This document shows, piece by piece, positions 1-36,490 of a stretch of 36,490 bases of DNA. The stretch covers positions 1 to 36,490 of the IMG/VR virus record IMGVR_UViG_3300031965_000092, one strand, 5' to 3'. The translations under genes were made by a program, and so were the position numbers. The notes under the pieces were generated by a model that was given only the letters and a program-made list of their open reading frames with translations, was not told the DNA's origin and did no database searches. How positions within the stretch are numbered: position 1 is the first letter of the stretch; every line of letters begins with the position of its first letter. This DNA is from a virus (lineage: Duplodnaviria; Caudoviricetes).

Positions 1-127
1 GACTTTGTCACCTTAGCAATATTGCATTCTTTCATGCACGCGATTAACCATTCTTTTTGCCTGGCAATGCGATCATCTAGCTTGAGAAGACGGACTGACA
101 TGGCATCCATCGCATCATCAACCGCTT
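1..127. repeat. Terminal overlap, left copy (identical to 36313-36439)
   Basis: Direct comparison of the two ends shows 127 identical bases, then divergence. Confidence 0.95.
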
Positions 128-284
128 GCGCTTCCGCTTCCAGATTCTTAATGTACTTGGCGTGCTCGATTAAATGGTCTTCCATGTCATCGTGTAACGT
201 TTCAAGAGATGCAAGATCATTATGGTCTAGCTCTTCCTTGTCCAGCAGTTGCTGGTATTGGGCTTTGATGGGGTATAGGTTCAT
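1..284 (-). CDS. Siphovirus Gp157-like protein, 5' part (continues at 36312-36108 across the junction)
   Basis: ATG at 284 overlaps the TGA of the upstream ATPase; reads MNLYPIKAQYQQLL...YIKNLEAEAQAVDDAMDAM and joins the 36108-36422 ORF. Confidence 0.8.
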   Translation of the reverse strand, partial: MNLYPIKAQYQQLLDKEELDHNDLASLETLHDDMEDHLIEHAKYIKNLEAEAQAVDDAMDAMSVRLLKLDDRIARQKEWLIACMKECNIAKVTK

Positions 285-949
285 GATGCGTCCTCCTCAA
301 AATATTCATTCATTACACGCTTAACCAGTTCCAGATCATTGGGTATCAGCTTATCCCGAAACATATCCATGGGAGATTTTGCCAAATGGATCCCGTCGTT
401 TTGCGTTAAAAATTTATGCTCACCATCTACGACCAGTGCGTGCAGTACAATGCTAGCCATGCCCTCAAGGCACACTGTGTTGTCGATCAGCTTACCAACA
501 GTTTTACATTTAATCATGCCATCGCCACCTTGATCAGAATGCGACATCACAAACGAAGTGAGATCAGATCGACAGTGCGCCAGGTCATTCATAATCTGCC
601 AAGCAGCTTTGCCCAGTTCCGAATATTTTTCGTAACCCTTAACCAATATCTTGGCCATATACTCATTCGTGATCGTATATGAGAAGTCATCGATTATTAA
701 GTTACGAATATCAGGACGCTGCTGGTTAACGTACTTAATGACTTTTAAAATAGTCGCACTGCTATCACTTGCAAAATAATTACCTGTTTTTCGATCATCA
801 GATAATGGGGTGTACTTTGCATTCGCACCTTTAAAGGGTAGTTTTTTATCCAAAACATTAATAATAAACGTTTCTGCTGGATCAAGGGTTCGTAATGACG
901 AACTTTTTCCAGTTCCAGAATGCCCTATCACTAAAACGCAATTACTCAT
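281..949 (-). CDS. AAA_24/Sak4-like phage P-loop ATPase (recombination module)
   Basis: Walker A GHSGTGKS, Walker B LIIDD, C-terminal HLAKSP; adjacent to Gp157-like and SSB-like genes. Confidence 0.8.
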   Translation of the reverse strand: MSNCVLVIGHSGTGKSSSLRTLDPAETFIINVLDKKLPFKGANAKYTPLSDDRKTGNYFASDSSATILKVIKYVNQQRPDIRNLIIDDFSYTITNEYMAKILVKGYEKYSELGKAAWQIMNDLAHCRSDLTSFVMSHSDQGGDGMIKCKTVGKLIDNTVCLEGMASIVLHALVVDGEHKFLTQNDGIHLAKSPMDMFRDKLIPNDLELVKRVMNEYFEEDAS

Positions 950-952
950 CTA

Positions 953-1063
953 TCACTCCCCCGTCTTTTCATGAAAACAATTCCCACACATACCCGATTC
1001 GACTATTTCAGATTCGCATTCGCATATAACGCATAATTTAATTTCATTGTTATTAAAACTCAT
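953..1063 (-). CDS. Small zinc-finger peptide (36 aa, not in ORF track)
   Basis: MSFNNNEIKLCVICECESEIVESGMCGNCFHEKTGE; two CxxC; fills the gap between neighbouring genes. Confidence 0.55.
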   Translation of the reverse strand: MSFNNNEIKLCVICECESEIVESGMCGNCFHEKTGE

Positions 1064-1291
1064 CTATTCATCTCCAAAGTTAAATGTTAAATCCGCCGGG
1101 AATATCTCGCTTAAGTCATTCGGCAGCACATCTGGATGCAAGCGACAAATGCTAATGACTGCGCGTGGGCTGATGCGCCTGACGCCATCACGCCATCGCG
1201 ATATATCGGATGGGTCTTCATTAATCTCGCGCGATAATGCGCGTATAGACTCATACTTATCCAGTATGTCTTTAAACCTTATTTTCGCCAT
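1064..1291 (-). CDS. Cro-like helix-turn-helix regulator
   Basis: SIRALSREINEDPSDISRWRDGVRRISP HTH pattern; 75 aa; no S24 peptidase domain. Confidence 0.7.
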   Translation of the reverse strand: MAKIRFKDILDKYESIRALSREINEDPSDISRWRDGVRRISPRAVISICRLHPDVLPNDLSEIFPADLTFNFGDE

Positions 1292-1647
1292 ATGGGATCA
1301 CCTGTGATTGGGTCTGGCTCGCAGCTCAAACCGTTATGTTTCATGGTTTCAACATGCCTATCAGCCATCTCATCATCAAACAATTCGGATAAATAATCAT
1401 GATGCTCTTCGTATAGCGCGGTGCGAATAGCCTCACCTAAAATTAATGCCTCATCCGTTCCACATGACTTTATATAATTACGCATAGCGGTAATAACATT
1501 ATTATCAAGCATCGCATGAGGATCATCATTAGATGCGAGCAAAACTAAATCGTCTTTTTCAATGCCTGATAACTCGCTATAGCTCTTGTAGCCATCTATC
1601 TCAATCAATCCTTTTATCATTTTTCGTAAACTTCTTTCTTTTTCCAT
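1279..1647 (-). CDS. Hypothetical protein, first gene of leftward operon
   Basis: AGGAGG RBS before the ATG; 122 aa acidic ORF. Confidence 0.75.
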   Translation of the reverse strand: MEKERSLRKMIKGLIEIDGYKSYSELSGIEKDDLVLLASNDDPHAMLDNNVITAMRNYIKSCGTDEALILGEAIRTALYEEHHDYLSELFDDEMADRHVETMKHNGLSCEPDPITGDPIWRK

Positions 1648-1658
1648 ACATCCTCCTA

Positions 1659-1687
1659 TTGCAGTAATGGGAATGATACAGTATACT
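1659..1687 (+). promoter_or_regulatory. Rightward sigma70-type promoter
   Basis: TTGCAG(1659-1664)-17 bp-TATACT(1682-1687). Confidence 0.65.
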
Positions 1688-1701
1688 TGCCATGGTTACA
1701 A
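1673..1701 (-). promoter_or_regulatory. Leftward sigma70-type promoter overlapping the rightward one
   Basis: Minus strand TTGTAA(1701-1696)-17 bp-TATCAT(1678-1673). Confidence 0.6.
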
Positions 1702-1722
1702 TATAACTTAAGGAATAAATAA

Positions 1723-1872
1723 ATGGCAAGAACGAAAGGTGCAGTGACACTGCCCAGTTATCATCGTGAATTAGTGAAATTAATTAAGTCACTAGAAAAG
1801 CGCGTGGCTAAGGCTGAGAAGCAATTGGTTAAACTGAGTGTAAAGCCAGTTAAGAAGGCTAAGAAAGCATAA
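1723..1872 (+). CDS. Small highly basic Lys/Ala-rich protein (49 aa, not in ORF track)
   Basis: AAGGA RBS; MARTKGAVTLPSYHRELVKLIKSLEKRVAKAEKQLVKLSVKPVKKAKKA. Confidence 0.75.
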   Translation: MARTKGAVTLPSYHRELVKLIKSLEKRVAKAEKQLVKLSVKPVKKAKKA

Positions 1873-1876
1873 ACGT

Positions 1877-1948
1877 GATCGCATTCATCTAATTGGATAA
1901 GAGCCAGCTTTATAGGGGCAATGGGAGTTCGAATCTCTCATGCGATCA
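1877..1948 (+). ncRNA. tRNA-like element with defective anticodon arm
   Basis: Acceptor GATCGCAT/ATGCGATC, D-loop AATTGGATA, T-arm GGGAG-TTCGAAT-CTCTC; anticodon arm short and poorly paired; no encoded CCA. Confidence 0.7.
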
Positions 1949-1967
1949 ATTTTAAAGGAATAATATA

Positions 1968-2165
1968 ATGACAGAATTTGCAGGGCAGCAAGACGCCTAT
2001 TTCAATGGCTGCAAAAAAGGCAGCAAAGAGATGTATGACGAGATACGCGAGTATCTAATTAAGCAGCATCGTAAGTATAAAGAGGATGAGCAACACGCTA
2101 AATCGCATGCCATATGGCTTGTGCTGCAAGATTTACATGACATGTATCACTGTGGGAGAGGGTAA
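1968..2165 (+). CDS. Hypothetical protein
   Basis: AAGGA RBS; stop overlaps next start. Confidence 0.7.
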   Translation: MTEFAGQQDAYFNGCKKGSKEMYDEIREYLIKQHRKYKEDEQHAKSHAIWLVLQDLHDMYHCGRG

Positions 2166-2344
2166 TGGTTAAGGTAACGTGCGAACATTCAGGTATTGAG
2201 TTTGAGACTAAGGACATACAGCAAAGCCATGACAAGCTCTTGGAATTTGTTATTAAGATATCCAAAGCTGACGAACCATCTCGGCGTGTATCTATGCAAA
2301 TCGTTCATGAAGCAAGAGATTTATTAAAGGAATTGGAATGCTAA
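2165..2344 (+). CDS. Hypothetical protein, LLEFV paralogue family (59 aa, not in ORF track)
   Basis: TAATG coupling; ...HDKLLEFVIKISK...EARDLLKELEC. Confidence 0.7.
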   Translation: MVKVTCEHSGIEFETKDIQQSHDKLLEFVIKISKADEPSRRVSMQIVHEARDLLKELEC

Positions 2345-2412
2345 CACTTAAAATCATAGGCTTTACAGTATTATTTATCGCGGCGGTTTGGGTGGTTTGG
2401 AGTTTGGTGTGA
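2338..2412 (+). CDS. Single-TM micropeptide (24 aa)
   Basis: MLTLKIIGFTVLFIAAVWVVWSLV; overlaps both neighbours. Confidence 0.45.
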   Translation: MLTLKIIGFTVLFIAAVWVVWSLV

Positions 2413-2570
2413 TTCCTCAATTTATTAAATGTCTATTTGGCGATCATGAGTTTATAGATGCACCATGCTGGTGGGATGGTCGATTAAAGCCAGTTGTTTG
2501 CCTTCATTGTGACACGTACAAGTTTGTGTGGAATAACCAAGCAGGAGTGAGTGATGTTCCTACTAACTAA
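2409..2570 (+). CDS. DUF1660-like small Cys/His phage protein
   Basis: GTG start after GGAG; FIKCLFGDHEF...CLHC pattern. Confidence 0.5.
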   Translation: MIPQFIKCLFGDHEFIDAPCWWDGRLKPVVCLHCDTYKFVWNNQAGVSDVPTN

Positions 2571-2781
2571 AAATTTAGACGATTGCGAAACCCTAATACC
2601 AATCAGGAGCATTGGCGAAGTTATTTTGTATGACAAAGACGATGAATTAAAAGACGATCTAGTTTACTCGATACTAATTTTTAGTAATGAAGAATCAACA
2701 TCAATCGCAAGAGAAGATTTTTATACACCGGACGAAGCAAGAAAGCGGTTTGCCGAGATATATAGGCAATTAGCAGGCTAG
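2554..2781 (+). CDS. Hypothetical protein
   Basis: AGGAG RBS; beta-rich then TPDEARKRF helix. Confidence 0.7.
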   Translation: MFLLTKNLDDCETLIPIRSIGEVILYDKDDELKDDLVYSILIFSNEESTSIAREDFYTPDEARKRFAEIYRQLAG

Positions 2782-2813
2782 ACTGCAACACTACCAGAAT
2801 CGCATAAATTATT

Positions 2814-2854
2814 GCTGTAGAGCCATAAAGTGAATTTATGGCTGTAGAGCCATA
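2814..2854 (+). repeat. 14-bp direct repeat GCTGTAGAGCCATA x2 with intervening hairpin
   Basis: Copies at 2814-2827 and 2841-2854; AGCCATAAA-GTGAA-TTTATGGCT stem-loop. Confidence 0.8.
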
Positions 2855-2865
2855 GGAGAAATTAT

Positions 2866-2980
2866 TTAGACCAAAGACTGATTCGTAAGGTGGTGCATCA
2901 GGTAGAACCCAGCGGCTTTGCTTAAATTGGCGTATCCGCGCAGTACGCAGGCCACCTTGCGAATCAAGTGTTTGGTTTAA
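2866..2980 (+). ncRNA. Structured RNA: about 28-bp closing stem around a multi-hairpin core
   Basis: 2866-2894 pairs with 2951-2980 (three G-U pairs on the + strand, one mismatch, one bulge); inner hairpins GGT-AGA-ACC, AGC-GGCTTT-GCT, GCGTA-TCCGCGCAG-TACGC; intergenic. Confidence 0.7.
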
Positions 2981-2982
2981 TT
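2962..2982 (+). repeat. 21-bp direct repeat AATCAAGTGTTTGGTTTAATT, copy 1
   Basis: Identical to 3556-3576. Confidence 0.9.
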
Positions 2983-3000
2983 TAAATAGAGGAAATATAG

Positions 3001-3336
3001 ATGTTGGAAGACATGAAAGTATCACAATTAGTAAAATTGGTAAGCGCATTAAATGATAGCGCTCAACAACCGCAAATGTGTTTTTGGAATGTTGGAAAAG
3101 CATACTTTATTCGCACTGTCACGATGCACTTGGTTGGCGAATTAATAGCCTTTAACGATAAAGAACTCTTATTGAGAAACGCTTCATGGGTTGCTGACTC
3201 CGGCAGATTTCACGATGCGCTAAAAACAGGTGAACTCAATGAAGTGGAACCGTTTATTAACGATGTTATTTTAAACCGTGATTGTATAGTCGATGCTACG
3301 GAGTGGCTGTTTCAATTACCAAAGGTGCAAAAATGA
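3001..3336 (+). CDS. Putative Sm/LSm-fold protein
   Basis: GAGG RBS; VGKAYFIRT..HLVGELIAFNDKELLLRNA resembles Sm1 and VILNRDCIV resembles Sm2. Confidence 0.55.
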   Translation: MLEDMKVSQLVKLVSALNDSAQQPQMCFWNVGKAYFIRTVTMHLVGELIAFNDKELLLRNASWVADSGRFHDALKTGELNEVEPFINDVILNRDCIVDATEWLFQLPKVQK

Positions 3337-3554
3337 ACTATGCAGTTTTAAAAGCTAATGAGTGGTCGCGGTCGTGGTCGCGGTCGTGGTCGCGGTCGCG
3401 GTCGGGGTCGGGGTCGGGGTCGGGGTCGTGGTCGGGGTCGCGGTCGGGGTCGTGGTCGGGGTCGGGGTCGGGGTCGCGGTCGGGGTCGTGGTCGTGGTCG
3501 GGGTCGCGGTCGGGGTCGGGGTCGGGGTCGTGGTCGTGGTCGTGGTCGGGGTAA
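3333..3554 (+). CDS. Low-complexity (W/R/G-S)n repeat peptide (73 aa)
   Basis: ATGA overlap with the upstream stop; 10-aa leader MNYAVLKANE, then the repeat; TAA exactly at the repeat end. Confidence 0.6.
   Translation: MNYAVLKANEWSRSWSRSWSRSRSGSGSGSGSWSGSRSGSWSGSGSGSRSGSWSWSGSRSGSGSGSWSWSWSG
3363..3551 (+). repeat. Hexamer tandem array (BGGTCG), 32 units, adenine-free
   Basis: Only the first base varies (10 T, 7 C, 15 G); the last unit lacks TCG. Confidence 0.95.
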
Positions 3555-3555
3555 A

Positions 3556-3576
3556 AATCAAGTGTTTGGTTTAATT
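3556..3576 (+). repeat. 21-bp direct repeat, copy 2
   Basis: Identical to 2962-2982; directly precedes the AGGAGG RBS of the next gene. Confidence 0.9.
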
Positions 3577-3587
3577 AGGAGGATGAA

Positions 3588-3857
3588 ATGGAATACGTGG
3601 CAAATCCAGTTATTGTAGATGCTTACAAAATTGACCGATGTTTGACGGATGAAAGTGGCAACTATCAAGTCAGGTTAGACAATGGATTATGGCAAACACC
3701 AACACTTGAAATGATGGCTCGCTACAAGCCTACCATTGGCGACTATTGGGTAATTCAATCAGATGGCTATGTGTACCTTAATCCCGCTGATGTTTTTGAA
3801 AGAAAATACTCACCGTTACAAGGCACTGATTCTTTACCGCAACCAGAAATAGGTTAA
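3588..3857 (+). CDS. Conserved phage hypothetical protein (PVxVxA...GDYW...DGY...VFERKY type)
   Basis: AGGAGG RBS; motif pattern common in phage accessory regions. Confidence 0.7.
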   Translation: MEYVANPVIVDAYKIDRCLTDESGNYQVRLDNGLWQTPTLEMMARYKPTIGDYWVIQSDGYVYLNPADVFERKYSPLQGTDSLPQPEIG

Positions 3858-3862
3858 ACACA

Positions 3863-3932
3863 GGCAGCCATAGCATAACGAATGCAGCCGACCTGTAACG
3901 GTTGATGCAGGTAAAATCCTGCTGGCTGTCCA
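3863..3932 (+). ncRNA. Second tRNA-like cloverleaf, non-canonical loops
   Basis: GGCAGCCA/TGGCTGTC acceptor, GCAT-AACGA-ATGC D-arm, AGCCG-ACCTGTAA-CGGTT anticodon-like arm, GCAGG-TAAAAT-CCTGC T-like arm. Confidence 0.65.
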
Positions 3933-3946
3933 GAATGGATGAGAAG

Positions 3947-4537
3947 ATGAAAATATTAGTTGGATGCGAATTTTCAGGAATAGTACGCTCCGCATTTCGC
4001 AATAAAGGTCATAATGCCTGGTCATGTGATTTGTTAGAAAGTGAAGATAATAGTCCGTATCACATTCAAGAAGATTTACTCTCTATTTTAAATAATGGAT
4101 GGGAATTAGCTATTTTTCACCCCCCCTGCACATACCTAACTAATGCAGGTGTTTGCCATCTTCATAAAGATAAATCCCGGTGGGATTGTATGCGAGAGGG
4201 TGCTGTATTTTTTAAAGCATTACTGGATGCTCCCATACCTAGAATTGCAATTGAAAACCCTATTATGCACAAATATGCAATTGAGATCATCGGGCGCAGG
4301 CAAGACCAACTGATACAGCCATATATGTTTGGCCATCCTGAGAAAAAAGCCACCTGTTTATGGCTTAAAGGATTGCCACCATTAGTACCAACGAATAATG
4401 TTAAAGAGGAAATGCTTTTGTTGCCTAAAAATAAACAACAGCGATTGCATTATTTACCGCCTTCAAAAGATAGGTGGAAGCTTAGAAGCATGACTTATCC
4501 GGGTATCGCCATGGCAATGGCAGAACAGTGGGGATAA
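3947..4537 (+). CDS. Phage C5-cytosine DNA methyltransferase-like protein
   Basis: MKILVGCEFSG (motif I-like), HPPCTYL (catalytic PC), IAIENP, MAEQWG; start moved to the ATG at 3947, after the RNA element. Confidence 0.8.
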   Translation: MKILVGCEFSGIVRSAFRNKGHNAWSCDLLESEDNSPYHIQEDLLSILNNGWELAIFHPPCTYLTNAGVCHLHKDKSRWDCMREGAVFFKALLDAPIPRIAIENPIMHKYAIEIIGRRQDQLIQPYMFGHPEKKATCLWLKGLPPLVPTNNVKEEMLLLPKNKQQRLHYLPPSKDRWKLRSMTYPGIAMAMAEQWG

Positions 4538-4558
4538 TACATTTAATTGGAGAAACAG

Positions 4559-4795
4559 ATGAATAAAAGATTATGTATATCATTAGGATTGATGTTAGCC
4601 CTTATTATTATCATGCCATTTCAATGCGCAAGAGCTTCTAGCTGGGAGTGCATTAACAGAGTTGTGTTATGCCATACATGGCGAATGGCTGTATATGGTG
4701 GCTGGATTGTATCAGGTGATAATTCAGCGGGTGGCAGTGACCACACCTATGCCATGACATTTGTGCCTGATATAGAGCATAAATGGAAACTGTGA
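4559..4795 (+). CDS. Signal peptide + WE..TxR..VxGGW..FVPD domain protein
   Basis: GGAG RBS; basic then hydrophobic N-terminus ending ARA; domain shared with 6693 and 31563 genes. Confidence 0.7.
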   Translation: MNKRLCISLGLMLALIIIMPFQCARASSWECINRVVLCHTWRMAVYGGWIVSGDNSAGGSDHTYAMTFVPDIEHKWKL

Positions 4796-4865
4796 TGCCA
4801 TTTAATTGTACCAACCTTATCACACAATTTTGCTGTGATAGGTTTATAACAAGTGAGGTGGAAGG

Positions 4866-5057
4866 ATGAAAATATTAAAGTTTACTGATAAGCGATATCT
4901 CGTAGTCGATAAAATTGAAGCATATGGTATTCAACAGCAAGAATCATGCTGGATAGTATGGGTTAATATTGGAAATGTGTCTTACAGCAAAGATTGCGAC
5001 ACTGAGGAAGAAGCCAGAACCGAGCTAAAACTAGTTGATGACTGTTTTTATATTTAA
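4866..5057 (+). CDS. Hypothetical protein
   Basis: GAGGTGG RBS; TEEEAR helix like the 2554 gene. Confidence 0.7.
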   Translation: MKILKFTDKRYLVVDKIEAYGIQQQESCWIVWVNIGNVSYSKDCDTEEEARTELKLVDDCFYI

Positions 5058-5071
5058 GAAAAGGTGGAAGT

Positions 5072-5248
5072 ATGGAATTTGTAGAAGTATTAAATTTTAT
5101 GAGAATGGGTGAAAAAATAACTAGACCGATTTTTGCTAAAGGTTTTTATTTTAGCTTAGAAAACTTTTGTGATTATAAAGGAACATTTATCACTCAAGAA
5201 GATATTGATGCAGGCGACTGGGAGCTGGTAAATGACAAACGAAGCTAA
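5072..5248 (+). CDS. DUF2829/Tad2-like protein (58 aa, not in ORF track)
   Basis: MEFVEVLNFMRMGEKITRP...TQEDIDAGDWELV matches the MxFxEA..GxKxxR...xDxxAxDW pattern. Confidence 0.65.
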   Translation: MEFVEVLNFMRMGEKITRPIFAKGFYFSLENFCDYKGTFITQEDIDAGDWELVNDKRS

Positions 5249-5420
5249 GTTCGGGGAGTGGGTGAGCGTGTCTGATAAAATGCCAGATGCGGATGGTCGT
5301 TATTTAGTATGTTGTGATTATTGGTCTAAATGGATTGGTGTTGATGCATTAAGAAATGGCAAATGGGGTGATGAAAAAGTATCTCACTACATGCCACTGC
5401 CACTACCACCGAAGGATTGA
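5232..5420 (+). CDS. DUF551-like protein
   Basis: WVSVSDKMPD...YLV...VSHYMPLPLPP. Confidence 0.8.
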   Translation: MTNEAKFGEWVSVSDKMPDADGRYLVCCDYWSKWIGVDALRNGKWGDEKVSHYMPLPLPPKD

Positions 5421-5424
5421 GAGG

Positions 5425-5610
5425 ATGATACCAAAATTATTTGCTCTTAAAATGTGTCCTTTCTGCGGTGGGGAGCCATCACTTTCAACTGGACAAATTG
5501 GGGCGGCAAGAGCAGTAGCATTTTATATCGAATGTATAGATTGTGCTTCCTCTAGTGACATGAGATATCAACCAGATAAAGCAGCAGAATTATGGAATAA
5601 ACGAATATGA
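5425..5610 (+). CDS. Lar family restriction-alleviation-like protein
   Basis: LKMCPFCGG...IECIDC...AAELWNKR. Confidence 0.75.
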   Translation: MIPKLFALKMCPFCGGEPSLSTGQIGAARAVAFYIECIDCASSSDMRYQPDKAAELWNKRI

Positions 5611-5813
5611 AACATGACTCCAACCACAAACTTGACGTAGCCTGTCTCGATTGCGTGAGAACGCATATAGCACAGAAAGAAAGGTTAATTGCCTATGTCG
5701 AGCGACTATCCGAAGTAGAGCATTATGAATACCCGTTTTCTGGCGATGATATTTTAATGCCGAGTGATTTTTTGAAGGAATTGGAAAAGGAAAACGAAGG
5801 ATTGAGAGAATGA
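5607..5813 (+). CDS. Hypothetical protein
   Basis: ATGA coupling on both sides. Confidence 0.7.
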   Translation: MKHDSNHKLDVACLDCVRTHIAQKERLIAYVERLSEVEHYEYPFSGDDILMPSDFLKELEKENEGLRE

Positions 5814-6037
5814 GAAAAAGCGACAACATAAAATTAGAAACAGCCGCCCAAGTTATGCGAGCATTTCTCAAAGGTCACAAGTTAATAAATAGTGAGTACC
5901 ATGATGATACTGGCGAACAATATTTATATCTTTCTGACACGGGTATGATTTGCGAAGAAGATGGCGCAGGAGCAAAGGCGAATCGTGTGCCTATTTGTAT
6001 GCGGTCTGAGGATACTTGGTGGGAGATATTAGAATGA
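5810..6037 (+). CDS. Hypothetical protein, possibly divergent DUF2829-like
   Basis: AQVMRAFLKGHKL...WWEILE; coupled to neighbours. Confidence 0.6.
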   Translation: MRKSDNIKLETAAQVMRAFLKGHKLINSEYHDDTGEQYLYLSDTGMICEEDGAGAKANRVPICMRSEDTWWEILE

Positions 6038-6252
6038 AAACAGTAACAACAAAAATAATATGCGATAGCTGTGGTGCAGACATCTCGCCTCAAGCAACAG
6101 GTTATCCAGCCGTATATATATTAAAGGTTACAGCGGAAAATGTTGCACGACATACAGAGAATAGTGTGGTTTTTGCAGTTCATAGCTACCCGCCAATTGA
6201 ACATGATTTATATTTTTGCAATTTGGAATGTATGAGGAAATACAACGAATGA
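6034..6252 (+). CDS. Zinc-finger protein
   Basis: ICDSCG...FCNLEC. Confidence 0.7.
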   Translation: MKTVTTKIICDSCGADISPQATGYPAVYILKVTAENVARHTENSVVFAVHSYPPIEHDLYFCNLECMRKYNE

Positions 6253-6488
6253 ACCACAGTGAAGATGATTGCTATCAAGATGGAATCCGCTTGCCCCTAG
6301 CGACTGACCAAAGCGAGCAATTAAAACGCCACTTCGAAGCCTGTACGCTACTAGGCGAAGCACAGGGTATGCTTAATGGGATTGTATGGTCAGTTCAATT
6401 CCAGAATGACGAGCATAAGAAGTTAGCCGAGAATAACGTTAAGCGATGGGCGGATAAGGTTGAGAAATTTATGGAGATGACGGAATGA
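6249..6488 (+). CDS. Hypothetical protein
   Basis: ATGA coupling. Confidence 0.65.
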   Translation: MNHSEDDCYQDGIRLPLATDQSEQLKRHFEACTLLGEAQGMLNGIVWSVQFQNDEHKKLAENNVKRWADKVEKFMEMTE

Positions 6489-6700
6489 CAGATAAACCAC
6501 TATTATCACCTGACATACAAAAATGGATGGAAGACGAGCTTCTTAGAATACAGGTTGAGATGTACCTTCTAGGAAAAAAAGACATTCTTGGTTCACTACT
6601 TGACGCGCTAGAGTCACTGTCTGAAATTAATTTTAATAAACCTAATATTCTAATGCTTGTGCGAAAATGCAAAGAACAATTGGAGAAAAGGAATGACTAA
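6485..6700 (+). CDS. Hypothetical protein
   Basis: GGAG RBS; ATGA coupling. Confidence 0.65.
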   Translation: MTDKPLLSPDIQKWMEDELLRIQVEMYLLGKKDILGSLLDALESLSEINFNKPNILMLVRKCKEQLEKRND

Positions 6701-7556
6701 CGAAAAATTAGAGTGGGAAAATTATTGTGTAAATACACATAGATTAAAAGTTGAAGGTGGTTATTTATATCTCCATATTGGAAATGTTAATAATACAATG
6801 TGTTTCGTTCCTGATGCGCCAAAGATATTAGATTGCTTAGAATGCGGAAAAAAGTTAACTGACGATCACAATTGCGACCCGCAACCTAACGGGGCGCAGG
6901 ATGGGGATATTCAAGAACAGTTAAATGAGTTAAGAAAGATAGTATCTAATATTGTTAAGCGACAGCTTGAATATCATAATAAAGAAAATGAATTGTTGAA
7001 CAAAGTAGCTGAACTCTCCATGAAGTTAAGCAAGATGCAATCCGACCTACGCGAGTTCGAGAAGCAGAAGGTTGACGTATTACGCGATACGATACATGGG
7101 CAAGATATTAGAGTAGAGAAGATGTTTCAGCGCATCGAGAAGCTAGAAACACATGTTAATGAATTAGATAAACAATCTGAAATATTAGCCATGGAATGTT
7201 TGAGTGATAACCCCAATGCTTTAGAGCGCATCGAGAAACTGGAATCTAAAACTACTATCATTCCCGATTTTGATGTAACGATGAAACAATATGAGGGAAT
7301 TTGTGGTCAATTAGATATTTTTAGTTTGCGCATTCAAAACCTAGAACAACACAAAGAATATCAGATAACGGAAAACCGCGCTGAGAGCAAGCATCTTGAT
7401 GAGATTGAAAAGCGCATTGAGAAACTGGAATCCATACGCTCCAATGACCAGGTATTCCACGACGAGTTAGTCCAGCATGAGCATAGGATTAAGCAATTAG
7501 AGCAACGCCAAAACCCACTGAACTATACGATGCCTAGCGAAGGTAACTGCACATGA
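6693..7556 (+). CDS. FVPD-domain + CxxC + long coiled-coil protein with RIEKLE repeats
   Basis: N-terminal WENYCVNTHRLKVEGGY..MCFVPD; RIEKLE x3, RIQNLE, RIKQLE. Confidence 0.75.
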   Translation: MTNEKLEWENYCVNTHRLKVEGGYLYLHIGNVNNTMCFVPDAPKILDCLECGKKLTDDHNCDPQPNGAQDGDIQEQLNELRKIVSNIVKRQLEYHNKENELLNKVAELSMKLSKMQSDLREFEKQKVDVLRDTIHGQDIRVEKMFQRIEKLETHVNELDKQSEILAMECLSDNPNALERIEKLESKTTIIPDFDVTMKQYEGICGQLDIFSLRIQNLEQHKEYQITENRAESKHLDEIEKRIEKLESIRSNDQVFHDELVQHEHRIKQLEQRQNPLNYTMPSEGNCT

Positions 7557-7780
7557 CTGACTTAACCTATGAAAAACTCGAAGAAGTAATTAGCTTTTTT
7601 AATAAAACATCCCAGACGAGGGGCTTCCAGATGAGCGATAGAGACAAGTATGTTGAGCTGCTAGAGTTTGTTAAAATGATTGCTCAACCAGAGGCTAGAA
7701 AATTCACGCAGGAATACGGGGACGTGGCAGAGATACTACTTAAAGAAATTGGAGAGTACCGAATCAATGAAACTAGATAA
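7553..7780 (+). CDS. Hypothetical protein, LLEFV paralogue family (alternative start 7631)
   Basis: DKYVELLEFVKMIA...AEILLKEIG. Confidence 0.65.
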   Translation: MTDLTYEKLEEVISFFNKTSQTRGFQMSDRDKYVELLEFVKMIAQPEARKFTQEYGDVAEILLKEIGEYRINETR

Positions 7781-7919
7781 ATATAATGAATTATTAAAGT
7801 TTGTTATGGAATTAAGCATTGATCCTTGTATGTGCATCTTTAAAGATCAAAGATGCTATTCATGCGAGGCAATGGAACTTCTGGATAAATTAAAAGTTGG
7901 AATGCAATTAAATGAGTGA
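7767..7919 (+). CDS. Hypothetical protein, LLEFV paralogue family with Cys insert
   Basis: DKYNELLKFVMELS..CMC..CYSCEAMELLDKL. Confidence 0.65.
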   Translation: MKLDKYNELLKFVMELSIDPCMCIFKDQRCYSCEAMELLDKLKVGMQLNE

Positions 7920-8005
7920 CCTAGCCAAACAAAAAATAACCTATCACCATCCGCCACCATCCGCTACACTAGTATTATTAGTAACCAACCAAGGATGTTA
8001 AGGAA

Positions 8006-8212
8006 ATGAAATTAGAACAAGGAACTGTTAAGTTTTTCAACAATGAGCGTGGCTATGGATTTATCAATCGCGATAACGGTCAAGATGTATTCGTGCATTA
8101 CAAAGGCATCGCCGGCGATGGATACCGAACACTAGCAGAAGGCCAGCGCGTCGAATTTAGAGTCACCCAAGGCCAAAAAGGATTGCAAGCGGAGGATGTC
8201 AAGGAGGTGTAA
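8006..8212 (+). CDS. Cold-shock domain protein (CspA family)
   Basis: GTVKFFN, RNP1 RGYGFI, RNP2 DVFVHY, GQKGLQA. Confidence 0.95.
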
Positions 8213-8431
8213 TTGCGCCCACGCATCAATGGCAATGAGTTAAAGTCAGGCATACTTTATGCATTTGACCACATACTCAAGATGCAACGACGCACGAATC
8301 ATCCTGAGGCAAAGCGCACCTATGCCATGATTTTAGCTTCCTTGTATCGCGAAATGATCAGAATGGGAGCAATCGATGCCGAAAATACACAGTACCATCG
8401 AGATCAGCACACAGGGTTGCCAAGGGAGTGA
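8213..8431 (+). CDS. Hypothetical protein
   Basis: AGGAGGT RBS with TTG start. Confidence 0.6.
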   Translation: MRPRINGNELKSGILYAFDHILKMQRRTNHPEAKRTYAMILASLYREMIRMGAIDAENTQYHRDQHTGLPRE

Positions 8432-8438
8432 TTGCAAC

Positions 8439-8669
8439 ATGCCTAAACGGATTAGGAGACATCGGGTAAACCACGGCCAAGCACAGGGTGAACCCCATTC
8501 CCACCACTACAAATCAACTGCCACATCGGATAAGAATCGGTTCTTTCATGGTGTGCAAAATAAAAACCAAGGCGTCACCCAAAATGTCTCAGTCAACGTA
8601 CAACTAGAAAAAGAAGATAGCTGCATTAAAGACTGCTTTGCCGGTTTGGTCAGCTGCTTTAGGAGATGA
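8439..8669 (+). CDS. Basic, His-rich protein with Cys-rich C-terminal helix
   Basis: GGAG RBS; MPKRIRRHR...DSCIKDCFAGLVSCFRR. Confidence 0.6.
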   Translation: MPKRIRRHRVNHGQAQGEPHSHHYKSTATSDKNRFFHGVQNKNQGVTQNVSVNVQLEKEDSCIKDCFAGLVSCFRR

Positions 8670-8670
8670 A

Positions 8671-8946
8671 ATGCCAGAAACAACCATCATGAATATGCAA
8701 ACCCACATCGATAGCCTCCAAAAACGCCTCTCACAGGTCGAAAAGCTTTTCACCCACCTCATGCAACTCCAATTGCGTTTAGACACGCTAGAGTTCAATT
8801 CTGAGCTTCCTGTGCAACCATCCAGTGCCGAGCGTCTAGCTAGCATGGAACGCCGCCAGAAAAAGCTTGAGAGCTTACTAAGACCAGTGCTTGGTGAGCG
8901 ATTTGATAAATTCTTAAACGATGAAGGACTAAGCTATGAAGGATAA
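8671..8946 (+). CDS. Coiled-coil hypothetical protein
   Basis: AGGAG RBS; heptad pattern. Confidence 0.65.
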   Translation: MPETTIMNMQTHIDSLQKRLSQVEKLFTHLMQLQLRLDTLEFNSELPVQPSSAERLASMERRQKKLESLLRPVLGERFDKFLNDEGLSYEG

Positions 8947-8989
8947 GAAAAAGAGCAAGAAGCCGCCTAGGCCGAAGAGAGGTTACTAG
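8936..8989 (+). CDS. Basic micropeptide MKDKKKSKKPPRPKRGY
   Basis: AAGGA RBS; overlaps the previous stop; precedes the structured rep leader. Confidence 0.35.
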   Translation: MKDKKKSKKPPRPKRGY

Positions 8990-9000
8990 GATATAATCCA

Positions 9001-9107
9001 AACCAGCCATAATAGATGCTATGGCTGGTTAATACGGATAGCTTGGAATTAAGCGAGGAAACTTAATTTTAAGCTATCTCTTTAAAAATTACAATACGGA
9101 GATAGCT
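9001..9107 (+). promoter_or_regulatory. Structured leader with alternative RBS-sequestering pairing
   Basis: 11-bp hairpin 9001-9030; 17-bp hairpin 9037-9078; AGCTATCTC(9072-9080) is also complementary to GAGATAGCT(9099-9107). Confidence 0.6.
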
Positions 9108-9848
9108 ATGTCTAAAGAAAAAATCATTTCTAACCAAAGCGGAATGAATGATGAAGTTGTAATCAAGCCAAAAAGAAATAATTTCACAATAGTGTCAAAC
9201 AAAATTGGCAACAATATTAAAAATGGTGATGCATTTTTGCTCTGGTTTTACTTAACCTCAAAAACTGATAATTGGAAAGTCATTAAATCTCATTTGTGTT
9301 CACATTTTGGATGGTCAATGAAAAAGCTTAACCATTTGTTCCAAGTGTTATGTGGCCATCAATTAGCAAAAACGTATCAGCTAAAAGCAGAAAAGGGGAA
9401 ATTTGGAAAGTACATGATTGAGATTCATGATGGTGAAAATTTCGTTGAATTCGATGAAAAAACACTTGTGGATAAGTCTAAAAAAACCAAAAAAATCAAC
9501 ACTCCTCACCGCTATCCCAAAAACCGCAAAGCGGTAAAACCGCTAAGCGGCAAAAGCACAGCTACTAAATACTGTATTACTACCAAAGATCCTAAAGAAC
9601 AAAATAAAGAAAAAGCTTTTAAGACAAAAGCTGTGGATAACTCCACAAATCTTAAAAACCTAAAAGCGCAAAACAAGGTAAAGCATTCATGGGCGCCTAT
9701 GGCTAACGAAAAAGCTGCCATTGAAAAACATGAGAAGCTAAAGCAAGAATCGTGCAGCAAAGAAACCATACAGTTTGTAAGAGGTATTTTTGCTAAACCA
9801 GAACTAACAGGGGATCAAAATGAAATCGATTGGGGATTGGATAGATAA
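9108..9848 (+). CDS. Putative replication initiator (winged-HTH N-terminus), stand-alone
   Basis: NNFTIVSN..AFLLWFYLTSKTDNW pattern; Lys-rich linker holding repeats and DnaA boxes. Confidence 0.65.
   Translation: MSKEKIISNQSGMNDEVVIKPKRNNFTIVSNKIGNNIKNGDAFLLWFYLTSKTDNWKVIKSHLCSHFGWSMKKLNHLFQVLCGHQLAKTYQLKAEKGKFGKYMIEIHDGENFVEFDEKTLVDKSKKTKKINTPHRYPKNRKAVKPLSGKSTATKYCITTKDPKEQNKEKAFKTKAVDNSTNLKNLKAQNKVKHSWAPMANEKAAIEKHEKLKQESCSKETIQFVRGIFAKPELTGDQNEIDWGLDR
9467..9640. promoter_or_regulatory. Putative origin: DnaA boxes flanking palindromic iterons
   Basis: TGTGGATAA at 9467-9475 and 9632-9640; AAAACCGCAAAGCGGT/AAAACCGCTAAGCGGC in tandem at 9520-9551; A-rich surroundings. Confidence 0.6.
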
Positions 9849-9857
9849 AGCTGTTTT

Positions 9858-9894
9858 AAAAAAAGCCCAATGTTCCCCCATGGAACATCAGGCT
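9858..9894 (-). terminator. Intrinsic terminator ending the late operon
   Basis: AGCC..ATGTTCC/GGAACAT..GGCT stem followed by T7 on the minus strand; between convergent genes. Confidence 0.75.
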
Positions 9895-9900
9895 ATCTTG

Positions 9901-10161
9901 TTAAGCCGCTTTGGTTTTGGCTTCTATATCTTTGGCTGGCTGACTTATTGACTCTTTAGGCAGCTTGGCTTCCAGCGCGTTTAGCTTAAGGCCAAGATCA
10001 CGAACATGCTGTTGAAGCTCAATGACACCGGCTTGGCTATTCATGAGCTCTTGGGTAAGACTCGAGATATGCTGATTGCGTGCTTGCATGTGCATGGATA
10101 AGCCTTTGTTGTGCTTCTCTAATTTGACTATTTGTGCTTTTAAGTTTTCTAACTCTGACAT
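9901..10161 (-). CDS. Coiled-coil protein downstream of tail fibre
   Basis: GGAG RBS; heptads. Confidence 0.7.
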   Translation of the reverse strand: MSELENLKAQIVKLEKHNKGLSMHMQARNQHISSLTQELMNSQAGVIELQQHVRDLGLKLNALEAKLPKESISQPAKDIEAKTKAA

Positions 10162-10217
10162 TTTATTACTCCACTTGGTTAATTAAATTTATTTCTCATC
10201 TTCCACCGCATCGACTG

Positions 10218-10541
10218 CTAGGCGATCACTTCCGCTTCAAGGCTATCAAGATAGTCGCTGAATGTGAGTGCAGGGTTCTTTTCGCGCATCATGATATATA
10301 AGCCTTTTAAGCATATATCCAGTAATCTATTTTCATTCCTAATTTCTTTCCTTACATTTTCTTGTTTTTCACTATCAAAAACCAAGCGATCAACCACATT
10401 TCTAGCGGCTAATCGCTGTTCCTCTGTAGCTTCTGACTTGAAGTGTATAGTCCATTTGCTTTTGTCATTTGGATTGCTAATAGAGACACCTGAAATGGGG
10501 CATACTTTACGAACTTCTTTGTCTACATATCTTGTAAGCAT
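10218..10541 (-). CDS. Fibre-associated hypothetical protein (possible assembly chaperone)
   Basis: Directly follows the fibre; CPISGVSI..DKSKW..ATEEQR. Confidence 0.6.
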   Translation of the reverse strand: MLTRYVDKEVRKVCPISGVSISNPNDKSKWTIHFKSEATEEQRLAARNVVDRLVFDSEKQENVRKEIRNENRLLDICLKGLYIMMREKNPALTFSDYLDSLEAEVIA

Positions 10542-10551
10542 AAAATAAGTC

Positions 10552-12924
10552 CTATGATGATTTGATTAATATAAACTGCATGACAGGCGTATTTTCTGCT
10601 GCACCATTAGCGGTTAATGTACCTGCACCAGTAAACCATTGCATAGTAACAGTATGACTTGCATCATCGCCATTTATTAAAGCCAACGCCACGTTGGAAT
10701 TTCTTACATTTACCACAATTGTTTCTACAACGCTGAATCCTACAAGCGCAGCTGCTACTGAGTCATAAATTCCTAATCCTGCTGATGCTACGTTAGTACC
10801 TTGGGTATTAAGAGTGGCAATAACAAATAATTTATAGCCGGATGGTATGACCACGGTATAGGTGAGGTTAGTAGCATCAACATCAACATAAGATGTGCTC
10901 GTTGTTGCATAATTTCCTGTTGTCTGTCCAAGCACCCTAGTACATGTCGGAGTTGGGTAAGATAAATTATCAGCATATGCCTTAATACTTTGCTGTGTGG
11001 CGAGAGCCGTTGGCGAGTCTGAATTGAGGTCATCTTCATCGAGGATTGTAGTGACACGGCTATTAGCTCCACCCATGCGAACGCCAGAATCAGATATGTC
11101 TAAGCGACTTGACCCACCCGTCTGGAAGTCTTGCGTATCAGTACCAAACTCAATCTGGTTATCCGCATCACCGGAATGGCGAATGTATTGCTCAACTATA
11201 ACAACGGCAGAACCAAGCTGTATCTCACCAGTACCGTCTGGATCAATGATGACATTTCCATTTGTGTCCGTGCTTGATAACGTATTGCCATCTAACCGCA
11301 AATTATCAACATTGACTTGGGTAAAATCGCCAACATCAGGCGTTGTACCACCAATGGTTGTACCATCAATCGCACCACCCGTGATCGCAACTGAGTTCGC
11401 AGCTTGAGTCGCCATCGTATCAAGGCCAAGGTTCGTTCTTGATGTGGATGCACTATCCACATCAGATAAGTTATTCGATTGCAGTAACGCGCCAGCTTGC
11501 GCCATCTCGCCAAAGGTAATATCAGTCGTTCCCACTGTAATGGCGGCCGTTTGCGTCATCATCCATTCTGTTCGACCATTCACAGTGCCTGAAACAACAG
11601 CAAACTTATCCCCTGCCTGCATGTCAGCCGCTTCGTCATAGTCGGTTGCTCTGGTAGCCACCCAATCCGTAGATCCGTCACCTTCCACCGTCAAGTCATA
11701 CACACCATTTTCCAAAGCATTTGCCTGATCTTTGAGTATCAATCGTGCGCCTGCTGATGGTGTTGCGCCATCAATGCTAAAAGCTGCTTGCGCCCCAGAA
11801 TTAGTAAGTGTTGCACCGACACCAGATGATACATTGTCATAAGTAGCTGTATATGCGCTTGTAGACGCATAGTTAACAGCAACATGTGTATTCTCAATCA
11901 AATTATCGACATAGTTCTTGGTGGTGTAATCACTGCCGAGTGTGGGCGATCCGGCATTGGTGATCTTGTTCGTACCCATGTCAATATCACCAGCCATCGT
12001 GCCGCCAGCTAGAGGCAATGCGCCTAGTGTGGTTAGCATCGCAGCCGTTGTGGCATCATCCAAAACCGATCTTGCAGCAGCCGTTAACCCTGTTACCGCA
12101 TAGGCATTAGACCCTATGGTATAGATCATCTTATCCGCAGCTGTGGTCAAACCATCAATGCTGGTCAACGGCGCTGATATGGATAGCAAACCAGTGGTCG
12201 TCGTGCTTTTTAATATGCCAGTGGATAACGCCGCTAAGAACTGACCGTTAGGCAACGTACCATTATCCGTCTGCGCAATTAATGTGGCTTCATTGAAATC
12301 CTGTACGCTCTTATCAGCCACACTACCCTGATCTTCCAATCCAATCATGGACGCGCCTTCGTTCGCGCTGTGTGATGCTAATTCCGCTTCTAATGCGGCA
12401 GCACTTTGGGATGGGTCATACAATACCGCTTCAATCGCTGTTCCCGTTTCATTCATCTGCCATACTTGATTGACGCCAAGAATAGGTAAAATTAAATCCT
12501 TGGATGCAACAATTGCTGAGTGAGGATATTGAGGTGTCAATAAATCAAGGTCAGCCAGTATGGTCTGGTAAATCAATACCAGATTATCAAATTCAGTGTT
12601 TAAGCTAACAGCTGATAATGTGCCACTAGGTGTAAAGCTTGTTTGACGTATGGGAGGCTCATTACCTTGCAGTGTGACAATATCGCCAGTCGTTGCACCA
12701 ACAACCAGTGTAATAATGCCCGGACTAGGTGCTGTGCCATCTAATGTGACTGTGTAGTCGGTTGTTAGCGTTAATAAGTCTGCCGCATCATCAGGGTCTG
12801 AGCCTGCTGCACGCTGATAGACTAAAATATTATCTTCATCATCAATATCAAACGGGAACGTAAATTCTGTCTGACTTGATGTCGCCGTATATTGCGCTCG
12901 CGCTTCCTGATTAATAACTGTCAT
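10552..12924 (-). CDS. Tail fibre protein
   Basis: T7 gp17-type N-terminal adaptor (QYTATSSQTEFTFPF..LTLTTDYTV); Gly/Thr/Ala-rich shaft; position after internal virion genes. Confidence 0.85.
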   Translation of the reverse strand: MTVINQEARAQYTATSSQTEFTFPFDIDDEDNILVYQRAAGSDPDDAADLLTLTTDYTVTLDGTAPSPGIITLVVGATTGDIVTLQGNEPPIRQTSFTPSGTLSAVSLNTEFDNLVLIYQTILADLDLLTPQYPHSAIVASKDLILPILGVNQVWQMNETGTAIEAVLYDPSQSAAALEAELASHSANEGASMIGLEDQGSVADKSVQDFNEATLIAQTDNGTLPNGQFLAALSTGILKSTTTTGLLSISAPLTSIDGLTTAADKMIYTIGSNAYAVTGLTAAARSVLDDATTAAMLTTLGALPLAGGTMAGDIDMGTNKITNAGSPTLGSDYTTKNYVDNLIENTHVAVNYASTSAYTATYDNVSSGVGATLTNSGAQAAFSIDGATPSAGARLILKDQANALENGVYDLTVEGDGSTDWVATRATDYDEAADMQAGDKFAVVSGTVNGRTEWMMTQTAAITVGTTDITFGEMAQAGALLQSNNLSDVDSASTSRTNLGLDTMATQAANSVAITGGAIDGTTIGGTTPDVGDFTQVNVDNLRLDGNTLSSTDTNGNVIIDPDGTGEIQLGSAVVIVEQYIRHSGDADNQIEFGTDTQDFQTGGSSRLDISDSGVRMGGANSRVTTILDEDDLNSDSPTALATQQSIKAYADNLSYPTPTCTRVLGQTTGNYATTSTSYVDVDATNLTYTVVIPSGYKLFVIATLNTQGTNVASAGLGIYDSVAAALVGFSVVETIVVNVRNSNVALALINGDDASHTVTMQWFTGAGTLTANGAAENTPVMQFILIKSS

Positions 12925-12931
12925 CGCTTCC

Positions 12932-15448
12932 TCACATTAACGGCATTGAGCCGGTTCGTTGCTCTAATTGGTCTAAATACCTATCCCTGCTTCCCGGGCT
13001 TACCATTTCTTCAAAGTTACCCATCATCATGTTATTGACAACAAAAGCAGACCATGGATATTTTGGCACAAACCCGCGCCCTAATTGCATTGCCGCCTTT
13101 GTACTGCGTTCATAATCATCTTGATTCAATGAATCATCAAACAAGTGGTATAACAACCTTGACGCTTTATCCGCATCACCAATGACAGGGCCCTCCACCG
13201 CTTTCAGCAATGACCCTGATAAGTCAGTTGGCGAAATATCAGCCATCATCCCATATAGGCCACCTGCCTCTTGCATCATTTTAATCCAAGTGTCAGGTTT
13301 ATCCAAGGATGGTGGTGATAATCCTTGCACAGCATTAGCAGCAGCCATTGATGCATACTTGGTCGACATCATATACATCATGAGCTTACCCATGGCCTGA
13401 AAGTCAGCTTTACCATGCAGTGTTGCTTCCTTGAAGCTTCTAGCGCCCTTACCGTAGATAACCGATGCCAAAGGATTGCGGGAATAGTTAATCGCATAAA
13501 GCTTAAATTGGGATATCAGTTTGAAAAATTCCTGCCAACCATTGCTCATCTCATTCACATTGGCACCTAAGGCCACAATGTATTGATCACGAACACCCGG
13601 CCGCAAGATCACCTGATTCTGTCTATCCGTTAGATACGAACGGAACCGGCTCACCGTCTGCTCACGGAATTTACTTAACGGTATATCAACCCCATGCTTA
13701 TCCATAATCGCGCGCACATCACTATCCGGCATGGACTCAATGCTGTCTGGCGTAATGTATTCTTTACCATCCGCTATCTTAAGCTGGCTAGAACGTATCA
13801 AATCGTAGTGTGGCGCGTCGATGTTATACGCCCCTAATCTTGCTTGGTCATCGTCAGAAAGTGCCTCATAGGCTATTTTTCGGTTTCTGGCGAAGTATCG
13901 TGACCATATGGCTAATGCCGCACCTCTAAGACGTAAATCCCAGGGCTGAATAAAGTTAGCCTTATTCGATGCGCGCATGGCCTTTTGTGCAAGCGATCCA
14001 TGTTTGGCGTCGGCTAAATCATATTTTAAGACGGAACCAATCTCATGCGTATGATGCGTTTCTAACATATCCGCAAATATCTCACGCACTTCGGGGTGTA
14101 AGTTGGTGAGGAATGTTGCCACGCCTTCACCAATCGCCTGAAATCCGTTCATCCCTGAACGTGATGCCTCCATGGCGAGTAATCCTAAATCGGGCTCTGA
14201 CCGCAAGGTGACCAACCCTAATTTGGCGATGTTCTCAATCGCTCGCACATTACGCATAAAGTTGCCAATCGAACCGGAATAACTAGTTGGTGATCCAGAA
14301 AGGGCGGTCAATAAACTCTTTAACTTGCGTGCTTCTTGGTCTTTGTCAAAACGCTTTTTCATCTCAGGATCAAGGTCAACCAGTTTTAGCGTGTCGCCCA
14401 GTGTCGCCACTGGATTAACGCCCCAATCCTTGTATAGCTCAATCTTGGAAAACCCATTAATTAACTCACTGGATATGGCATTCTGGATAGACCCTGCGCC
14501 AAATTCTTGTTGATATTTAACCATGGCATCAGCGTTTTTCCAGTGTAATTGCCGTGGCTTGCCAAGGCGTGCGACTAGCGATTGCCGTTCCTGCGACTCT
14601 TTTCCTTTATTGACGAGCTCATCATAGACATAATTTAAGAAGTCATCAGACTGTTTGGCATCATCTAAGTCAAACCCTGATTGTGCCAAGATACGCGCAT
14701 TATCTAACAGCGGTTTAATGAATGACTTCCAGCGATCACGGGTATATTCGTAACGTACCTTTTCATCTTCGCCCAATAACTGGAATTGCTCTTTGATGGA
14801 TAAGCCTCTTAGCTTATCCATGTCATGGACGTTTGGTGAAACACGATCATGTAGTTTAGAAACATCAACGCCCACACTTTGTAATGCCGCGCGATACCGA
14901 TCTTGAAAATCCAATACCATTTGGCCAATCTTACGAAACATCGGGTCTTTGACTTCTTGGTTATCAGCTAAGCGCATCACCGCATCAGCAATCTCAGTCT
15001 GATATTCGTGTGATGTCCATATAGGATACGTGCCATCGGCATGTAAACGGTTGGTAAACTCAATCAGCATCTTGGTACGTGCTTGGTTGATCTTTAATTC
15101 CGTGGATAGTCTCCCACCCATAATCCGCTGCATCGTGCCAAATATCTTGGCGTACAATGCATTCTTAATTGGGTTCTTAATCCCAGCCTCTGCAAATTGT
15201 CCAATTCTTGCTAGATTATCAACAGTTCCCTGCATGCTGATTAGCTCACGCAATTGAGCCGCTTTTAATGCCGCTTCTCGTTCTTCACCTAGTGTTTCAG
15301 ATGCTTGTCGCAGCGCTTCCTGTAAATCTTTACCAGTCTTTAATGCGTTGTTGCGATAACGCATGAGCGTATCATGGACATCCTTGATTTCCTGATCACC
15401 AAGGAGTTCCTTGAAATCCTTTTTCGCTTTATCTAAACACTTCGTCAT
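12932..15448 (-). CDS. Internal virion (ejection) protein, large
   Basis: Helical, about 840 aa; synteny; LISQFKLY pattern; probable start ATG 15448. Confidence 0.65.
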   Translation of the reverse strand: MTKCLDKAKKDFKELLGDQEIKDVHDTLMRYRNNALKTGKDLQEALRQASETLGEEREAALKAAQLRELISMQGTVDNLARIGQFAEAGIKNPIKNALYAKIFGTMQRIMGGRLSTELKINQARTKMLIEFTNRLHADGTYPIWTSHEYQTEIADAVMRLADNQEVKDPMFRKIGQMVLDFQDRYRAALQSVGVDVSKLHDRVSPNVHDMDKLRGLSIKEQFQLLGEDEKVRYEYTRDRWKSFIKPLLDNARILAQSGFDLDDAKQSDDFLNYVYDELVNKGKESQERQSLVARLGKPRQLHWKNADAMVKYQQEFGAGSIQNAISSELINGFSKIELYKDWGVNPVATLGDTLKLVDLDPEMKKRFDKDQEARKLKSLLTALSGSPTSYSGSIGNFMRNVRAIENIAKLGLVTLRSEPDLGLLAMEASRSGMNGFQAIGEGVATFLTNLHPEVREIFADMLETHHTHEIGSVLKYDLADAKHGSLAQKAMRASNKANFIQPWDLRLRGAALAIWSRYFARNRKIAYEALSDDDQARLGAYNIDAPHYDLIRSSQLKIADGKEYITPDSIESMPDSDVRAIMDKHGVDIPLSKFREQTVSRFRSYLTDRQNQVILRPGVRDQYIVALGANVNEMSNGWQEFFKLISQFKLYAINYSRNPLASVIYGKGARSFKEATLHGKADFQAMGKLMMYMMSTKYASMAAANAVQGLSPPSLDKPDTWIKMMQEAGGLYGMMADISPTDLSGSLLKAVEGPVIGDADKASRLLYHLFDDSLNQDDYERSTKAAMQLGRGFVPKYPWSAFVVNNMMMGNFEEMVSPGSRDRYLDQLEQRTGSMPLM

Positions 15449-17469
15449 AAGGTCGCCTCTAAGAAGCAATCAACCAATTGTTTGGCCATGGATTTATAAT
15501 CGCCTTGTTTGGCTTGTAATTCCTTAACCTGATCCCAACCTTCTTTTAATTCTTGATGGCCTGTCTTTTCAGACAAATCATTCACAAACTGGTCGTCAAA
15601 CTTAGCAAGCACCTCATCAATCTTTTCATCTGCATCAGGCATTTCATAATCAATGTCATCAATGCCAGCTGATTGAATATGATCATAATAGGCTTTCTGG
15701 TCAGCAGGACTAACACTGGGATGCGTGCCATCCACATGCCGTTGCATGTTATCAGCAACATTGTATTGCTGGTATAAATCAGCCAAGCGGTCTTTGCGTA
15801 TGCGTTCTGCCATGATATCTAACATCTTTTCACTGCCGAGTGTGACCTTAGCTAGCGCATTACGAGCCAAGTGTGAGCCACGCGCCATGTCAAACAAACG
15901 CCTATAACCTTTTGTGCGACGTATATTCTTAACCGGCTCGCCATCAGGGGCAATATCAGCCTCAATCTGCGCGATCTCATCAGCTGGCGATAATGTATTA
16001 GGGATTTTTTCTTTCAGCTTGGCGATGCGCTTTTTAGCTTTTCTGCGCTTGACTGGATGCTCATCAGGATTATCAACGACTTCCTGCAAATTCTTAATCT
16101 GGCCTTCTAGTTTATGAATGCGCTTAACATTATCAGTAGGCTCATGATCACTGCCATCTCGATGCTTAATATCATGAAGTATTTGCCCCTCTGTCACTCG
16201 TGCATTGCGTTCCGCTTCCGGCATAAATTCCGAAACAGATGAAAATAAGCGATCCGCCTCATGGTCAGATAAACCAATTTCTTTTGCCATATTGGTAATG
16301 ACTTCGCGGGGGTCAAACTCTACATCAGGGTTATCTTTAATCATCCTCACGATGGCAGAAGCAAAACGCTTTAGCGGTTCCTTGAATTGATTCACCGTCA
16401 TATGATCAACCATGTCATCCTGTATGGATGCTTTCGTTTCATCCAGATGGCCTGATAGCTCGCCTAAATCGACACCTTGCTCACGCATGGTCTGGCGAAA
16501 CTTGATCCCTTCCTCAATCGACCCCTGACGAATAATGGGCGATACCTTAGGCTCTTTGCCATCCATCATCTGCATGGTGGCATCTTGGCGCGCGCTCTCG
16601 TCAGCTTCTTGCGACCAACCACGATAAAAACGCTTAATGTTAGATTTGGCTTTGCCAGACAAATGCTCATAGTGCGGTGATTCCATCATGCGACCAATCA
16701 CGCCGCCGCCTGCACCAAACAATGATCCCCATCCGGCAGACTCACCCACATTCAATACCGACTGCACATAATCAGGTTGTTGACCACGCTCGACCATACG
16801 CATGTCTTCACCAGCCTCACCACCGGCCGTGAATGCACCAAAACCAGCTGCTGTGGTGACCGCTGTAGATAGGCGTGTTGCTAAACGTGCAGCACCCGAA
16901 CCCATGAAATCCTTGGTGCGTAATACTTGCATCCACTCACTGGCGATGGGTTTGTAGAATGCGGACACACCTCTTGTCACGCCCCCTGTTGCAATGGTAG
17001 TCACAGGATCCGCTACAAGGCCTGTTATAAGGTCACCTGCAAACGCCGAAATCGATCCCAATGAATTGCTAATCCGTGAATGCTTCCACGCATAATATCG
17101 GTCATCATCATAGGTGCCGGTAATCGCATCAGCGGTTTCCTTCGTTGCACCTTGTGGGATATCGATGCCCTCACGGTCTTTTTTAAGCGACTTCACATAA
17201 TCATCATCGGCAGGCTCCGATGGCAAGAATTGCTTTAGCTCATCAACAGATGGCTCAACACCACGGCGTAACTCATCATAAGTTTTATAAGCATGAAATA
17301 CATTTGATGCACTACCCGCAAAGGTACTCATCAACGTATGCGTTAGATTATGTGAATCCCAATTATGCGCTAACTGAAACAGCGGATTAATATACCCATA
17401 GTGGACATCCTCAAGGTTGGTCTTGATGTTGTCCGGCTCTGAGTAAACGCGCTGTCTGGGGAAGCCCAT
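15445..17469 (-). CDS. Internal virion (ejection) protein
   Basis: Synteny; Gly/Ala-rich membrane-like segments around ADP. Confidence 0.6.
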   Translation of the reverse strand: MGFPRQRVYSEPDNIKTNLEDVHYGYINPLFQLAHNWDSHNLTHTLMSTFAGSASNVFHAYKTYDELRRGVEPSVDELKQFLPSEPADDDYVKSLKKDREGIDIPQGATKETADAITGTYDDDRYYAWKHSRISNSLGSISAFAGDLITGLVADPVTTIATGGVTRGVSAFYKPIASEWMQVLRTKDFMGSGAARLATRLSTAVTTAAGFGAFTAGGEAGEDMRMVERGQQPDYVQSVLNVGESAGWGSLFGAGGGVIGRMMESPHYEHLSGKAKSNIKRFYRGWSQEADESARQDATMQMMDGKEPKVSPIIRQGSIEEGIKFRQTMREQGVDLGELSGHLDETKASIQDDMVDHMTVNQFKEPLKRFASAIVRMIKDNPDVEFDPREVITNMAKEIGLSDHEADRLFSSVSEFMPEAERNARVTEGQILHDIKHRDGSDHEPTDNVKRIHKLEGQIKNLQEVVDNPDEHPVKRRKAKKRIAKLKEKIPNTLSPADEIAQIEADIAPDGEPVKNIRRTKGYRRLFDMARGSHLARNALAKVTLGSEKMLDIMAERIRKDRLADLYQQYNVADNMQRHVDGTHPSVSPADQKAYYDHIQSAGIDDIDYEMPDADEKIDEVLAKFDDQFVNDLSEKTGHQELKEGWDQVKELQAKQGDYKSMAKQLVDCFLEATL

Positions 17470-20003
17470 TACTCGCCTCCATGTAGCAACTTGGTAATAT
17501 CATCATCACCGGATGGAAGCCCTTTACCATCGAGTATTTGTTTGATCTGTCGTCGTAAACGCCTATTGCCTACCTTGCCACGCCTAATCGCTTTCTTGGT
17601 ATCCTCTGGCAAATCATCAATGGCTTTTGTTGCAGCGACACCTTTGCTAACCGCTTCTTTAATACGATCAACAATGGAATTATCCGATAGCCGTTGCGAT
17701 GGACTATCTTCTTGGCGATTAAGCTCACCTGCTACACGCTCTTTAACGGAAGCGCCAGGCTTCGCTCTACCTTCCTCATCAATAAAACTAAGCATCCCCG
17801 CCAATGTTTTTGATGATGTATTCTCTGGCAAATAGTTCTTATGAAAATCCTTCGCATCTTCAAATAAAAACTGGAACGGATGACCATTAGCATTAACAGG
17901 AATTTGCCCATTTATTGCAGTCCATGTCATACCCGTCATCGCATCATTCGTTACCCAATGGCCGTTCAATATTTGCTGTCTATATTCTTCTTGGTGTAAT
18001 TCCAATTGACCTTGCGCACTAAAACCCTGATAAGCAAACTTCTTTGGTAATACAAAGTCAAACTTAGGGAGCTCCGTTAAGCGCTGCTCATTGGCATAGG
18101 ATTTAATCGTTGATGCGGGTAGATCCGCTGGCATTGCGATTGTCTGTCCATCCATAGAAGTAAATTGCATCCCGTGGGTTAGGTGGTTAACTGCCCATTC
18201 GTACGCACTACTTGAATCAGCGGCTTTATTGGTATTGATAGCGTAATAAGCCAAATGGCTTAGCGTATCTTTTATGGTGATATTGTAATGCTCTTGATCC
18301 GTCGATGCCGCTCCTCTTGATGCGGCAAAGAACTGACGCATACGATTAGACGTTGTATCTAAAAATCCGGGCTTGTCCGTTGAATGAGATATTAATTTAT
18401 CAACGCTTTTTGTTAACGATTCAGGTAAACTTTTTTTCTGGTCAGATACCTTTTCATTTAACGCCGCCATCATGTCAATCGTTGCAGGGTCATTGATATC
18501 GTAATTGCTCGCCAAGGAATAATTTGCTGGCATCCCTTGCTTAATCATTTGGTTTAACGCACCCTTGAACGATACCGCATCAGGAAATTCTTGTTTAAGC
18601 TGCTTTAACATCATGATCTGCTGGTCAGCACTCGATGCTGAAAATGCTGTTACTCGCTCATCCGCATCGGCTTTGGTCATCACCGGTTGTTGATCAAGCG
18701 GTATGCCCTTTTGTAGCATCCAGTATGAACGCGCTTTTGTTGGATTAATCGTGGTCGTATTAAATGGCGTATTAGGATTGTTAGTCGCCGGCAATCCTGC
18801 TTTCTTTTCCATTTCAAAATGCTGAATGGTTGCCTTAACCGATGGATCCTCTTCTGCAAACTTCACAGGGTCTGTTTTAATCGCTGCTTCTTGTTTTGTA
18901 ATCGCTGCGGATAATTTATCATAAGTTGCCTTATCCTCTGGATAATGCTCATCATTCACATCTTTAGGGCGCATAGTCGTAAGCAATGCATTGACCTGAC
19001 TAGGCGGCGCATACAATGCCGCTTGCTTAATACTATAGGAACGTTGCGCTAATGAAATTTGGTGATCATAAGCCTCTTCTTGGCTTGGATATTGCTGCAC
19101 ATAATGCTCGCGCAATTCTGACTTTGGCTGACCACCATCAGAAACGCGAGATACTTCACTGCTAAACTGTGTTTTTAATTCTGCTTTCGTGTACTGGGAT
19201 TGATGATTAAATTGCGATTCTTTCTTAATCATCAAGCTACCGATTATTTCTTTCTGATGCTCATCAATATTGTTAAATTGTTTTTTATTAAAGTATTCCC
19301 AGTACTTTGTTCCATGACCCGCTTGCAGTGCATCACCAAATTCTTTTAACGTGACATTGGTTAGCAAATCGGTATAAGCATCTTTTTTTTGCTTCTTATA
19401 ATCAGATTCAGAAATCATGCCTTCTTTAAATGCTTGCTCACGACTTCTCTCGCGCTGATTATAAAGAGACATAGTTGCATGAAACTGTTTATTTTCACCT
19501 GTTTTTTCATCAATAATAGGATTTGATGACGATATAGAGTTATTAATATCTTGAGTTTGACCCGCATCAATATCCGCAAACTGAGTTTTAGCTTCACGCT
19601 GTGTTGCTAATATAGAATTCTTAACCAGTGGGTCAGCATGCACCGACGAATAATAATCCGCCATTGAATTAACATAGGATCGATTAAACGGATTCGTTTG
19701 TTTAACAACACCCTGCTTATACGCCTCTGCACTTTCTTGGTATCGCTTTAATGCCGCATGTGGATCATTTTCCTGCATCGCATCATAGGATAGCTGACGA
19801 TAGGTATTGGACATGTTGTACTGTAATGTATCACGTTCACGTTTGGCTTCTTGCTTGCCAACCGCTTCTGCTACTTGACCAACACCTTGACCAAAGTTGC
19901 TGAATGATTGAATAAGCGCCGAACTACCAGCCGTGCCAGCGCCTTGAACCACTTCCGGCATGACCTGTCTTTTGTAAAATGGTATATTCCGGTTATTGCT
20001 CAT
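17469..20003 (-). CDS. Internal virion (ejection) protein
   Basis: Synteny; helical, 844 aa. Confidence 0.6.
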   Translation of the reverse strand: MSNNRNIPFYKRQVMPEVVQGAGTAGSSALIQSFSNFGQGVGQVAEAVGKQEAKRERDTLQYNMSNTYRQLSYDAMQENDPHAALKRYQESAEAYKQGVVKQTNPFNRSYVNSMADYYSSVHADPLVKNSILATQREAKTQFADIDAGQTQDINNSISSSNPIIDEKTGENKQFHATMSLYNQRERSREQAFKEGMISESDYKKQKKDAYTDLLTNVTLKEFGDALQAGHGTKYWEYFNKKQFNNIDEHQKEIIGSLMIKKESQFNHQSQYTKAELKTQFSSEVSRVSDGGQPKSELREHYVQQYPSQEEAYDHQISLAQRSYSIKQAALYAPPSQVNALLTTMRPKDVNDEHYPEDKATYDKLSAAITKQEAAIKTDPVKFAEEDPSVKATIQHFEMEKKAGLPATNNPNTPFNTTTINPTKARSYWMLQKGIPLDQQPVMTKADADERVTAFSASSADQQIMMLKQLKQEFPDAVSFKGALNQMIKQGMPANYSLASNYDINDPATIDMMAALNEKVSDQKKSLPESLTKSVDKLISHSTDKPGFLDTTSNRMRQFFAASRGAASTDQEHYNITIKDTLSHLAYYAINTNKAADSSSAYEWAVNHLTHGMQFTSMDGQTIAMPADLPASTIKSYANEQRLTELPKFDFVLPKKFAYQGFSAQGQLELHQEEYRQQILNGHWVTNDAMTGMTWTAINGQIPVNANGHPFQFLFEDAKDFHKNYLPENTSSKTLAGMLSFIDEEGRAKPGASVKERVAGELNRQEDSPSQRLSDNSIVDRIKEAVSKGVAATKAIDDLPEDTKKAIRRGKVGNRRLRRQIKQILDGKGLPSGDDDITKLLHGGE

Positions 20004-20006
20004 GGC

Positions 20007-20582
20007 CTACCTATTCAAGTTAAGGTTATCAAAGTGGCTGTTAAAGTAATTCTGGAATCCATACGTTCCTTGAACAGTAGCAGCGCTAGAGCCAGCCTTA
20101 CCCGCTACCGCACCGCTTGGCGATCCACTGGCCGCCAACATAGTAGCGCTCGCTGCCGTTTTCACAAATCCAGTTACAGCTTGCACCTTGGCAGCTTGAA
20201 CCTTTAGCTGAACTTGCCTTTCTTTACTAGACAATGTCATTTGCTTAGATGCAAAATTAAGATTTTGCATATCTTCATCATCCACAAAATCTGATAATTG
20301 CTTTTCAATAATCGCATGCGCATTACCGCCCGTTGGCGCGACACCGCTCACCCCATATTGTACCTCTTGCGTTGCTAAGGTTTCACGCAACTGATTGGTG
20401 CGAATAATCGAATCTTCGTTTTGCTGTAAGCGCAATTGCAATTGCTGCTGGCGCACTTCATCCAGCTCTATATTTTTCTCTTGGTTAGCGCTTTTTATTT
20501 CACGATAAGCACTATAGCCACCGGCTGCCACCTCAGTGACTGCTGCTGCTACAATAATGACTGCTGAAACTGGGTCACTCAT
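20007..20582 (-). CDS. Small internal virion protein (T7 gp14-like position)
   Basis: Hydrophobic Ala-rich N-terminus, Gln-rich coil, YGVSGV motif. Confidence 0.65.
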   Translation of the reverse strand: MSDPVSAVIIVAAAVTEVAAGGYSAYREIKSANQEKNIELDEVRQQQLQLRLQQNEDSIIRTNQLRETLATQEVQYGVSGVAPTGGNAHAIIEKQLSDFVDDEDMQNLNFASKQMTLSSKERQVQLKVQAAKVQAVTGFVKTAASATMLAASGSPSGAVAGKAGSSAATVQGTYGFQNYFNSHFDNLNLNR

Positions 20583-20591
20583 AATGCATCC

Positions 20592-22718
20592 TCAAAATGC
20601 CACCGAAAATGCCACACCAATAATCGTCATCGGCATAGGCACTGTTTGTGAAATACTAATCTCAGCACGTGGATCCCATCCAGTCATCGGCTCAACCGGT
20701 ACAAAGTCAGTAACAGGATCTGCTGGCAAGCTATAACTATCACTACCAAATCTAAATGGCGGTATTAAATCACCATTAACCTTAATCGCAGTGGATTCAT
20801 AAAAATCTACCCATACGCGCTTGATGGATTTCGGTAAGTACAAATCATTTCCGGTTGGCAATGGAATATTAAGCGGCATCGGTACAAGCTCAGGCTCATA
20901 ATCCAAACCAATCTCCACATTCGTGAATAACTCATTTAACGTAATCTCACCACCTGCAACCGTATGCATGGCGGTTGTTGCAGGGAGTGTGCTAGGCGGC
21001 ACAACCGCACGATTACCACCAACCAAGCCAATAGCCCATACTGATTCACCTTCTAGATAATCAAGCCCAGTAATGGTGGTTGATCCCAATCCAGTCTTGA
21101 CAACTGCTGCATCTGTCAATACATCAAAGTCCAATCGCTCGATAAACAAACGTGTATCACCATCGATATTACGCTCAACCAAAAAGTAAACTATTTCCTC
21201 ATCCGATACGACTTCCCGAAACTTGCCAGCTGTACCATCCTCACTTGTTGCAGTAGTTGATAATGTCCATGCCGTTATTTCTTGTTCTGGTACGTTTTGA
21301 TAAGTAGCCATTGAGCCATCAAACTCAGCATTACCAGCGGCTTCATTAATCGCAAATAGCCACGTTCCATCTTTAATAGTTGAGTTTTCATACAATGCAA
21401 TCGACCTTGGCGCATGAATTAAATGCGGCGCTAACACACTAATTGTTCGCGTCTCATAATGCTGTGTCGTGCCCATTACATTCATTATTTTGACTTTCTT
21501 ACCACCCTTATCAATAAAGATAAGGTCGTTTTCAAATATCACAGGGAGTGCGTCATTAGATGAATCACTCGTTTGCATGTTCAAGGATGTTATATTTGCA
21601 GGTGTAATCGCCGCATCAATAAACAATGGCGTTGAATACGTCCCGCTGCTTGTCAAAATAACCAGTGTTTTATAGGCTACAATATGTTTGATAATAGTTG
21701 CTTTTGTTCCTTGCAGCACAGTTGATATGGCGTTCGTATCTAGCGATTCTGAGTCATCAAAATCCAATGTCGTTGCAGAATACCCATTAAAGTTAGATCC
21801 CCATAAGCCACCCGGCAATGATGATGTTTTAGCAAACATAATTCGGTTTTGAAAGAATGCGACAATGGATGGATATCCTCTTGTTGCGCTGAATGCAATT
21901 TCAGTCAGCAAACAATCCTTTCCAAGTACCGTATTAGGCGATACCAATAACTGGCTTTCTGAATCAAATGTATTAAGTATTCTAACGTCCACATTCGTTG
22001 TTGAATTAACCTTAGTAATTCTAACGACGCCGCCATCTGTAAAAAACAACCCACCCGCATGCCCTGCTACAAATATAGGTGATGATGCATTAATGTTTCC
22101 CTCATATCCTAAAACATTTTCGCTTGTGGTAATCGGTGTCGATCCTGAACCTTGGCGCATTGAAAATGTAATCGCATCGTAATTTCGATCAAAGTCATAA
22201 GTTGGGTAATTAGAAAATGTAATAGCATTGACTTGAAAAACAGGAGTTGCAGCAGTCCTGCTAATACTAACAGGCGGAAAGTCAGGATGTGCTAAGAACA
22301 CTAAATTATTTGTCTGCGTGATATTAATATTTGCAATATCATCGCCATCTGCGCCCGTCCATGTCGATGTCAGGTTTTTTGTTTGACCTGCAACTAATTC
22401 ATCATCTTCATAAAAGTCTATGCGTATCGTTGAGCCTTCGCTTCTAAACACCAATAAATAACGCTTACTGTCTTCGTAATCCCATAAAAACATTTTTACT
22501 TTGGTGTAATCTTCGTTATAAGTCGGCGAACCAGCATGGTCACCCACCGTATCGACATACTTAGTTCCAAACCGCCTCTCAGCGCCACCTTGGGGTATCA
22601 CCAACATATTGCGTATGAGTTTAGCTGCTTTCTGATAGATAGGCGAATCAACACGCGCATGCATTAGTCGCGATACTTCACCGAATTGGAATGAGTTATT
22701 AATGATATCAACGCCCAA
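20592..22718 (-). CDS. Tail tubular protein B (nozzle)
   Basis: NSFQFGEVS..NMLVIPQGGAERRFGT; GYPSIVAFFQNRIMFA; EQEITAW. Confidence 0.88.
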   Translation of the reverse strand: MGVDIINNSFQFGEVSRLMHARVDSPIYQKAAKLIRNMLVIPQGGAERRFGTKYVDTVGDHAGSPTYNEDYTKVKMFLWDYEDSKRYLLVFRSEGSTIRIDFYEDDELVAGQTKNLTSTWTGADGDDIANINITQTNNLVFLAHPDFPPVSISRTAATPVFQVNAITFSNYPTYDFDRNYDAITFSMRQGSGSTPITTSENVLGYEGNINASSPIFVAGHAGGLFFTDGGVVRITKVNSTTNVDVRILNTFDSESQLLVSPNTVLGKDCLLTEIAFSATRGYPSIVAFFQNRIMFAKTSSLPGGLWGSNFNGYSATTLDFDDSESLDTNAISTVLQGTKATIIKHIVAYKTLVILTSSGTYSTPLFIDAAITPANITSLNMQTSDSSNDALPVIFENDLIFIDKGGKKVKIMNVMGTTQHYETRTISVLAPHLIHAPRSIALYENSTIKDGTWLFAINEAAGNAEFDGSMATYQNVPEQEITAWTLSTTATSEDGTAGKFREVVSDEEIVYFLVERNIDGDTRLFIERLDFDVLTDAAVVKTGLGSTTITGLDYLEGESVWAIGLVGGNRAVVPPSTLPATTAMHTVAGGEITLNELFTNVEIGLDYEPELVPMPLNIPLPTGNDLYLPKSIKRVWVDFYESTAIKVNGDLIPPFRFGSDSYSLPADPVTDFVPVEPMTGWDPRAEISISQTVPMPMTIIGVAFSVAF

Positions 22719-23303
22719 TTAGCATCTCCCGTCGTTATACCATCCACCCATGCGGGACAAGATAACTGGATTGTTTTCCATAGAAGGCGTTGGATGTGAT
22801 TGACTATCAGTAAAGAGTGCCTCACCTAGCTGCCTGTCAGACAAAGTAAGTAAGCGTTCTGCTAACTTTTCGTTTTCGGCAACAGAATCGGCGTACCATG
22901 CTGCAATGACATAAGCTAAGTAATGAATATAATAAGCGGGACAATGAGTAATATCCGGCTGAAACCGATATTCAAGCACTACTGCATTATGATTGCTATA
23001 AAGCTTATCGCCATAAATCTGGAAGTCCATACGCGGATAAGTACGTACTGCGGCAAGATAATCCGATGGTAGCTGATACTGATATTGCCAGCGATCAATC
23101 GGCGGCTCAGTAACAAGCTGATTTAATTCTTGTGAGGTAGTCGCAAATCGCCACGACTTGCCGGAAATACTTGATGGAAATAATAATTCGTACGCACGTG
23201 ATGCGCTATCAGCAAATACACCTGAATTAACAACATCACCAACAGATGACTTGTTTAACAAGCTAAAAGCGAGATTGATCACATCTAACTTAGACCAAGC
23301 CAT
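22719..23303 (-). CDS. Tail tubular protein A (adaptor)
   Basis: SKLDVINLAFSLL, WRFAT, YQYQLPSDYL. Confidence 0.85.
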   Translation of the reverse strand: MAWSKLDVINLAFSLLNKSSVGDVVNSGVFADSASRAYELLFPSSISGKSWRFATTSQELNQLVTEPPIDRWQYQYQLPSDYLAAVRTYPRMDFQIYGDKLYSNHNAVVLEYRFQPDITHCPAYYIHYLAYVIAAWYADSVAENEKLAERLLTLSDRQLGEALFTDSQSHPTPSMENNPVILSRMGGWYNDGRC

Positions 23304-23319
23304 AAACATCCTTAGAATA

Positions 23320-23343
23320 AGGGGCTAAACCAAATTAGCCCCT
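23320..23343 (-). terminator. Hairpin terminator after capsid/decoration genes
   Basis: AGGGGCTAA/TTAGCCCCT 9-bp stem; weak U tract, so possibly leaky. Confidence 0.65.
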
Positions 23344-23358
23344 ATTCATGTTTGCAGT

Positions 23359-24342
23359 TTAAGCAGTTACATAGCAAAGAACGTAGACGTCAATGGCTGG
23401 TACATCGCCGCCACCGCCATCAGTGACAGTACATTTAAGCTCATCGCCAGCATTAACAACACGATTCGCGTCATTAATTTCACCAGCTCTAACCAGTACT
23501 GTATCCGATACGTTCATGTCTAACGCGTCAGTTATATCAGCATCAGCGTCATTTTGAAGCTGAACTGTATCCGAAGCACTACCAGCCCCTTTCGCAACCG
23601 CCCACGCATCAACAACCGTGATCTTTTGTGATGTAACAATAGATCGTGTAGCTGTTGCACTAGCTACCATGTTAAAGACATGAAGCACAGGCATACCAGC
23701 AACAACGTCCTCAGGTGCATAGTCTGCTGCCTTGGACGCATCAACAACCGTTCCCAAGGTAACAGCACCCGTATTGGCAAGTGACGCATCACCTGACATT
23801 GCCACATCGACTGCCACATTTGAACCATTACCGACTAAGAACTGCGCATCAGTCAACGCAGCCAACTTGCTGAAAGCGATCGCAGCAGACGCATCGACTT
23901 TGGCATTATCAATCGCACCAGCCGCAATGGTTAATGCACCGGCATTGTCAATGGTTGCATCGCCTGATAAGGCAACAGCCGTTGGTACATTAGCACCAGA
24001 ACCAACAATAAGCTCACCATCTGTCAAATCTTCCAACTTACTAAACTCAATCCCTGCATCAGATGCAATTTCGGCATTACTAATTGAATCAGGCGCAACA
24101 TCTGGTTCAGTTGTCGTGGTAACGTTAGGTGATACCGCGGTCACTCGTAACCGATCAAAGCCATCTGATCCGTCAATCAGTATGTCATCACCAATATTTA
24201 AGTAGTGATCAATACTGTTGAAATAAGCGCTGGCTTTAATCGTTGCAAGCGAGTCATCCGCACTTGTGTAAGCGTGTATATGGCGCACATTTTCGTTGCC
24301 AGCCGCACTTAGTTTATCGTATCCAGTTAGTACAAAAGCCAT
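23359..24342 (-). CDS. Capsid decoration/head fibre protein with internal repeat
   Basis: Follows the MCP; YTSADDSLATIKASAYFN; two copies of IxFSKL..LTD..VG.G.NV..VA.SGDA...N.GA.T. Confidence 0.65.
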   Translation of the reverse strand: MAFVLTGYDKLSAAGNENVRHIHAYTSADDSLATIKASAYFNSIDHYLNIGDDILIDGSDGFDRLRVTAVSPNVTTTTEPDVAPDSISNAEIASDAGIEFSKLEDLTDGELIVGSGANVPTAVALSGDATIDNAGALTIAAGAIDNAKVDASAAIAFSKLAALTDAQFLVGNGSNVAVDVAMSGDASLANTGAVTLGTVVDASKAADYAPEDVVAGMPVLHVFNMVASATATRSIVTSQKITVVDAWAVAKGAGSASDTVQLQNDADADITDALDMNVSDTVLVRAGEINDANRVVNAGDELKCTVTDGGGGDVPAIDVYVLCYVTA

Positions 24343-24357
24343 GGTTAATTACTCCAA

Positions 24358-25230
24358 TTATATGGTTGTGACAGTTAATGCTGAATCAACAGTGACGGAC
24401 TCATCGATATCGCATTCAACGATACCAACTGCATCCACTGCAACAGCGTTAGCAAACATCTTGCCAAGTACCTGCCAAGAATCTAAGTGCGGTACACGTT
24501 CGATGATGGTTGAGAACTCACGACCAACACCCATGCCCATTGCTTTCTTATGCCATGCAAAGCACGAGCGAATATTACCGCTTAATGGCAAACCGCCTTC
24601 ATCCATATCGGGAATAACTACCCAGTTCATGCCCATGACATACGCGCCATTTAATGAACCATTGGTGATGGAATTAAGCTGATTAAATTGGTTGTTAGTA
24701 AACTGCAAAGAAGCCATCAACTGCTCTTCACCCGTTGCTGATATGGCAATGCAACGTTCTTGAGGTGGAACCGCTTTTTTTGCGAAGAATTTATTGATCT
24801 CGCGAACCTTGGTGTATGTTAACCCTTCACCACCATTGGCGATTGTATTGGTAGTGCTAGATGCTTCTAATGCATCAATGATCAACTGATCTGAGCGACG
24901 GCCTAATGCCATAGCGACCAGTTCCGCTTCTTCGCGCTTGGCGTCAAAGTTATAAAGAAACTGTTGCAAGTCATCAATCAATGTTGGCGCACGCCATGCT
25001 TTCAGCGTAACATCAACCTTGCTAAAGTTCGGATCTTGCCAGTCAACCTGTGTTTGAAACGCATACTCTTCGGCAGTGATATAACCAACTTTTCTAAACG
25101 ATACGACTGTACCCTGCACGTCATTACGCATACGTACTTTATCGCGTAACAAGTGACCTTGGGATTTATAGGCTTTCTTGACCATTTCATCGAAGATGGT
25201 TTGGTCAACATTACTTAATGAGGTAGACAT
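24358..25230 (-). CDS. Major capsid protein
   Basis: FDEMVKKAY, AMALGRRSDQLIIDAL, CFAWHKKAMG; GGAGAGG RBS before ATG 25230. Confidence 0.9.
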   Translation of the reverse strand: MSTSLSNVDQTIFDEMVKKAYKSQGHLLRDKVRMRNDVQGTVVSFRKVGYITAEEYAFQTQVDWQDPNFSKVDVTLKAWRAPTLIDDLQQFLYNFDAKREEAELVAMALGRRSDQLIIDALEASSTTNTIANGGEGLTYTKVREINKFFAKKAVPPQERCIAISATGEEQLMASLQFTNNQFNQLNSITNGSLNGAYVMGMNWVVIPDMDEGGLPLSGNIRSCFAWHKKAMGMGVGREFSTIIERVPHLDSWQVLGKMFANAVAVDAVGIVECDIDESVTVDSALTVTTI

Positions 25231-25430
25231 AGTGCCTCTCCAGTTAGTTAACAAAATAAACAATTTTTTGGTTAATTGCTTATCAGGTATCGCCTAACTG
25301 GCGGCTGATAGATTAACGCACACATTTAATGATGGGCGCGATATGGGTAGCGTGTCCTTGTCGGGGGCTACCCTTTTGGTGAGCGGTGTCCATTGCGTAT
25401 ATAGTACGCTGATCAATTAGTAAACGTCAA
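25231..25430 (-). promoter_or_regulatory. MCP promoter and structured 5' leader
   Basis: TTGACG-18 bp-TACTAT at 25430-25401; two bulged hairpins. Confidence 0.55.
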
Positions 25431-26177
25431 CTAGCCTTTACGCGCTAATGCTAGCCGGCGTTCCACATCTGCTCTGAATGTCGGGTCTGATTCAAAGCGT
25501 GGGTCATGTATCATCTGTCTAACTTGCGCTTCGGTATCAACTTGTTTTGAGCTACCAGTTGGATCTGCAATCTCAGAGCCGGTGGCGAGATTGCGAATCT
25601 TATCCAAGACGCGCACCGATTCAGCGGTCGTCATCATCTTAAGAAAGGTTTGATACTCATCCTTATCCAGTGATGATGAACCCCATTGCGCTAAGATTTT
25701 CACATCACGTTCGCCATTCACGCCTAACCGTTCCATTTCTTTTTTAGGATCCGGGATGTTAGCCGTCAGCGCTTTAACATACGTGCCTAGCATGTTGGTC
25801 ACAAAGTCTTGCGATACATTGTTCTTCTTAGCATCTTCCAGAAACTCTTGTAAGAGCGGATCCGCTTCCTTGTTTAGCTTCACATCAGGGAAGTCGGTTA
25901 GCTCAAGGTTATAATCATCCGGCGCGCCCTTATGCGCACCCAGACGCTTTTCAGCCTCACTGTATGCTTTGGCTTGATCAGCAATGGTCTTATATTTTTC
26001 CTTTAACCATTCAGGTCGATTGCCTTCACCTTTTAGGTTCTCATCGTAAAACCACTCGGCTTGCGGGTCAGATGATGCAGGATCTTGGCTACCTTCTACA
26101 GGCTTTTGTTCGCCCTCAACTGGCTTCTCACCTTCAACTTGTTTATCATCCACTGCTGCTAATTCCGCTAAACTCAT
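25431..26177 (-). CDS. Capsid scaffolding/assembly protein
   Basis: Acidic N-terminus, RPEWLKEKY, AKAYSEAEKRLG, DPRFESDP; between portal and MCP. Confidence 0.8.
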   Translation of the reverse strand: MSLAELAAVDDKQVEGEKPVEGEQKPVEGSQDPASSDPQAEWFYDENLKGEGNRPEWLKEKYKTIADQAKAYSEAEKRLGAHKGAPDDYNLELTDFPDVKLNKEADPLLQEFLEDAKKNNVSQDFVTNMLGTYVKALTANIPDPKKEMERLGVNGERDVKILAQWGSSSLDKDEYQTFLKMMTTAESVRVLDKIRNLATGSEIADPTGSSKQVDTEAQVRQMIHDPRFESDPTFRADVERRLALARKG

Positions 26178-26449
26178 ACGTTCTCCTTGGTATTTTCTGC
26201 TGCCATTTTATCAAGATAATTTTGTGCGAGAAGCTCAAACGATCGTATTAATGTCAACTGACCTTCGCGAAATGCCGCCCATGCAACAGCACCGCCATGA
26301 CGCTCAATGACTTGCTCAGATTGTGGGAATGTCGGCGTTAACACATGCAAGATTTTCATCATGCGTAATAGCTCTTTACCTTCCGCATTTTCCATAAACA
26401 ATTTGTAACTCAACTGTTGCACACGGTGTACTAATTTATTTTCGTCCAT
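26174..26449 (-). CDS. Bbp19-like small head-module protein
   Basis: LF...EGKELL...AAFREGQ; between portal and scaffold. Confidence 0.65.
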   Translation of the reverse strand: MDENKLVHRVQQLSYKLFMENAEGKELLRMMKILHVLTPTFPQSEQVIERHGGAVAWAAFREGQLTLIRSFELLAQNYLDKMAAENTKENV

Positions 26450-28027
26450 TTATATACCTGCTTGATCTGCGTTGGCTGACGATGCTGCTTCTGAATTTGC
26501 GGATGGAATGCTAGCACCAGGATCTTGTGGCTGTGCTGCTTGCATCGCTTGTTGTATAAGCTTTCGCACTTCCAGCGGGCTTTTAACGAGCTTTTCGTCC
26601 ACGTCTAACTTATCGCTTAACCACTCAGGCAATTGATCGAGCTGCAGTGTTCCCATCGCTAATTCCTGACCCATAATGCTACCCATGATCTGCGCATAGT
26701 TTTGTAGATTATGCACCTTTTGCACGCTGGCATGCTTAACCAGCGGTGACTTATAGCGGATCTGCACTTGCCTGCCATCGACATTAAGATCCGGCGGTAA
26801 CAATCCCTTACGCTGTAAGATATATATCACGCGATTGATAACAGGCGGCGTGAGCTCTACAGTTAGTCGCCCAAATGCGGGCCCTATCTCATCTGCGAAC
26901 TGCTGTTGTCGTATCATGATCTCTGTGGCTGTCTGCTCAGGTGCAGTAACTGGTCTAACCGGATTATCAAACAATGCATCCTTAACCATTTGGCGAAGGT
27001 CGTTAACTTCTAGCGATCCCGTGTTGATATCGCTTGATACGTCTAATCTACTGAGTGGTAACTCACCCATCGATTGACGTGATATCGGTATCACCTTGTT
27101 AGGCACAATTTCAAATAGATATGGGTTAAATACACCATCGCTAGCAGCCAACCACGGCGGTGATGTTGCTAATGCTGCGTTACGTAATATCTCTTCAACT
27201 AGTGTATTTAAACTGCGTATCGTTGGCAGTGCTTCAATGACCGGGCCCCGTCCACCAACCTCATTGCTCGCTTTACCCCATCGCGCGACCACCCATGGGC
27301 TCGAAGGGCTACGTTTATCAAGCATAAATTCATTGCTCGAGCTTTCCATCACCACAATACGATAGTCACGCTTATCCATGTCATAGACAACACCTTCCAC
27401 CACGCATGCTGTGCACAGCGGATCTTGTTTCAGCCTGTCTTCCAGTGCTTGTGATAGCTTGGCTTTCGGCCACATTTCTTTAATCTCAACCACCTTGACG
27501 TTGATAAACTCACGCCAGACAGATTTAATTTCATCGTATTGATTTCCCTCAGGATAGATGTAATCAACGGGCGCTGCTTTAAACTTCAACGGACTTTGCG
27601 GATCATTACTCGGCACGATCATGAGCGCACCCGTACCAATGCATAGATCTTGCAGCACTTCTGCGATGACCAGTGAAAAGTTAGAATCATTCAGCGATTG
27701 AAATATAATGTCGGTGAAGTCTTGCAGATAAGTATTGAGGACTTTCTTTTCTTCCTCATCCACAACCGCATCGCCGGCTTCTAATCCAAACCACTGCTCG
27801 CCTTGCGGCATGAGTGAACCTTGCAACCTGCTGACCAGACGACGCAATGCGGTGACTGCGGTGATATCATAACACTGCAGGTTCTTGCGCTGCCCTTCGG
27901 CTGGGCGCTGAGGCCAAGGATTACGATTAGGAATGCTAAATGCATATGCTTCTTCATACAGTGAGCGCCAGTTTTCCCAATTGCCCTTCGCGTTCTGAAA
28001 GCGCTTATATAGCTTGCGTGAGTCCAT
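26450..28027 (-). CDS. Portal (head-tail connector) protein
   Basis: DLCIGTGAL, PWVVARW..EVGGRGP, TATEI, YKSPL. Confidence 0.92.
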   Translation of the reverse strand: MDSRKLYKRFQNAKGNWENWRSLYEEAYAFSIPNRNPWPQRPAEGQRKNLQCYDITAVTALRRLVSRLQGSLMPQGEQWFGLEAGDAVVDEEEKKVLNTYLQDFTDIIFQSLNDSNFSLVIAEVLQDLCIGTGALMIVPSNDPQSPLKFKAAPVDYIYPEGNQYDEIKSVWREFINVKVVEIKEMWPKAKLSQALEDRLKQDPLCTACVVEGVVYDMDKRDYRIVVMESSSNEFMLDKRSPSSPWVVARWGKASNEVGGRGPVIEALPTIRSLNTLVEEILRNAALATSPPWLAASDGVFNPYLFEIVPNKVIPISRQSMGELPLSRLDVSSDINTGSLEVNDLRQMVKDALFDNPVRPVTAPEQTATEIMIRQQQFADEIGPAFGRLTVELTPPVINRVIYILQRKGLLPPDLNVDGRQVQIRYKSPLVKHASVQKVHNLQNYAQIMGSIMGQELAMGTLQLDQLPEWLSDKLDVDEKLVKSPLEVRKLIQQAMQAAQPQDPGASIPSANSEAASSANADQAGI

Positions 28028-28029
28028 TA

Positions 28030-28308
28030 CTATCTCCCAGTTAGCTCGCCATATAAACCAGCTGGCGTTTGCGTCGCACCCGTGCTACCAGCTGTCATGC
28101 CACCACTGCCACTACCACCGAATCGCGCCCTTAACATCGCCATGGCTTGCCGATTGAGCTGCTGCCTGCGCTGATCACGCTCGACATTAGTGCGTTTAAC
28201 TGCCGTCACTTGCTGCTGTGTGAGTTCTGATTGCGCTCGTCGCCTGGCTTTTTCGGTGCCGCTGGGGTCGTCCATGCCGAGCAAGCTTTTTACACCGTGT
28301 CCGCTCAT
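28030..28308 (-). CDS. Small pre-portal virion protein
   Basis: GAGG RBS; synteny; Gly/Gln-rich. Confidence 0.6.
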   Translation of the reverse strand: MSGHGVKSLLGMDDPSGTEKARRRAQSELTQQQVTAVKRTNVERDQRRQQLNRQAMAMLRARFGGSGSGGMTAGSTGATQTPAGLYGELTGR

Positions 28309-28309
28309 G

Positions 28310-28744
28310 TTATATCCTCTGTACAGATTTTATACCGAACTTGATTTTATCATGATCACACATATTAACCAATCGCTTATAAAGCCGCCATGGGGTTAGT
28401 GATAGAACGTTGATACCCAGTATATACTTCGCCCATGTGACACAATTGAGCAATCCAACATAGCCAAACTGGCTCGCTGTATCGCGATGGTAAAAGTCTA
28501 TCTTGAGCGCATGGTCAAGCTTGCCCATTAGCGCCCTAACAGCATCTTGCTCTGTAGGGATTGCTAGAATGTCTACCGCCAGGCGTGAGCGCACAGGATC
28601 AATCAGCATCCAGTTGTATTTATCTTTTTTTAGTATGTAGATGTGCGAGAAGTTTGGCTTTAGAAATCGTGCGATTGCGTGCTTGCCTTGTTTAAATACG
28701 ATGTAGAAAGTTTCCGTGCGCTGGTCAAATGTCTTTTTGATCAT
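28310..28744 (-). CDS. Putative permuted papain-like (NlpC/P60) protein
   Basis: FSHIY (His) precedes LNCVT (Cys) and TPWRLY. Confidence 0.55.
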   Translation of the reverse strand: MIKKTFDQRTETFYIVFKQGKHAIARFLKPNFSHIYILKKDKYNWMLIDPVRSRLAVDILAIPTEQDAVRALMGKLDHALKIDFYHRDTASQFGYVGLLNCVTWAKYILGINVLSLTPWRLYKRLVNMCDHDKIKFGIKSVQRI

Positions 28745-28899
28745 AAGCAGATATCAATGTATTTATCTTTTGATTGCTGTAAGTCAATGAGTCGCGATTC
28801 ATCAAGCATAGATACTTTTTCTAAGTCGTATAGTTCTACATGGAACGTTGGCTTAGGCTTGCAATATTCGTTAAACAGCTCATCAACGCGCGATTTCAT
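28741..28899 (-). CDS. Hypothetical protein (52 aa, not in ORF track)
   Basis: ATGA coupling on both sides; MKSRVDELFNEYCKP... Confidence 0.6.
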   Translation of the reverse strand: MKSRVDELFNEYCKPKPTFHVELYDLEKVSMLDESRLIDLQQSKDKYIDICL

Positions 28900-29405
28900 T
28901 TTAGCTTATCTTCAATCGCTTCTAACTTCGCACGGAGCTCTGTGACTTCGTCAATGCGTGCAGTCTTAGCAATGATGTCGACAATCTGATTTGCTTCTTT
29001 TGCGGATATTTCACCGCTGGCAAATGCGTTAACAACAATTTCAGAACGCGCATTAAACGTCTTAGCATGAGCCAAGGCAGGTAACTTCATCAAGCGATCA
29101 TCAAGCTGCACACCATCGTACTTAAGCATCATGCCAAGCACTTGTGAATTAAACGTCGTACCCTTATCTGTAAGCAGCCCATTCTGTGCCTGTTCCATCA
29201 TCCACGCAGCGCGATATTGCTTAGCACGCGTAAAGGAAAGAGAAAACGCTGGGTGTTGATCACACCAATCATAAATCGTTCTTACATCCGTACCCCAATC
29301 CCTTGCCATTTGAACGGCAAATTTACCCTCACGCCCTAAGCGTTCGCAATCAGCGGGATGGAAATCAGGATTGTAAATCGGAGGTCGTCCAAGGGGCATC
29401 AACAT
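28896..29405 (-). CDS. Terminase small subunit
   Basis: GRPPIYNPDF, HTH with RTIYDW..HPAF. Confidence 0.7.
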   Translation of the reverse strand: MLMPLGRPPIYNPDFHPADCERLGREGKFAVQMARDWGTDVRTIYDWCDQHPAFSLSFTRAKQYRAAWMMEQAQNGLLTDKGTTFNSQVLGMMLKYDGVQLDDRLMKLPALAHAKTFNARSEIVVNAFASGEISAKEANQIVDIIAKTARIDEVTELRAKLEAIEDKLK

Positions 29406-29421
29406 ACTCTCATATTAAGTG

Positions 29422-29450
29422 TTGACAATCGTCACGGGTTGATATATCAT
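29422..29450 (+). promoter_or_regulatory. Near-consensus sigma70 promoter for counter-oriented cassette
   Basis: TTGACA(29422-29427)-17 bp-TATCAT(29445-29450). Confidence 0.75.
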
Positions 29451-29514
29451 ACACTTGTCATGCAGTGATCGGTTGCATCCAACCACTGAAACATTTTACT
29501 TAGGAGTCCAATAC

Positions 29515-29823
29515 ATGAACAGCTCAAACATACTACAACTAAACACTGGCGTCAACACATTAGAACAACAACTATGCGACTATCGCACGCTTGATCGACA
29601 AATTAAGGCGCTGACTCGCCAGCGTGATGCGTTGAAAAAGGTTTTAACGGCTGGCTACTTTGCAAGTAATGACCACTACACGAATGACAACGGCGAGTTA
29701 TTGGCGACGTATTTGACCAGCTTGCGTGTATCGCTTGATTCAAAAGCGTTGAAAGATGCGGAACCGGAGCTCGTTAAGCAATACGAGCGCATAACCGAAG
29801 TTAAAACGTTTAGCGTTAAATAG
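29515..29823 (+). CDS. Hypothetical protein (coil + SLDSKALK motif)
   Basis: AGGAG RBS before ATG 29515. Confidence 0.7.
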   Translation: MNSSNILQLNTGVNTLEQQLCDYRTLDRQIKALTRQRDALKKVLTAGYFASNDHYTNDNGELLATYLTSLRVSLDSKALKDAEPELVKQYERITEVKTFSVK

Positions 29824-29824
29824 C

Positions 29825-29899
29825 ATGAGCTATTACCGCTGCCCAACATGCGGCGCTCTGTCATCAGGGCGCAAGTGTCAATACTGTAGGAGTAAATAA
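29825..29899 (+). CDS. Zinc-ribbon micropeptide (24 aa)
   Basis: MSYYRCPTCGALSSGRKCQYCRSK. Confidence 0.5.
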   Translation: MSYYRCPTCGALSSGRKCQYCRSK

Positions 29900-29900
29900 G

Positions 29901-30122
29901 ATGTTTAGCAAATACAACGATATTAAGATTTTCAGTTATAGCTTTGGCAGTACTTTATTTGGCGCAGGTATTGGTGGATCGAGTGTCGCACATGCACCGA
30001 TTGCGAAATGGGTTTTTTTATTACTCATCCCATTGGGCTTGTGGCTCATGGCACAGGAATCTCACAAAGAATCATCCCAAATAGAATATTTAAAATCCAA
30101 AGCCAATCATTGCGCCAGCTAA
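29901..30122 (+). CDS. Two-TM membrane protein
   Basis: AGGAG RBS; two hydrophobic segments. Confidence 0.65.
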   Translation: MFSKYNDIKIFSYSFGSTLFGAGIGGSSVAHAPIAKWVFLLLIPLGLWLMAQESHKESSQIEYLKSKANHCAS

Positions 30123-30135
30123 CCACTGGCCGTGG

Positions 30136-30345
30136 TTACTTCTTACGAAACTGCATTAGCAGTATGACGACTAGCAACAGCACCATATCAACCTGTGTCG
30201 CACCTTTCACCAGTGAATGAAACTCTTGCTCGGACACATGCCCATCGGCTAACGCCAGCAGCAGGTTAGCCAGAAATGGTAGCGCAATCACCTTCTCCGC
30301 ATTGTTTACCAGCGCATTCCATAAATCAGTTAATCGCTTCATCAT
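30136..30345 (-). CDS. Small membrane protein, holin candidate
   Basis: GGAGGT RBS, MMKRL start, two hydrophobic helices, basic RKK tail. Confidence 0.45.
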   Translation of the reverse strand: MMKRLTDLWNALVNNAEKVIALPFLANLLLALADGHVSEQEFHSLVKGATQVDMVLLLVVILLMQFRKK

Positions 30346-30493
30346 CACCTCCATGCTTGCCATCATTTGCTTTAAGTGTTTGCACGCTAAACGGATCCGT
30401 CGGTCGGTGGCATTGCTCACATACCCAGTAATCGCCCTCAGGCGTCTCGGCTCGCTTGATCTTAGATTTGCAACACCTGCTATAGGCTGCCAT
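30326..30493 (-). CDS. Small zinc-finger protein
   Basis: SRCC...WVCEQC. Confidence 0.55.
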   Translation of the reverse strand: MAAYSRCCKSKIKRAETPEGDYWVCEQCHRPTDPFSVQTLKANDGKHGGDDEAIN

Positions 30494-30881
30494 TGATATG
30501 CTCCTCAAGCGCCGCTATGGCCGCCTCAGCGCCCTTCGCAACAACAACCGTGTGTCCGCACTTGGTTAGCCACTCATGCCAGAACTTTTGCTTTTCCGTC
30601 ACACAGCCACCCTTTTGAGGCTTTATCTCAATAAATAACACACCGCCATCACGCACAACAGGGATAACAAGATCCGGCACACCAGCTTTAAGTCCAAGGC
30701 GAAGCGCCTTTGCAGCTGCTTGCGGTGTACGCCTGCCTTCATTCGGCACGGCAAATATTGGCCAACCCTTACGCTCGGCATACGCCACCACCACGGCTTG
30801 CTCATCGGCCTCATACGGCACGCCGGCGGCATTTAACCGCTGCCTGCCAACAGGCCGCCTAGAAACGCTATAATTAGCCAT
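30480..30881 (-). CDS. VRR-NUC domain nuclease
   Basis: FAVPNEG, GLKAGVPDL, LFIEIK, TEKQKFW. Confidence 0.88.
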   Translation of the reverse strand: MANYSVSRRPVGRQRLNAAGVPYEADEQAVVVAYAERKGWPIFAVPNEGRRTPQAAAKALRLGLKAGVPDLVIPVVRDGGVLFIEIKPQKGGCVTEKQKFWHEWLTKCGHTVVVAKGAEAAIAALEEHINGSL

Positions 30882-30883
30882 GG

Positions 30884-31072
30884 CTACACGATCTCCTTAG
30901 TGGTGCATTCGCCTATCCATGCGGCAATCGTGTCGCTATCGTCCGATTTGGGCGCTTCCGTCTCCAATATAGCCGGCGTCCCTGATGCATAGAGCGCCTT
31001 AAGGTGTTCAAGCGTCTTGGCCTTGTACACCTTTCCCCTGTTTTGCCATCCTAGCGTTTGTTTGGTTTCCAT
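30884..31072 (-). CDS. Hypothetical protein
   Basis: AAGGA RBS; packed in operon. Confidence 0.55.
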   Translation of the reverse strand: METKQTLGWQNRGKVYKAKTLEHLKALYASGTPAILETEAPKSDDSDTIAAWIGECTTKEIV

Positions 31073-31241
31073 GAGTATCCTTGCTCATTGTGTGCTTAAT
31101 GATGAATCCACTGGGGTCACGTTCTCCCCTATCCATTTCATCATAGTATAATTTGAACAGGTTAGGAAATGATCCGCGAATTTTAGGCCATGGTTTTGCG
31201 TCCGGATTAACCCTGATCATTTTTTCATCCCATTGAAACAT
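31008..31241 (-). CDS. Hypothetical protein
   Basis: Overlapping operon ORF; start uncertain. Confidence 0.5.
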   Translation of the reverse strand: MFQWDEKMIRVNPDAKPWPKIRGSFPNLFKLYYDEMDRGERDPSGFIIKHTMSKDTHGNQTNARMAKQGKGVQGQDA

Positions 31242-31414
31242 TTAATCGCTTCGTCCAAACTTTCCTCACTCTCGCCACATTCAGCCACTTGGTCACGGGC
31301 ATAGTCATCCACCGAATATCCCTCCACCCCCGTTCCACCTTGTTGCTCACAAACTGTACGTATGAGTGAGGTGAGATGGTTGCGCTTAATCATGAGGTTC
31401 ATTCGATTCTCCAT
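31217..31414 (-). CDS. Hypothetical protein
   Basis: Coupled to neighbours; probable start MNLMIK. Confidence 0.55.
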   Translation of the reverse strand: MENRMNLMIKRNHLTSLIRTVCEQQGGTGVEGYSVDDYARDQVAECGESEESLDEAIKCFNGMKK

Positions 31415-31563
31415 TTATGCGCCATATCTTCCATAAATATCATTGATTGCGAATCGCCCTCTGAATTGTAGATAATATTTTTAATAATCCATCCATTAGG
31501 AACCTTGGCGCGCAAAGTTATCTCAGCATCACGATCGAATATTTTTTCCCATTTGAATTGCAT
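31399..31563 (-). CDS. Stand-alone WE..TxR..VxxGW..F..D..HxW domain protein
   Basis: GGAG RBS; MQFKWEKIF...TLRAKVPNGWII...SMIFMEDMAHKW. Confidence 0.7.
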   Translation of the reverse strand: MQFKWEKIFDRDAEITLRAKVPNGWIIKNIIYNSEGDSQSMIFMEDMAHKWRIE

Positions 31564-31579
31564 TTTATTTCTCCAAAAG

Positions 31580-32905
31580 TTAATAAATACTATCTTCAAA
31601 CAACATTAATTCATTCCTCACGCGCAATTTAATTCGACCAGTAACACCATTGCGATGTTTAGCAATATCCAAATCTGCCTCCACGCTATCACGGCTATCA
31701 CGATGCAAGAATAAAATAATATCTGCATCTTGCTCGATGTTTCCGCTTTGCCTAATGTCACACATCATGGGGTGTTTATCATTTCTCTTTTCCAAATCAC
31801 GATTAAGCTGCACCAAACAAAATACTGGCACATTCAAATCACGCGCCATTGCTTTTAGCTCGCGTGATATGTTACCAACCTTCAATGTTTCGTTTTCACC
31901 TTCTCCACCAATCAGGCCAAGGTAATCAACAAAGATGCAACTCAGTCCATGTAAGTTTTTAATCTTTCTTGCATAAGCCCGCATTTCAGCAACCGTCATC
32001 GATGGCTTATCGTTAACGAATAACTTGCCAGCCTTTAAGTGATCAGTAACGGAGGGTAATTTTTGCCAATTTTCCTCCGTTAATTCACCCCGAGTTAATT
32101 TTTGATGTGGTATTTGTGCAAATCTTGAAAGCGTTCTTAAACACAATTTATCAGCAGACATTTCCATGCTAAAAAATGCAACCGGTTTTTTATTCTTAAT
32201 CGCCATGTTGTCAGCTATGTTAGTAGCCAACATTGTTTTACCCATCGATGGACGCGCACCCAGCACAATGAAATCACCATTTTGTAATCCATTTGTTTTT
32301 TCGTCTAAATCCCGAAAGCCAGTTGATACGCCTGTTAATTTATTTTCCTTATTAAATATGGAATCAATTTGAGCAATCACATTATTTATTGAATTACCAT
32401 AATCATTAATCTCGCTGTACATACCGTTTTCAATCTCCTCTGTTTTTTTTCTTATAAATTCTAAACGCTCTGTGACGTTTTTAAATTCATCTCTGGCGGA
32501 TGATAATAGCAAATTATAAATTTTATACTCGTTACTTTTCTCCTTAACTGCTTTTGCATACTGGATAGTTTGTAAACGTGATGGACATTCCTTAACACTG
32601 TCACCCAATATTGAAATCCAATGTCCTTCACTTCCACCTTCTCGACGCTCAAGTTCTGATGACACCGTAAACATATCAATCACTGGCACTTGGTTGTTAC
32701 GCATATCTAAAATGACGCGCCATACTTGTCGCGCTTCATGATTATAAAAATCATATTCTGAAATAATATCTAAAACGTCTTCCAAAATGGTGCTGTCCAT
32801 TAAAACACCACCCACAACCAGCCAATCAATAAATCGCCCTCTATTTGTCTCTGTTATTTTTTTCATCAATTCTTCTGTCGATCTATCCTTCCATTCTTTT
32901 TGCAT
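31580..32905 (-). CDS. dnaB: Replicative DNA helicase, DnaB family (phage-encoded)
   Basis: GARPSMGKT, FFSMEM, IFVDYLGL, QLNR, SGNIEQDAD, IAKHRNG. Confidence 0.95.
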   Translation of the reverse strand: MQKEWKDRSTEELMKKITETNRGRFIDWLVVGGVLMDSTILEDVLDIISEYDFYNHEARQVWRVILDMRNNQVPVIDMFTVSSELERREGGSEGHWISILGDSVKECPSRLQTIQYAKAVKEKSNEYKIYNLLLSSARDEFKNVTERLEFIRKKTEEIENGMYSEINDYGNSINNVIAQIDSIFNKENKLTGVSTGFRDLDEKTNGLQNGDFIVLGARPSMGKTMLATNIADNMAIKNKKPVAFFSMEMSADKLCLRTLSRFAQIPHQKLTRGELTEENWQKLPSVTDHLKAGKLFVNDKPSMTVAEMRAYARKIKNLHGLSCIFVDYLGLIGGEGENETLKVGNISRELKAMARDLNVPVFCLVQLNRDLEKRNDKHPMMCDIRQSGNIEQDADIILFLHRDSRDSVEADLDIAKHRNGVTGRIKLRVRNELMLFEDSIY

Positions 32906-32926
32906 AATAAATTCCTTGTATAAAGT

Positions 32927-33538
32927 TTAAACATTACTTTTTGGCACTTTTACCTTTGCCATTTTGGCTCTCAATTCCTCAACTGTTATGCCTAAATTTT
33001 CAGCAACCCTTACTGTGTTTTCTTCTTCGGTTTGCTCTCGGTATGGCTCTTGCTTTTGCTTTCCTTCTAATGCTGAGGAGGCGGAGTTGGCGTCAGCCAA
33101 AACGACGCCCTCCTCTCTAGTATCAGTCTTAGTACTGACTAGGTGGGTCTCTGTGAACCGCTTTCTAGGTCTATTTGAACCGCGTTCATTATCATTTTGA
33201 ACCGCATTCTGTTCAGATTGAACCGCGTTCTTATATGGGAAATTTTTATAAAATAGCTCAAGATTGATTGAATATTGATTAGAATAATTGCGCCATGCTT
33301 TAGGTGGTCGCCAGACAGATATGTAATTTTTATGCTCAAGTAAGGCAATCGATCGTTTAACCGTACTGATCGAAATTCCAGCAATTTCAGCAATCGCTTC
33401 TCTTGAAACTCGAATGTTATTGTTGGTATTTCCGAAGACAAGCAAAGCACAAAAGACACCAAATTCATGCTTTTCGAATAAATTCTTATCAAGAAATTTT
33501 ATTGATTGTATAAGATACTGCGTGTTAAACTTTGCCAT
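32927..33538 (-). CDS. Replication initiator (HTH) upstream of DnaB
   Basis: SREAIAEIAGISISTVKRSIALLEHKNYI HTH, NQYSIN; internal iterons. Confidence 0.75.
   Translation of the reverse strand: MAKFNTQYLIQSIKFLDKNLFEKHEFGVFCALLVFGNTNNNIRVSREAIAEIAGISISTVKRSIALLEHKNYISVWRPPKAWRNYSNQYSINLELFYKNFPYKNAVQSEQNAVQNDNERGSNRPRKRFTETHLVSTKTDTREEGVVLADANSASSALEGKQKQEPYREQTEEENTVRVAENLGITVEELRAKMAKVKVPKSNV
33154..33230. repeat. Four iterons TGAACCGCNTTC (putative origin)
   Basis: Starts at 33154, 33176, 33198, 33219 (spacing 22, 22, 21 bp). Confidence 0.8.
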
Positions 33539-33565
33539 ACAAATCCTTAGTGTTTAAAAGTTGTT

Positions 33566-33599
33566 AAGACCCCTCCCGCAAAGAGGGGTTTTTATTTTA
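33566..33599 (+). terminator. Intrinsic terminator hairpin, U-tract on the + (antisense) strand
   Basis: ACCCCTC-CCGCAAA-GAGGGGT followed by TTTTATTTT. Confidence 0.65.
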
Positions 33600-34019
33600 T
33601 GCTGTTTGCTGGATGTCCTCATCATAAATATAGAAATGCATGGGCTGGGATGGCACATCGGTAATATTCTCAACTATCCAACCATTTGTATGACGCTTAA
33701 CATCTCGGCCTTCTTGCTTAAGCCATTCAATTTTCGCAGCATACGGTTGCCAATGCTTAATTATCGCATTTAAACGCGCATCTCTTGCTTTCTTACTGTC
33801 GTAATAGTTAGTTCGCACAAAAATAGGATACCTGTCTTTTTGGCTTAAAAAATACTCACTTACATATTTTACCTGCAAGACATATCTTTCTATGTTTTTA
33901 TATTTTCCTTCTTCCAATCCTAAAATATGTTTCAGTGGGATAATCTCACCACCAAACCAAATATAATCGCGCATGAATATGCTCCTATGAGTATGGGGAG
34001 GTTTATTTCGTGATTCCAT
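33597..34019 (-). CDS. Hypothetical protein
   Basis: AGGAG RBS; 140 aa, possible internal start MRDYIW. Confidence 0.65.
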   Translation of the reverse strand: MESRNKPPHTHRSIFMRDYIWFGGEIIPLKHILGLEEGKYKNIERYVLQVKYVSEYFLSQKDRYPIFVRTNYYDSKKARDARLNAIIKHWQPYAAKIEWLKQEGRDVKRHTNGWIVENITDVPSQPMHFYIYDEDIQQTA

Positions 34020-34035
34020 CTGTTATAATTACTCC

Positions 34036-34151
34036 TGTTAGTTAGTCCAAGTAACTAGCACCCGCCTTGGTCGCAAAGACCGTAAACAAGTGCATGGGGC
34101 GTTAGTCGCGCCCCTTCACGCAATCATAGCTCAATTCATCTTTTCAGCCAA
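34036..34151 (-). promoter_or_regulatory. Promoter and structured leader for replication operon
   Basis: TTGGCT-17 bp-TATGAT (34151-34123); hairpins GGGGCG/CGCCCC and GCAC..GGTC-TTTGC-GACC..GTGC. Confidence 0.5.
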
Positions 34152-34298
34152 ATACTTAGCAATCGCTTTCAACACTAATCGCGCACGCTCACGCTCCAGC
34201 GGTGGTTGGCGCTCATCGTTTGCAATACGTGTGTTTAATTCTTGGTAAGATTGCATTAATTCTATCAACGTCATGTTTTTGCATGGTTTATACATCAT
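34131..34298 (-). CDS. Hypothetical protein (55 aa, not in ORF track)
   Basis: AAGGA RBS; MMYKPCKNMTLIELMQSY... Confidence 0.55.
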   Translation of the reverse strand: MMYKPCKNMTLIELMQSYQELNTRIANDERQPPLERERARLVLKAIAKYLAEKMN

Positions 34299-34329
34299 GA
34301 AATCCTTTTCATTTTGCGATAATGTCTAG

Positions 34330-34352
34330 TTATCAACAGAAATTGTGGATAA
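34330..34352. promoter_or_regulatory. Inverted pair of DnaA boxes
   Basis: TTATCAACA(34330-34338) and TGTGGATAA(34344-34352), intergenic. Confidence 0.6.
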
Positions 34353-35651
34353 CTACGGTCGCCACTGCGACATGGTACGCTGACTGTATAACACCTCCGA
34401 GCGATAACAATCATGCCAGCCTAACGCGAGATACCTCATTGCATCCGCAGCGTGCGACGCCCATGAATGCTTAGGCTTATTGTCATCCGCATATTCATAT
34501 TGCTTCAATGCATTAATACCATGTTTGCACTGCACTTGGTCAAACTGCAATATCGGGAAGATACTTCTTACCGCATTAATACCATCCATGATGGATATGT
34601 TAGGCACGACTTTAAAATAAAATCCACGGCTAGCCGCTTCATCAATTCTAGTGCGGCCGTTCGTCCATTCCTGCACCTTAATATCATGCGGCGCGAAATT
34701 AATGCCATTCTTGCAGCGTTGCCTTTCCATCCATCCCTTAGCATAACCAATATAATGATCCATGCCTTGACGGGTATTTTCATAATAATGGACAACCCAA
34801 ATCTTGCCCTCAGCCGCTTGGAAAAACCAAATGGATGTGGCATCCCTGACACCAATATCCCATGCGGTGTGAATGGGTAAATCAGACTTTGGCTGGAATG
34901 TGAGAAACTGCTTATTAGCCATCGCTTTGGCGATCTCCTCCTTGTAGACAGCGCCCACTAACGCAGACTCGAAACTTAAAAAGTACTCTTGCTGGATTAG
35001 CTCTTCTGGTGTACCCGAACGTCTGCGCTCTTCGATTTGTTCCATAGTAATAATCGGCGAGCCGTCTAGTTTTTTAGTCTGCGTAATATCAAGCTTTTGC
35101 ACAAACCATAATGGATTATCTTTATTAAGATCGTATAACTCATACCCATGGTTGTATCCCCGACTTGTGTAAGGGAACCAACCAAAGCCATTGTTCTCTG
35201 TTAATATCGGCGACAAGTAATGCCACGCTAAAGGATTCTGTAATGAATACTCATCAAAAATAATCCCCAATGGATTGCCACCCATGAGTGCATCATAACG
35301 ATCTGACCCACCAATATAAATGGATGATCCGTTGATCAAATCAACACGCATCTCTGTGTTGTTCTGGCCGGCTTTCAGCTCTTTAGGAACGTGATCCATA
35401 TAGCGCATACCATCACTATCCACATTATCCCAAATAGCACGACGTGCTTGTTTAAGCTCTGGGAAGCAATGATAGTAATTGCCAACACGTAACATGCCGG
35501 CAATAATTAAGCGGTTTAGGGATGTTTTGGATTTGCCTGCTCGGCGATGAATAAGATCAATGCCAAAAAGCTTCCCCTCAATAAATTGCGCTCTCAGGGA
35601 AGCTGACTGGTAATGCCTTGGTTTAAACTTATAAGGCAGTTTGATTAGCAT
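34353..35651 (-). CDS. Terminase large subunit
   Basis: HRRAGKS Walker A, GIIFDEY Walker B, QEYFLSF, AWDIG nuclease motif, SHAADAMRY. Confidence 0.93.
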   Translation of the reverse strand: MLIKLPYKFKPRHYQSASLRAQFIEGKLFGIDLIHRRAGKSKTSLNRLIIAGMLRVGNYYHCFPELKQARRAIWDNVDSDGMRYMDHVPKELKAGQNNTEMRVDLINGSSIYIGGSDRYDALMGGNPLGIIFDEYSLQNPLAWHYLSPILTENNGFGWFPYTSRGYNHGYELYDLNKDNPLWFVQKLDITQTKKLDGSPIITMEQIEERRRSGTPEELIQQEYFLSFESALVGAVYKEEIAKAMANKQFLTFQPKSDLPIHTAWDIGVRDATSIWFFQAAEGKIWVVHYYENTRQGMDHYIGYAKGWMERQRCKNGINFAPHDIKVQEWTNGRTRIDEAASRGFYFKVVPNISIMDGINAVRSIFPILQFDQVQCKHGINALKQYEYADDNKPKHSWASHAADAMRYLALGWHDCYRSEVLYSQRTMSQWRP

Positions 35652-35660
35652 TGTTAAGCC

Positions 35661-36098
35661 TTAAAATGGCAAGTCTTGGTCAAAGCCATCATCCTCTGGT
35701 GCTGCTGGTACGGCTGTTTGCGCTTGTTGCAAACCATCAGGCTTTACAAAATCCTTGACCACATTTTTAGGGAAATAGTTAGTACCAGGTTCTGGCTCTT
35801 CAACGATGATCTTGCAATGCCCTGTCTTACCAACACACATGCCAGCGTCAAGCTTGCCAGCCTTATAAGCATCCTCTAATCCAACGCGATCGCAAAAATG
35901 TTTCAAAAGGAATAAGTAATTTGCGCTAAGGTAACACTTTACTTCCTTACCCTTAACATCTAATTCCAGCTTAATAGAGTGATTGCCGGTCGTTTGTGAT
36001 GTATGTGGTGATGCATTTTTTACTTTAAACGGATAGACGCCTTCAGGTAATAAATCAAACAATTCGTTCTCATTTTTGGGTGTAAACGATAATGACAT
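35661..36098 (-). CDS. DUF669-like single-stranded DNA-binding protein
   Basis: LLPEGVY..V N-terminus; acidic tail EDDGFDQDLPF. Confidence 0.75.
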   Translation of the reverse strand: MSLSFTPKNENELFDLLPEGVYPFKVKNASPHTSQTTGNHSIKLELDVKGKEVKCYLSANYLFLLKHFCDRVGLEDAYKAGKLDAGMCVGKTGHCKIIVEEPEPGTNYFPKNVVKDFVKPDGLQQAQTAVPAAPEDDGFDQDLPF

Positions 36099-36107
36099 TT
36101 GGTACTC

Positions 36108-36490
36108 CTATTTAATTTCAAGTTTAAGTTTGTGAAATAGTTCAACACCATCAATGGTTTTACCTTCTTTGATAGCAGATTTAATCGCCGCTTTATCCAC
36201 ACGCTTAACCGGCTTTGGTGTGTACTCATACCAATAGGCGGCCGGTATGGCTTGCTCATTGACGATCTCAACAGACGGTGGATTATGCTTAATATTGATG
36301 GTAAATAACGGTGACTTTGTCACCTTAGCAATATTGCATTCTTTCATGCACGCGATTAACCATTCTTTTTGCCTGGCAATGCGATCATCTAGCTTGAGAA
36401 GACGGACTGACATGGCATCCATCGCATCATCAACCGCTTTTGCTTCGGCTTCCAGATTCTTAATATATTTTGCGTGCTCGATACATCGAT
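36108..36490 (-). CDS. Siphovirus Gp157-like protein, 3' part
   Basis: NPPSVEI..IPAAY..VDKAAIKSAIKEG..IDGVEL..LEIK. Confidence 0.85.
   Translation of the reverse strand, partial: RCIEHAKYIKNLEAEAKAVDDAMDAMSVRLLKLDDRIARQKEWLIACMKECNIAKVTKSPLFTINIKHNPPSVEIVNEQAIPAAYWYEYTPKPVKRVDKAAIKSAIKEGKTIDGVELFHKLKLEIK
36313..36490. repeat. Terminal overlap, right copy; last 51 bases are a diverged allele
   Basis: 36313-36439 equals 1-127; 36440-36490 differs from 128-178. Confidence 0.9.

Follow-up and report, generated by a model that had tools for sequence, protein, structure and literature searches.

A Predicted Sm-Fold Protein Gene and a Dipeptide-Repeat Peptide Gene Form a Linked Two-Gene Cassette in Phages

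The window, i.e., the whole 36.5-kb virus record that was analysed, encodes head, connector, terminase-small-subunit, DnaB, SSB, Sak4-like and repressor-like genes. A run of small genes on the + strand (approximately positions 1968–9850) is preceded by the repressor-like gene on the opposite strand, and this arrangement suggests that the run is an early operon. Within it lies a pair of overlapping genes, called the cassette below, whose products (111 and 73 aa) matched neither Pfam nor PHROG. The features of the cassette and its flanks are as follows.

2866..2980, + strand: long intergenic hairpin with a stem of 27–28 bp, found in this phage only
2962..2982, + strand: first copy of a 21-bp direct repeat; it makes up the hairpin's 3′ arm and precedes the ribosome-binding site of the Sm-like gene
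3001..3336, + strand: cassette gene 1, encoding a protein with a predicted Sm/LSm fold (111 aa, net charge −4, pI 5.0)
3333..3554, + strand: cassette gene 2, encoding a leader followed by a (Trp/Arg/Gly-Ser)n peptide (73 aa, net charge +7)
3363..3551, + strand: hexamer array (NGG TCG)n, 31.5 copies
3556..3576, + strand: second copy of the 21-bp direct repeat, preceding the ribosome-binding site of ORF 3588

The gene upstream of the cassette (2551–2781) had no relative in viral contigs. ORF 3588–3857 (+, 89 aa), behind the second copy of the 21-mer, had 20 relatives there, and none of their loci carried the cassette or the hairpin. The search for sigma-70 promoters gave no excess. Among sequencing runs, a DNA contig from the probable source run covered the window from 3559 onwards, and three RNA runs yielded no contig. 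The same + strand run also encodes a cold-shock protein (8006–8212, +; PHROG 729, E 9e-19), a member of an RNA-chaperone family.

Several other structured elements were seen in the record. At the beginning of the presumed operon (1878–1947, +) lies a tRNA-like element with an intact T-arm and degenerate D and anticodon arms, which scored 27.6 bits with the Rfam tRNA model (gathering score 29, E 0.0006) and was not called by ARAGORN. The second cloverleaf-like element, intergenic and located at 3864–3934 (+; z −3.7), has three short arms, ends near CCA and matched no Rfam family. Between 2806 and 2856, two 22-nt direct copies, 91% alike and 27 nt apart, form a joint hairpin (z −5.8); the second copy is a palindrome with a 6-nt spacer, and the pair is operator- or antiterminator-like. 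Hairpin pairs were also present at 8990–9110 (z −6.6), immediately before a replication-initiator-like gene, and at 7761–7870 (z −4.4), within small ORFs.

The start codon of the peptide gene overlaps the stop codon of the Sm-like gene as ATGA, and the coupling of the two ORFs, together with the 10-aa leader of the second product, had been described correctly in the initial annotation. The alternating (W/R/G)-S pattern stood as well, with a corrected count: the 73-aa peptide consists of the leader, 31 X-Ser pairs and a last Gly, which gives 31.5 units instead of the 32 reported. Its 32 X positions are occupied by 10 Trp, 7 Arg and 15 Gly residues. All Ser codons of the array in the window are TCG and all X codons are NGG. 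No usable match for this peptide was found in the Atlas.

By sequence, no relative of the 111-aa protein with a solved structure was found (best E 0.78). Structure prediction supported an Sm-like fold, which had been proposed from Sm1/Sm2-like strand patterns. The AlphaFold2 model (pLDDT 91) consists of a helix and five strands (residues 34–39, 43–51, 55–66, 89–92 and 96–101), with an inserted helix and strand at 70–84. The top structural matches (VIA) were Sm/LSm chains, the best with Z 9.2 and rmsd 2.8 over 71 aligned residues; 19 chains reached Z 8 or more, and Hfq scored 6.7 or less. The top Foldseek rows were also Sm/LSm chains, none reaching E 0.001, and the identity to the top structural rows was 11–22%. 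The predicted N-terminal helix and bent five-stranded sheet, in which a 3-10 turn leads into strand 5, are arranged as in Sm/LSm proteins (SmAP1 1loj, SmF 1n9r, Lsm1-7) and in Hfq, so the 111-aa protein is predicted to have an Sm-like fold. Its homologues numbered 1177 at 90% clustering and 1852 at 50%.

Alignment of 259 proteins of this Sm-like family revealed the near-invariant residues R38, T41, G46, W63, D66, G68, R69, G77, E81, E83 and D98. Most invariant residues are carried by an insertion of roughly 25 residues (63–88, helix and strand) that is missing from canonical Sm proteins; among the invariant positions, W63, D66, F70, E81, E83, F85 and D98 are acidic or aromatic. Two features are shared with Sm/LSm proteins, the conserved Gly46 and Arg93. 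The conserved basic residue of loop L5 (Sm2 motif) is Arg in Sm proteins, and Arg93, at the beginning of the 3-10 turn, occurs in 89% of the 259 proteins. A third feature differs. In the available text on Hfq, uracil stacking is attributed to an aromatic L3 residue, Phe42 (PMC5379935). Loop L3 of the Sm-like family (52–54, placed from the strands of the predicted model) is T/N-D-K, variable and non-aromatic across the 259 proteins, with Tyr in 8% at position 52. The family is also acidic, with a median net charge of −3 and pI 5.3 (n=125) and 92% of the 259 proteins negative. It therefore appears, on the predicted model, to combine the Sm fold with a loop L3 that lacks the aromatic residue of the uracil pocket in RNA-binding Sm, LSm and Hfq proteins; it differs from them in its acidity and in having its partner peptide encoded by a separate gene.

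Four natural tandem Sm-Sm fusions were found (P0124, P0141, P0172 and P0204). P0124 was predicted as a packed two-domain unit (pTM 0.78), and both of its domains were matched by ORF137 of Pyrobaculum spherical virus (Z 9.2, 105 residues aligned), which is listed as uncharacterised in the available part of PMC2883930. Rings of Sm, LSm and Hfq proteins assemble through pairing of strand 4 with strand 5; the tandem fusions are compatible with self-association and do not demonstrate such a ring. Prediction of a complex of two Sm-like proteins and a 45-aa peptide gave a score of 0.04, which is no answer and tells neither for nor against binding.

The linkage of the two genes was examined in 218 loci, 166 of which (the window included) had the Sm-like gene; 125 were distinct at 90%, and 102 of these extended at least 150 nt downstream. 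An (X-Ser)n ORF began within 300 nt downstream of the Sm-like gene in 89 of the 102 distinct loci, 48 of the 89 having an ATGA or GTGA overlap of the Sm stop and the peptide start. The repeat ORF lay upstream in 6 further loci, and none was detected in the remaining 7. Control loci gave one chance-like (X-Ser)n match in 52. The tight association of the Sm-like gene with a repeat ORF, anticipated at the outset, was thus confirmed. At least two peptide ORFs were present in 22 of the 89 linked loci, and in four loci (L007, L016, L017 and L029) 6–7 paralogous peptide genes with drifting leaders stand behind one Sm-like gene, the copies in L017 being strongly degenerate. Fusions of the Sm-like protein to an (X-Ser)n segment were found neither among 272 proteins nor among three matches of 260–2000 aa, the latter being weak.

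No neighbouring gene family occurred in more than 6 of the 125 loci within 2.5 kb. The module, which had been proposed to consist of three parts, is a two-part one, as there is no conserved third gene and the upstream hairpin was found in this phage only: the Sm-like fold and the linkage to a repeat ORF were supported, and a linkage to an upstream RNA was not. In the phage collection, the single record with the Sm-like gene also has the peptide gene, annotated as hypothetical, and in the prokaryotic genome collection there were 5 loci, all from MAGs. Many contigs end inside the Ser-X array, and this scarcity in genomes may come from assembly breaks at the repeat. The cassette is probably optional cargo, carried from one phage genome to other, unrelated ones.

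The recurrence of several peptide genes per Sm-like gene bears on two other explanations. One of them is a toxin/antidote or decoy pair, in which the Trp/Arg peptide would be a membrane- or ribosome-active toxin, or a Ser-rich decoy for host kinases or sensors, and the Sm-like protein would neutralise or time it; as a toxin, the peptide would serve host take-over or exclusion of superinfecting phages. Strict translational coupling, the paralogue arrays (22 of 89 loci with at least two copies) and the scarcity of the cassette in prokaryotic genomes (the 5 MAG loci) fit such a pair, and so does the basic Trp/Arg composition, which resembles that of antimicrobial peptides. However, no signal or secretion feature was seen, this scarcity may reflect the assembly breaks, and the acidic Gly-Tyr/Asp peptides of the sister module described below would act differently on membranes. 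We regard this explanation as unlikely.

The other explanation, an improbable one in our view, is a RiPP-like pair in which R38, D66, R69, E81, E83 and D98 would make up a metal or catalytic site, with which the protein would modify or cleave a leader-plus-core peptide. It would account for the leader followed by a hypervariable core, for several precursors per partner gene and for the near-invariant Asp, Glu and Arg residues in an insertion missing from canonical Sm proteins. A chain of the manganese-oxidase Mnx complex (9bxa_B, Z 7.3), which binds metal, was also among the fold matches. On the other hand, no modifying enzyme, protease, peptidase or exporter was conserved nearby (125 loci, 2.5 kb), the leaders are only loosely conserved, and we know of no catalytic Sm fold.

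The repeat arrays themselves indicate which product is under selection. A start codon at the Sm stop opened the Ser frame in 83 of 97 arrays, compared to 8 arrays for the Gly frame and 1 for the third. The Gly-Arg frame of the window (3358–3618) was considered as a real gene and rejected; such a frame has a coupled start in those 8 of 97 loci only, and its second residue varies between loci. Ser is retained whether the array is built of TCG, TCT, TCA or AGC (49, 25, 10 and 12 of 96 arrays, respectively). The X residues are Arg in 35%, Trp in 27% and Gly in 25% (2157 codons in 110 arrays), and none of the 83 complete peptides lacks Trp. Variability within arrays was 0.60 at the non-synonymous first base of X and 0.073, 8-fold less, at the silent third base of Ser. 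A variable X first base next to a constant silent Ser base implies that the W/R/G mixture is maintained with its order free; selection on the Ser-X array thus seems, as judged from the sequences, to act at the protein level, on composition. The peptides have a median charge of +10 and a median length of 65 (n=156). A diversity-generating retroelement, or other adenine-specific mutagenesis, was rejected as the source of the variation; the A of AGC Ser codons and NAY codons are fixed, whereas the first base of X varies.

Other properties of the arrays lie at the nucleotide level. NGG is used for 718 of 759 Arg codons and 513 of 538 Gly codons (approximately 95%). Ser codons across all Ser-X arrays were TCG (981), TCT (866), AGC (336), TCA (163), TCC (13) and AGT (2), and synonymous third-base variants were rarer than non-synonymous second-base variants (26 vs. 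72 codon types in 96 arrays). TCC before NGG would generate restriction-type palindromes (CCNGG/GGWCC). The NGG bias, the rare third-base variants and the near lack of TCC and AGT make a nucleotide-level constraint possible. A corresponding explanation is that the repeat RNA is the ligand, i.e., an Sm-like ring, after the models of TRAP and Hfq, would read the hexamer array in its own mRNA and control downstream expression, the peptide being secondary or a translation-sensing leader. The codon preferences just given would follow from it, as would the GG spaced every 6 nt in the arrays of both this family and its sister, and the conserved Arg38, Arg69 and Arg93 suit it. Against this, concerted evolution around the obligatory TGG can yield the NGG bias, and the hexamer varies between loci (TCN or AGC Ser codons) with Ser kept. 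Moreover, downstream genes are not conserved, the protein is acidic with no aromatic residue in L3, and the peptide genes also come in runs of up to 7. This role of the repeat RNA is quite unlikely.

The initial annotation had also placed an intergenic RNA with a closing stem of roughly 28 bp directly 5′ of the 111-aa ORF, and this structure is present. Its minimum-energy fold (2866–2980) has −52.2 kcal/mol with z −7.20, 0 of 200 shuffles being as stable; the closing stem has 27 pairs in that fold and 28 in near-optimal folds, 3 of them G-U (+ strand). The 56-nt loop is weakly structured, the interior at 2893–2958 does not fold stably by itself (z +1.03), and the hairpin ends 20 nt before the start codon of the Sm-like gene. 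Rfam gave no match at 2866–2980 even at E 10, and none at gathering score in the whole window; ARAGORN made 0 tRNA or tmRNA calls.

The covarying RNA expected upstream of the homologues did not emerge. No homologue of the hairpin was found by blastn of the module loci or in the phage collection. Run on the window and 99 of the 165 other Sm loci, its covariance model detected only the hairpin itself, and it detected nothing in 50 whole phage records or in 42 further loci; the model was built from one sequence, so its sensitivity is low and it may overlook distant relatives. Viral contigs were also scanned with two patterns, which gave 31 and 18 matches; none was alike on inspection or by the model, to which 4 of the 31 were submitted. 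Upstream regions of other loci reached z < −3 in 7 of 73 cases, and the ones viewed among these were coding sequence, repeat arrays or stems of terminator type, none of them related to the hairpin. A long-stem hairpin with an inner branch recurs in four other viral contigs (L091, L098, L103 and L111) and is not homologous to that of the window by the model. A hairpin next to the cassette is unsurprising, because the region has other strong structures, two of them tRNA-like. Antisense action of the loop was rejected (best duplex −34.4 kcal/mol vs. −34.9 for shuffled loops), and long-range pairing of the 5′ arm with copy 2 of the 21-mer was disfavoured (−18.1 vs. −42.1 kcal/mol for the local stem).

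By sequence comparison, the hairpin is likely not part of the cassette. It is likely a cis element of the early transcript, and the chances that it is an RNase III-type processing stem as opposed to having another cis role are roughly even. The length of the stem and its place, immediately 5′ of a ribosome-binding site among early polycistronic genes, fit an RNase III signal, for which a minimum of roughly 11 bp, well exceeded here, is given in the available part of PMC3867540. Like the RNase III stems of the T7 early transcript, it is a long imperfect stem between polycistronic genes; sequence similarity between such stems is not expected, and by this analogy the hairpin is a processing-stem candidate only.

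The exact 21-bp repeats that bound the two ORFs were likewise confirmed, with 0 such matches expected by chance. Copy 1 is followed by AGAGGA (2988–2993), and copy 2 by AGGAGG (3577–3582), the ribosome-binding site before ORF 3588. The proposal that the 21-mer is a U-rich Sm-type site was not supported: it is 48% U with a longest U-run of 3, it is mostly base-paired in the stem, and it was not found at other loci. Of 73 loci, 13 have exact repeats of at least 12 nt on either side of the cassette, as against 6 among 216 control pairs. On visual inspection, 4 of these 13 are matches to a repeat array lying upstream, 1 is a duplication of 109 nt, and the other 8 (the window included) are mostly A/T-rich segments directly before the start codon. 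Except in two close relatives, the flanking sequences differ between loci, which points to insertion scars rather than a conserved binding site, and the 21-mer copies are likely a target site duplicated on insertion of the cassette.

These results weigh on the three-part phage ribonucleoprotein originally suggested, in which the hairpin RNA, an Sm ring and the repeat peptide would assemble and the 21-mer would serve as the Sm site. In its favour, the hairpin is highly stable and stands 20 nt from the start codon, and the predicted protein fold is Sm-like. Nevertheless, the RNA had no homologue in 99 module loci, 50 records and 42 loci, only 7 of 73 other upstream regions reached z < −3 (those viewed being unrelated), the 21-mer is paired, has no U-run longer than 3 and is locus-specific, and strong structures, intergenic or tRNA-like, also occur at several other places in this phage. 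Such a ribonucleoprotein is highly improbable.

A sister module was recognised around DUF6948 (PF22253). Among the best 80 of 402 loci, 67 were distinct, and in 66 of these a (Gly-Ser/Tyr/Asp)n ORF follows the DUF6948 gene, with an overlap of 13 nt in 55 loci. Its peptides have a median charge of −9 (66 peptides) and its barrel core a charge of +1 (67 loci), both within the best 80 of 402; the core of the Ser family has −2 (n=107), the core definitions differing slightly between the two. The 111-aa protein resembled DUF6948 structurally (BFVD E 2e-4; Atlas TM 0.59), and the profile–profile match of the two families was weak (7.5%, E 0.005). Neither the 111-aa protein nor 9 relatives matched PF22253, whose true members score 107–110 bits, and by Pfam the Sm-like family is not a DUF6948 member. 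Both families follow the same two-gene plan of a small barrel and an adjacent or overlapping dipeptide-repeat ORF, but the DUF6948 peptide is acidic and Gly-anchored whereas that of the Ser family is basic. At loci L010, L011, L025 and L026, the two modules lie side by side within 2.5 kb. Gly-X arrays were also seen at the Ser-family loci L033, L119, L152 and L155. DUF6948 occurs in 17 records of cultured phages; in phage phiPLPE the array stands behind the DUF6948 gene, and in the available text of PMC3391216 it is reported only as a GC-rich DNA repeat with speculation about an attachment site.

The part of the openly accessible literature that was covered contained no description of the cassette and no paper naming DUF6948. 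Within that literature, the combination of an Sm fold and a dipeptide-repeat peptide is undescribed, and it may be a new class.

Known systems offer partial parallels to an Sm core with such a partner. The RG/RS tails of SmB, SmD1, SmD3, LSm4 and SR proteins are charged low-complexity segments. In Hfq, the acidic C-terminal tail binds the basic core (PMC5606850, available text). The cassette likewise pairs an Sm core with a charged low-complexity segment; however, the tails of the Hfq/SmB type are fused to the core, and here an acidic core stands with a basic, Trp-rich partner encoded by a separate gene, often in multiple copies. The fold matches of the 111-aa model also included Edc3/LSM14-type domains (6f9w, 6y3z and 2vc8). 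According to the accessible part of PMC4320757, the LSm domain of Edc3 binds short motifs in disordered partners and drives phase separation. The Edc3/LSM14 proteins, scaffolds of P-bodies, differ from the cassette in being eukaryotic and multidomain, in binding helical Leu-rich motifs and in having no dipeptide-repeat mini-gene.

The explanation we favour, and hold tentatively, is that the acidic Sm-like protein, as an oligomer, binds the polycationic low-complexity peptide of its own cassette, and that this peptide acts on nucleic acids at an early stage of infection. That the peptide could be the partner of the Sm-like protein had been mentioned as an alternative from the start; the acidic family and the non-aromatic L3 favour it over a ribonucleoprotein on the hairpin RNA, and binding itself is what we infer. 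The Sm-like protein would form a ring or another oligomer and would contact the peptide directly, probably at the hydrophobic leader and the Arg and Trp side chains, through its W63, D66, F70, E81, E83, F85 and D98. It may serve as a chaperone or scaffold, keeping the sticky polycation in solution and organising it. The peptide, in turn, likely acts by its composition of aromatic, Arg and small residues, and its target may be nucleic acid, with compaction or a condensate shielding phage DNA or RNA or tying up host RNA.

The opposite charges of the partners (Sm family −3, peptides +10), mirrored in the DUF6948 pair, are consistent with such binding, and so are the linkage, the coupled Ser frame and the retention of Ser and Trp across loci. 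The tandem Sm-Sm fusions and the peptide-binding, phase-separating precedent of Edc3 (PMC4320757, in its available part) point the same way. The leader type also follows the Sm tree: KxNE-type leaders fall in 12 of 13 cases into one supported clade of 27 rows (quick tree, 98 rows), but this agreement is what co-inheritance alone gives. Within the Ser family, Sm charge and peptide charge density did not co-vary (rho 0.01, p 0.94, n=83), the acidity is modest, and 7 of 102 loci have no repeat ORF. The NGG bias and the scarce TCC and AGT codons leave room for a nucleotide-level role, and some Sm-type features persist (Arg93, 89%).

A bolder and rather unlikely extension is that phages carry a class of modules pairing an Sm ring with a dipeptide-repeat polymer. 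It would exist in two charge-mirrored versions, both variants of (Gly-Ser)n: an acidic ring would go with a basic (Trp/Arg/Gly-Ser)n, and a more basic ring with an acidic (Gly-Tyr/Asp/Ser)n. With the ring as template, the peptides would assemble into condensates or fibrils, and these would trap nucleic acids or defence factors of the host. If this were true, phages with both modules could co-assemble the two polymers. Hexanucleotide-encoded dipeptide-repeat proteins would then have a counterpart that is natural and under selection, and Sm/low-complexity condensate chemistry would have a version in prokaryotic viruses.

The model of the module should no longer include the hairpin or the 21-mer. 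The remaining cassette spans more than a thousand protein clusters. Both of its genes are tiny and the sister module occurs in cultured phages (Iodobacter phage phiPLPE), so the proposal is directly testable. If the pair binds, the Sm fold would have been re-used for a peptide partner from a separate gene, and dipeptide-repeat peptides would be under selection for their composition.
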